Part shown: piece after piece, positions 1-64,000 of the stretch
Layout: each line of letters opens with the position of its first letter
How positions within the stretch are numbered: the first letter of the stretch is position 1
The notes under the pieces: generated by a model
What the model was told of the DNA's origin: nothing
What the model saw: only the letters and a program-made list of their open reading frames with translations
The model's database searches: none
Made by a program: the position numbers and the translations under genes
NCBI RefSeq assembly: GCF_006345805.1
Contig: NC_043006.1
Coordinates: 82,398,001 to 82,462,000 of the forward strand
Reading direction: 5' to 3'
Length of the DNA: 64,000 nucleotides
From: Octopus sinensis
Taxonomy: Eukaryota

Positions 1-435
1 TAAATTCAGATCTGGTAAGGATTAATTTTGTTTCATTCCTCAAAAGGTTTGTGAAATAAATACCAGTTGTAAACTATAGTTGATTCAATAGTTCGGTTAT
101 GCTTGTACTTTATAGATTCACAGGCTTTGCATTATGTTCGATGATGTGTAAGTATCATAGATTTGTTTGGTCTGTGGGTTTGTGGTATAGTTTTGACCCC
201 CCTACATGTAACCACTTCATACAGATCATTAATGCCTTTTAAAAAGGCGTTAATGTTGCACCTTTCCCTTTCACCTCACCTAAATGACACAGGCTTCATG
301 ACTGAATTCATCTTTAGTAAATTGTTTTAATAGAGAATGGATCTGCATTAGACTAACATGTTTTGATCACCACCATGCGGACAAAGGTCAATATGTGATG
401 CACCAGTGATTAGATTTGTCTTAAATTAAACAGTC

Positions 436-760
436 GTAGCTGTGTGATAAGAAGCTTGCTTTTCAACCATATGGTTTAGGGTTCAGTCCCACTTTGTAGC
501 ACCTTCTCAAGTGTCTTCTATAACCTCTGGCCAACTAAAGCTCTGTGAGTGGATTTGGTAGATGGAAACTGAAAGAAGCTTGTATGTATATATATGTATA
601 TATAGTTTGTGTCTGTGTTTATGTCCCCATAACTTAGTGGTTCAGCCAAAAGAATAAATACCAGGCTTTAAAAAACAAGTACTGGGGTCAATACATTTGA
701 CTAAAAATTCTTCAAGGAAGTGCCCCAGCATGGCCACAGTCTAATGACTGAAACAAGTAA
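436..760 (+). mobile_element. CORE-type tRNA-derived SINE (octopus OR-like), diverged copy in RER1 intron
   Basis: Head gctgtgtgataagaagcttgc...ggttcagtccc, internal TA/TG microsatellite, tail gactgaaacaagtaaa; same family as many copies below. Confidence 0.8.
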
Positions 761-1062
761 ACAATAAGTGATTTGTTAGATTTTCATTGTTAAATACTGC
801 TTGCATTAAACTGCGACCAGGTCACAATTTCAAGGGACAAATTATTTCAACACCACATTACAAATGATAAATGTTTTTAAGTGATGTTAACAGCTTTTGT
901 ATTTCTGAACATTTAACTTGTGTCTTCCGTGTTGCAATTGTTTTAGTTTCAACACTCAATCTCAGATCAAAGCACCTACCATGCAAGTACATCTCTGTAA
1001 TTATTTGTTTATTCATAATAAATGTGCCGACATTGTATTTCCATGTAAATTTTCTTTTGTAG

Positions 1063-1198
1063 GTATTCTGCATCCAAGTCAATTATCATTGGCTTATTCT
1101 GCACATTGTTTGAAGCTCTGGACATCCCTGTTTTCTGGCCTATCCTGGTTATGTATTTCATCATTTTGTTTACAATCACTATGAAGAGACAAATTAAG
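1063..1198 (+). CDS. RER1: RER1 (Golgi-to-ER retrieval receptor), penultimate coding exon
   Basis: Acceptor tttcttttgtag, donor AAG|gtaag; 136 nt translates as (W)YSASKSIIIGLFCTLFEALDIPVFWPILVMYFIILFTITMKRQIK, containing the conserved RER1 PVFWPILVMYF..LF.ITMKRQIK segment. Confidence 0.96.
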
Positions 1199-1259
1199 GT
1201 AAGAAACCCCCCCCCCTTATTGATTTGTCATTGTAGGTCCATTTTACCCATGCTTGTAT

Positions 1260-1860
1260 GAGATGAACAGATTTTCTTGGATTTTCTCCAGTCTTATCTC
1301 ATCCCTTTTGTGAGAATCAGCTTCTTGAGATTAGTTTAAATACTTCTTCAGTCTTCTCATCTTCACATCTGATTCCTCTTATACCCAGTTTTTCTCTCAC
1401 CTCATTCGTGCGCTGTTGTTCATGCCCTGTCGAGCTTGCCGTCTTCGTTTCTTTCCAGTATCAGCACATCCTTCAGATTCAATACCCTTATCTCATTGTA
1501 CCATGAGGTCCATATTTCATTGCCATGTAATATCACACTATGTATGCAAGAATCAGGCTATCTGTCTTTTCCTGAGACAGAGAACCACTTTGCTGCCCTG
1601 CAGAGGTAAAAGCCCCCTGAACTATTTCTAACCTGTTCTAGATCTGGTTACTGTGTTTATGGAAAACTTCTACCATTGATTAGGTTACTTGTGAAACAAA
1701 AGCTGTCAGTTTCATCTAGAGAGCCTCATGGATATTTGAAAGAATTTATTCTATGGGTGTTCTTAGAGCTAACCATACCTGGGCATATAAAGTTCTTTAC
1801 TCGTGATCCACCAGCATCTCTTTTATACTCTTAGTTTGTATTTGGTTTACAGTACATATT
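1260..1860 (-). mobile_element. Decayed RTE-like LINE reverse-transcriptase C-terminal fragment
   Basis: Minus-strand remnants such as GSLDETDSFCF...RSRTG*K*FRGLLPL resemble the RTE-clade 'DSFCYLG...RIR.GW.KFRELLPLL' region; several stops and frameshifts. Confidence 0.55.
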
Positions 1861-2074
1861 ATAATTTGTACCTGCACCATTTCTTCATATTAGGTAGGGC
1901 CATTTCCCTTCTGTAACCCCCCCCCCCCACAAAAAAAAGAAAAGAAAATGTTTTATGCTAATTAGGTTTTTGTTTGTTAGTTTTCTTTTTCCTTTTTTTT
2001 TTTTAATTAGAACAGTGTAACAGTCTGAGGAAATGGTCAGTGTCTATAGATTTATTTGACCCAGTTGTTGGGGC

Positions 2075-2297
2075 GAGCGTGGCCGTTGCCAGTACTGCCT
2101 GACTGGCCCTCGTGCCGTTGGCACATAAAAGCACCCACTACACTCTCGAAGTGGTTGGTGTTAGGAAGGGCATCCAGCTGTAGAAACTCTGCCAGATCAG
2201 ATTGGAGTCTGGTGCAGCCATCTGGTTCACCAGACCTCAGTCAAATCGTCCAACCCATGCTAGCATGGAAAGCGGACGTTAAACGATGATGATGATG
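2075..2297 (+). mobile_element. SINE/LINE-tail repeat ending in (GAT)n (family with ~60-bp internal tandem units)
   Basis: ggttggtgttaggaagggcatccagctgtagaaac...aaagcggacgttaaacgatgatgatg; other copies near 17140-17570(-), 18400-18570(-), 22020-22470(+), 24555-24745(-), 36780-37225(-), 41945-42348(+), 46230-46700(+), 57075-57270(+), 63765-63955(-). Confidence 0.8.
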
Positions 2298-3232
2298 TGT
2301 GAGGTTAGTGATGCTTTGAATTACTTCAGCTTAGTCAGTTGTCTGATTAACATGGGCCTGAAAGGATTCCCAGAACAATGCAATCATAAGGGTGAAGAAA
2401 ATAAAAGTCACACAAGAAATAATAATGACAAAGGAGAAAGAATGGTGCAGTGTGTTATCGATGCAAACGAGCGGAAGGGTGGACGGAGCAGTTTGGTCAG
2501 CAAACACAAGAACAGACACTGCAATAGTGGCAAAAGAAGTGATATAGAGGGAATATATAAAGTGGGTGAGTTGAGTAGCTGTTGAATGTTAAACTAAAAA
2601 ACAATTTATTTTTCTTACGTTTTGATAAGTAGCTTTTCCTTGAATGTGTGATGGGTTTTCTATCCAGATGTGTAAACAGTTTTTTTTTTTTTTTTTTACA
2701 GGGTATTGAGATGAATTAAAATTAGTTTTTTGCTATTTCTGAAATAGTCTTTGTCATTTCTCAAGGTTCAAACATTGTTTTGAAACAGTGAGAACCTTCT
2801 TTTTTTTTGTTATTTTTTTTCTCAAATATTTAAAAAAAATTTAGTCATCGCCATCTCCTACTTTACTCTGTCTCGAACTGCATTGTCAAATACATCCTTC
2901 CTTTCTTCAAACAATACATTGTGATTTGAGGAAGATTTGGTTGCTATTTCTAACAGGCTGAGCAACAGCATAAGGGCTTCACTACTGATTCAGCTGTTTG
3001 CTTCATTAACTCATCATCTGTTTTCCATACTGGCATGAGTTGGACATAGCTACTAAGTAACATCAATCCATTCACTTTTATCTTATTCTCGCTCAATTGA
3101 AGCAAACATTTTATCCTTGTGCTTCATCCATGTTTACTAAATTTTCTTTTTGCTTGTTTTCTTTGTATTGATGTCTCTTATTTTTGTTATTTTATGGTTA
3201 ACATACTTTTTTTTTCGTCTTTTTTTTTTCAG

Positions 3233-3322
3233 CACATGATCAAGTATAAGTACATCCCATTCACACATGGCAAGGCTGTATATAAGGGGAAGGAAGACTC
3301 AGGAAAGGTCATATCTTCATAG
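3233..3322 (+). CDS. RER1: RER1 last coding exon
   Basis: Polypyrimidine tract + cag acceptor, phase 0, HMIKYKYIPFTHGKAVYKGKEDSGKVISS*, the recognisable RER1 C-terminus; joins in frame to 1063-1198. Confidence 0.96.
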   Translation, partial: HMIKYKYIPFTHGKAVYKGKEDSGKVISS

Positions 3323-3859
3323 CCTTCCTACCTACTACTAATAAGTGTGGGGTGCATGTGTGTGTGTGTATGTATGTATATATGTATCTGTCTATCTTTC
3401 TATGTATGTGTGTGTATGCATATTTTAGTTCATACATAAATGTGTGTGTACATGTATGAATGTGTGTGTGTATATAAAAATCTGTCCTAGTTGATATTGT
3501 CTCCCCTTCCTTCCCCCCCCCCCCTTTCATAGTTTATGGTGAACAGGAAAAGGCTAACGGTGACAGTTGATGGGCAATCGGTGATCTACCAGGTCTTGCT
3601 GCCTTCCCCTCTCTTACTCTTTAACTCTTCCTTTTCCGTTCTTTGGCCAAACCCTACTCACTTAACACATAAAGTAAAAACTAAATTAAGTACTACTTAA
3701 ACGTTATTATCAACAAAATTTAATTTTTCATGCATCAAACCAATATTCCGTATGTTGTAGCTGATTCTGGATGTTTCTCTACCAGCGGTTTTGAAATAGA
3801 TGCTGTTAAACTGAAACTTAGAAAATACCCTTCAATATGTAGAAAACTAACTTAGTCAT

Positions 3860-3894
<35 letters not shown>

Positions 3895-4478
3895 TTCATG
3901 CATGACTTTTTTTCTTCTTCTCTTGGTGGTGTTACCATTTTTGAGTAGTTGCAAGATCTGTGTGAAAAGTAGAATATATAGACTTTCAGATATTGATGAA
4001 AGAAGCTCCTTGTTTCCCATATTACGTTTTAGTCTACTCCCTGCCCTTCTTCTGCCCTTTCTGCAACTCCTTGCTTCTTTCTGACTGATTAGTGCCTGAT
4101 GTATGTACATATGTGCATGCGTATGTATGTACCATGATTTACCGGGTTCAATCCTGTCACACTGCATCCAAGGCAAGTGTCTGTTATTCTCCTACCACAG
4201 TCTTGAGTCGGCCAAAGGCTTGCAAGTAAATATAAGGTCGACGGAAACTGTGTGGAATCCTGCCAGATCGATTGTGCCTGTAATCCAAACGTCTGGCCGT
4301 GTCACCCTCTATGTTAGACTGATTCTGCCTGAGGATTATGGCCAAGGGTTTGCATGATGTCTGTGGAATACTCAGCCATATACATGCGGATTCATTGAGT
4401 AGGTAGTTCAGTTAGTCAAACAACTGAATCTTCTTCATTGAAGCTGACAGAGATCCATTGCCACTGGCTTTTTTTGTT

Positions 4479-4520
<42 letters not shown>

Positions 4521-7500
4521 AAGTTATTTTGTGTCTGTATAGGTGTCTACATACTGTTATGTATGCGATCTTGTTTATAGTTTGCTCTTGTTTGTGTGTT
4601 TGTTTGTTTTTTTTGTGTCTCCCTGGCTTGTATGTGCATATATTTGTGTTTACATCTGTTTATGTATATAATATATAAAACATGATATATGACATAAAAA
4701 TGTATTATATATATATATGAATATATGTAATATGTGATACGTATATTTATATAATATATAATACAATTATATATTATATCTATGAATATATGTAATATAT
4801 ATATACTTACGTATAAACTCACATGCTTAAAAAATTGCTAATGAAAAGAACAAAATGATAACTATAAATATAAATAACATTAACAAACAAGGTCCAATTA
4901 ATATTTGCACTAATTAACAAAACTGCAAACTTGAACATCTACCAAAAAGAAAAAAAAAAAGAAACTACACACACGTGCACACACATATAAAATATGTGCA
5001 TGAGTGTGTCTATACGTATGTATATGTACTTGTATATGCATCTATATCTCCATGTATATATGTATATGCACACACACACACACACATAAACATATACTTG
5101 CTAACACATGCGCACACACACTCATGTATATTGTTTTGGGAGTTATTTCAATAATGATTTCTTTAATGAGTTATTTCAATTAATAAAACTATTAATTTTT
5201 CCTTCCATATTTTTTCCCTTTTGTAATTTTTTTTTTTTAAACTTTTGGATGTTTCTTATATTACATAACTTCATTTTGCACTCTCTCAGATTCCTTTTAA
5301 CATACAGAAAATGGTAAATGAACAATTGGTATCATACTTCAAGATGTGGTTGTTAGAGTACTTGTGAGTGTGTGAGTGAGTATGTATGAGCACTTGAGAG
5401 AGAGAAGGGCTAAAGAGAGAGGGAGAGAGGAAAGTAGTATCTGTTTTCCTTTTTTTTTTTTTCTAAGGTTTGAAGATATTGCTGTTGTTATTCACACTAG
5501 TTTTAGTGTTCTCTTGTGTATCTAACCTATCGGGTAAGCAGTGTCATTTAGTATGATTAGTTAATGTAACATCTACTGATAGGTAAAATATATAGATTAG
5601 TATGTCTGTATGTGTATATAATATTAATGTTTGTTTTTATGTTCAGATCTAATAAAAGCAGTTCTACATTAATATGATAGGTTAGCCTATACTTTAGAAG
5701 AGTGTAAATTTAATATCCTTTTACAAAAATGTTGTTGACAGTGACTTTGAAACTTTGGCCAACTATGTGTGTATCTCTATCTTGTCTCTCTGCTTTATTT
5801 CCTGGTATATTTAAAGATGATTATAAATCAAAATATAAATAAGCATCTCATTATTCTTTGTTAGATGGAAGTAGTGGAGCTAAAGGAATATTTTGCTATC
5901 GTTTTACATACTCTTTCCCATGCTGCTATAAATTGGTCGTGTTTTATGGTCAGAATCCCTTCCTGGTGCCAAGCCTTTTGGTCACCCATTATTCTATGCA
6001 AGACACCTGTTCTAAATAAACTGGAACACACGTGTAGTGCTTAGGATCTAAGCATCCTTTGCTTAAGAAAATATACTTACAGTTTGGGCTGACAAAGTCC
6101 TCAGCCATCATCTGGCTTCTTCAAGCAGCTATAAAATTATGCGCTTTGTATACAGGCAGCCTTTTTTGATCAAGGTTCAATTTTTGTGATATATATATAT
6201 TAAGTTATATATTCTCTTCTCTACCGAGACAGACTGTCAACTGAAATACAAATTAAATATTTGTGTCTCTGTACAGCTGGTTTATATCTACACTGGTTAT
6301 TTTGGTTGTTTGGTATTGACACTACCAGCTGTTATCAATTGGAGGTTTCCAATAAACTATTTGTGGTTTATTTTCAGAATCTAAAAATTCTATCTTTCTC
6401 TGTTACTTGGTCTTTAATTTCTTTCTTATGCGGATCTAGGGTCAAATTTGTAGAAATGCGGGTGGAATGGTGTGTGACAGCTGTGTTCTCGAGGATCTGC
6501 TTCTTTCTGATGAAATAATTCTTTTCCATGTGTATCATCAATTGTTTCATCTTATTAATAAATTAGTTCCTTTTCTGATTTTTTTTTGTTTGTTTGTTTG
6601 TTTGTTGTTAGTTATATTTAGTTCTTTGATTGTTATGAGAAATTAATTGTTCAGTCCCTATGTAGGTGAGCTTTAGTTGTTATTGGTAGCATTATGTAAA
6701 TCTTAAGAAAACTTACCTGCTTCATTTCTCTTATGAGATTGTATGTTGTGTGTGTTTTTAAAACCTTTCTCCTTTTAAAATTCTTATTTTCCTTTTTAAT
6801 GTTTGTCGCTTCTGGTCAATCTCTTCATTTTTAATTAATTAATTTTTATTTTTTGTAACTTAATTTACTTCGAGGAATCCATACTTGTCGTAATTTTTCA
6901 GTATTTATTATATTTTATTTTCATTTCTTCAGGGTTTTGTTTTTCAGTGCATTTCAGTGATTTAGCCAGTCCTTAAATTCTGACATCACTATCACTGACT
7001 CTATTTTAGCTATAAAGTGGCAACTGTTACTAATTCAAGACCTCTGTTGTTATCAGCTAAGCTGACAGTTTAATCCAAGTGTCAAACTTTTGCTTTATAT
7101 TTGGTCTGAGGGGCTACTCCATTGGTTTGAGACATTATTTCTTCTTAGGCTCAGTGATATTTTTTTAAAAAATGAAATAACTTTTCTAACTTGATCCAGT
7201 TCAGATGGTTTGGATACATAAAATGTTAGAATATTATTTCGATAAATGCTTGTAGCATTATGGATTAATTCAGTAAGTTGTGTGGTATGAAAACCACCTA
7301 TTAAACATAAAGAGAAAGATTTAGTTCCTTTTTTCAGATTCAATAAACATTGATATATAAGTAAATATGTAATAAAAATGATAGATAAGGGGCAAAAACA
7401 AAGTAACATGTTTTTTTCACTATCTGGGTTGTGTACAATTTTAGAAATGTTTTTTACAATGTATAGATGAAGAAGACAGTGGATAGGCAGAAGAGATGTT

Positions 7501-7677
7501 GAATGGTATTTCTTTCCAGCCTTTTACATTCTGAGTTCAAATCCCAACAAGGCCAACTTTGCTTTTCATCTCTCCAGAGTTGATAAAAATTAAGTAAATT
7601 TTTGTTAATTGTAGTAGCAAGTGCACAAGATCCTGGGGTTCATGGCACGTAATATCAGTAAAACAGAATATTAATAT

Positions 7678-7880
7678 TACGGAGATCTACCAGCATAGCA
7701 AGTGATTTGATCTGAGATCGTGTGCTGAAACGAAAACAATTGCAGTGTGGAAGGTGTTTGTAAGCCATTTAAGAAACACACAAAAGCCGTTCGATTCACT
7801 TATTTACAAATTAAACTTAAATGTTGAAGTGAATCAAACGGCTTTTGTGTGTTTTTTAAATGGCTTACAAACACCTTCCA
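7678..7880. mobile_element. Fold-back element, short version of the family at 27481-27788
   Basis: Shared start tacggagat...gatctgagatcgtgtgctg; inverted arms about 7748-7801 and 7826-7880. Confidence 0.75.
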
Positions 7881-8837
7881 GAATATTAATAGTATGGGGC
7901 TTAAGATTTTGAATGCATTCTGTGTGTATATACACACACACATTGATGTAATAGTAGTTTGGTAGGTTGCATTTTTTCTTCTGGTTCTTTGCATTCTGAG
8001 CTGGGTACAAAACCTGGATTCATGGTCTATGTATGCCATCATCAATGAATATATTTGATCTTTGGATTTGGATATATAAAAACTGGATGGTGTATTTGAA
8101 ACTAACAGACAGTTATTTGTTTGTCCATTTTATCTTGGGTAATTCCTTTTGTAGCGAGGTTATCAAGTAACTTTAATAGAACTGTGTTACAATTTTTGTG
8201 CTAGGTGTAAAATAAAACCCAGGTTTAACGATTGGCACCAGATAACCAACTTGAAGGTTTGTGTTTTCTTCTCAACCTCTGGTGTTACATTGGGTCTAAG
8301 ACACTTTAGGCTTATTTTATACTCATGTTTATACTCCGCTTATACTCATGTTTAAAAAAAGAATGCAATTATTATTACTATTATATTTAGGGTAGAACTG
8401 TTAGAGCATCAAACCAAATGCTTTGAAGTATTTGTTCAGGCTCTTTAGATTCTGGGTTCAAATCCTGCTGAGTTGAACTTTATATTTTATCTCTCCAAGT
8501 GACAGTTAATTACTGGGGATTGATTTAATCAACTAACTTCCTGTTTTCTCTCATTTTTTTCTTTGTGCCTATATTAGAAAAATTATAATTATTATTATGA
8601 ATAGGATGGTAAGTGACAGAGAAAATGCTTTGCAACGTTCAGTTACTTTCTGGCTTCAAATCTTGCCGAGGTTGACTTTTCCGTTCATCTTTCGTGGATG
8701 GGTAGATGTAGATTGAATAACTTACCAATTAAGCATTGCTAAAATTTATTTCATCAACTAAACCCCTCTCTGTTCCTCCTCACCACCAAAATCTGTGTTC
8801 GTATGCTCATGTTAGAAACCATTCTTACAATCCTTAT

Positions 8838-9044
8838 CCCTTTAACATTTAAACCAGCCATAGCCAGTCCAAATGTTCTACCTCTTCTATGTTCAAACTG
8901 GCTAGATCCAACTTTTCACACCTACCCTACAATGTCATTCTCAGAGTAAAATAATCACATCATTGAAAGACAATGCATGATTAATTCAGAACAATGTGAA
9001 TGAATATGAATTACATTTGACAGAAAAATCTAGATGCTAAAGGG
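8838..9044. mobile_element. piggyBac-like MITE (CCC...GGG ends, TTAA-like flanks)
   Basis: ttat|ccctttaacat...atgctaaaggg|ttaa; a reverse-oriented relative lies at 12581-12779. Confidence 0.65.
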
Positions 9045-9887
9045 TTAATCATTCTATTATTTTGTATTTGGAACATTGCTTACATGAGGCAAAAAAAAAA
9101 ACAAAAAAAACATAGCTCTAGATATCATCATCATCATCATCGTTATCATTTGTCTGTAGTAGCAGGTAGCCACCGCCTCATCAACCATTTTCAGGTTTCA
9201 TAATCTATTGAGGTCCCATGGTTACTGGTAAGAATTTTAATCCTTAGGCAGAATTTGAACTTGGAACCCTTAAAAATGAAACAGATACCACCAGAGATCT
9301 CATTCAATGACACTCTAATATTTTCTTAATGAACTACCCCCTTCAAAAGGATGAAAGGTAAAGTTGGTCTCAACAGGGATTTGAACTCGCAGCACAGAAG
9401 CCCTGAACAAATAACATGAGGCATGCTATGCAACACTCCTAATGACTCTGCCAATTCACCACTTCAATATTTTATACAATGATGATTTATTAATGTGAAT
9501 CTTCAAATTTGCATGGAAACTGCTTCTAAAAGAAAAGGAAAAAAATCAGAGATAGATTGGGATGAGGGGTAGGGTGTATACCTTTTTTTTTTTCCTTTAC
9601 CATTCTAACCATCAATCACCTTCCGATTCTCTGACTGTATAGTATTTTGCATGGCAAAATGGATTTACATGCAACACAGCCAAAGTGTAAACCCTCTAAT
9701 CTCTCTCTCTCTCTTCTCTTTTTCTCTCTCTTTCTATCTCTCTCTCTGAGAACTGGGAAATCACATCAGTTTCTAAACATCTAAAAATTAAATGAAAAAA
9801 TAATAAACAAGCCAGTAATAATCACAGTAAATATATAAATTGCTTTTTTTTTCTTTCTTGGGGAATTAACGTGTGTGTGTGTGTGTG

Positions 9888-9931
<44 letters not shown>

Positions 9932-10744
9932 CATATATATATGTGTGCTCACACACACACATTTGTTCATTTGTTTTACATCCGGATTTCCATGCTAGCG
10001 TGGGTTGGAGGAATATATATATATATATACACTCACACGCGTGCACACAATTATACGTACATATACACGTACATCCTGGGATACTATTATTGCCTTGTTG
10101 AATGACACTTCCTACTCCCATCCATCCTGCTCCCCCAACAACAAAACCAACAACAACAAGAAGTTGATATGTACCTACACTCCCCTATTTCTGTCCCCCC
10201 TGCTTCTCTTTTTTTAATTTCGAATGGTCAATTTATGATAAGAAAAGGAATTAACAAATTACAGAAACAGAAAGAATGAAAAACGAAAAAAAAAAAAAAA
10301 TACAAACAACCAACCCTCAAGTAAAATATATATATATATATACATATATATACACACATATATATGTATATTAACAACAACAAAAAAGGAAAACCAACAA
10401 TTTCTTAAACAAAATCCTGGCTACTGATTTTTTTAATGTCACTCAGAACCTCTGTGTGGAAATAAAAAAATAATCAAACCAACTTATCTGAGTTATTTTC
10501 ATTCTCTGACAGATTTTTTTAATTGTCCATTGCTTTTTTATCTTGGTTTTTTAATATTTATTTATGAAGCTATTATTATTATCATCATCATCATTATTAT
10601 TATTATTATTGCTTTTTTTTTTTGTCATATTCATAGCATGCAAATCGTTGCCTTATTATTATTATTATTATTACTATTCACCAGCTTCAGTTTAGTTTAG
10701 TAATATTAGTTTAATAAATCATGGTGGTGGCAGTGGTTGATTAT

Positions 10745-11865
10745 TGGCAGAATTCATTCGAATGCATTTATTTTTTTTTTCTAAGTACTTAGCTACTGTC
10801 CTTTGTGTTTCAAATGCAAGTCTTGCTGATGTCAACTTTGCCTTTCATCTGTCTGATGGGTATTGCTAGTATAAAGTACCAGTCATATACTAGGTTCGAC
10901 CTTGTAGACTATCTTCATTTCACAAATATCTGAGTCCACATGCCTATTAGTAATTGCTATTGTTGTCGTTATTATTGTGAGCTGGCAGAACTGTTAGCAC
11001 ACCGGGCAAAATGCTCAGCTGTAATTCATGTCTTCACATTCTAAGTTCAAATTCCGCCTAGGTCTATTTTTACCTTTCATCCTTTCTGGGTCATTAAAAT
11101 ATGTACTGTTAAGCGCAGGGTGGGTGGGTGTAATCAATTAGTTCCTTCCCCCAAAATTGCTGGTTTTGTGCCAAAATTTGAAACCATTATTAATAGGATG
11201 ATAGATTGGCAGAAATGATATCATGTGAAACAAGATGACTTTTGGTATTTAGTTACATCTCTATTTGCTTTAAGTTCAAATCCCTCTAGGGTCAACTTTA
11301 CCTAGTAGGATCAATAAAATATAAATACCAATTGAACAACGAGATCAGTTTGACTTCCTCTGAAAAGTTACTGGCTTTGTGCCAAAATTTGAAACCAAAA
11401 TTATTATTATTATTAAGGCAGCAAGCTGGCAGAATCGTTAGCACACTGGATGAAATGCTTTGCGGTATTTCATCTGTCTTTACGTTCTGAGTTCAAATTC
11501 TGCTGAGGTCAACTTCGCTTTTCATCCTTTCAGGGTCGATATACGAAGCACCAGTGAAACGCTAGGGACAATGGGGTTGACTAGTCCCCTCCTCCTGGAT
11601 TTCAGGCCTTGTGTGCCTATAGTAGAAAGGATTTTTATTATTAAGACAGCAAACTGGCAGAATTGTTCATGCATTGGGCAAAATGCTTCGCATTTCTTCC
11701 ACCACTTTCGGTTCTGAATTCAAATCTTTGCTGAAGCTAACTTAGTCTTTCATTGTTCCATGGTTAACAAAATAAAGTACCAGTCAAGTACTGGGCCCAT
11801 TATAATCAACTTAACTCTCCTTTCAAAATTTGCTGGCTTTGTGCCCAAAATTTGAAATTATTACT
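10745..11865 (+). mobile_element. Cluster of about five head-to-tail tRNA-derived SINEs ('ggcgagctggcagaa' family, Meta-domain-like)
   Basis: Repeated ggcagaa...gagttcaaatt...ctttgcctttcatccttt.ggggtcgat...aagtacca units separated by (TTA)n. Confidence 0.75.
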
Positions 11866-12580
11866 ATTCAGTCAGTGAAGTTACAGATACAAAGTGTTTT
11901 AGAAAACATCTTTCCTAGAGACATAATACCAGATCAGCTTTAGACTAAAAGGTTGGTTTGAGCAAATTTTGTGAGTTGTAGCATTTAGTCCTTTCATCAA
12001 GTCATATAAATTCCAGCCAAATATATTGGTACTACATGAAAAGCACTGCTATATACTAGAATTCAAAAAACATTGGGGACAGTACAGGACAATATAATGT
12101 GGGGTTACATAAAATGCATGTAAAAAGTAAAAGATTAGAAAAATATAAATTTTAACAAATAATTCCCCAAAAGAGGGAGATTGCTTAGAGTTGCTTGTGG
12201 AAATCTCACAAGACCACTAGGGCAAGTACCCTCTCTACATGTCTACAGGTGCATGTTTAGAATAGGGCCATTCACTCAGACCATTCTTGCTACATTCACC
12301 CACCTTTCAACAAAATTGCTGAGGATTTTCTTTGATTCTGTGCAACAACAGTAATAATTGTGAAGCAGGAGTATAGTCAATAGAACTGATACTTATAAAA
12401 TATTAGATTTGTATTCCATAAACTCCTCACCAGTCACCAAAATATATCGACTTTGGTGGATCTTGAACTCACAGCATAAGAGGAACAAAGTTAAATACAG
12501 TAAAACTAGATATTATCTCTGGGAGACTGACAATACAATAATAAGGATTCATATTGCAGGCACAAGAACACTTGATTTAG

Positions 12581-12779
12581 CCCTTAAGCATTCAGGTTAT
12601 TCTGTCAAATGTAATTCTTATTTATTCACTTTGTTTTGGATTACTCATGCATTATCTTGTAGATTTGAAATTTTTATGATGTGATTGTTCATTTTTAGAT
12701 TGATATAGGGTAGGTGTGAGAGACAGGATCTGGCCAGTTTGAACATGAAAAGAATATTTGGGGTGGATATGCTAACGGG
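12581..12779. mobile_element. piggyBac-like MITE
   Basis: ttag|cccttaagcat...atgctaacggg|ttaa; reverse-complement relative of 8838-9044. Confidence 0.65.
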
Positions 12780-13511
12780 TTAAAGAATGGATGGTATAAT
12801 TTGGTATTCATGTGTTTGTTTTTTTTAATTGTTTTCAGTGGTATTATTCTTTCATAAATGCATAAAATTCTTATTTGTATAATTAATTTAATTGCATAAT
12901 TTTCCAATTGCCTTGGTTTCTTTGTGGGAACACTGTACATTGAGTTAATGGTCTCGAAAATTTTGTTCAAAATAAGATGGGTACTTAATAAATTAAATAA
13001 TAATAATAATAGTAATAATGGTATCAAATTTTGGGTCAAGATCAACATTTTTTAGTGAGAAGGGGTTAGTTGATTACATTGACCCGAGTACTTGGCTGTT
13101 ACTTTATTTTATTGATCTGGAAAGCATGAAAGGCAAAGTTGACCACGATGAATTTTGAACTCGAAACAAAGAACAAAGAAATGCTACTAAGTATTTTTAC
13201 CAGTTCACCACCCTAATAAAAATAATAATAATTTCTTAAAGAGGTACAATGATAAAAATTTTGTGATTAAATCTACCCCTGTGCTTGACTGGGATTTTAT
13301 TTTAATTCCTCCCACCTCTTCCTCAGAAGTTAACCATGACAGGGTTTGAACCCAGATTGTAAATAGATGTAACTAAATACCATAAAGCATTTTTTCCACC
13401 GCTTTGATGATTCCCTCAGTTTATTTTCATGCATACCGTAATATATTTGTAGAGATGGCTTTTCAAACCTACAGGGGTGAGAATGAGGGGGGAAAGTAAA
13501 GACATTTAGTT

Positions 13512-13554
<43 letters not shown>

Positions 13555-16023
13555 GTCCTTCCTTTCTTGATCTCTCCTTGAGAAATCGTAGGGACACTGT
13601 CATGACATGCAGTGTGTCTTGGGCATTTTAAACCTTACAGAGCTCATCCTTTTCCTTATCTAAATACAGTCATTTTCTTTTAGAGAGAAACAAGAATTCA
13701 GCTAATTATATTTCATTTTAGTATTTGGAATTAAGCTAATTAGGCATATTAAAAGAAGGAAAATGAGTTTTACGAAAATCTTTGTTCTGAGGAATTACAG
13801 CCGTGTTTCGTGGTCTGCTACCACAACAGCTCCTTTATAAGATCCAGTTAGCTCAAGACATCATTAGCTACAGACTGAGTTCAAATTCCACTGATGTCAA
13901 CTTTGTCATTTATTTTTTGGGGGTAGGGTAGATATATTCAACTATATCCATCACCAATTTCAGGCCTTGTGCCTTCATTAACACACTGTCATCTTGTGTC
14001 AAAGAGTTGATTAATTAAAAGAATTAGGTAACTAGTTTACACCTTGTTAAATGCTATTAGTACTTGAGATGTTGGTGTATTGCTTGTGGTATTGTTTACC
14101 TCTGTTGTGTTCAGTTTGTTCGCTTTTTACTAATGCTGTGGTTATTGTGCTGTTCAACAAGTAGCAAGGTTTGAAATTTGCGCATGCGCGCGTGCACAAA
14201 CACACATGCAATACAGCACAATACAAGACACACACTAGCCATTGTTAACAAATTCTCATCATTTTCCCCCCTACTTACAAAATAAATTCCATCCTTCTAC
14301 TTTTCCATTTGTTGAGCTACTCAACTTGAGTCTTACTTAAGCAAAACCTGTCATGTATAGAAATAACTGTTTTTCCCTAAGTCAATCCTGATTGAGGAGA
14401 TCTATGATCAACGGCATTCCAGCTGGGACCATCACTCCATCATGTGGCATTTATTCCAGGTCTCTGATTTCAAATCCCACCTAAATCAACTTTGTCCTTG
14501 GATATTGATAAATACAGGGAGTTCTGTTTTTGTCTCTCTCTTTCCAAAATTGTTATTTTGCACTGTGAGAAGGGTTGTAGGAGACTACAGACAGTGTCCC
14601 TTTCTCCCCAAAATTGAACATTTGAGTGAGGGGGCCTAGAGATCACCTCTTATAGAAGAACCGATATGTTCTGGAACCATTAAAAGGGTAGCTGCATGGA
14701 ATTGAAATAAACAAGAAGTAGGGCTACATTATCTAATGTATCCTTATTTAATCCTTTGGGGATTTTTTTACCATATTCTTGCTGAAATACACTGCTTTTG
14801 TTTCAATTAAGCTTGAAAATAAAGAACTAATCAAAATGACTTTGTAATTACTTAGCTGGTGTTTGGAACTGAAATTAGTCTGAAATTTTGTTGGATGGTT
14901 TAAATTTAGATTACTTTAAGACAAAGTTTGTGTTATAAAACTAGGGATAATCTCAAGCAATAGGTATTAAGAAAGTATAATAGTTTTGATTTGTAGGAGC
15001 CTTAGTTGTTGGCTGCTATTTCTAGTAAGTCAGCCACTGCACAGAGGCTCCATCATTGGCTCATAAAGAGGAAGTAGTTGATTGAACACACAAGCAAGCC
15101 ACAAATCCAATACCTCATTCATAGAGCTTTGAGTGCTGTTCGTAGCTGTGGTCCTCTCTTGTCCTTACAGTAGGCTCACTGTCCTAGAATGCAATTATCT
15201 TAAAAATATAGTTGCCATCATCTTGAAAACAGATCGTTGAATGAATTTTGACTGCTTCATTTAAGTCAGAGATCAAACAGCCATCTGAAAGTTCCTTGAT
15301 TGGTTCAATTAATTTATTATCTAAGTTTAATTATGGCTTTATGTATTATAGGATAAAATTCTTAATTTAAGCTTATATTTGCTTTCATTTTTTGGCGGTG
15401 CCCCCCCCCCCTCGCCATTTTATTTAAAAATAAAAATAAAATTTTTTCTTAGTTTTCTTTTGTTTTTGATTTGTTTTATTCAAATACATTTATTATTCGT
15501 TTTTTTACCTTTTCTTTTGTGCGTTTTTTACAAACATTTTGAATATGCCTGATAATAAAAAAAGTTGTTTGGGTAAATTAAGGTTAAGAATAAAATGTAT
15601 TCAGTTGAAATAACTCCCTAAACACACACAGCTTCTATGCACCACAACACAAATATTTCTTCATAAATTCAATATCTTTTTAAAAGGAAATGTTTCTTGT
15701 GAGAATGGGGCTATGAGTGATAAAGAAGTTTGATGGAGAAAAAGGATGTGTTTGTCTTTTTTGTTTGGTAATCCTTATGTTTTTGTGAGTTTTTTTTTTT
15801 GCACTAAATCTTAAGTACAGAGAGCTAAATACGCATGTAAATGATTGAAAATTAATTCTTTTAAAGTAAGAAAATAATTAAAAGTGTTTGTATTTGGTTT
15901 GCAACATTCTTGATATGAACTTGTGCATTGAAACAGATTTTGCTGTCTCTCAGGATGGGTCATCATGCCAATAGCAAAAACATGCACTGGTTTGACATCA
16001 CTTCTTGTTAATTGTCAATTCTA

Positions 16024-16220
16024 AGGTGGCAAGCTGGCAGAATCATTAGCACGCTGGGCAAAATGCTTAGCAGTATTTCATCTGTCTTTACGTGAGGGTG
16101 ACTTTGCCTTTCATCCTTTCAGGGTTGATAAAATAAGTACCAGTTATGCACTGGGGTCGATATAATCAATTTATCCCCTCCTCCGAAATTGCTGGCCTTG
16201 TACCAAAATTTGAAACCAGT
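16024..16220 (+). mobile_element. tRNA-derived SINE ('ggcgagctggcagaa' family)
   Basis: ggtggcaagctggcagaatcattagcacg...ctttgcctttcatcctttcagggttgataaaataagtaccag. Confidence 0.8.
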
Positions 16221-16278
16221 ATTATTTGTCAATTCATTAACATTTATCCAATTAGCTACCTGGTTTTTGGAATAATCA

Positions 16279-16428
16279 TTTGGTCAGTGAATCAATCAGC
16301 TAGGTTTGTCAAATTCCTCTTATTGCCATTTGTGATCTTGGAGTAGAGAAGGTATATCGTTGATTAGGTCAAAGATGACAATGAAAGGACTTTGACAAAC
16401 CTAGCTGATGGGTTGATTGACTGACCAA
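16279..16428. repeat. Imperfect inverted repeat, MITE-like
   Basis: ttggtcagtgaatcaatcagctaggtttgtcaaa pairs with tttgacaaacctagctgatgggttgattgactgaccaa. Confidence 0.7.
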
Positions 16429-16824
16429 TTAAACAATAGATTTGTTAATTGGGTTAAATGCTAACAAATGGACTGATGATAATAAAAGAAGTGAAACAGA
16501 ACTAGTGTGTGTGTTTATTATTGACATAATGACCCTCTCAAGGTACAACAAAATAAATAAAACTTATGCATTTATAAACATGATTTCTGAGCATAAAACT
16601 GTTTCCAGCTACTTATGCATGCTTAGCTTTAGTGTAAAAAAAAAAAAGAAAAGAAAAAACATAAGGACAACCAACATTTTTATTGTTTTGAAATGTTTAT
16701 TACAAGTAAGTATAATGAGTTCTTTGGGTTTATTCCATTAAAACTGCAACTGGTTGTTTGATCTAACACTTTATTCTTTCCATCACCATCACTTCATTGT
16801 CTGTGTTTCTCTTCTTTTACACCA

Positions 16825-17034
16825 CAGTAATCCCTCGTTATAATGTGGTTTATTATTTAAGCTTAAATCAATTTCTCCGTAGCGTTGTTTTGCATTTATA
16901 ATAAAATAAATATATGCAAATTATGAAAATAATTTTTTTAAAAATATACAGTACACTACTGTTTGTACTTTGTGGATTTTTACCTATTGGGGTGGGGGTG
17001 GAACATAACGCCCATGCTAGTTGAGGGATTGGTG
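16825..17034. mobile_element. pogo/Tigger-like MITE
   Basis: Ends cagtaatccctc...gagggattggtg followed by TA. Confidence 0.55.
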
Positions 17035-17937
17035 TATTTTTACATAAACATTCTATGTGCAAGGACATATATTTAGTAGTATAAACAGGATAAACAGAAC
17101 TCAAAACATGTACATGCATACATATATATATATATCATTATCATCATCATCGTTTAACATCTGCTTTCCATGCTAGCATGGGTTGGACTATTTGACTGAG
17201 TACTGGCGAACCAGATAGCTGTATCAGGCTCCAATCTGATCTTGCAGAGTTTCTACAGCTGGATGCCCTTCCTAACGCCAATCACTCCAAGAGTGTAGTT
17301 GGAGCTTTTACGTCCCATCGGCACGAGGGCCAGTCAGGCAGGACTGGCAAAGGCCACGCTCAAATGGTGCTTTTTATGTGCCACTTGCACAGGAGCCAGT
17401 CCAGCAGCACTGGCAACAACCTCGCTCGAATGTTTTTTTACGTGTCACCTGCACAAGTGCTAGTAAGGCAACGCAGGTAATGATCACACCCGAATGGTGT
17501 TTTTAACATGCCATCGGCACAGAGGCCAGCTTGTTGTTCTGGCAGCGATCTCACTCGTATGGTACTCTTAGTGCAGCAGAAATCAGTGACTCAAGGGCCA
17601 AGTGTTTCGTGCATGGCTATGCTCTCAGCTCTTGAGTCACTTCTACCAGTTAAAATATATATATATATAAGTTGTATTTGAAATTAAAATTTAGGTAGGG
17701 GATTTTAAGGTGTAGTTATAGGAATGTCATTGTAGTGTGCCTGCTGAGCATGTTCACTGCTTGCGGCTACCAGGCATCATCTGGGGTAGTGCATCTTCAT
17801 ATATGAATTAGAAGGAACTCGAGGGATATAAACAATATCAAACGCACATATAGAAGGCATGTGTTTTGCTAGTTTGTGGACTTGATGCAAGTTATCCTAC
17901 TTGTCTATGACTTCCAGGCTTTTTAACACCAGGTCCA

Positions 17938-18255
17938 TTGTAGTAAAGACTGTTTGCCAACATAACATGGCAGTCCTGGTTTAGGACTAATGTTGCTGTA
18001 ATTTAGCCCCAGGAGACATCGTCTCCAGCTGGCTATATGATATGATCTGTGTCCTTATATTTTCATACAAGGGCATCTAGCATCCCCACTTGTTTTGAGC
18101 TGAGTGAGGATGCTAGATTCCCTTGTTTGAAAATATAAGGACACAGATCGTGTTGTATAGCCAGCTGGAGACGATGTCTCCTGGGGCTAAATTATAGCAA
18201 CATTAGTCCTAAACCAGGACTGCCATGTTATGTTGGCAAACAATCTTTACTACAA
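17938..18255. repeat. Long inverted repeat (~150-bp arms), possibly Penelope-like terminal repeat derived
   Basis: ttgtagtaaagactgtttgccaac...ctagcatcc pairs with ggatgctag...gttggcaaacaatctttactacaa; outer arms 17834-17874 and 18358-18398. Confidence 0.85.
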
Positions 18256-18732
18256 AGAACTGTTGCTGAATATCTCACGTTGTGAGATTTAAAAATAGTA
18301 ATTTAGCAGGTGCATTGATGAGAATATATTCTCTTACATCTATAAGTACAACTTACTAACTAGCAGAACACATGCCTTGTGTATGTATGTTTGATATTCA
18401 TCATCATCATCATTTAACGTCTGTTGTCCATGCTGGCATGGGTTGGATGGTTTGACCGGGGCTGGAAGGCTGCACCAGACTCTAGTCTGATCTGGCATAG
18501 TTTTCTACAGCTGGATGCCCTTCCTAATGCCAACCACTCCAAGAGTGTAATGAGTGCTTTTAGATGCCATTTGTGTGACATTGTGTGTGTATGTATATAC
18601 ACATATCATCATTGTTTAATGTTTTGACTAGAGCTGGGGAACTGCACCAGACTCCAGTTTGATTTGGCATGGTTTCTATTGCTAAATGCCCTTCTTAGCA
18701 CCAACCACTTTACAGAATGTGCCGGGTACTTT

Positions 18733-18763
<31 letters not shown>

Positions 18764-19377
18764 TTAACATACATATGTCTACACACAAATGGATATGTGA
18801 GAGCACACAGACGTATACAACCACACCCATTTATACATGCCTATGTATTAAGTTTTAATGGTATGGAATGGATGTTATCAGGACAGAACAATGTGTGATT
18901 AAAAGACACTTAGAACCTTCAAAGTTACAATGGCTGTAAAGTTTTTTAATTTCTTGGGTAACCAGTCTCCAGGGCAACTACTCAGTCCATTATTCTACTT
19001 GTTGCATTGCACTCTGGGATACAGCGCATAACCCTGTTTGCTTCATTGCTGCATTCCTTCATTCGATCACTCTGCATGATGTAAGAACTAGGCTCCAGTT
19101 CTGTGGTTTAGTGTTTGCATTTTCCCGAGGCTTGCTGCATGTTTAGTTACAAATGAATTTCATTTTCTTGATTATTTTCTTCTCATAACATTGTCATTTC
19201 ATTTAATGCCTGTCTTTGCATTTTTGAGATCAACTAACAAACCTATAGGAAAGGGGTACCAATACCATCATTATCAGCAGCATTTTATGTGCACTTTCGC
19301 TTGCTAGAATGAGTTGGACAGATTATCACAGTTTGAAACAGTTCTTATTCAGTGTTACTACCCACCTAGACATATTT

Positions 19378-19608
19378 ATTTCTTTACTACCCACAAGGGG
19401 CTAAACACAGAGAGGACAAACAAGGACAGACAAACAGATTAAGTCAATTATATCAAACCCAGTGCGTAACTGGTACTTATTTAATCGAGCCCGAAAGGAT
19501 GAAAGGCAAAGTCGACCTTGGCAGAATTTGAACTCAGAACGTAGCGGCAGACAAAATACCGCTAAGCATTTCGCTCGGCGTGCTAATGATTCTGCCAGCT
19601 CGCCGCCT
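19378..19608 (-). mobile_element. tRNA-derived SINE ('ggcgagctggcagaa' family), full-length young copy
   Basis: Reverse complement reads ggcggcgagctggcagaatcattagcacgccgagcg...cccttgtgggtagtaaagaaata; relatives at 25312-25530(-), 35943-36420(+), 58972-59190(+). Confidence 0.85.
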
Positions 19609-21290
19609 TCTACCTAGACATATTAATGACCATATCATTACCTGGGTTAGACTGATCAATAGGTAGTTATTATTCAGCATTATTACCCATCTAAACATGT
19701 TAAGGTTTCTTGTCTCTACTCGTTAATAATATCAACTCCTCCAACATTATGCAAATATCACAGACAAGCCTGAATATTCTTTTCGCAAGTAGTTGGTTCA
19801 TAGACTAGTTGGGGTGGAGGACAAAATACTTTGTAGTATTTATTAATTGCTAGAAAGGACCCCACATTTCGTTATAGAACTACAATATGCTACCGGTTAT
19901 AGTAAAGGCGTATTAGACAATACTGTGTTAGCAGTGCAATTCTGTCACTTTTTAAAGTGATCTCTACAGATTTTCTTCAGAAACTAGAGCCAGCACCAAA
20001 GGTTACAACTATTTTGGTCCCATAATAAAATACTGTGTCCCTACCAGATGTAAATATGCACATACCAGTTGCTCAGAACATGCTTAACATGTAAAATTGT
20101 ATAGTACTGCTTAATTCAGTGGCTATTTAAGCAATGTATTCGTAGATGGTTAATGGCTTAGATATGGACTGAAAAAAGGGCAAAAACTCTTGAAATATCC
20201 ATATACAGCCATTACTATTTTTCTGTCTTCAATCACATTGTTTACATAGATGTATTTTACTCTTTTATATGTTTCATTCCTTTGACTGCACCCATGCTGG
20301 AGCACCACATTTAGTCAAAGAAACTGACCCCAGGACTTATTCTTTTTAAGCCTGGTGCTTATTCTATTGGTCTCTTTTGCCAAACTGCTAAGTTTTGGGG
20401 GACATAAACGCACTAACATCGATTGTCAAGTCCCTCTGACATTTAAATGGGGATGTAAATAATCATCGTTGTCATCATTATAATTATAGTTCTAAAGTCT
20501 TTTTTTTGTGCAGGTATAGGCTAGAGAAGTTAGTAGTATTACATATTACCATCATTCACCTTGGGAAAGTCATGTTATTAGATCCAGCTTTCTAGATATT
20601 AGTAAAATTTTAAAAAAAAATTTTTTTTTAACATCACTTAAAGCATGAAAGTCTGGCATGAATGCCTTTACCATATTTTGCCTGACCAGAAACTAAACAA
20701 CAACTAGACTATTTGATTACATATGGATGGGTAATAGGCAAAGTTGACTCCATTAGGATCTGAGCTTGTGACCAACAGGGTGAAATATTATAAATATTTA
20801 ATTTTGTATCAGCTTGGTTATCTGTCTTTCTTCATTATATGACATTTGGTATTAAGGAAAAAATAAACCCTGAAGGCTCATAGTATTAGGATGTTAAACA
20901 TTTTCCTTATAAGAGTTGCATTTAGCATCATCCCTTAACAGACTAAACGCTTAAGGCTCAGTAGTTGCATTCTGAATAGGCACAAAGACAGTTTCATATG
21001 AACGAGATGCAGTCATTTGCATTAACACCATTATATAACTGGTATTGATTTTATAAGAATCCAGAAAGGTAGACAGCAGCAAAGTCAGACTTGACAGGAT
21101 TCAGTGTTTGCAGCTGTTTCTGCAAAAGTGAATTTGAAATAATAATGGTTTCTGATTAAGACATGAAGCCAACAGTTTTGAGGGGAGGGACCATTGGTTC
21201 CAGTACTTGAGTGGTATTTTATTTTATCAACCCTCAAAGGAAGAAAAGCAAAGTTGACCCTGGCAGGATTTGAACTCAGAATGTACAGTG

Positions 21291-21665
21291 CATAGGAGTG
21301 GCTGTGTGCTAAGTAGCTTGCTTACTAATCACATGGTCCTGGGTTCAGTCCCGCTGTGTGGCACCTTGGGCAAGTGTCTTCTACTATAGCCTCGGGCTGT
21401 CCAAAGCCATGTGAGTGGATTTGATAGACAGAAACTGGAAGAAGCCCGTCATATATGTATGTGTGTGTCTGTGTTTGTCCCCCCCCCCAACATCGCTTGA
21501 CAACTGATGCTGGTGTGTTTACGTCCCCCATAACTTAGCGGTTCGGTAAAAGGGACCAATAAAATAAGTACTAGGCTTACAAAGAATAAGCTCTGGAGTC
21601 GATTTGCTCGACTAAAGGCAGTGCTCCAGCATGGCCACATTCAAAATGACAAACAAGTAAAAGAA
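21291..21665 (+). mobile_element. CORE-type SINE (OR-like), full length
   Basis: cataggagtggctgtgtg...ggcaccttgggcaagtgtctt (CORE-like)...aacaagtaaaagaa. Confidence 0.85.
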
Positions 21666-24009
21666 TGCCAGAGTAAATATGGTATGGTATTTTTCTCTGG
21701 TGCTCTAACATTATTGCCAGCCCATCATCTTAATAATGCGTATCAGATTTTGGCACAAAGTCAACAATTTTAAGGTGAAGGGGTTAATCAATTACATTAG
21801 TACTTAATTTATTGATCTGTGAAAAGATGTAAGACAGAATTGACCTCAGTGGTATTTGAATTCAAAAACATAAAAAACTAGAAGAAATTCCACTCAACAT
21901 TTTTTTGTGATGCTTTGACATTTCTATCAGTTTACCATCTTTATGATAAAATTAGATGAATGAAACAAAAACTGTTGATAGTCTTGTGTTGATAAATAGT
22001 AAAGATATAAAAATCTGTCATGACCAATGCCAGTGTCACATAACTGGCACGTAAAATACACCCTTTGAATGTTAGGGAATATGCTTGAGAAGTCCTGTCA
22101 AGCCAAGTGAAATTGTAGTCATGGCTGATGCCAGTGTTGCATAAATGGTTCCAATGCCAGTGGCACATAAAAAGCACTCTTCAAACTTTGGGCCTCATGC
22201 AGGCAGTGACAGGTGACCGAGACCTTTGGCAATATACTGTGCTTGAGAAGACCAGTCAAGCCAAATGAGATCATAGTCGTGACCAATGCTGGTGTTTTGT
22301 AGCTGGCACATAAAAGCACCCACTACACTCTTGGAGTGATTGACACTAGGAAGGGCATCCAGCTGTAGAAATCATGCCAAATTAGATAGGAACCTGGTGC
22401 AGCCGACCAGTTTTCAGTCAAACCATCCAACCCATGGCAGCATGGAAAGCAGATGTTAAATGATGATGATAAATTGTCCCATAAAAAAGTTTGGTGAGGA
22501 AAATCGTATTGCTATGAAGAATTCTAACAATTTGGTGGGTTGACAGGGATCAGCTAAATCCTTTGTCAGAGAGAGTGGTGAAATGTTTACTTACTATACT
22601 AAATAAATAGATAAGGAATAGTAAGAGTATTTTTGACCCTGATTTAGTACTTCAAATGTTGCTTAGTCTGTATCATTGTACTTATCCTTTATTGTAGTTG
22701 TCAGTGATGATGATGATGATGATGATGTATTTCCTTTTCATTATTTCTCATCTTTCTTAGTAAGATGTATCAATACTTCCTCTTTTAGCAGTTTTTGTCT
22801 TGGCTTTCATTTCTTCATTTCCATAGAGGACTAATTTAGTTTTTCCTTCTTCAAATATGCATGATGCTGCAAAATGCGAGACCTTCAATGGCAGTTAATA
22901 CCTCATCTTCAATCATTCACAGATGTTAGTTTGAACATAATTACCCTTGGATATAAGTTCTGTACAGTGTCTTGACTTTTATTTGCATGATAATATCAAA
23001 GAGGTATATATAGTTATATGCAGCATTTAATAAAACCCGAAAGTTATTAACTCCTTAATTCTAATATTAAGTAAATGATTTAATCAGAACACACTCAAGG
23101 AATCTTGTATCACAATATTTAAAACTCTTATCAAAATATATAAAATGCCAAATGTTTTCTAACATTTCTTTCTACTCATTAGCTAAAGGTGATGGTATTT
23201 GCTTAATTTAATCTGTATGTGGCACTATGGCTAGACTCACACTTTTAATTTTAACTTACTACAAGAATAATTAAAATTATCTGCTGTCTCTTTGTGTTAC
23301 AGAGGAAACGACCCCTGTAAAACTCTCTTGTTAAGTCTGACATTCATGCAGGATGGTTCTTGTCTAAGGTTAGCATTATATAATTAACATTATACTTGAC
23401 ACAGGTTAATAAAAATATATCAGAAAAAAATTATTGTACATCAAAGAGTAAAATAATAACAGTATATTGGTTTGATTCTATGCTGATCTTATTTCTAATG
23501 AATTACACTGTCTATAGGTTTAATTTTATTTTTAAAATAGGCAAAAATTGATGCTAGGGATTGATAAGGATTGTAGTTAGTTTGTTTTTTTTGCTTCCAA
23601 CAGCTCGATTACTGTTAGAATCTAATTTTCTTCGGGGCTGCTCTATAATCTATCGGGTTAGTGAAATTATTCTTAGGCCTGATCTATATTTAATAACTGT
23701 CTTTGGTTTTTGGAGGATTAATTTCTTGAAAGTTGGCTATCCTTGTAAATATCCAAGTTGCTTGTCACAGTAAGTAAACTCTCCCCTTGGTAAACTATTC
23801 TTTCTTTTCTAGTCTTTGATGAAGTATTTCATATTTTCTCTAATGCTTCTGTGACTATATTTCTGTTGGAATATAGTCACTCTGCTTTTATTTCAGTTAG
23901 TTTTGAAAATAATGAATGTAGTGAAATAACTTTGTCATCAGTAATCGGGTGTTTGAAGAATATTTTCAAATGAAATCTTGGCGCAAGGTTTTACTTTAGA
24001 CCACTTTAA

Positions 24010-24221
24010 CCCTTTGACTACCATATTTCTGTTGAAATACACAACCTTTCTTTTGGTTAATTTTGAAAATAAAACGTTTAGTGAAATAATTTTGTCATTA
24101 TAAATCTGCTGTTTGAAACATAAATTAACATGAAATTTAGACATTTTAATTTAGGCCACTTTAAAACAAGAAATTTGTATCTTAGAACCAGGGACAGTCA
24201 TGATGAGTTGCTATCAAAAGG
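24010..24221. mobile_element. piggyBac-like MITE, second family
   Basis: ttaa|ccctttgactaccatatttctg...ctatcaaaagg; relatives at 26679-26899 and about 14750-14970. Confidence 0.6.
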
Positions 24222-26068
24222 TTTTACCAAAACAACAGCAGGCACAGAATCACATTAGTTATTTTAGAAATTTTCAACTGGAGAGAGAAAAAAAAGTGTT
24301 TAATTTGTAAAATCCATAATATTAGGAAGAACCCAAAACTCAAACATTTGAAGAATAAACTAAACAAAAACAGCATCAACAGATAAGGTAATTGTAAAAA
24401 TCAAAAAAAAAAAAATACTAGAGAACTTAAAAGAAAGAATTTGGTTAACATTTTTTAATATCTCCATCTTATAAATACTTTACTAAGTTCTAGTTAACTG
24501 AAGTCTTTTACTCAGAACTTCTATCAATCTTTAGAATGAACATACATATATTCATCATCATCATCATCATTTAATGTCCGCTTTCCATGCTGGCATGAGT
24601 TGGACGGTTTGACAAGAGCTGGTATGACCAAGGGGCCTCAGCTTGCTCCAATATCTGTTTTGGCATGGTTTCTACAGCTGGATGTCCTTCCTAATGCCAA
24701 CCACTTTACAGAGCGTATTGGGTGCTTTTTACATGGCACCAGTACCTGTATCAATTCTGCTGTGGTAAATGAGTTTTCTTGAGAACAGCAGGACACTGGC
24801 TGTAAAACTTAAAAGAGGTTACTGCATAATTTATGAGTTATCTACTCTTGCAGCATGCAAAAACTGTCTTCTGTTGATAAGTTTTCTTCTCTGTAGGGCA
24901 TTGCTAGCTGCTTACTTCCTCAGATTTTGGTCTTATACATGCAAAGATAGCTTAGGCTTGACAGTTGTATGCTCCATAATCCCTTGTCATGAACTTTTTG
25001 TTCTTGGCATTTATAAATATGCATTCTACAATCAACAATTGAAGTTTTTCTTGTATGCTGTTGGAAATATACCTTCAAATTTTTAAGTAGTTGAATTCAC
25101 CACTGAATTCTTTTCAGATTTCATTTTTTAGGAACAGATGAAATGTTTTAAAATTTGGTTAATTTAGATCTTCTTCCAGCAAAACTCCATGTATGCAAAT
25201 CAAAATAGCCACCTGTGCATCATACTAAATCTATTCACATCATCAAAAGGCATGATGTTGTAAAATTGTTTGAGGTAAATCTCTTGTGTTAAAAACAATA
25301 TATATATTTTTTTCTTTACTACCCACAAGGGGCTAAACACAGAGGGGACAAACAAGGACAGACACACAGCTTATATCGACCCCAGTGCGTAACTGGTACT
25401 TATTTAATTGACCCCAAAAGGATGAAAGGCTAAGTCGACCTTGATGGAATTTGAACTCAGAACGTAACGGCAGACGAAATACGGCTACGCATTTCGCCCA
25501 GCGTGCTAACATTTCTGCCAGCTCGCCACCTGGAGCAAGGTGAATATTACCACTGCAGTGAGTAACAAGTCTATGAAGAGATTTTATCTCAGACAAGTCC
25601 ACAGCATCATGCCTTATAATGGCATGCATACATTTAGTATGATACACAGATGGCTTCTTCAGCAGTATTTTCATCAGGAAAATTTCCTATAGACTTAAGA
25701 AACCAAAAAAAAATTAGTTGTTATATTTGTATCAATATTAGTCCTAGAAGAAATTACATGTGTTTTTAGAATTTTTTTTTTTTGTTCTTTTATTTTGTGC
25801 TTACATATCGGTTGAAATCTGAAATTTTAATATCAGGATGGGACCAGTGCTGAAACTTCACATTCGCGGCAAATTGGACCTACGATTCACACATGAGGAA
25901 TTTTATGTACTGGACAATAAAAGAGCAGCAGAAAGAAATAAGAAAATAAAGTGAGAAAGCAAAGAAAGTGAACACACGTTATACAAAAGAAAATCCCAAA
26001 ACTTTGCTTATACATACATGGTATATACATGAAATGCATATATGATATATACATACACACATATATAC

Positions 26069-26102
<34 letters not shown>

Positions 26103-26678
26103 ATATATATATGATAAATACATAATATATATATATATATATATATATATAGATGATATGTATATGTATATATGAAAAATACATAATATATATGTGCGTG
26201 TGTATATATATATATATTATATATATATATATATATATTGGTTACTTCCAATGAGTTGGTTAAGCTGAAAAGTGACTGTTTTAGTGTATTATTCACTAAC
26301 TTTGAACATCAGTCTAGACATGACTGATTAATTAATAATAATAAGTGTAAAACTAATACTAATCATCATGAAAAATTTTGCATGTTTTTTTTTTTTATCC
26401 CTTGGAAATTTGAGAAATATTTTCAAGTCACCAACATCCTTAAACAAGCCTTTCTTTTTTTTGTTTTTGGGTTTTTTTCCTGGTTCTGGTTAATTTTTAA
26501 AATGTTTCCTTCAATAAAAGATAGAAAAACTTTATTTTGGAACTTTTGTGTGTTATTTCTTTACATCCATTTCATAAAGAGTCGTAAATAGCAGTCTAAA
26601 ATATTTCAATGGTGATAGTTGTAAATGGATTCTTATAAATGTAATTCTTAGGCAAAACCAGTATTATACAGTGTTTAA

Positions 26679-26899
26679 CCCTTTTGTTACCATATTTCTA
26701 TTGAGATACTCTGTCTTTGCTTCAATTAATTTTGAATATAATGAAGAATTTAGTAAAATAACTTTGTCCTTATTAATTGACTTTTGGAACATAGACTGAG
26801 ACTAACATCTGATGGAAGATTTTAATTCAAAACACTCGACAGTGAGATGTTTGTAACACAAAGCAAGGAGCAGTCTTAGATTGGTGAGTATCAAAAAGG
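26679..26899. mobile_element. piggyBac-like MITE, second family
   Basis: ttaa|cccttttgttacc...gtatcaaaaagg|ttaa with TTAA on both sides. Confidence 0.65.
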
Positions 26900-27480
26900 T
26901 TAAAAAGACTGGACCTTTTGAATTGCAAGTAGAATCCATTTGACTAGCCTTCCACACAATTTTCATCTATCCAATTTCATTCACAGGGTTGGGCTATGGT
27001 AAAAGACACTTGTTCAAAATACCACATTATAGGATTGAGCCAAGAACGTTTGTGATTGTGAAGCTAACTTATGAACTATTCAGCCATGCTCTATTCATAT
27101 TGTGCTATATATATATATACATAGATGGATGCATGCATGCAGGAGTTACTGTGTGGTAAGAAGCTTGCTTCCTAACCATTTAGTTCCAGGTTCAGTTCCA
27201 CTGCATGGCACCTTGTGCAAATGTCTTCTACAATAGCTTTGGGCTGACCAAAGCCTTGTGAGTGGATTTGGTAGACAGAAACTAAAAGAAGCCAGTGATG
27301 TGTGTATTTATGTCTCCATGACCAAGTAGTTCAGCAAAACAGACTGATAGAATGAGTATCAGAATTTTAAAAACTGTACTGGGTTTGATTCATTTGGCTA
27401 AAACTCTTCAACGCAGTACTCCAGCCTGGAGACTGAAACAAGTAAACGATAAAAGATTATTTAAATATATATATGTATAT

Positions 27481-27788
27481 TACGGAGATGTACTTGCATA
27501 GCGAGTGACTTGATCTGAGATCGTGTGCTGGAACGAAAACAATTGCAGCGTGGAATGTGTTTATAAGCCAAAAAAACCCGTTAAATTTACTTCAACATTT
27601 AAATTTAATTTGTCGAAATATTTTCATCACTTTGAGACCACGAATACGAAGTTTTATCAGTGAACAGGCCGCAGTCTCAAAGCGACGAAAATATTTTGAC
27701 AAATTAAATTTAAATGTTGAAGTGAATCTAACGGTTTTTGTGTGTTTCTTAAATAGCTTATAAACACCTTCCACACTGCAATTGTTTA
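27481..27788. mobile_element. Fold-back element (hairpin about 27537-27788)
   Basis: aaacaattgcagcgtggaa...ctttgagac pairs with gtctcaaag...ttccacactgcaattgttt; flanked by TA-rich runs. Confidence 0.8.
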
Positions 27789-28074
27789 TATATGTATATA
27801 TATATGGATATATACACACGCACACACATTTATAAACCACGCAAAAATCAGGAGGTAGGAGCAATGAATATATTTATTTAACCATTTGTCATCCTGTGGA
27901 TTAAACCTGTTTCACAGGCTTTTTATGTAACTATAATTTCAGTGTATAACAAATCACACTTATATTTCTGCACTAAAATGCATTATAAAATGCAACTGTT
28001 TATTCACAAATCAACGCAAATAAAGAGAGCTAGCTCATCAGATCACATATGTGAGTGTGTGTATGTATATATCA

Positions 28075-28290
28075 CCGTGGTCACAATGCGCTTCGCATTG
28101 TTTTAGTCTTCAAATGACGCCAGGCCAACAGAAGAAAGAGTGAAAGAAAGTTGTGGCAGGTATCGCCACTACCCCCTGCTGGAGCCTCATGGAGCTTTAG
28201 GTGTTTTCGCTCAATAAGTACTCACAACGCCCGACCTGGGAATCGAAACCGCGAGTCCGCTGTCCTAACCACTGGGCCATTGCACCTCCG
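28075..28290 (-). mobile_element. tRNA-derived SINE, third family
   Basis: Minus strand ggaggtgcaatggcccagtggttagg...gtttcgattccc (A/B boxes); relatives at 35815-35935(-), 43495-43760(+), 57470-57610(-), 62420-62712(-). Confidence 0.75.
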
Positions 28291-28373
28291 TGTGTGTATA
28301 TATAAGAAAATGAAGATGTAGCATTTTATAAAAATGTATTATCTGCAAAAATCACTTTTGTCTCTTCATTGAT

Positions 28374-28795
28374 TACTCTCTTTTACTCTTTACTCTTTTA
28401 CTTGTTTCAGTCATTAGACTGCGGCCATGCTGGAGCACCGCCTTTAGTCGAGCAAATCGACCCTGGGACTTATTCTTTGTAAGCCCAGTACTTATTCTAT
28501 CGGTCTCTTTTGCCGAACCGCTAAGTGACGGGGACGTAAACACACCAGCATCGGTTGTCAAGCAATGCTAGGGGGACAAACACAGACACACAAACATATA
28601 CACACACACTTATATATATATACATATATACGACAGGCTTCTTTCAGTTTCCGTCTACCAAATCCACTCACAAGGCATTGGTCGGCCCGGGGCTATAGCA
28701 GAAGACACTTGCCCAAGATGCCACGCAGTGGGACTGAACCCGGAACCATGTGGTTGGTTAGCAAGCTACTTACCACACAGCCACTCCTGCGCCTA
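28374..28795 (-). mobile_element. CORE-type SINE, young full-length copy
   Basis: Intact head, CORE-like segment and (gagtaaaa)n tail; CpGs retained; nearly identical to 34966-35380. Confidence 0.9.
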
Positions 28796-30077
28796 TGTAT
28801 ATTTTTATTATTTTTTTAAAGTTTGTAATATTAACATATTTGTCTGCATATGTTTACTGTATGCGTATTTTAGTATTATTATTACCTGTCATGTATTTGC
28901 GTACATCATTAAAATATAAATGTATGTGTGTGTGTGAAAAGGGGGCGTATGTCTCCAAAACTTCAAAGTTGAGTAACGTTTTCATGCTTGCAATTTGTTC
29001 CAAGGAAAAGAATACCTGTAACCCATATGTTTTTGCATGCAGAATTCAAAAATAATGCCAAATCATCTGTATCACCCACAGTTTCCTTGTTCCACGATTC
29101 TCTCTCAGTTTCTGTTACGTGGGCTAATTTTCAGTTAAGCTGTTGAAATGTGAAGCTAACGGTTTAAGAAATACTCTTAATTAAAATTCTTATGAATAGA
29201 ATTAACCTAGTGAAATCATAAATCCAGCTATCTGAATCTATGAGTCTCAAAAATATATGAAATGAAAAATATGCAAAAATACTAACACACAGAAAAAGCA
29301 CAAAAAATACTAACATACTGAAGCAGAGAAAAATATGTAGTATACTAGCATACAGAAAAATTAAAACAAAACACGCGGCTAAAAAGAACCTTGTTGTGTA
29401 AAGAACAAACATAGAACAACGTACAGCACGGAGAGTGAATCACAACGCAGCGTGCGGTTGTCATGGTAACAAGCTACTAACGCCACGATTGGCTAAAATT
29501 ACCCAAATTCTCCAACTTTAATTCCAAATAACATTAGATCGTTTAATTTACGAGATAAAGTAATTGGTTGATCGTAAGCAAAATTCAGAGTTGCATTGAC
29601 ACAGCGAAATTGAAAGCAATCTTAAGCAAAATTAAAGGGAGCTCATTTGCGAATGGGAAAGACAAGACCTTGTATATATAATAAACATATATATACATAT
29701 GTTTGGGAGTGTGTACAAGTAGTGACTGTAAGTTTGTATAAGCCGGTGTGAGTGTGTGTATAAATGGTGACTATATACATAGTGTCATATAAACACATAC
29801 ATCCGTAAAAACTTTATCCTACTTCTTTTGCCAATAGTGTATATATTCAGTAAGCTTATTGTACCATTTTTACCTATTTTTTCACTTGTGCCATTTTTAC
29901 CAGTGCTATTATTACCGTCCACCACTAGAGACCATTAGGGATTATCCGAAATGCGTGAAAACTATTTCTCACGTAAAGGATAGTTTTGCTAATCAAGGGA
30001 AGTAATCCTCAGAGTTTTCTTGTCTTAATTCATCGGTTTTCTCCCAAGAAATATCTAAATGAATATATAAAAAAAAA

Positions 30078-30500
30078 ATAATAATGAAATTAGTGTATAC
30101 AGTGCTCAGGTGCACCACAACTTGTCAAAAGTGCGTATAAAGTATATGCAGTAATGTAAAAATGTCTGGAAAGCGAACAGTATATGAGTCAGATACATGC
30201 TTGCGTGTATCTGGAGGGGAGAAAATCAGGTGTAGTGTTGGCGAATCTCATGAAGCATGGAAGTTTTGAAGGATGCAGTACTCCGACAACTAACAACTGA
30301 TGCTGGCAGTTTGTGCCATGCTTCAGCAACTCTTAGCGTGAAAAAAATGTTTCCGAAAGTCATGGGAGCTGTGCTGTTTTCTGACTTTGTAAACATGTCC
30401 ACGGGTGTTAGACAGGTGGAGTTTGAAAAGGTGCACAGAGTTATTGTTAGTAAGATGGTTAATAATTTTATGAGTGTCTGCCAAGTCAACTGCCAGACAG
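30078..30500 (-). mobile_element. CR1-clade LINE 3' fragment
   Basis: Frameshifted ORF ends NTRGHVYKVRKQHSSHDFRKHFF / TLRVAEAWHKLPASVVSCRSTASFK, the CR1 ORF2 C-terminal motif. Confidence 0.85.
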
Positions 30501-30862
30501 GACAAGCAAAGGGTTAAGCTGTATTATGTATAACAGTGATTTTCGATTGGCTAAATACTCAAAATCTTCAAAATTTAAAAGCTCTTAACTTTTTTACTTA
30601 ATAATTTATGGCAAAAATGACTTTCATTTTTCATAATTAGCACACAGAACTAAATCGGTATAACCAAATTTGAAAACTCAGAGGAACAAAATTAAAAAAA
30701 AAGCAAACGAAATTTGTGACAGCAAGTGAAAAGGTCCTTTTATTTAATCATCAAAGTGTTTCAGGTGCATGTTTATAATCACCTGGTGTAAAGTTAAGAG
30801 CCAATTAATCACAACAGGCAAGGATGTAATGTATAAGACAATACTGGATAAGTTGCACCTAG

Positions 30863-31137
30863 GGATCTTTTCTTAGATAAACCCAATGTGTTTCTTAAAC
30901 GAGGGACATATTCATACGGCACAGAATGTTTTCACTTCAATAGACGTCATTGATTGGTTGAAATTGCAGAAATCGAAGAAAAAAGAACAACAAATATCTT
31001 ACAAACTATAGAATGTTCTCAATAAAGCCAGAAGAAAAAGATGTTTTATAAACACATTCTACCAGTATACGAAGTTTAAAAGTGTTTAGTTACGTGGAAA
31101 TTATTTTTAAAAACTGCCGTTCAAACCAAAAAGATCC
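30863..31137 (-). mobile_element. Internally deleted copy of the GGATCTTTT MITE family
   Basis: Reverse complement of 31618-31880; ends ggatcttttc...aaaagatcc; no TSD seen. Confidence 0.75.
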
Positions 31138-31617
31138 CCATTAAATCTTAGGGAATCACAATCAACCACATTTTATGCTGATTTCGCAAATACTCTTAAT
31201 GATGATGATATTAAGTGATGGAAAAGCAGCCATGTCGTGTTCAAAATCACACAAAATGTAAGAATTAAAAAAGAATGTAAAACGCCAAGAGGTTTTTAGG
31301 AGAAATATGGTTCTTTCTATCGTAAGAAATTATCTGTTGTTCTTCATTATTTGAATATTGCTACACACGAGATTTATCGATTGTGGAGTAAACTCATCGA
31401 TTCATTAAGGCAGTGTTGGAATAAAAGACAGGTGGATTCCTACAAACTGAAATTTGCTAAATGCTTAACTATTGCCCTCATCTACGAGACAAGTGTAATC
31501 TGTGGTCAACGGACATGCGGAATAGCTATCTCTACTTCATGGAGAGGGAATTGGGCAAAGAACTGATTGGTTGTTTTCTTCTGTAAAAAGAATGTTCAGT
31601 TCAAGATATCAATTTTT

Positions 31618-32030
31618 GGATCTTTTCGGTTTGAACGGCAGTTTTTAAAAATAATTTCCACGTAACTAAACACTTTTAAACTTCGTATACTGGTAGAATG
31701 TGTTTATAAAACTTCTTTTTCTTTTGGCTTTATTGAGAAAATTCTATAGTTTGTAAGATATTTGTTTTTTTGTTTTTTCTTCAATTTCTGCAATTTCAAC
31801 CAATCAATGACGTCTATTGAGGTGAAAACATTCTGTGCCATATGAATATGTCCCTCGTCTAAGAAACAGATTGGGTTTATTTACATTTCTGAAGAAAAAA
31901 AGATACCCTTCCCCCCACCCCAACCCTTAAAATAGATTGAAATGCAATAGATCGATACTAGTGTCATAATTATGGGTGACAATTTCATATGACACCGCTA
32001 GAAAAACTGCCGTTCAAACCGAAAAGATTC
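31618..32030. mobile_element. Merlin-like MITE with 29-bp TIRs and 8-bp TSD
   Basis: TIRs GGATCTTTTCGGTTTGAACGGCAGTTTTT / AAAAACTGCCGTTCAAACCGAAAAGATTC; TSD caattttt on both sides. Confidence 0.8.
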
Positions 32031-32225
32031 CAATTTTTTAATATTTCGCCTCCTCAATCTACGTTCTTGTTGCACAGACAAGAGTATCGAAGCAGGGGAA
32101 ACAACTCCAGTGTTAGATACCCGCTAGCTATGGCAGCTCGCCAGCAGAGAAAAAGTGTAAAAGATGCTTGAGATTGACAATGGTGACCGTCTGGAAGCCA
32201 CACCAAGGAGTGACGAGAGTTACGC

Positions 32226-32313
32226 GGTACTAGTAGCGTAGACTGGACCCGGTTTGCACCAACGCGCTGAGGCGCGTGTGCGCAAACCGGGTCCAGTCTA
32301 CGCTACTAGTACC
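32226..32313. mobile_element. Tiny palindromic MITE with GGTACT termini
   Basis: Perfect 32-bp arms ggtactagtagcgtagactggacccggtttgc / gcaaaccgggtccagtctacgctactagtacc. Confidence 0.75.
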
Positions 32314-32349
32314 CTTTAAAACCTACTGAAGAATACAACACTTTGTGAA

Positions 32350-32422
32350 GGTAAAGAATACGCACACCCGGTGTTTATGGTTAAGGTTACGCCAGAAACG
32401 GGTGGTATGCGTATTCTTTACC
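32350..32422. mobile_element. Tiny MITE with GGTAAAGAATACGCA TIRs
   Basis: ggtaaagaatacgca pairs with tgcgtattctttacc. Confidence 0.6.
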
Positions 32423-32693
32423 TCTGCCCATCACTTTTCCGTTAAAGTTTTATTATCACGCACGTCTCATGAGACGGGTGTGATAAAAAAATAAAAATTA
32501 TGGTTAATTCTCACTTTGAATTTTGTAATATCAAAACAGAATTTAGAAGATAATTATCTAATGTCTCAGACTGTTTTGATGTTCTACAGCAATTCTGTAA
32601 AATGGGATAGAAAAACGCAAAAGCAATAAAGATATAAGCTGCAGAATAATTATGAAGAATAATTGGTAAATTTTTACCAACTCGGTAAAATTT

Positions 32694-33925
32694 GGGGCTA
32701 GTGCAGTTTTACAACTCTCCTTGAAAAGTGCATTTTTTCGAAAAAAATCTTTTCAGATCTTAACGTTTTAGATGTCGGAGATTACGAATATGCAAAAAAA
32801 AACCAAAAAAAAACTACCGCCCCCTCCCCATTACGATTTTGAACTTTTTCGAAATTTTTTCCCTATGTTTTTATAATGGAGATTCCGAATATGCAAGAAT
32901 CCACGTTTTCAAAATTTAAAATTCAATAAGCATATAGATATGTGTATAATGAGATAGATAGATATGAATATCTTCCTGGGGCTAAAAACAACAGTAACAC
33001 CGTCTTCTATAGCAGTGGTCCCCAACCTTTTTCAGCCCAGGGACCGTTTTTTACTTGAAAAACTTTCTATGCTTATTCTTCTTTTATTTAACGCTGTTCT
33101 ATTTTCACACTAACATACTTATGAAAAGACAAAATAGTCTATTTACACTTTAAATTTTATTTTAGCAAACAAAAGATGAAATTTAAAATTTATTTTAGTA
33201 AACAAAGATAAACTCAAGATATCAAAATCATTTTTCATAAAGTCATTCCCTTTTAGTCTATTCAAGCTTGATATGGGTGTTCCTCACTCAATATATACTC
33301 TTACTCTTTTACTTGTTTCAATCATTTGACTGTGGACATGCTGGAGCACCGTCTTTAGTCGACCAAATCAATCCCAGGACTTATTCTTTGTAAGCATAGT
33401 ATGTATCCTATTGGTCTCTTTTGTCGAACCGCTAAGTTACGGGGACGTAAACACACCAGCATCGGTTGTCAAGTGATGTTGGGGGGGGGGGCACAACCAC
33501 ACACACACACATATATATACATATATACGACGGGCTTCTTTCAGTTTCAGCCTACCAAATCCACTCACAAGGCTTTGGTCGGTTCGAACTATAGTAGAAG
33601 ACACTTGCTCAAGGTGCCACGCAGTGGGACTGAACCCGGAACCATGTGGTTGGTAAGCAAGCTACTTACCACACAGCCACTCCTGCGCCTATATACGATT
33701 ATTTAAGGCAAACACAAGTAAAATTCAAATTCTTTTCACTTTAAAGTTTTTGTCTGTATTTAATTTCTTTAAAGTAAACAAAATCAAAAATTTAAATTTG
33801 GGCGGGTGAAAAAATTTCTTGCATATTCGTAATTTCCGATATCTAAAACGTAGGAATCCGAAAAAAATGATTTTTAAAAAAAGAAATGCATTTTTCAAGG
33901 AGAGTTGCGAAACTGCATTAGCCCC
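32694..33925. mobile_element. TIR element with nested insertions
   Basis: TIRs ggggctagtgcagttttacaactctccttgaaaa / ttttcaaggagagttgcgaaactgcattagcccc; flanks gtaaaattt / acaaaattt (possible 9-bp TSD); contains a hAT-like end at 33013 (cagtggtccccaacc) and a CORE-SINE at 33296-33690. Confidence 0.7.
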
Positions 33926-34198
33926 ACAAAATTTATTAGGAGTAGGAAGTGTAGCTTCCTCAACCAACCAAACTTTATGAATAAAAGAGAAGTGATCCCA
34001 CAATAAACAAAGCAAACTTCCTGATCTACATTTTGTACTTAAAAAATTCCGATTTCCAACTTCAAAAGTTTATCTTATAAAAATATATCTTTATTCGGTT
34101 TCTTCATTTTCTTCAAATCTTCATCAAATTACACGCTAATATTTTTTAAAAGGAAGGAATCACTGGGAAAATATAGCACCTGATATAAGTAAAAGTGC

Positions 34199-34446
34199 GG
34201 TACTGCTAGCGAACAGTGGTCCCGGTGCACGCATCCACACTAGCTAGTCATGACTAGTCGATCCTTACTTTGTTAAAAAAACTTTTTACTTTGTGTTTTT
34301 GTGTTTTATTTACTTTGTTTAACAAAAATGATTTATTTTGTGTTTTATTTACTTTGCTAGGAAGTCGTTATAGGTTCGACTAGTCACGATTAGCTCGCGC
34401 GAGTACGCGTGTGCGCGCACCGGGACCACTGTTCGCTAGTAGTACC
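34199..34446. mobile_element. Merlin/MULE-like MITE with GGTACT termini and 9-bp TSD
   Basis: ggtactgctagcgaacagtggtcccggtgc pairs with gcaccgggaccactgttcgctagtagtacc; TSD taaaagtgc / taaaaatgc. Confidence 0.75.
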
Positions 34447-34889
34447 TAAAAATGCGACTGGACGACTATGGTGGAATGCTTTCGGTCTCACGCCTGGTCC
34501 ACCACGATTACTCTGATACCAAAACCAGAAATAAAAAAGACGTAAAAAAATAAAAAGCAATAGCGTTCACAGTTACTTCCCTTAGACTATAGTGTTGACT
34601 GATTTAGTATTTGCAGTTATTCCCCTTTGAATTTTCACTCGATCTGCGAAAGAAATGTTTTCTTTTAATTTCGTAAGGAAAAATTCACCGCCAGACATTA
34701 TAAACCACAATTCTTTGGTTTATTTAAACCAGCATAACCAAGATAACGATGGGGCATCGCCTTATTTCTTTTTAGGTCAGGAAGGAACTGTGCCCATAAA
34801 TTTGGCTCACGTCATTTTGGCTTGCAACCAGACTCTGAGGAGCAAAGCCTGTTGTGACAGAGTGGAAGGGAATGCATCTTGCGGGATAC

Positions 34890-35682
34890 GGACCTTTTCG
34901 GTTTGAACGGCAGTTTTTTTAAATAATTTCCACCTAACTAAACACTTTTAAACTTCGTATACTGATACTCTTTTACTCTTTTACTTGTTTCAGTCATTTG
35001 GACTGCGGCCATGCTGGAGCACCGCCTTTAATCGAGCAACTCGACCCCAGGACTTATTCTTTTTGTAAGCCCAGTACTTATTCTATCGGTCTCTTATACC
35101 CGAACCGCTAAGTAACGGGGACATAAACACACCAGCATCGGTTGTCAAGCAATGCTAGGGGGACAAACGAGACACAAACCCACCCCCACACACACATATA
35201 TATATACATATATACGACAGGCTTCTTTCAGTTTCTGTCTACCAAATCCACTCACAAGGCATTGGTCGGCCCGGGGCTACAACAGAAGACACTTGCCCAA
35301 GATGCCACGCAGTGGGACTGAACCCGGAACCATGTGGTTGGTTAGCAAGCTACTTACCACACAGCCACTCCTGCGCCTATGGTAGAATGTGTTTATAAAA
35401 CATCTTTTTCTCTTGGCTTTATTGAGAAAATTCTATAGTTTGTAAGATATTTGTTGTTTTTTCTTCTTCAATTTCTGCAATTTCAACCAATCAGTGACGT
35501 CTATTGAGGTGCAAAACATTCTATGCCGTATGAATATGTTCCTCGTTTAAGAAACAGATTGAACCCTAACCCTAAATCTAAAACAGATTGAAATGCAATA
35601 GATCGATACTAGGGTCATAATTATGGGTGACAATTCCATTAGACACCGCTAGAAAAAACTGCCGTTCAAACCAAAAAGATCC
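34890..35682. mobile_element. Merlin-like GGATCTTTT MITE interrupted by a CORE-SINE (34966-35380, -)
   Basis: TIRs as at 31618; TSD cgggatac / tgggatac; the MITE resumes at ggtagaatgtg after the SINE. Confidence 0.8.
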
Positions 35683-35942
35683 TGGGATACAAACTGATGT
35701 TTGTTGGAAAGAGAAATGTTGCTAGTTAGCCAGAAGGATTTCTTTTAGATGTAGTCTAGGATATTGTTTGTCTTGTGCAGAGTAACAATAACTGTTAAGG
35801 TATAAAAGCAGTGGAAAAGAGCAACATAAAATGAAGAGTTTTGCTCAATAACATGACACATTGCCCGGTCCAGGAATCGAAACCACAATCTTACGATCAT
35901 TAATCCAACACCCTAACCACTAAGCCACACACCTCCACAACA

Positions 35943-36420
35943 AGGCGGCGAGCTGGCAGAAACGTTAGCACACTGGGCGAAATGCTTAGCCGTATTTCGT
36001 CTGCCGTTACATTGTGAGTTCAAATTCCGCCGACGTCGATTTTGCCTTTCATCCTTTCGGGGTCGATAAATTAAGTATCAGTTACGCACTGGGGTCGATG
36101 TAATCGACTTAATACCTATGTCTGTCCTTGTTTGTCCCCTCTATGTTTAGCCCCTTGTGGGTAATAAAGAAATAGGTATCTCGTCTGTCTTTTTGTTCTG
36201 AGTTCAAATTCCACCGAGGTCGACTTTACTTTCATCCTGTTGTGACAGAGTGGAATGGAATGCATCTTGGGGGATACAAACGGGGGTTTGAAAGACTTTG
36301 CTTTCATCCTTTCGATGTCGATAAGTTAAGTACCAGTTGCGTACTGGGGTCGATCTAACCGACTGACCCCCTCCCCAAAAACTTGAGGCCTTGTGCCTAG
36401 AGTAAAAAAAAAAAGAAAGA
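35943..36420 (+). mobile_element. Dimer-like arrangement of 'ggcgagctggcagaa' SINEs
   Basis: Full copy 35943-36175 followed directly by a 5'-truncated copy carrying a foreign insertion. Confidence 0.8.
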
Positions 36421-36423
36421 AGA

Positions 36424-36780
36424 GCAGTATTCCAATCTAGATTTCATTTGGTCTTTGTAAAGAACCAGCAACTGTTTAGGTATGAAAAATGTTCAGGTTC
36501 TAAAGAGTAGAACTAGTTTTGGGGACATAGACATTATTATTTTGTGAATGTGAGATTGTCACATTAGTGATCTTAAGGGATAGCATTTATAAGGGCTTTG
36601 CAGGTTTTAGTTGTTGGTTCTCTAAAGCTTGAGAAGATGAAGTAGAATGGTATTTCTTTGATGTGTGCATTGATTAAGATTTTGAGCTGTTAGATTTTTT
36701 TTTTTAGTTAGATCTGGATGAAAGGGCAGTACCCATGATCTTTGTAGGCCTTCAGAATCTGAGATTTAATATTCCACTAA
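36424..36780 (-). mobile_element. Decayed CR1/Jockey-group LINE RT fragment
   Basis: Minus-strand peptide PKQLLVLYKDQMKSRLEYC resembles the post-RT 'LL.LYK..VRP.LEYC' motif. Confidence 0.55.
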
Positions 36781-37675
36781 TCATCATCGTTTAATGTCCA
36801 TTTTCCATGCTAGCATGGGTTGGACGGTTCGACTGGGGTCTGGGAAGCCAGGAGGCTGCACCAGGCTTCAGTCTGATCTGGCAGTGTTTCTACAGCTGGA
36901 TGCCCTTCCTAATGTCAACCACTCCGCGAGTGTAGTGGGTGCTTTTTATGTGCCACCGGCACAGGGCCCACAGAAAGCTGGCAATGCCCACGATTGGTTG
37001 GTGCTTCTTACATGCTACCGGCATAGAAGACAGCCAAGGTGGCGCTGGCATTGGCCGCATTCGGATGGTGCTTTTTACGTGCCACCGGCAAGGGTATCAC
37101 AAATACCATTTCCGTTTGATTTTTATTTTGATGTTGATGTACTTGACTCAATTGGTCTCCTCAAGCACAGCAGGTCGCCCCCACGATCCAAGGTAAGCAC
37201 AGCAGGCTGTCCTGTGATCCAAGGTATATATATATATACGACGGGCTTCTTTCAGTTTCCGTCTACCAAATCCACTCACAAGGCGTTGGTCAGCCCGAAG
37301 CTCTAATAGAAGATACTTGCTCAAGGTGCCATGCTGTGGGACTGAACCTGGAACCATGTGGTTGGAAAGCAAGCTACTTACCATGCAGCCACTCCTGTGA
37401 CAATTCAGATATCATGAATGTTAATCTTTGTAATTATCTTCATAATCAGTCACTTTAAAAAAAATAATAAAATCAGAAATCAATTAAAACAAAGGAATTC
37501 TCACTTTTAAAAAGATTTTAAAAATCTTTTCAAAATTTATTTCAGAAGTTTATTTCTCTTTACAAAACCTAATTCTTTCCTCAGTATTACACTGGTGTAT
37601 GTATGTATATATATATGTGTGTGTATATCTAAGTATATATATATATATATGTGTGTGTGTGTTTGTGTATGTGTT

Positions 37676-37713
<38 letters not shown>

Positions 37714-38461
37714 CATACATATATATACACATATATATATATGTGTGTCTGTATATATATATATATATATACATACACACACACACACACGTATATATAT
37801 ATATATACACACACAAACAAACATACATTCATATATGTATATTATACACACACATATATAAATATATACATATACATGTAAATATGTGTAGCTGTCACTC
37901 TATTTGTTTTGCATATTGATCATAAAGTGTATCTGAAAATCCCATTGGTGATGAATTCATAATTCACCAATTTTTCTGTGGTGGCGTGAGGGATTCAACA
38001 ATCCTGTTAAGACTGCGAAGAAGTGAATGGGTTCAGATACAACTGTCTCTTTGTCCTTAGTCACTTGCAAAAGAATTACTCTAAAGATTAGCAAGTGAGA
38101 ATACCAGTCACCCTCAACTCTATTGTCCAAGATTCATAAAGTTTGACAAAGTTTTAACTTTGTAATGTTCAGTTTTTCATCTTTTTTGAGCTTATTTTTT
38201 GTATTTTCTCAATAATTTTAAAATAAATTATAAATAAAATAGAGAGGAAAAAAATAGATGAATTTTTTGCTTTTAAATAGAGAAAAAAAAAAAAAGACAG
38301 CAACCAAAATATTTGTTTATATTACGCCCCCTTGATTTTGGAACTCTTCAGAATAATTTGAGGCCTCAGCATCTTTCAGGGCTTGTGGTTAGGGTTTAGG
38401 GTAGAAATAGGAGAACAGCATTGACGTTTATTCTTTATTTTTGGTTTTTGTTATTTCATGT

Positions 38462-38697
38462 TCAAGTGGTTGCTTCCGTTTCGTAGTCGTCTTCATTATA
38501 CACTGTCTTTTCGTGGTAAGTTATCTCTTCACTTTCTTTGTCCAGAAGCAGCAGAATGCAGGCACCAGTCATGAATATAACAGCGCCCCAGCCAACACCA
38601 TAAGCCCAACCAAATTCCCATGGGACATCGTCATCTTCGGGAAGCTCACTACGGAATTTTATAGGAAAAGTAATGAGCCCGATACATCCACAGATAA
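38462..38697 (-). CDS. TMEM47: TMEM47/VAB-9-like tetraspan protein (PMP22/EMP/claudin superfamily), last coding exon
   Basis: Minus-strand acceptor ttttctgtttcag; translation (I)ICGCIGLITFPIKFRSELPEDDDVPWEFGWAYGVGWGAVIFMTGACILLLLDKESEEITYHEKTVYNEDDYETEATT*; PIKF and WEFGWAYGVGWGA..F..G...LLL.DKESEEI match invertebrate TMEM47. Confidence 0.92.
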
Positions 38698-38930
38698 CTG
38701 AAACAGAAAAGAAATAAAAATATGAATCACTTGAGGAATTCTGTAGAAATACCTAAGAAAATGAATGGTAAAAGAACAGGAAAGATGCAGTATATGCTAA
38801 TGTGTTGATCGCTTCTGCTTGGTGATGAGGCTTTTGACTTAGATAGGGAGTTAAGATCTTAACTAATGTCTTCTACATCACTAAGAGAAAAGTAGCTAAG
38901 TTATTTCACTGAAGTATTCCAGCTACTATA

Positions 38931-39295
38931 ATAATGAAATTATTGTATACAGTGCTCAGGTGCACCACAACTTGTCAAAAGTGCGTATAAAGTATATGCA
39001 GTCATGTACAAATGTCTGGACAGCGAACAGTGTATGAGTCAGATTCATACTTGCGTGTGTATGGAGGGGAGAAAATCAGGTGTAGTGTTGGTGAATCTCA
39101 GGAAGCATGGAAGTTTTGAAGGATGCAGTGCTCCGGCAACTAACAACTGATGCCGGCAGTCTGTTCCATGCTTCAGCAACTCTTAGCATGAAAAAATGTT
39201 TCCGAAAGTCATGGGAGCTGTGCTGTTTTCTGACTTTGTAAACATGTCCACGGGTGTTAGACAGGTGGAGTTTGAAAAGGTGCACAGAGTTATTG
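38931..39295 (-). mobile_element. CR1-clade LINE 3' fragment in TMEM47 intron
   Basis: ORF ...NTRGHVYKVRKQHSSHDFRKHFFMLRVAEAWNRLPASVVSCRSTASFK; near-identical to 30078-30500. Confidence 0.85.
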
Positions 39296-39498
39296 GTTGT
39301 AAGAGTTATTGTTGAACAGCCTTTAATTAGACTGTCTGTGTTTTGCACAAAGCTTGACAGGTTTTCGTATACTGATGGCAGTAGTTTTGTCAATCTCATT
39401 GGATATGTAACATGGCTGTTCTGTTGACATCAAATGCTTTAGAGGTTACAGCTGAGATGGTAGTTATGTAGTCATTGCAGATTTCCAATGCAGCAGAT

Positions 39499-39592
39499 AT
39501 ATAATTGTTGAAGAGGACAACAAACGTTATTGCATACAACTTGAGATGTTTGCCGTGCATTCATGTTTGTTGTCCTCTTTAACAATTATATA
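39499..39592. repeat. Short inverted repeat
   Basis: tataattgttgaagaggacaacaaac pairs with gtttgttgtcctctttaacaattata. Confidence 0.75.
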
Positions 39593-39671
39593 TATATATA
39601 TATATATATAATGTATATATATATATAATGTATGTGTGTATAGAGTGTTAGGTGTGATGTATCGAAGTTGA

Positions 39672-39978
39672 ATATTGAGAAAAAAAGTTGTCAGAATTTT
39701 GGAAAAAATCTGTGTGTGTATTTATTTCTTCATTAGTTTTAGTGCTTTCGTTCCTATCTCGAACTTGTCAAAAAAAATTTTGTGAATGTACAAACAGCTT
39801 GTTCATTTATATAAAACAGCAAAACCTCACCAAAACATCTGTTTTATATAAATGAACAAGCTGTTTGTACATTCACAAAAATTTTTTTGACAAGTTCGAG
39901 ATAGGAACGAAAGCACTAATAATAATGAAGAAATAAAAAGATTTTTTCCAAAATTCTGCCGACTTTTTTTCTCAATAT
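39672..39978. repeat. Long inverted repeat (~140-bp arms, ~19-nt loop)
   Basis: atattgagaaaaaaag...tatataaaacag pairs with ctgttttatata...ttttttctcaatat. Confidence 0.85.
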
Positions 39979-40231
39979 ATATATCTATCTATATCAATAT
40001 CTATCTATCTATCTATTTTTAAATGTCTTACTTTGAAAAATTGCATTCGGTGGGATAAAATTTTTGGTAGAAATGACTAATTTTCTCCCTCTTAGCGTGT
40101 GGCATGTATGTATAATAATGCCCTCTATATATAAATATATATATGTATATATATATGTATATATATGTATATATATGTATATATATGTATATATATATGT
40201 ATATATATGTATATATATATGTATATATATG

Positions 40232-40262
<31 letters not shown>

Positions 40263-40276
40263 TATATATATATTAC

Positions 40277-40310
<34 letters not shown>

Positions 40311-40340
40311 TTATATATATATATATATATTTATATATAT

Positions 40341-40847
40341 AGGGAAAATAGTAGTTGAAAATGCACTGAGAACAGTTAAAATATTTTTTAATAATACATT
40401 TAAAGCCTTAACCAGTTTCACATTTTACACTGATTTTCAATAAGTTCAAATAGAAAAAAGAGGCTTCTGTCACAGCTGTCTTACTTCTGACTAGTGTTTG
40501 AAGCTTGCCCTATTTTTATAAGGAGTTCATGGCTGGAATTAGTATCTTTTGAATAGGATTTGATTGGTAGAGGATAGTCACATGACTGGTCTTAGAACTG
40601 TTTGTAGGTTCCCTTGGCATTGTAAGTTAAGTATGACACGGTTGACTGAACATGTCCCAACAATGAATACTCTGAATGTTTTCTGTCAAGTGTTTGTAGA
40701 GAAGGAACACATGATTAAGTTTATAACTTTTTGCACTTTACTCTTTAGAAATAATTATGAGTGGATATGGTAAAAGAAGAAAAGGATTGGGATGTATTAA
40801 TAAAAAATATTTGAACTATTCTCAGTGCATTTTCAATTATTTTTCCT
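40341..40847. mobile_element. Element with ~55-bp terminal inverted repeats beside a (TA)n array
   Basis: agggaaaatagtagttgaaaatgcactgagaacagttaaaatattttt pairs with aaaaatatttgaactattctcagtgcattttcaattatttttcct. Confidence 0.65.
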
Positions 40848-40886
40848 GTATTTCTACATGTGTAGAATAAACTAACTTTGTTTTCT

Positions 40887-40947
<61 letters not shown>

Positions 40948-41277
40948 CACATAAATATATATTTATATTCTCTTTATTTTATATATATTCTGCTTATTAT
41001 ACAATATTACTCTTTTATGTACACTTTTTTATGTACACTGATTTGTTTTGCTTTTTTTATGTATAACCCTACAGTCTCTTATGTGGTGGTTTCATAAAGT
41101 ATGTGATTGAGTATTATCTGGTAATTGATATTTGATTTAGATGTATTTCTCCATTTTCTTATCTTGTATTAGTAATTTGTGGTAAATCATTTTACCTTTG
41201 CCCATATAATACAGCAAATGAATTGATTGCATCGCAATCCTTAACATTTATGTATTAACTTTATTGGGTACTTCACT

Positions 41278-41491
41278 CAGCTGTAGAAATGAGTTGCGAC
41301 GTCACTGGTGCCAAGCTGTATCGACCTTTGTCTTTCCCTTGGATAACACTGGTGGCGTGGAGAGGGGAGGCTGGTATGCATGGGCGACTGCTGGTCTTCC
41401 ATAAACAACCTTGCCCGGACTTGTGTCTAGGAGGGTAACTTTCTAGGTGCAATCCCATGGTCATTCATGACCAAAGGGGGTCTTTACCCCT
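41278..41491 (+). mobile_element. 5'-truncated retroposon with 9-bp TSD
   Basis: TSD tacttcact at 41269-41277 and 41492-41500; a reverse-oriented relative lies at about 43975-44095. Confidence 0.7.
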
Positions 41492-41681
41492 TACTTCACT
41501 AGCAGTATATTGGATATATGTTATCCCATGGAGGGTTGCATTTACAACCCCTATCTCAATTTGTATATACATAAATATATATTTATATGTATGTAATTCT
41601 CAATGTATATACATCAATGTGTGTGTATGTATTATAGCACAACAAAAATAATAACAGTAAATATCAATGAAGTCAACTTAC

Positions 41682-41831
41682 TTGCTAGAAGCATGACGCC
41701 CCTTGCAACACTGTACATGCGATATTTCAACTTGCAATTTTTCGTATTCAGACCAATAACAGCAGCAAATGTTGCAAGAAGACATATCAGTAATGACATG
41801 ATGCACATAGCAGCACAAGCCGACCTCCAGG
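41682..41831 (-). CDS. TMEM47: TMEM47/VAB-9-like, penultimate coding exon (TM2-TM3)
   Basis: Acceptor ttctctttatgtctttccag, donor A|gtaag; 150 nt, phase 1 to phase 1, xWRSACAAMCIMSLLICLLATFAAVIGLNTKNCKLKYRMYSVARGVMLLA; splices in frame to 38462-38697. Confidence 0.9.
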
Positions 41832-43064
41832 CTGGAAAGACATAAAGAGAAGAACGTTAACATATATATAGAAGAGGAAATATTAAGATAATGAGACATA
41901 TGTTGATATTATATTGCTGTTGCCTTGGGAAGGTCCTTATACCAATCGTTACCAGCGTTGCCTTACTGGCACTTGAGCCCTGTGCTAGGAGGGTGCTAAG
42001 AACACCATCCGAGCGTGATCGTTGCCAGATCGGCTAACTGGTTTCCATGCCGGTGGCACGTAAAAGGCACCATTTGAGCATGATCGTTACCAGCATCGCC
42101 TTACTGGCACTTGTGCCGGTGGCATGTGTAAAAAGATTCGAGTGAGGTCACTGCCAGTACCGCCTGGCTGGCCCCCATGCCGGTGGCATGTAAAAGCACC
42201 CACTACACTCTCGGAGTGGTTGGCGTTAGGAAGGGCATCCAGCTGTAGAAACTCTGCCAGATCAAGATTGGAGCCTGGTGCAGCCCTCAGTCAAATCATC
42301 CAACCCATGCTAGCATGGGAAGCGGACGTTGAACGATGATGATGATGAGGACGATTCCCTTTAAACTTTGCTTTAGTGACCTGACAACAATGTTTTGAAA
42401 CTGACCCTATTTTCCATTTCATTTCAGGCAGATTCAGTGCTGAGTTGCTGAAGCAGAAATATCGTTTTGGCACATATTCTGCTCACAAACACAGATTTGT
42501 TTGTCATTTGCTTGACCTTGACCACATGACCATATCCCTTAGTGGCTGACAATATGTGCATCTCTGATCATGAACAGGAGTAGTGGGGGTACATCATAGT
42601 GATGTGTTGAGAGGGAGTCTTTGGGGTTTGAATAAATGTAAGAAAAGCAAAGTTGAAAGGAAATATTAGCCAGTTTTCATACATTCTAGTGTTTAGCAAA
42701 TAGGAATTAAAAGTTGCTACACAAGAACAAAGATCATCTTACATAGTGTAATAAATACATGCATTGGTTCTATTTCACTTCTTTTGTCATTATTTGTTAA
42801 CTTATTAACCATTCAACTAATTAACTAATCACTTGTTTGATTGATTGTTTGGTGAATCAGTCAGTCAGTTTGGTTTGTTCAGAGTCTTTACATGGTCATT
42901 TGTGATCTATTTAATGACCGGCCTTCTCTGCTCTGGTTTTCTTAGTCTTTTATTGGCATAATGATCCTCCAAAGATACAACAAAATCTGTTACAATACAC
43001 AACTTCACATGAAGAATCTTGCAAACTAGAAACAAAAGCAAAATGTAGATATTTTTGCCATTGT

Positions 43065-43195
43065 AGGTGTAGGAATGGCTGTGTGGTAAGTAGCTTGCTT
43101 ACCAACCACATGGTTCTGGGTTCAGTGCTACTATAGCCTTGGGCTGACCAAAGCCTTGTGAGTGGGTTTGGTTGACGGAAACTCAAAGAAGCCTG

Positions 43196-43243
<48 letters not shown>

Positions 43244-43461
43244 GTGTGTGTGTATGTTTGTGTGTCTGTGTTTGTCCCCCCAACATCGCTTGACAACCGA
43301 TGCTGGTGTGTTTACGTCCCCCGTAACTTAGCGGTTCAGCAAAAGAGACCGATAGAATAAGTACTAGGCTTACAAAGAATAAGTCCTGGGGGTCAATTTG
43401 CTTGACTGAGGGCGGTGCTCCAGCATGGCCACAGTCAAATGACTGAAACAAGTAAAAGAGT
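43065..43461 (+). mobile_element. CORE-type SINE
   Basis: Family head and tail present; other copies at 27135-27457(+), 47388-47822(-), 53310-53800(+), 59460-59715(-), 62060-62418(-), 63145-63468(+). Confidence 0.85.
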
Positions 43462-44113
43462 AATTATAACTATTATTATTGTAATTCACGTGAGCATGCA
43501 TGGCCTGGTGGTTATGGTTTTGTACTCATGATCCCAAGATCATCGGTTCAATTCCTGGACCGGGTGGTGCATTGTGGTCCTGAGCAAAGCACTTTATCTC
43601 ACATTGCTCTGCAATTGCTTCGACACCTGGTGTGTGGTGCAATGTGAACCTGTTCAAGCAATGTTGATTTGATGGCGGGAATGAGCTTACGCACAGCTCA
43701 TACATTTCATTGTTAAACACAAATCATCTGTGCCCGTTGTTCAGCTAGAAATTACAGAACTGTCTTTCTTGGAATACAAGAGACTATCACTATATCATCA
43801 TTATACATAACACTTCTTAGAAATTATCAGGTAGATATTGGTAAAATAGGAGTAAAACTGTCGAAGGCAAATAAATGTGATGTAAAAATGCTCTAACTTT
43901 TACAGATCAAACTATTAATATTTTCTAGAACCTGTCTGCGTGTATCTATCTTTATATGTAAGGATAAGGATAAGACTACCTTCGGTCATGAATAACCATG
44001 GGACTGCACTGAGAAAGTTCCCCTCCGAGGAACAAGTCTGGGAAAGGTTGTTTATGGAAGACCAGCAGTCGCCCATGCATACCAACCCTCCCTATACAGT
44101 TTAGTAAGGTCAG

Positions 44114-45160
44114 TTGGGCATTGTTTGTGAGAAAAACAGCACCATGACACAATTCATTCTGCCAGAAATTTGGAAAAGACATGCTGTACTGCTTGGCATT
44201 CGGACTGGAGGCTTCAATACAAACATTTCAGAGTGTTTGATTGTCAATCTGAGGACAATGCAGAGGATTCGGAAAGAGGTGGATGAGTCTAATGGTGATT
44301 GCAAAAGTAATCTCACTCTGATCGTTTTGATAAGAAAAGAACTCCTGAAAATATTGGTGAGATTCAGATCATGATTGACAATAATCCCTCCAAGTCAATC
44401 AGGTCCCTTGCCAGGGACATGGGAGTGTCTGAGTTTCTTATCAGACATTTGGTATTCTTCATGCAAGATGAAAAAGGGCCAATTTTTATCGCAAGCCATG
44501 AAAGACATGAAGAAAGACTGCACTATGAAGTTTTAGAGCAAACTCAAGCATCCTCTCCAACCAAACATGCTTTGGTTTCTCTCAGACGAGAAAAATTTCT
44601 GGCAGGATCAGATGGTGAACAAACATAACAACCGTCGGCTTACCATGTCCCCAAAACATGTACTGAGAGTGATAACAATCAAACACCCTGTCAACATCAT
44701 GGTGTTTGGAGTGACTGCTAATGATGGCAATGCTATGCTTCCATTTATCTTCCCATACGGCCTCAGACTCAACATGGAGGCCTACATCAAGTGCCTGGAG
44801 CAGGTAGTTCTGCCCTGGGTCAAGAGGGTGGCTGCTGGAAGACCCTATGTCTGGCAATATGACTCTGCACTATGCCACACAAGCAGGAGAACCTAGTCAT
44901 GGCTGTCAAACAATTTCTGCGACCACATCACCCCGAACATCTGGCCACCTAATTCCTCAGACTGCAACCCTCTTGGTGTGTGGGGTGCATTTGAGCGAGA
45001 GACCAAAAAAATTCTTTCTGACACCAAAGATGAACTGAAGGTAAGGATTATGGCAGCATTTACCAACTTCAACAAGAAGACTGTCCAGAAGAATTTCAGG
45101 AGATTTTGAAATCGTGTGTAGGCTGTGGTTGAAGCCAATGGCGATTTTACTGAAAAAATT
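44114..45160 (+). pseudogene. Decayed maT/DD37D-type Tc1/mariner transposase
   Basis: Fragments KSIRSLARDMGVSE (HTH), WFLSDEKNF, MVFGV, WQYDSALCHTS, WPPNSSDCNPL; 37 residues separate the second D from the expected (deleted) third D; stops and frameshifts. Confidence 0.85.
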
Positions 45161-45497
45161 TACACTTTAGTATTTCAAAATATTTTTATATAATTAATAT
45201 ATCTGTTAAAATGAGATGTCAGTGTTATTCTCATTTTTGCGTAATTTAGACAATTTATTCACCACAATTTATTCAACTTAAACAAAGAGACCATCTAGAA
45301 GAATTTCAGAAGATTCCTAAGTCGTCTGGAGGCCATGGTTGAAGCCAATGGGGATTTTATTGAATAAATTTACTCTTTAGTATTTCAAGATATTCTTATG
45401 CAATTTTGGTAAATATCAGTGAGAAAGAGATGTCAGAGATATTTTCATTCTTGCATAATTTAGACAACAATTTAGTTGTGTATATATATATATATAT

Positions 45498-45748
45498 ATA
45501 CTAAGTAATTAAGGGTTTAGCAACGATTTGCCTCACCATACACCGAATTTAGAAATAGCAGTCAAAAAGTTTTGGCTATTCTTTCTACTTAAAAGGGAGA
45601 TCCCAGTAAAACCAAAGCACTTTAAGTGCTTTGGTTTTACTGGGATCTCCCTTTTAAGTAGAAAGAATAGCCAAAACTTTTTGACTGCTATTTCTAAATT
45701 CGGTGTATGGTGAGGCAAATCGTTGCTAAACCCTTAATTACTTAGTAT
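45498..45748. repeat. Perfect 251-bp palindrome (125-bp arms, 1-nt spacer at 45623)
   Basis: Arms are exact reverse complements by inspection; ORFs 45528-45713(+) and 45533-45718(-) differ at one residue. Confidence 0.95.
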
Positions 45749-45850
45749 TACTTAAACCTTCCTTGAATGGGTCTTTTACATGCCGAACTCTACTTGGTGA
45801 AATTAATGATTATTTCTAAATTAATTAATTTCACCCTTTATTATTATTGA

Positions 45851-45890
<40 letters not shown>

Positions 45891-47256
45891 AGTAAGGATT
45901 ATAAACTTTGTATGACTTAATAGAGTTGTCGCTGTTTCATTATGTATTTAGGAGGGGTTGTAATTTACTTATTGAATTTATTTATCGATATGGTTGTACA
46001 TCGGGTAAATGTGTTTGAAAATAGTGGTTTCTTTGGTTTGTTTGTTCCCAAACAACACTTATTTTAGTGGTGTTAACACTGCCGGACTGAATGGTACTTT
46101 GCAGGTGTCGAAACCAGAATGATATCCATTGAGCAGCTGATGATGGAGGTATGTTAGATTATTGGTATGGCTGTGGAGTAGTATTATAACACATCCTTTT
46201 GATATATATATATATATATATATATATCCCCAGCCCATCCAAAGTACCTTGGATTGCAGGACGGCCTGCTGTGCTTACTATGGATCGTAGGGTGACCTAC
46301 TGTGCTTGAAGAGACCTGTTGAGTCAAGTACATCAACATCAAAATAAAAATCAAATCTAAATTGTAGTTGTGATACCCTTGCCGGTGGCACGTAAAAAGC
46401 ACCATCCGAACGTGGCTGATGCCAGCGCTGCCTTGACTGGCTTCCATGCCAGTGGCACGTGAAAAGCATCAACTGATTGTGGCTGTTGCCAGCCTCGCCT
46501 GGCACCTGTGCTGGTGGCACGTAAAATGTACCCGCTACACTCACGGAGTGGTTGGCGTTGGGAAGGGCATCCAGCTGTAGAAACACTGCCAGATCTGACT
46601 GGAGCTTGGTGCATCCTCCTGGCTTCCCAGACCCCAGTTGAACCGTCCAACCTATGCTAGCATGGAAAGCGGACGTTAAACGATGATGATGATGATGATG
46701 AAGATGATCTGCTTGATCAGGACTGGCCTAAAACCAAAACAACCAGCAGCAATGACTTTTACTTGACAACCTGTCTCCCTTCCTGTTCCTAACCATTCCT
46801 ATACCACCACTACCATCTCTACCATAATTGGCTTCATTGCTAACCTGGTATGCATGCATTACCAGGTATGGAAGGTCGCAAAGATGTAATAAATTACAAC
46901 TGAGAGAAATAGCTGTGTAAAGCATGATTAATTCCTAGCAATGAACTTGGCTTTTCTTATGTTCCATACAACAATATAATGATGAAACTAGACAACAGTG
47001 AGCAGGAAATCTATACATCCTGCCTTGGAGGTGGATATTAGAAACAGAGAAGCAGATGTGCTATAGGTTAAATGGTTGTTTTTGAATATGGATACACATG
47101 TATGTGCTCGCACACACACGCACATATCCATCTTCCATTTACCAGGATATAATATATATATATATATGATATATAATATATATATATGTATATATATATA
47201 TATTGATATGTTTATTTACTTACATGTCTCTATCTCACTTTCTCTTTTTTCTTGCA

Positions 47257-47312
<56 letters not shown>

Positions 47313-47880
47313 CACGTGCACACACATTCACACACAAGTATGTATGCATTGATATATATATATATATATATTTATATATATGTACATATTCTTTTACTTG
47401 TTTCAGTGATTTGACTGCGGTCATACTGGAGCACCACCTTTAGTCGATTAAATAAACTCCAGGACTTATTGTTTATAAGCCTAGTACTTATTCTATCAGT
47501 CTCTTTTGCCAAACCGCTAGGTTATGGGGACATAGACACACACCAACATCAGTTGTCAAGTGATAGTTGGGGGAGAAACACACACACACAGAAGCACACA
47601 CACACACACACACATGCACACACACATACACGCACACACACACACACACACACAAACATATACGATGGGCTTCTTTCAGTTTCTGTTTACCAAATCTACT
47701 CACAAGGCTTTGGTTGGCCCGAGGCTATAGTGGAAGACACTCATCCAAGGTGCTACATAGTAGGACTGAACCCGGAACCATGTGGTTGGTAAGCAAGCTA
47801 CTTACCACAAAACCACACCTGCGTCTCTCTCTCTCTATATATATACATACACACACACGTGCAGACACACACACATACAC

Positions 47881-48027
47881 ATGTATGTATGTATGTATGT
47901 ATGTATGTATGTATGTATGTATGTATGTATGTATGTATGTATGTATGTATGTATGCATGCATGTATGTATGTATGTATGTATGTATGTATGTATGTATGT
48001 ATGTATGTATGTATGTATGTATATATG

Positions 48028-48061
<34 letters not shown>

Positions 48062-48127
48062 TGTATGTATGCATGTATGTATGTATGTATGTATGTATGT
48101 ATGTATGTATATATGTATATATGTATG

Positions 48128-48161
<34 letters not shown>

Positions 48162-48180
48162 TGTATGTATGCATGTATGT
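47881..48180. repeat. (ATGT)n microsatellite
   Basis: About 300 bp of atgt repeats with occasional variants. Confidence 0.95.
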
Positions 48181-48483
48181 ATACACAAGCAAATACAAAC
48201 ATTTATCTGTACAAATATAAGAAGAGAGCAACTTAATATATTCTGCAGAGTATGTATTTATAATTAGGCAGTTAACGATTAATTATGGCGTTTATGAAAG
48301 CTTCATATCCGCATGAAAAATACATCTGTGATCTTTCAGATGCAGTTCATAGACCCATAAGAAATGTATCAATCTGTATGTCTATGAGTTTGTGTGTGTG
48401 TGTGTGTGTTCATGTGTGTGCTAATGCACATGTACCTCCCCACATAACCCCCCATTTACACACACGCGTGCACACACATACAC

Positions 48484-48745
48484 ATGCACACACACACACA
48501 TAAAATACACACACACATGCATACACACATGCACACACACACACATAAAATACACACACACATGCATACACACATGCACACACACACACATAAAATACAC
48601 ACACACATGCATACACACATGCACACACACACACATAAAATACACACACACATGCATACACACATGCACACACACACACATAAAATACACACACACATGC
48701 ATACACACACACATAAAATACACACACACATGCATACACACATGT
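48484..48745. repeat. 45-bp minisatellite built from CA microsatellite
   Basis: Unit atgcacacacacacacataaaatacacacacacatgcatacacac repeated about 5 times. Confidence 0.9.
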
Positions 48746-49086
48746 ACACACACATACACTCACATGCACACACATATATACACATGCACACACATACAAA
48801 CATACGCACACACAAATGAACCCACACATACCTCCCATACACACACACGCAGAGAGACTCACTGCACAAAAAAAACACACACAACATATACACGCACACA
48901 CACATACTTCAAACTACCAGTTAAACACCTTTCTACTGACCATTCTCCTACACATGTGAAGGAGACACACAACAGACAGCCACTCCTACTAAAATTCTTT
49001 CTAGACATTAAGCCACACACATATAGAAACAGCCACAACTCCGCCCCACATACACATGCACAAACATGTGCTATCATTACACACAA

Positions 49087-49125
<39 letters not shown>

Positions 49126-49170
49126 CATATATAATGTATATAATATATATATATAATTTATATATATATA

Positions 49171-50354
49171 TCTCTTATTATAAAAGGCAGATTTTATCTG
49201 CCTCCCTTTGGGAGTTATACAAATCTACAATATAGGATTTCTTCAATTACAATTTACCTAGCATTTTTAAGAGTAGAATGCATCGGGTCATGCCAGGTCC
49301 AGTTTTTAAAATTTAAACTCCAATTAAGCAAAATTTACAGAAAACTCACATTCTGGTGTGTGTGTCAAATGCTTTTCTTAGTCTGGTTTACACCACACGC
49401 AAACACACACACACAGTGTGCAACCAATAAAGTGAAACTAGATGTAATATTTGTTTCTGTCTATCACACTGATAGATACATGAGTAAAATGTATGGGAAG
49501 CTAACAGATAAGAGTGAGTGAAAATGTTCTTGGAAGAGAGTAAATTAGCGACAGAGTGATTTGAGGAAGACTAAGACTAAACTGAAAGTATGAAACAGTG
49601 TTTATGTATAAACAGACGACACTTATATAAACCCTTTCGTTACCAAACCGCCCGAATTTACCTATTCATATTTAAATGAGAATATCAGAGTAAATCTCTT
49701 TAGTAGATTCGTGAAAACACGTATTATACTTCGTAAACACTTCAAATACAGTTTTGTACAAAAATCGAAGTGTAATTTTAATTCCGTGAATTATGGGAGA
49801 TTTTTTTCCGAAATTTGTTCCTATTGTGTTTTCAAAATTTGTAATTCTGACAAAAAATGGATACGAATTTCATTATATCAAGCAGCGAGTCAGAATTCGA
49901 AGGATTTTCTACTGAAGACCTTCATAAATCTAACTCTAGGACTGAAAAAAAAAACCATCTTTATATAAGAGTGAAGTTGTGTGTCTGTCCCCTTCGATTT
50001 AGATTCGTAACTACTCCCACATTTTGCAGTGCAGTTTAACCAAAAGCGGGTATCTTATAGTCGTGATTCATATCGAGCCCTTCTGGGTATTAGCGCGCGT
50101 CTACGATGAGTCTACGATTTTAAAAAAATTTACCATCATATTTTTCCATTTTAATGCATTTTTTTCGCTTTTATATAAGGGAAGTAACTCTCTAAAAATA
50201 TCTACGATGTGTCAACGATTTAAAAAAAAAATTTACCTTAATTTTTTTTCAATTTTTAATGCATTTTTTTGCTATTTTTTGGCTATAACTCTCTAAAAAT
50301 GCTTATATAGTTATTTCCCTTACAAACCCGAGCAACGCCGGGCGATACTGCTAG
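49171..50354 (+). mobile_element. Composite non-autonomous Helitron
   Basis: 5' TC starts at 49171 (tctcttattataaa) and 49958 (tctttatataag); 3' hairpin cccgagcaacgccggg then CTAG|T. Confidence 0.75.
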
Positions 50355-50539
50355 TATAATATATATATATATAATATATATATATTATGTACATTATATA
50401 TGTATATATATATATATTATATATATATATATATGTGTGTGTGTGTTATTAAAACTCCTCAGTAAACCATAGTTAGTAGCACTAAGACCTCCAACAACTA
50501 ACAACTGGTTGTTCAAAGTTTGCATATATAATGTGCATG

Positions 50540-50573
<34 letters not shown>

Positions 50574-50641
50574 ATATGCACACACACATATATATATTTA
50601 TAAGTATGTACATATAACGCATATATATATATATATATATG

Positions 50642-51904
50642 TTGGGTCATCCCATAAATAATGCAGTTTTTCTATACTTCTTTTATTTTTCAAAATTAAG
50701 ATAAACAAAGTTCTTTTTTAATTTAAAATATGCTCTCCTTCATTTTCTACAATGCACTTTCATCTACCTGGTAGAATTGCAAGACCCCTCTTCCAAAATT
50801 CACTTGTCCGTGACGAAAAATACTCCTCCAGTACTGTTCTGACCTCATCTACAAAATTCATATTTTTTCTGTGCAAATGATTTTGAAGACATTTTGCAAT
50901 GTCCGGCAAATATGGTAGGTAGGGCATCGTTTCTCATTCAAACTGCTCCAGCCTTTGAAATGTCATCCTTGCTGTATGTGGCCAAGCATAATCCTGATGG
51001 AAGAACACCTTTCGTCTTGAAAGCTAAGATGGTTGTTTTTCTTCTAGCACTGACATAAGCCCCTCAAGCTGCTTATAGTAGATCTCCTTTGCTATCATTT
51101 GGTTTGAATTTAAAAGTTCGAAGTGGACTTAACCTTTCATATCCCACCAAACAGATAACAACACCTTACGTGGGTGAAGACTTTCTTTAGCCTGGGCTGC
51201 TGGTGTTTCTCCTTTCCCTACCCGCTGTCTTCAGCGCTTGACATTTTTATAGAGAACCCATTTCTCATCACCAGTTACTATTCGGTCCAGTAAAGGTTCA
51301 TTCTTGAGACATGACAGCAAAGAAGATCACACATTCACTCTCTGCACGGGATTAGACTTGGAAAGTTTGTGAGGAACCCATTAATCCAATTTGCTGACTT
51401 TTCCAATGGCATGCAGGTGTCGATGAATGGTTGAATGACCAAATCCAATATTCTCTGCTAGTTCCTTGACAGTTACAATAGGATTTTGTTTCACCAGAGT
51501 TCGCAGGACGTCCTTGCCGAGCTCTACAGATCTTCCAAGACAAGGCTTATCTTCTAGGATGTAGTTTCCAGCTTGGAATTTCTGGAACCACTGTTGACAC
51601 TGGTTTACGCTTATTGCCCAATCCCCTTATACTGCATTAATATTCCTCGCACTTTCTGTTGCATTGTTACCTTTATTGAACTCATAAAGCAAAATATGCC
51701 AAATATACTCCTTTGTCATTTCCTTTATAGCTTTGAAAAAATAACTTAAAATCGAACTGCACTCATCAAAACTTGCACCAAGAATAAAATAAGGTAAAAT
51801 TACTACCTGCTTTTATAGCAAGTTAATGCAGTTAGTTTATCTCTTTTCCCATTGACATTTAGTTCATGCAATTGAAAAACTGAATTATTTATGGGGTGAC
51901 CCAA
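50642..51904 (-). mobile_element. Full-length decayed mariner (DD34D-type) transposon
   Basis: TIRs ttgggtcatcccataaataatgcagtttttc / gaaaaactgaattatttatggggtgacccaa|ta; minus-strand motifs WVPH, LDRIVTGDEKW, KVLLSVWWD, FHQDYAWPH, PYLPDIA; disrupted. Confidence 0.9.
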
Positions 51905-51916
51905 TATGTATATATA

Positions 51917-52300
51917 TCTATTATATAAAATCCATTCTGTCTGTCTGTGTGTGTCTTCTAGGATCTCAGGCATCCTCCATCCCATTGCACGCAAATTTGA
52001 TATGTAGATATCGACGGTATTAGGGCATGTATAAGTCTTGAAAAATTTACAAAAATCGATTCCAAGTGAGAATGCAATCGATAAAGCCGTGGGAACGTGC
52101 ATTTGTATGTGCAAGTACATCTGCTGTTGCGATCAATGCTACGCGTATGCAAGAAAAATGCACATGCAGTTTGCACAAAAAAAAAAACTGGCTGGCTTGA
52201 AGTAATGCCACAAAATGGGATGGTAGGACAAGTTGTTTTGAGAAAATTTGGTTTAAATGTTTGACAACTCAGCACCGTCCATTGGACAGCGGCGGCATTT
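51917..52300 (+). mobile_element. Helitron-like 5' fragment
   Basis: a|tctattatataaaa start followed by ctgtctgt repeats; no CTAG terminus seen. Confidence 0.45.
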
Positions 52301-52334
52301 TGCTCATATATATATATATGTATAGATAGAGCAG

Positions 52335-52453
<119 letters not shown>

Positions 52454-53230
52454 TATATACATATATATATATATATATATACATATATATATTTACAAAC
52501 ACATATGCACACACATTCATATACATCTATATGAATGCAGAGATGGAACTGAATCTGAGTGCAGTTGAACTTTTAAGTGGAAGAGAAGCATCTTTGGAAC
52601 AAAAAAGCCATTCATTGATACCATAATTCCTACTATCATCTTTTCAATCTTCCATTTTTCTCTATTTTGGTACCTGGTTGTTTATTTTACTGTAACAAAC
52701 GGGATTCTCTGAAATTCTTAACATATAAAAGCTTGATGGATTTTGTATGTTGTTGTTTGTCTTATCATGATACATATGGGATATGCATAAATATACACAT
52801 ATACAAACACACACATGCACACACACACACACACAAACACACACATATATATATATATACACACATATATATGTGTGTGTGTGTGTGTTTATGTGTACAT
52901 GTATGCATATATATGTATATATATATAAGTATATAAATATATGTGTATATAAATAGAGAGAGAGGTGAGATGGGGTTAATAGTTAATAGTCATACAAGCC
53001 AAGGAAAAGATCACTCAACATGTTTTGTTGAGCTTATATTTATTTGTGTTCACAGTTTGACTCAGAATCAAGTTACTTCAAAGGAGTAAAGCACTAAATT
53101 ACTCCTGACCATTCAGATGCTTGATTCTGAATACATACATACATACGAACATATATGCATACACATATGCACACACACACACATACACATGCACACACAC
53201 TATGTGTGTGTAATATGTATGTATATATAT

Positions 53231-53307
<77 letters not shown>

Positions 53308-53473
53308 TATAGGCATAGGAGTGGCTGTGTTGTAAGTAGATTGCTTATGAACAACATGGTTCCGGGTTCAGTCCCACTGTGTAGCACCTTGGGCAAGTGT
53401 CTTCTACTATAACCTCGGGCTGACCAAAGCCTTGTGAGTGGATTTGGTAGACAGAAACTGAAAGAAGCCCGTC

Positions 53474-53532
<59 letters not shown>

Positions 53533-53981
53533 TATGTTGTTGTATGTTGTGATGTAGTGTATGTATGTTGTGTGTGTGTGTATGTGTTTGTGTGTCTGTG
53601 TTGTCCCCCCAACATCACTTGACAACCGATGCTGGTGTGTTTACATCCCTGTTACTTAGTGGTTCAGCAAAAGAGACTGATAGAATAAGTACTAGGCTTA
53701 CAACGAATAAGTCCTGGGGTCGATTTGCTCAAGTAAAGGCGGTGGTCCAGCATGGCCGCAGTCAAAGGACTGAAACAAGTAAAAGAGTAAAAGAGTAAAG
53801 AGAGAGTATATATATATATATGCACTGATCCTTGATAGAAGATTCAACAAAAAATGTACTCCATCTGGTGAGAGATAAATTTCATTATATATATAATATA
53901 TATAAATAATATTATTATTTATATATATATTATATATATATATATAATATATATATAATATATTATATATATATAATATAC

Positions 53982-56344
53982 AATGTAATTTAGATTCAGG
54001 AATTAGGTACTTAAATTTAAGCATCTTGTTCGGACAAACTTATTCAAACACTCAAACAGCATTAGGTGTGTATCAAATTCTACATAGAATTTTTGCCACT
54101 CAAATATCATGCAGTGTATGCAGATAGCATGATCCAACTAAGTGAATACATCTGCACTTGTTTGTTCAGATAGTACTTTATATAAAGATACTTTCCAAAT
54201 ATTTCTGAAGTGGCAGATTCCAGGATAGGTGAGCAAAATATATATGAGTAACAAAGATGTATAAGTGTCAAGATGTTCTCGTATACCACCCCATCCATGA
54301 TCTACCCTTTTGGTGTTGATACAGCCAGATGTTAAGTTCCATTTTCTCAGATAGTAAAAGGATCTGTCCTGATACTAATTAATTTATAACTCCCGGATCT
54401 TTTCACTTTGACCGGCAGATTCTAAAAATAATTTCTTTGTAACTAAACACTCTTAAACTTGTTACTGGTAGAATGTGTCACATAAAACATCTTTTCTTCT
54501 TAGCGTTCCTGAGAAAATTATGTAGTTTGTAAGCTATTTCTTGCTTGTTTAATTTCTCATATTTCGGCATTTCAACCAACCATCAATGACGTCTATTGAG
54601 GTGAATACAATTTCTGCTGTTGTTTTTCGACAAGTTCAACAACAAATTTAACAACAAATAGCTTACAACTACAGAATTTTCTCAAGAATGCTAAGAAAAA
54701 ATGTTTTAGTGACACTTCTACCAGTATAACGCAGTTTAAAAGTGTTTTGTTACAAAGTGAAAAGATCCTAACTCCCTAAAGATCTAAATTTAGATGTTTT
54801 GAAGATTACATTCTTTCTATTGTCATTGATGTCTAGATAACAGGGTCACTACTCTATCCATCCATCCTCCCCACTGCCATTCTAGCCTATGTTATTTCTG
54901 GCTTGTCTGTCGCCTAATGTCCTTTTTCCATTCTGCCAAAAAGTTTAGCAGTGGAATCATTGTAAATATTTGCTCTCTATTGATGATATTAATATGTTTA
55001 AATATCTAACTTGTCTTTTATGGTTTGGGGTCTACGCAGTCATCTGACATGAATGGTTTACTTTATAATGATGTAATGTTTTCATTGCTCGAATAAAGGA
55101 GTCACTTGAAACAGCTGTAATGAATTGACACTTATACATCTTTGTTTCTTATATATATATATTATATATATATATATATAAAATGTAATTTAGATTCAGT
55201 TGAATTAGGTACTTAAATTTAAGCATCTTGTTCGGACAAACTTATTCAAACACTCAAACAGCATTAGGTGTGTATCAAATTCTACATAGAATTTTTGCCA
55301 CTCAATATTCATGCAGTGTATGCAGATAGCATGATCCAACTAAGTGAATACATCTGCACTTGTTTGTTCAGATATGTACTTTATATAAAGATACTTTCCA
55401 AATATTTCTGAAGTGCAGATTCCAGGATAGGTGAGCAAAATATATATGAGTAACAAAGATGTATAAGTGTCAAGATGTTCTCGTATACCACCCCATGATC
55501 TACCCTTTTGGTGTTGATACAGCCAGATGTTAAGTTCCATTTTCTCAGATAGTAAAAGGATCTGTCCTGATACTAATTAATTTATAACTCCCGGATCTTT
55601 TCACTTTGACCGGCAGATTCTAAAAATAATTTCTTTGTAACTAAACACTCTTAAACTTGTTACTGGTAGAATGTGTCACATAAAACATCTTTTCTTCTTA
55701 GCGTTCCTGAGAAAATTATGTAGTTTGTAAGCTATTTCTTGTTTAATTTCTCATATTTCGGCAATTTCAACCAATCAATGACGTCTATTGAGGTGAATAC
55801 AATTTCTGCTGTTGTTTTTCGACAAGTTCAACAACAAATTTAACAACAAATAGCTTACAAACTACAGAATTTTCTCAAGAATGCTAAGAAAAAAATGTTT
55901 TATGTGACACATTCTACCAGTATACGCAGTTTAAAAGTGTTTTGTTACAAAGTGAAAAGATCCTAACTCCCTAAAGATCTAAATTTAGATGTTTTGAAGA
56001 TTACATTCTTCCTATTGTCATTGATGTCTAGATAACAGGGTCACTACTCTCATCCATCCTCCCCACTGCCATTCTAGCCTATGTTAATTTCTGGCTTGTC
56101 TGTCGCCTTAATGTCCTTTTTCCATTCTGCCAAAAAGTTTAGCAGTGGAATCATTGTAAATATTTGCTCTCTATTGATGATATTAATATGTTTAAATATC
56201 TAACTTGTCTTTTATGGTTTGGGGTCTACGCAGTCATCTGACATGAATGGTTTACTTTATAATGATGTAATGTTTTCATTGCTCGAATAAAGGAGTCACT
56301 TGAAACAGCTGTAATGAATTGACACTTATACATCTTTGTTTCTT
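53982..56344. repeat. Tandem duplication of ~1.2 kb (53982-55150 and 55182-56344)
   Basis: Collinear copies bounded by (TA)n arrays, differing mainly by small indels. Confidence 0.95.
54395..54768. mobile_element. Merlin-like GGATCTTTT MITE subfamily with 8-bp TSD (second copy 55593-55963)
   Basis: ggatcttttcactttg...caaagtgaaaagatcc; perfect TSD taactccc. Confidence 0.8.
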
Positions 56345-56375
<31 letters not shown>

Positions 56376-56504
56376 CACTCATGTCTCTCTGAGACATTTA
56401 GAAATTCAATATTTCTAATTTTGGTGATCAGTAAATAAATTTTACTGAAAATAGGATATATTTGCAGACAGGCTGCAGCCATTTCAGCTAGCGAGACTTA
56501 CTAC

Positions 56505-56550
56505 CCTGGACTGATGACGAGCAATAGACTCAGAAACATATGTCTTCAGG
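56505..56550 (+). ncRNA. Type I hammerhead-ribozyme-like motif (Penelope-type minimal hammerhead), possibly inactive
   Basis: cctgga CTGATGA cgag caataga ctca GAAA catat GTC ttcagg: stem I cctgga/ttcagg, stem II gag/ctc with a mismatched closing pair, palindromic acatatgt, GUC cleavage triplet. Confidence 0.6.
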
Positions 56551-56874
56551 TGCTAGTCCCAGCTGGCGGGGGTGATTGCCTCCCCTTTGCAAATATAAGG
56601 ACACAGAAAATGTGTCAAAGTCGACAGGAAACGTCGATGTTTCCTAGGGCTAAATGGCAGTGGTGTAATTCCCTTATGGGACTGTCACGCTGAGTTGACA
56701 TTATACAACCACTATATATATATACATATATATATATATATACACATATATATATAAATATATATGTATATATATATATGTATGCATGTATGTATGTATG
56801 TATGTGTACATATTTATTTATATATTTATATACAGAGGATATCTGGATCTCATCTATGAACTATATATATATAT

Positions 56875-56947
56875 ATCTGTAAATGTAATTTGTGACTATT
56901 ATTCGGTAGTCATGACTGAATAATTGTCACATATTACATTTACAGAT
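56875..56947. repeat. 73-nt imperfect hairpin
   Basis: atctgtaaatgtaatttgtgactattattcggt pairs with actgaataattgtcacatattacatttacagat. Confidence 0.75.
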
Positions 56948-57667
56948 TAATTCCTCTATTTACATACTATCAAGGTCTCTTTCTTTCTTTTGTTGTCTTA
57001 CCATTTTTATCAATATATATATATTCACACACACGCATGCACACATGTATATATGTATGTATATTACTTGGTAGCTTCACTGGTGCTGATGCATGTAAAA
57101 AGCACCCAGTACACTCTGTATAGTGGTTAACATTAGGAAGGGCATCTAACAGTAGAAACCATGCTAAAGCACATAGTAGAGGTTGGCATAGTCCTTTGTC
57201 GCGCTAGCCCCTATCAAACCGTTCAACCCATGTTCACATGGAAATCAGATTTTAAATGGTGATAACAACAACGATGATGAGGATGATGACCACGATGTAT
57301 AATCATGCTATGTATGTGTATTCATGAACATCCATTCACATGTATTTAAATATAGACGGAAAGTCTGCTTTCAAGATCATGGAGTCAAAGGTTGTCATGG
57401 TTTTTAAAATGTTTAGGCTGAGAAAGATGTCAGTCCATGACAAGGTAAAGCACAAAAGGTGACATTGGGGCTAATTTTCACTGGAGTGTAATAGAGCAAC
57501 ATGAAATGATGTGCCTTGCTCAAGGACACAATGTGCTATTTGGCCAAAGAATTGAACCAATGGTATAATGATCAAGAGTTCAAATCCCCTCACCATTGAC
57601 CAATATTCCTTCATACATTTTATATATGCATTTAAATTGTTATATGTATTAGTGACAAAGGCAGTTT

Positions 57668-57698
57668 AGCAGAGTGGCGCAGTGGAAGCGTGCTGGGC
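57668..57698 (+). pseudogene. 5' half (nt 1-31) of initiator tRNA-Met, retroposed
   Basis: AGCAGAGTGGCGCAGTGGAAGCGTGCTGGGC matches from memory the invertebrate tRNA-iMet 5' end and stops at the anticodon loop. Confidence 0.85.
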
Positions 57699-58170
57699 TT
57701 TGATTCAACTAAAGGCGGTGCTGTAGCATGGCCGCAGTCAAATGACTGAAACAAGTAAAAGAGTAAAAGAATAAAGGCAGATTAATACCGAGAGGTAATA
57801 TTTATCCTCACTTAAATGTGGATGTTCTGTTAGAACAAACTATACTGTGGTGGAAACCACAAGAGAAACTCTCTTATAGGCTTTTGGTGCAGAAAGCATG
57901 TTTGTATGCTTATATCGCCAGCAGGGAGATAACTCCCCACCAACTCCAGCAGATCATAGGATTTCGATTTTCCTTGATCTCATTGGTGATAGACATATAT
58001 ATATATACAAAAAAATATATATATACAAAAATGTATATATATATACTTCCTGTATCTGTCCATTTGGCATTCCAAAGCCTGAAGGAGTCAGTAAAACCAA
58101 GGCCTGCAAAACTTGGAGTAGCGCAGAACCAAATCAAACTGTCTTAAATAATACACACACACACTCAAAT

Positions 58171-58219
<49 letters not shown>

Positions 58220-59518
58220 AGTGTTTATATCTCCTTGTCTTCACATCACATGACTGAATGTCATTCATTTCCACTATCCTGTGAAACCATATCTGGCCAT
58301 GAGTAAATATTACCTTACTTGGAAATCGCTTAGAATTAATGCCCGGAAAAGCAACTGGTTGCTAAAAACTGGAGGGTCTAGCTTATGATCCAAAGATTAG
58401 TGTTGACAACCAGTGCTGGTGTGTTTATGTACCTATAACTTAGCAGTTTGGAAGAAGAAGCTGGCAGAATAAGTACCAGGCTTATAAAAATAAGTACCAG
58501 AGCTGATTTGTTTGGGTAAAACACTATGATATTTATACTGGCTCACTGAATGTTATTCCAAGAAATATCAAAGGATCCAAAAGCTGTCATTTTAAGGTGT
58601 GTGTGTATACATATATATATGTATATATATATATATATATATATAGCTTACTGAATGTAGTAGTATTGCTGAAGCAGTCAAACCTATCTAGATTCAACAC
58701 AAACAAAAGTGTCCAATCACAGCTAAATGGCAGAACAAAGAGGTAGGGTTCACATGAGAACAAAAGCGATGATATTTCATGTAACATGAGACCAAAGTTT
58801 AAACAGAAACTGGTATCAATAAAAGCAAAACGTCATGGTTATCATGATGTACGTTTGGTGTTTATTAGTTCCACATCAGCCTTGATCATGCAAGTTGATG
58901 ATTAAAGTCAAGCAATTGCGAGCCAATTTAACTTTTTTCATTGTCATCTTCTGTTGAGTGTTAAGAAGGGCATGGTGAGCTGGAAGAAACGTTAGCACGC
59001 CGGGCGAAATGCTTAGCAATATTTTGTCTGACGCAATGTTCTGAGTTCAAATTCTGCCGAGGTTGACTTTGCCTTTCATCCTTTCGGGGTCGATTAAATA
59101 AGTACCAGTTATGCATTGGGGTCGATATAATTGACTTAATCCATTTGTCTGTCCTCAGTGTGTAGCCCCTTGTGGGCAGTAAAGAAATAAGAAGAGCATC
59201 CAGCCATAAAAACCATTCAAAACAGATACAGAAGTCTGGTGCAGGCTCCTCTGTGGCCGGCTCCTGTCAAACCATTCAACAAATGCCAGCAGGGAAAACA
59301 GACAGTGATGATGATCTTCATCATATTTATTGTCATTTTAATACTCATTTTTCCATGTTGGTATGGATTGGATGGAGTTTATTTTGAGGCAGATTCACTA
59401 CAGCCGAATGCCCTTCCTGTTGCCGCCCCTCACCCATTTCCAAGCAGAGTAATATTGTCGAGTGATGTTGGGGGGACAAATACAGACACACAAACATATA
59501 CACCACACATACATACAC

Positions 59519-59581
<63 letters not shown>

Positions 59582-59765
59582 ATATGTATATATACATACA
59601 TATATCCATGAGCTTCTTTCAGTTTCCGTCTACCAAATCCACTCATAAGGCTTTGGTCAGCCCGAGGCTATAGTAGAAGACACTTGCCCAAGGTGTCACG
59701 CAGTGGGACTGAACTAAAGATGTCAGTGAAATGTTGTTGCCCTACAACCGCATGTATAAATCATG

Positions 59766-59976
59766 TATAAATCAAAGGTAGGGACAGAAAGAACACAACA
59801 AACAGAAACCAACAAAACACACATGGAAAAATAAGTCTGGAGATAAGGGGGCAAAACTATAAGGGCTTTTCGGACTCCTGTTTTCCATTTGTTGTGCTAT
59901 CATCTATTTTTTTCCGCATGTTGTGTTTTGTTGGTTTCCGTTTGTTGTGTTCTTTCTGTCCTACCTTTGATTTATA
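59766..59976. repeat. Inverted repeat element (~65-bp arms)
   Basis: tataaatcaaaggtagggacagaaagaacacaacaaac pairs with gtttgttgtgttctttctgtcctacctttgatttata. Confidence 0.8.
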
Positions 59977-60152
59977 TATGTGTGTGTATGTGTGTGTGTG
60001 AGTGTGTGTATATATATATATATAATAGACATTCATTTTCCCGAGTGTCAAACTAATACAGTTACTTGTTTATACACCTGTCTTTGTCTTTTGCTTTTCT
60101 ATAAATTTCAACTATATTTATATATGTATGTATATATAAATGTAGTTTTATG

Positions 60153-60189
<37 letters not shown>

Positions 60190-61344
60190 ATATGTATGTG
60201 TGCGTGTAAATATATGTATATATGTATATATATACACACACACACATATATATATATATACATATATATATGCATATACACACACATATATATATGTATA
60301 TATATACATATCTATATATGTAAGTATGTACACATATACATACATGTGTGTGTGTGTGTGAAGATATATAAATATGTGTATATCTGAAAAAGATATATAT
60401 GTAAGTATATGTATGTGTGTATATATATATATATGATTATTATTTGAGGGAATATTAATCCTAACTTACATATATATTTATATATGTATACATAGATATA
60501 TGTATCTATGTATACACACAGACATACACATACACACACACACATACACACACACACACATATATATATTTATATAAATATATATATATATATATAGATG
60601 TATGTATGTATGTATGTATGCATATATGTACGTACATATCAATGCATGTATGCACACACACATACACTGATACATACATTCAAAGTTTACTATTTTTAGT
60701 TTTAGCTGCTGCTATTTTTTTTTTTAGACCATGTTGTTTAAACAAACAACATTCATTGAAAAAGAAAACAGAAAGAAAAAACCCCACCAAAAAAGTAAAC
60801 GAAAGGCAAAATATTCTCAAAACCCCTCAAAGCAAAACTACCCCAAATTTTTTACTTTTTTTTTTTATTCTAATTATATAATGTTGAGCACATCTTGTTT
60901 CAGTACCTCCAGTATCCCTTTGGTATGTTACTGATTATAAGTAATAGTTGCTGGTAATACTTGCATAGTTACGGCAACCTAGATTTGTGGCTCCTTCTAA
61001 TTCAACGTCTCAGATTACACGGTTACCTATGCTTATTCTCCAGGTGAAGGTAGCTTGCAGTAAGAAGAATTTATTGGTGTACAAAAAAAATACAAAAAAT
61101 AAATGCATAAAACATCTTGAATATATATATATATATATATAAACGATGATGATGATGATGATGATGATATACATATACACACACACACACACATATATAT
61201 ATTATATATATATATATATATATATGCATACATACTTACATACAAATATATATATATGTGTGTGTGTATGTATGCATATATAAAAATGTGTGTGTATATA
61301 TATATATGTTTGTATGCATGTATGTATTCATGATTCTATATATG

Positions 61345-61423
<79 letters not shown>

Positions 61424-61503
61424 ACACATACATTACATACATCACATACATATGTGTGAGTATATACGTAATACATACCTATATTAAAATAACCTGATGT
61501 GTT

Positions 61504-61538
<35 letters not shown>

Positions 61539-61619
61539 TGAAGTGTAGGAAGAAAGAAGACCCACACACACATGTATACATATTACACATATATGTGTGT
61601 GCGTGTGAGTCTGTGTGTG

Positions 61620-61667
<48 letters not shown>

Positions 61668-62734
61668 AACTTGATGTGATACTAAGACAGAAATAAGGAA
61701 AGAGAGAGAAAGAGACAGACAGTAGAAGGGAAGGAAGACCTGCCTATTCTATTATGTTTTGCTTGTTATTGTAGAACATACTGATATCAAATTACTAGAG
61801 ATCTATAATTGGGCATCATGTGATAATGAAAATGAGAAGAAATACAAAAAAGAAAACAAAAGACAAAGACAACAAACAATAATAGATATTATGCAATAAA
61901 TATACTGCTAAAAAAATATATCACGAATACATGACTTATGTGATATCTAATGTTGTCAATTAGACTATGGATATATGATGTGTATAATATAGTATAATGA
62001 TTTATGATTTATGTGTATTAAGTAATAAATGTCTGAATGTATGTGTTCTTTTCATTCTTTTATTCTTTTATTTGTTTCAGTCATTTTGTCAGCGGCCATG
62101 CTGGAGCACCGCCTTTAGTCAAACAATTTAACCCCAGGACTTATTCTTTGTAAGCCCAGTAATTATTTTATTGGTCTCTTTTGCCAAACTGCTAAGTTAT
62201 GGGGACGTGAATACACCAACATCGGTTGTCAAGCAATGGTGGGAGGACAAACACAGACACACACATAAACAGACACACACATTTATATATACATATATAT
62301 ACGACAGGCTTCTTTCTACCTACAAAATCCACTCATAAGGCTTTGGTTGGCCTGAGGCTATAGTAGAAGTCACTTGCTCAAGGTGCCACACAGTGGGACT
62401 GAACCCAGAACCATGTGCTCACGAAATTAATGTGCATGTGACTAAGCACTCCACAAACACATGTACCCTTAGTGTGATACAAAGTGGGATGAAGCTGGCC
62501 CTTTGAAATACAGGTACGACAGAAACAGGAAGAAAGAGTGAGAGAAAGTGATGGTGAAAGAGTACAGCAGAGTTTGCCTCCCACCGCCAGAGCCGCGTGT
62601 ACCTTTAGGTCTTTTTGCTCAATAAACACTCATAGCAACCTTTCTGGGAATTGAAACTGTGATCCTATGAGCGCGAGTCTGCTGCTCTAACCACTGGGCC
62701 AATCCACCTCCACATATAAAATTATATATATATA

Positions 62735-63031
62735 TCTTTATATATAAAAGTGAAGTTGTGTGTCTGTCTCCTACGATTTAGATTCCTAACTACTCCCACA
62801 TTTTGCGGTGCAGTTGAACCAAAACTGGGTATCTTATAGTCGTGATTCATATCGAGCCCTTCTGCATATTAGCGCGCGTCTACGATGAGTCTACGATTTT
62901 AAAAAAAATTTACCATAATTTTTTTTCCATTTTTAATGCATTTTTTTGCTATTTTTTGGCTATAACTCTCTAAAAATGCTTATATAGTTATTTCCCTTAC
63001 AAACCCGAGCAACGCCGGGCGATACTGCTAG
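62735..63031 (+). mobile_element. Non-autonomous Helitron, complete short copy
   Basis: A|TCTTTATATATAAA...cccgagcaacgccgggcgatactgCTAG|T; same family as 49958-50354. Confidence 0.85.
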
Positions 63032-63303
63032 TATATATATATATATATATATATCTACACATACCTATAATATATATACATACACATATATACATACATA
63101 TAATATATATACATACATATACATACATACATACATATATATATAGGTGCAGGAGTGGCTGTGTGATAAGTAGCTTGCTTACTAAGCATGGTTCCAGGTT
63201 CAGTCCCATTGCATGGCACCTTGGGCAAGTGTCTTTTACTATAGCCTTACGCTAACCAAAGCCTTGAGAGTGGATTTAGTAGATGGAAACTGAAAGAAGC
63301 CTG

Positions 63304-63341
<38 letters not shown>

Positions 63342-64000
63342 GTTTGTGTGTCTGTGTTTGTTCCCACCCCCCACCATTGCTTGACAAACAATGTTGGTGT
63401 GTTTACATACCCGTTACTTAGCAGTTTGGCAAAAGAGACTAATAGAATCAGTACTAGGATTACAAAGCATGTTATCATTATGATTGTTTCTTTTATGTTT
63501 ATCTTGTCAAGCTGGCATGGGTTGGATGAGATATTTGAGTTAATGTGATATAAGAGATACCCTTCTCAACATCAAGTTTTTTAGAATTGGGTTTCATAAA
63601 AACAACAGATATACTGTGTATGTATTTTAGGAACTCAGGACACAAATATGCACAAACACATACATCTTCATACCTCCACCTATACATACACATGCACACA
63701 CACACACACACACACAGATGCATGTGTATATATATATACATACATATATATATATATATATACATCATCATCGTTTAGTGTCCGTTTTCCATGCTAGCAT
63801 GGGTTGGACGGTTCTACTGGGGTCTGTGAAGCCAGAAGGCTTCATCAGGCCCAGTCAAATCTGGCAGTGTTTCTACGGCTGGATGCCCTTCCTAACGCCA
63901 ACCACTCCGTGAGTGTAGTGGGTGCTTTTTACGTGCCACCCGCACAGGTGCCAGACATGTACATTTAAACACAAGAGAAACTACCTTTAACAGGTACTTT

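What the first reader, a model, noticed from the sequence alone, without database searches (positions are those of the whole stretch)
57657..57783. Chimeric retrocopy: initiator tRNA-Met 5' half fused to a SINE 3' tail, inside one TSD
Seen: 57668-57698 is a 31-nt tRNA-iMet 5' half starting at nt 1 and ending at the anticodon loop, followed directly by the last ~75 nt of the CORE-SINE (aaaggcggtgctgtagcatggccgcagtcaaatgactgaaacaagtaaaagagtaaaag), flanked by an 11-bp near-perfect duplication (aaaggcagttt 57657-57667 / aaaggcagatt 57773-57783). Known: LINE reverse transcriptases make chimeras by template switching, and 5' tRNA halves arise by anticodon-loop cleavage. Inference: one insertion event captured a germline tRNA half, which is either a fossil of tRNA-fragment biology or the seed of a new mini-SINE family (it has an A box but no B box).
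Basis: partly seen in the sequence, partly recalled or inferred. Interest (0 to 1): 0.75.

Follow-up and report, generated by a model that had tools for sequence, protein, structure and literature searches.

The report
tRNA half fused to SINE tail
A single-copy insertion joins the first 31 bases of the initiator tRNA to the last 74 bases of a short jumping repeat; it was likely made in one copying event and is a rare cut-short member of a large set of likely precursor-tRNA fusions in this genome, not a new repeat family.

Summary
Real and largely as described. 57668-57698 equals nt 1-31 of this genome's tRNA-iMet; 57699-57772 is a SINE 3' end, joined without microhomology. The insert splits an older repeat whose other copies carry the target once, so the duplication is real, but its firm core is 8-9 bp plus 2-3 extra T. 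Outgroup contigs leave the window where the insert begins; no contig bridged the tRNA|SINE junction. It is single-copy and has no B box: not a mini-SINE. It belongs to a genome-wide class: 71 of 100 examined hits are tRNAs with genomic trailers joined in sense to the same LINE/SINE tail; dispersed Asp copies carry only the leader and trailer of a gene array, so nuclear precursors were captured. This scan noted that class before on other DNA. Only two 5' halves were found, both iMet (ending nt 31 and about 39; enrichment only suggestive). Best reading: one retroposition in which reverse transcription passed from SINE RNA onto a 3'-shortened iMet RNA; RNA ligation or later deletion remain possible. 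Sense tRNA-half/L1 chimeras are already published for human. 'Germline mature half' is untested.

The parts
57648..57665 (+). Left end of an older palindromic, MITE-like repeat (host of the insertion)
   Evidence: Paralogous copies begin with the same letters and run straight on into the sequence found at 57781 onward; other copies show 95-114-nt inverted arms
57657..57665 (+). Left copy of the target-site duplication (8-9-bp core)
   Evidence: outgroup contigs match up to 57665
57666..57667 (+). Two extra T at the 5' joint: untemplated additions, end of a pre-tRNA leader, or part of an 11-bp duplication
   Evidence: Absent from paralogous empty sites; 7 of 72 iMet gene leaders end in TT
57668..57698 (+). 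tRNA-iMet nt 1-31 (acceptor 5' strand, D arm with A box, 5' strand of the anticodon stem, first loop base)
   Evidence: Identical to the genome's tRNA-Met(CAT) genes
57699..57772 (+). Last 74 nt of a tRNA-headed SINE: starts at the first loop base of a predicted hairpin, then two predicted tail hairpins and A-rich repeats
57773..57780 (+). Right copy of the target-site duplication (lacks the T seen in most paralogues)
57781..57985 (+). Remainder of the host MITE-like repeat
   Evidence: BLAST to paralogues at 67-88% identity; many contigs start at 57781

Best explanation
This is a single-copy chimeric insertion of tRNA-iMet nt 1-31 and a SINE 3' end inside a short target duplication, likely made in one target-primed reverse transcription in which a LINE enzyme copied 74 nt of SINE RNA and then likely jumped onto the free 3' end of a 3'-shortened initiator-tRNA RNA. 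Shown: identity of both parts, sharp junction, duplication of a target that is single in paralogues, single copy, and a genome-wide class of sense pre-tRNA/tail chimeras. Inferred: the enzyme bound the tail hairpins shared by SINE and LINE; the SINE template was itself a fragment beginning in a hairpin loop; the acceptor RNA ended in the anticodon loop (cleavage product or decay intermediate, more likely nuclear and possibly still carrying its leader); the cDNA end then paired with the target to finish the insertion. The product has an A box but no B box and is predicted to be dead on arrival.
For: Head exact and starting at nt 1. SINE from the first base after nt 31, no shared letter at the joint. 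Host repeat continues across the insert. Outgroup label E in two studies: contig matches 57531-57665 (7 differences in 135) and then leaves the window sequence; labels A, B, C carry flank plus tRNA nt 1-26 with 0 differences. Class: 71 of 100 examined hits are tRNAs joined in sense to the tail; duplications flank tRNA+tail as a unit (mean longest match 4.69 vs 3.92 +/- 0.20 shuffled, P=0.0002) and not the tail alone (3.66 vs 3.64, P=0.44); 0 of 20 fetched antisense hits are tRNAs; 5 dispersed Asp copies carry only the trailer (3 also the 5-nt leader) of an array on C5. These end in U-tracts, so end-to-end joining onto RNA 3' ends is routine here. Both breakpoints of the window fall at the first base of a predicted hairpin loop. 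A second iMet 5' piece (L230, to nt 36-39) joins the tail at the class's usual point.
Against: No contig bridged the tRNA|SINE junction, and the 6-7 outgroup letters after 57665 were not shown, so the empty site is inferred, not read; the 57665-57781 joint also appears in label C, so it can come from paralogues. The window's junction lies 16 nt before the tail motif whereas the 7 SINE-type class members join 2-4 nt before it. One array gene is cut at nt 41 by what looks like a genomic deletion (L373). The far-upstream control of the duplication test is not quite null (P=0.03). C31 could match by chance, and L230's end has a possible 3-nt overlap with LINE sequence. Sequence alone cannot separate a template jump from prior RNA ligation. 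The enzyme is not identified.
Confidence: 0.55

Rival explanations
1. RNA ligation first: an anticodon-loop-cleaved iMet half (2',3'-cyclic phosphate) was joined by RtcB to a loop-cleaved SINE RNA fragment (5'-OH), and the chimeric RNA was retroposed once.
For: Both breakpoints at predicted loop starts, no microhomology, no extra bases. RtcB makes U6/L1 chimeric RNA (PMC6789731, passages). In the human table the sense 5' halves are Tyr 1-37, Tyr 1-35 and Arg-AGA 1-38, isotypes recalled as intron-containing, which would fit ligation of spliced-off 5' exons (my inference).
Against: Most class members end in precursor U-tracts, recalled as 3'-OH ends and not RtcB substrates. Intron-containing Lys-TTT copies were captured unspliced (4 with a 19-nt insert) and no 5' exon chimera was among the 27 hits (weak, exact-match screen).
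Confidence: 0.22
2. A whole pre-tRNA-iMet/SINE chimera inserted first and a later genomic deletion removed the tRNA 3' half, its trailer and part of the SINE.
For: Whole precursors dominate the class; 4 whole iMet chimeras exist (L001, L370, L381; L039 with a longer LINE-like piece, by eye). A 3'-deleted iMet gene exists in an array (L373). The atypical SINE-side junction would be explained.
Against: No microhomology at the joint; the endpoint would hit the first anticodon-loop base and a SINE loop start by chance; L230 keeps the usual tail start, which a random deletion would rarely do.
Confidence: 0.13
3. Internal, homology-guided template switch from SINE RNA onto an intact (pre-)tRNA at the shared CTGGG, with small later changes.
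For: The SINE carries CTGGG 5 nt upstream of the junction and the tRNA carries it at nt 26-30.
Against: The expected product keeps five SINE letters between CTGGG and the junction; the window has a single C, which needs two further deletions or a deletion plus substitution.
Confidence: 0.07
4. A SINE piece landed in a resident tRNA gene, or the join is an assembly error, or this is the founder of a mini-SINE family.
For: The upstream letters resemble C24 iMet gene leaders; the junction has no contig support.
Against: The upstream letters are the end of the host repeat, which resumes after the tail; no tRNA 3' half follows; the left joint is in contigs of three organism labels; 1 of 81 heads has this junction.
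Confidence: 0.03

Closest known systems
Human tRNA/LINE-1 chimeric insertions (Law and Burns 2026, PMC13174262; abstract, passages, and 20 of 21 rows of the tRNA sheet of supplement 3 read)
   Same: tRNA 5' half starting at or near nt 1 and ending at nt 28-39, joined to a 5'-truncated retroelement in one TSD; single copies. Three of the 20 rows seen are sense 5' halves.
   Different: Most human cases are antisense (twin priming proposed); the three Met rows are antisense. Here the half is sense, iMet, the partner is a SINE tail, the machinery is not mammalian L1, and it sits among many whole pre-tRNA chimeras.
U6/L2, U6/Mon-1 (platypus) and U6/AnolisSINE2 chimeras (Doucet et al. 2015, PMC4476161; passages read)
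   Same: Pol III RNA in sense on a short 3' piece of a stringent LINE or its SINE; short TSDs (1-9 bp); head often 5'-truncated, as in the class found here.
   Different: Head is U6 ending at its natural 3' end; here a tRNA cut at the anticodon loop, or pre-tRNAs with leader, intron and trailer.
U6/L1 chimeras made by RtcB ligation (Moldovan et al. 2019, PMC6789731; passages read)
   Same: Sense join without microhomology.
   Different: Needs a cyclic-phosphate end; not tested for this RNA.
Tailless tRNA retropseudogenes (Schmitz 2004, cited in PMC4476161; Noll 2015, PMC5322556, search listing only)
   Same: 3'-truncated tRNA copies starting at the 5' end.
   Different: Those have no retroelement tail and prime directly on the target; this one carries a SINE tail.
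5' tRNA-iMet fragment priming copia and Ty5 (passages in PMC10275265 and PMC10886601)
   Same: Shows that iMet anticodon-arm fragments exist and meet reverse transcriptases.
   Different: There the fragment is a primer for an LTR element; here it is a template in a non-LTR insertion.

Membership tests
Small-RNA/LINE or SINE chimeric retrocopy | 5' part is a copy of a cellular small RNA | tested here: met
Small-RNA/LINE or SINE chimeric retrocopy | 3' part is a 5'-truncated retroelement with its natural tail, directly joined | tested here: met
Small-RNA/LINE or SINE chimeric retrocopy | One target-site duplication around both parts | tested here: met
   8-9-bp core; target single in 16 paralogous copies of the host repeat
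Small-RNA/LINE or SINE chimeric retrocopy | Both parts absent together at the orthologous site | tested here: inconclusive
   Outgroup contigs leave the window at 57665 in two studies, so the head is absent; letters beyond not shown and the right side not tied to the orthologue
Small-RNA/LINE or SINE chimeric retrocopy | Junction present in raw reads | tested here: inconclusive
   Only contigs available; none covered 57705-57722
SINE family (mini-SINE) | Multiple dispersed copies with the same junction | tested here: not met
   1 of 81 exact 18-nt heads (79 distinct contexts read); 1 locus among the 8 hits
SINE family (mini-SINE) | Complete Pol III promoter (A and B box) | tested here: not met
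   tRNA part ends at nt 31, before the B box; read from the sequence
Retrocopy of a mature 5' tRNA half | Starts at mature nt 1 and ends in the anticodon loop | tested here: inconclusive
   End at nt 30-31 met; start ambiguous because 2-3 extra T may be leader
Retrocopy of a mature 5' tRNA half | A 31-nt iMet half exists in germline RNA | not testable with these tools
   No RNA holder listed
CORE-SINE | Central CORE domain in the donor SINE | not tested
   PMC4758252 lists octopus OR2 as a CORE SINE; I did not compare this SINE with it
Tailless retropseudogene | No retroelement or poly(A) tail after the truncated RNA | tested here: not met
   74-nt SINE tail follows

The most novel reading that the evidence does not exclude
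Initiator tRNA is selectively cut in its anticodon arm in this animal's germline, and the 5' pieces are ligated or handed to retroelement RNA tails; the two iMet halves (ends at nt 31 and about 39) are then a genomic fossil record of an iMet-specific fragment pathway, distinct from the route that captures whole precursors of other tRNAs.
Probability: 0.2. Interest if true: 0.7.

Novelty: new variant of a known kind. Interest (0 to 1): 0.42.

Why it matters
The locus alone is a dead single copy. Its value is as a marker. First, it and L230 are the only 5' tRNA pieces found among some 75 tRNA/tail chimeras, and both are initiator tRNA, which gives a concrete, testable prediction for germline small-RNA data. 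Second, the class it belongs to shows the proposed first step of SINE birth (tRNA head plus LINE tail) occurring over and over, and suggests why it nearly always fails: whole precursors bring their own terminator T-run in front of the tail (59 of 71 with 3 or more T) and halves lose the B box. That explanation is inferred.

Tried and rejected
Rfam and ARAGORN on the window found no tRNA (the 150 Rfam rows shown were simple-repeat matches). Loose A-box screens (400 hits; 294 hits; 30 loci each fetched, only those read with flanks) were swamped by SINE and LINE variants and gave no count of halves. A BLAST census with the whole tRNA scored only 40 of 202 candidates. No RNA holder listed. Contigs of X8 did not cover the flank and that of X5 stopped at 57666; no conclusion drawn. 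A 9-of-10 match to the tRNA 3' half just right of the insert was rejected: it is part of the host repeat. A Pfam scan of a LINE C-terminal stretch gave no family and is not used. Of the 100 examined hits, 29 were dropped before the count (SINE heads, older SINE variants, a group of 7 near-identical loci, and a few probable but low-scoring tRNAs such as L199); 12 unlisted hits were not examined. Some reference tRNAs came from the chimeric loci themselves or from the same place under another id, so start positions are approximate: of 21 flagged as 5'-truncated at least 3 are reference artefacts. The antisense control uses a different anchor from the sense search; 99 of its 119 hits were not fetched, one listed string looks like a tRNA-Ser, and two iMet copies have an antisense SINE a little further downstream (L371, L384), so antisense insertion next to tRNAs does occur. 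Look-ups of earlier notes for an iMet half found nothing.

Full report
Observation. The first 30 nt of the head have 44 exact matches in the own genome and none in the reversed control. 43 of 44 continue as whole tRNAs; only the window breaks off. ARAGORN calls them tRNA-Met(CAT) with the anticodon at 33 in 18 of the 19 loci given, the window's locus being the exception. The match ends at nt 31, the first base of the anticodon loop. The following 74 nt are SINE from the first base: this variant has 214 exact hits, 30 of 30 fetched are SINE copies, and the window differs from their majority at 3 of 58 positions, within the 0-5 range of 29 of the 30. No letter is shared at the joint.

Target site. 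Both flanks belong to one older palindromic repeat. A pattern joining the two flanks hits 20 places against 2 in the control; 16 of 20 are copies of this repeat and carry the target once, 13 with a T where the window's right copy has none. The firm duplication is therefore 8-9 bp with 2-3 extra T at the 5' joint; the 11-bp reading costs one more mutation. Contigs of organism labels A, B and C (two studies; one may be the source of the assembly) carry the left flank and tRNA nt 1-26 without a difference. Contigs of label E, from two studies, match 57531-57665 with 7 differences and then leave the window for their last 6-7 letters, which were not shown: the head is absent there. A joint from 57665 to 57781 is seen in E but also in C, with short sides, so it may come from paralogues. 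No contig covered 57705-57722, so the tRNA|SINE junction has no independent support; such a hole proves nothing.

Copy number. An exact 18-nt head has 81 hits; 79 distinct contexts were read, 75 reach the tRNA 3' end, and 5 carry the tail within 200 nt: three whole (L001, L370, L381) and two 5' pieces, the window (nt 31) and L230 (nt 39, or 36 if three letters shared with a LINE variant are given to the LINE). One array gene stops at nt 41 with array flanks, a likely genomic deletion (L373). The window's junction is unique, and the head ends before the B box. It is not a SINE family.

The class. The SINE tail motif is shared with the 3' end of a LINE whose remnants lie upstream of it in several loci (RVT_1, E=3.4e-13). 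I read its motifs as CR1-group from recall; earlier notes of this scan tie the SINE tail to Tx1-like LINEs; neither was tested, so the enzyme is open. A search for a B box shortly before the tail gave 112 hits, control 0. Of the 100 listed and fetched, 71 are tRNAs of 18 reference types. About 18 lack part of the tRNA 5' end (21 flagged, at least 3 artefacts). Duplications flank tRNA and tail together (4.69 vs 3.92 +/- 0.20, P=0.0002), not the tail alone (3.66 vs 3.64, P=0.44); a far-upstream control gave 4.03 vs 3.72, P=0.03, so shared local composition explains part of the signal. In the opposite orientation 0 of 20 fetched hits (119 in all) are tRNAs, against 23 of 28 sense hits over the same chromosomes, with different anchors. 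A tRNA-Asp trailer occurs 32 times: 22 in a tandem array on C5 and 10 elsewhere, of which 5 run into the tail; these 5 keep only the array's trailer up to the T-run, and 3 keep its 5-nt leader. These are copies of primary transcripts. I reached this reading before looking at earlier notes; the scan had already described pre-tRNA, U6, 5S, U2 and 7SL fusions of this kind elsewhere in this genome.

What is special here. A screen for A boxes shortly before an exact tail gave 27 hits, of which one is a tRNA, L230. So both 5' pieces found are iMet: 2 halves and 4 whole for iMet against 0 halves and 28 screen-visible whole copies for others, P=0.027 with the window and 0.15 without it. That is a hint only. 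In the predicted folds the SINE part starts at the first loop base of a hairpin (donor SINE z=-3.1) and the tRNA part ends at the first loop base of the anticodon arm, which fits joining of two cut RNAs. The SINE-side junction is 16 nt before the tail motif, against 2-4 nt in the 7 SINE-type members. The target end matches an iMet gene leader over 6 nt (P=0.04 against random window positions, post hoc), so the head may have been a precursor whose leader guided the 5' joint; a mature half plus untemplated bases needs no extra change and is about as good.

Mechanism. Most likely one target-primed reverse transcription began on the SINE tail, ran off a SINE fragment and jumped to the 3' end of a shortened iMet RNA (0.55). 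Ligation before copying (0.22), later deletion of a whole chimera (0.13) and an internal switch at a shared five-letter word (0.07) remain. That the two parts arrived in one retroposition I put at about 0.9.

Comparison. Human tRNA/L1 chimeras number 21, mostly halves and mostly antisense (PMC13174262, passages); in the 20 of 21 table rows read, three are sense 5' halves (Tyr, Tyr, Arg) and the three Met rows are antisense. U6 chimeras with L2, Mon-1 and AnolisSINE2 have short TSDs and short tails like the class here (PMC4476161, passages). RtcB ligation is shown for U6/L1 (PMC6789731, passages). iMet fragments prime copia and Ty5 (PMC10275265, PMC10886601, passages). Searches listed no paper on tRNA chimeras with a cephalopod LINE or SINE tail; the library lacks most subscription papers, and the supplements of PMC13282606 (passages only) were not read.

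Verdict. A real, single-copy chimeric retrocopy; a new variant of a known kind; interest 0.42.

Noticed in passing
L193-L222, L250-L319 (hits): Genome-wide class of pre-tRNA (leader, intron, trailer kept) joined in sense to the last 50-60 nt of a LINE or SINE; 71 of 100 examined.
   Followed up: yes
L230:1494-1600 (G000:C9:47.88 Mb): Second tRNA-iMet 5' piece, to nt 36-39, joined to the LINE tail inside another repeat; the length is close to the copia primer fragment (recalled as 39 nt).
   Followed up: partly
L039 (G000:C29:12.09 Mb): Whole iMet copy with the trailer of gene L038, followed by what looks like a longer LINE coding piece: chimera with a junction far from the tail.
   Followed up: partly
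L196, L215, L222, L264, L266: 5 of 13 Glu-TTC chimeras start at nt 22-23 of the reference, a possible reverse-transcription stop or homology hotspot.
   Followed up: no
L311-L314, L316-L318 (C27, C28 and small contigs): Seven near-identical loci with a short B-box-bearing piece plus LINE tail and shared flanks; likely segmental copies of one chimera.
   Followed up: no
L225, L227, L235, L239, L240, L243, L244, L245: A recurrent AT-rich sequence followed by TA repeats and then a bare LINE or SINE tail; unidentified donor RNA or preferred target.
   Followed up: no
L082/L249, L229, L237, L241: Heads of other SINEs (about 28-52 nt) joined directly to SINE or LINE tails: internal deletions or further chimeras.
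   Followed up: no
L003, L013, L024, L040, L043, L044, L341, L380: Full-length SINE heads begin within about 10-80 nt after tRNA gene ends, in sense; either targeting of tRNA genes or pre-tRNA/full-SINE chimeras.
   Followed up: no
G000:C5:18.29-18.40 Mb (L342-L363): Tandem array of tRNA-Asp genes with a unit of about 158 nt; iMet clusters on C6 (22.1 Mb), C7 and C24.
   Followed up: partly
window:39750-39908: Long near-perfect inverted repeat (arms about 55 nt), probably another MITE.
   Followed up: no
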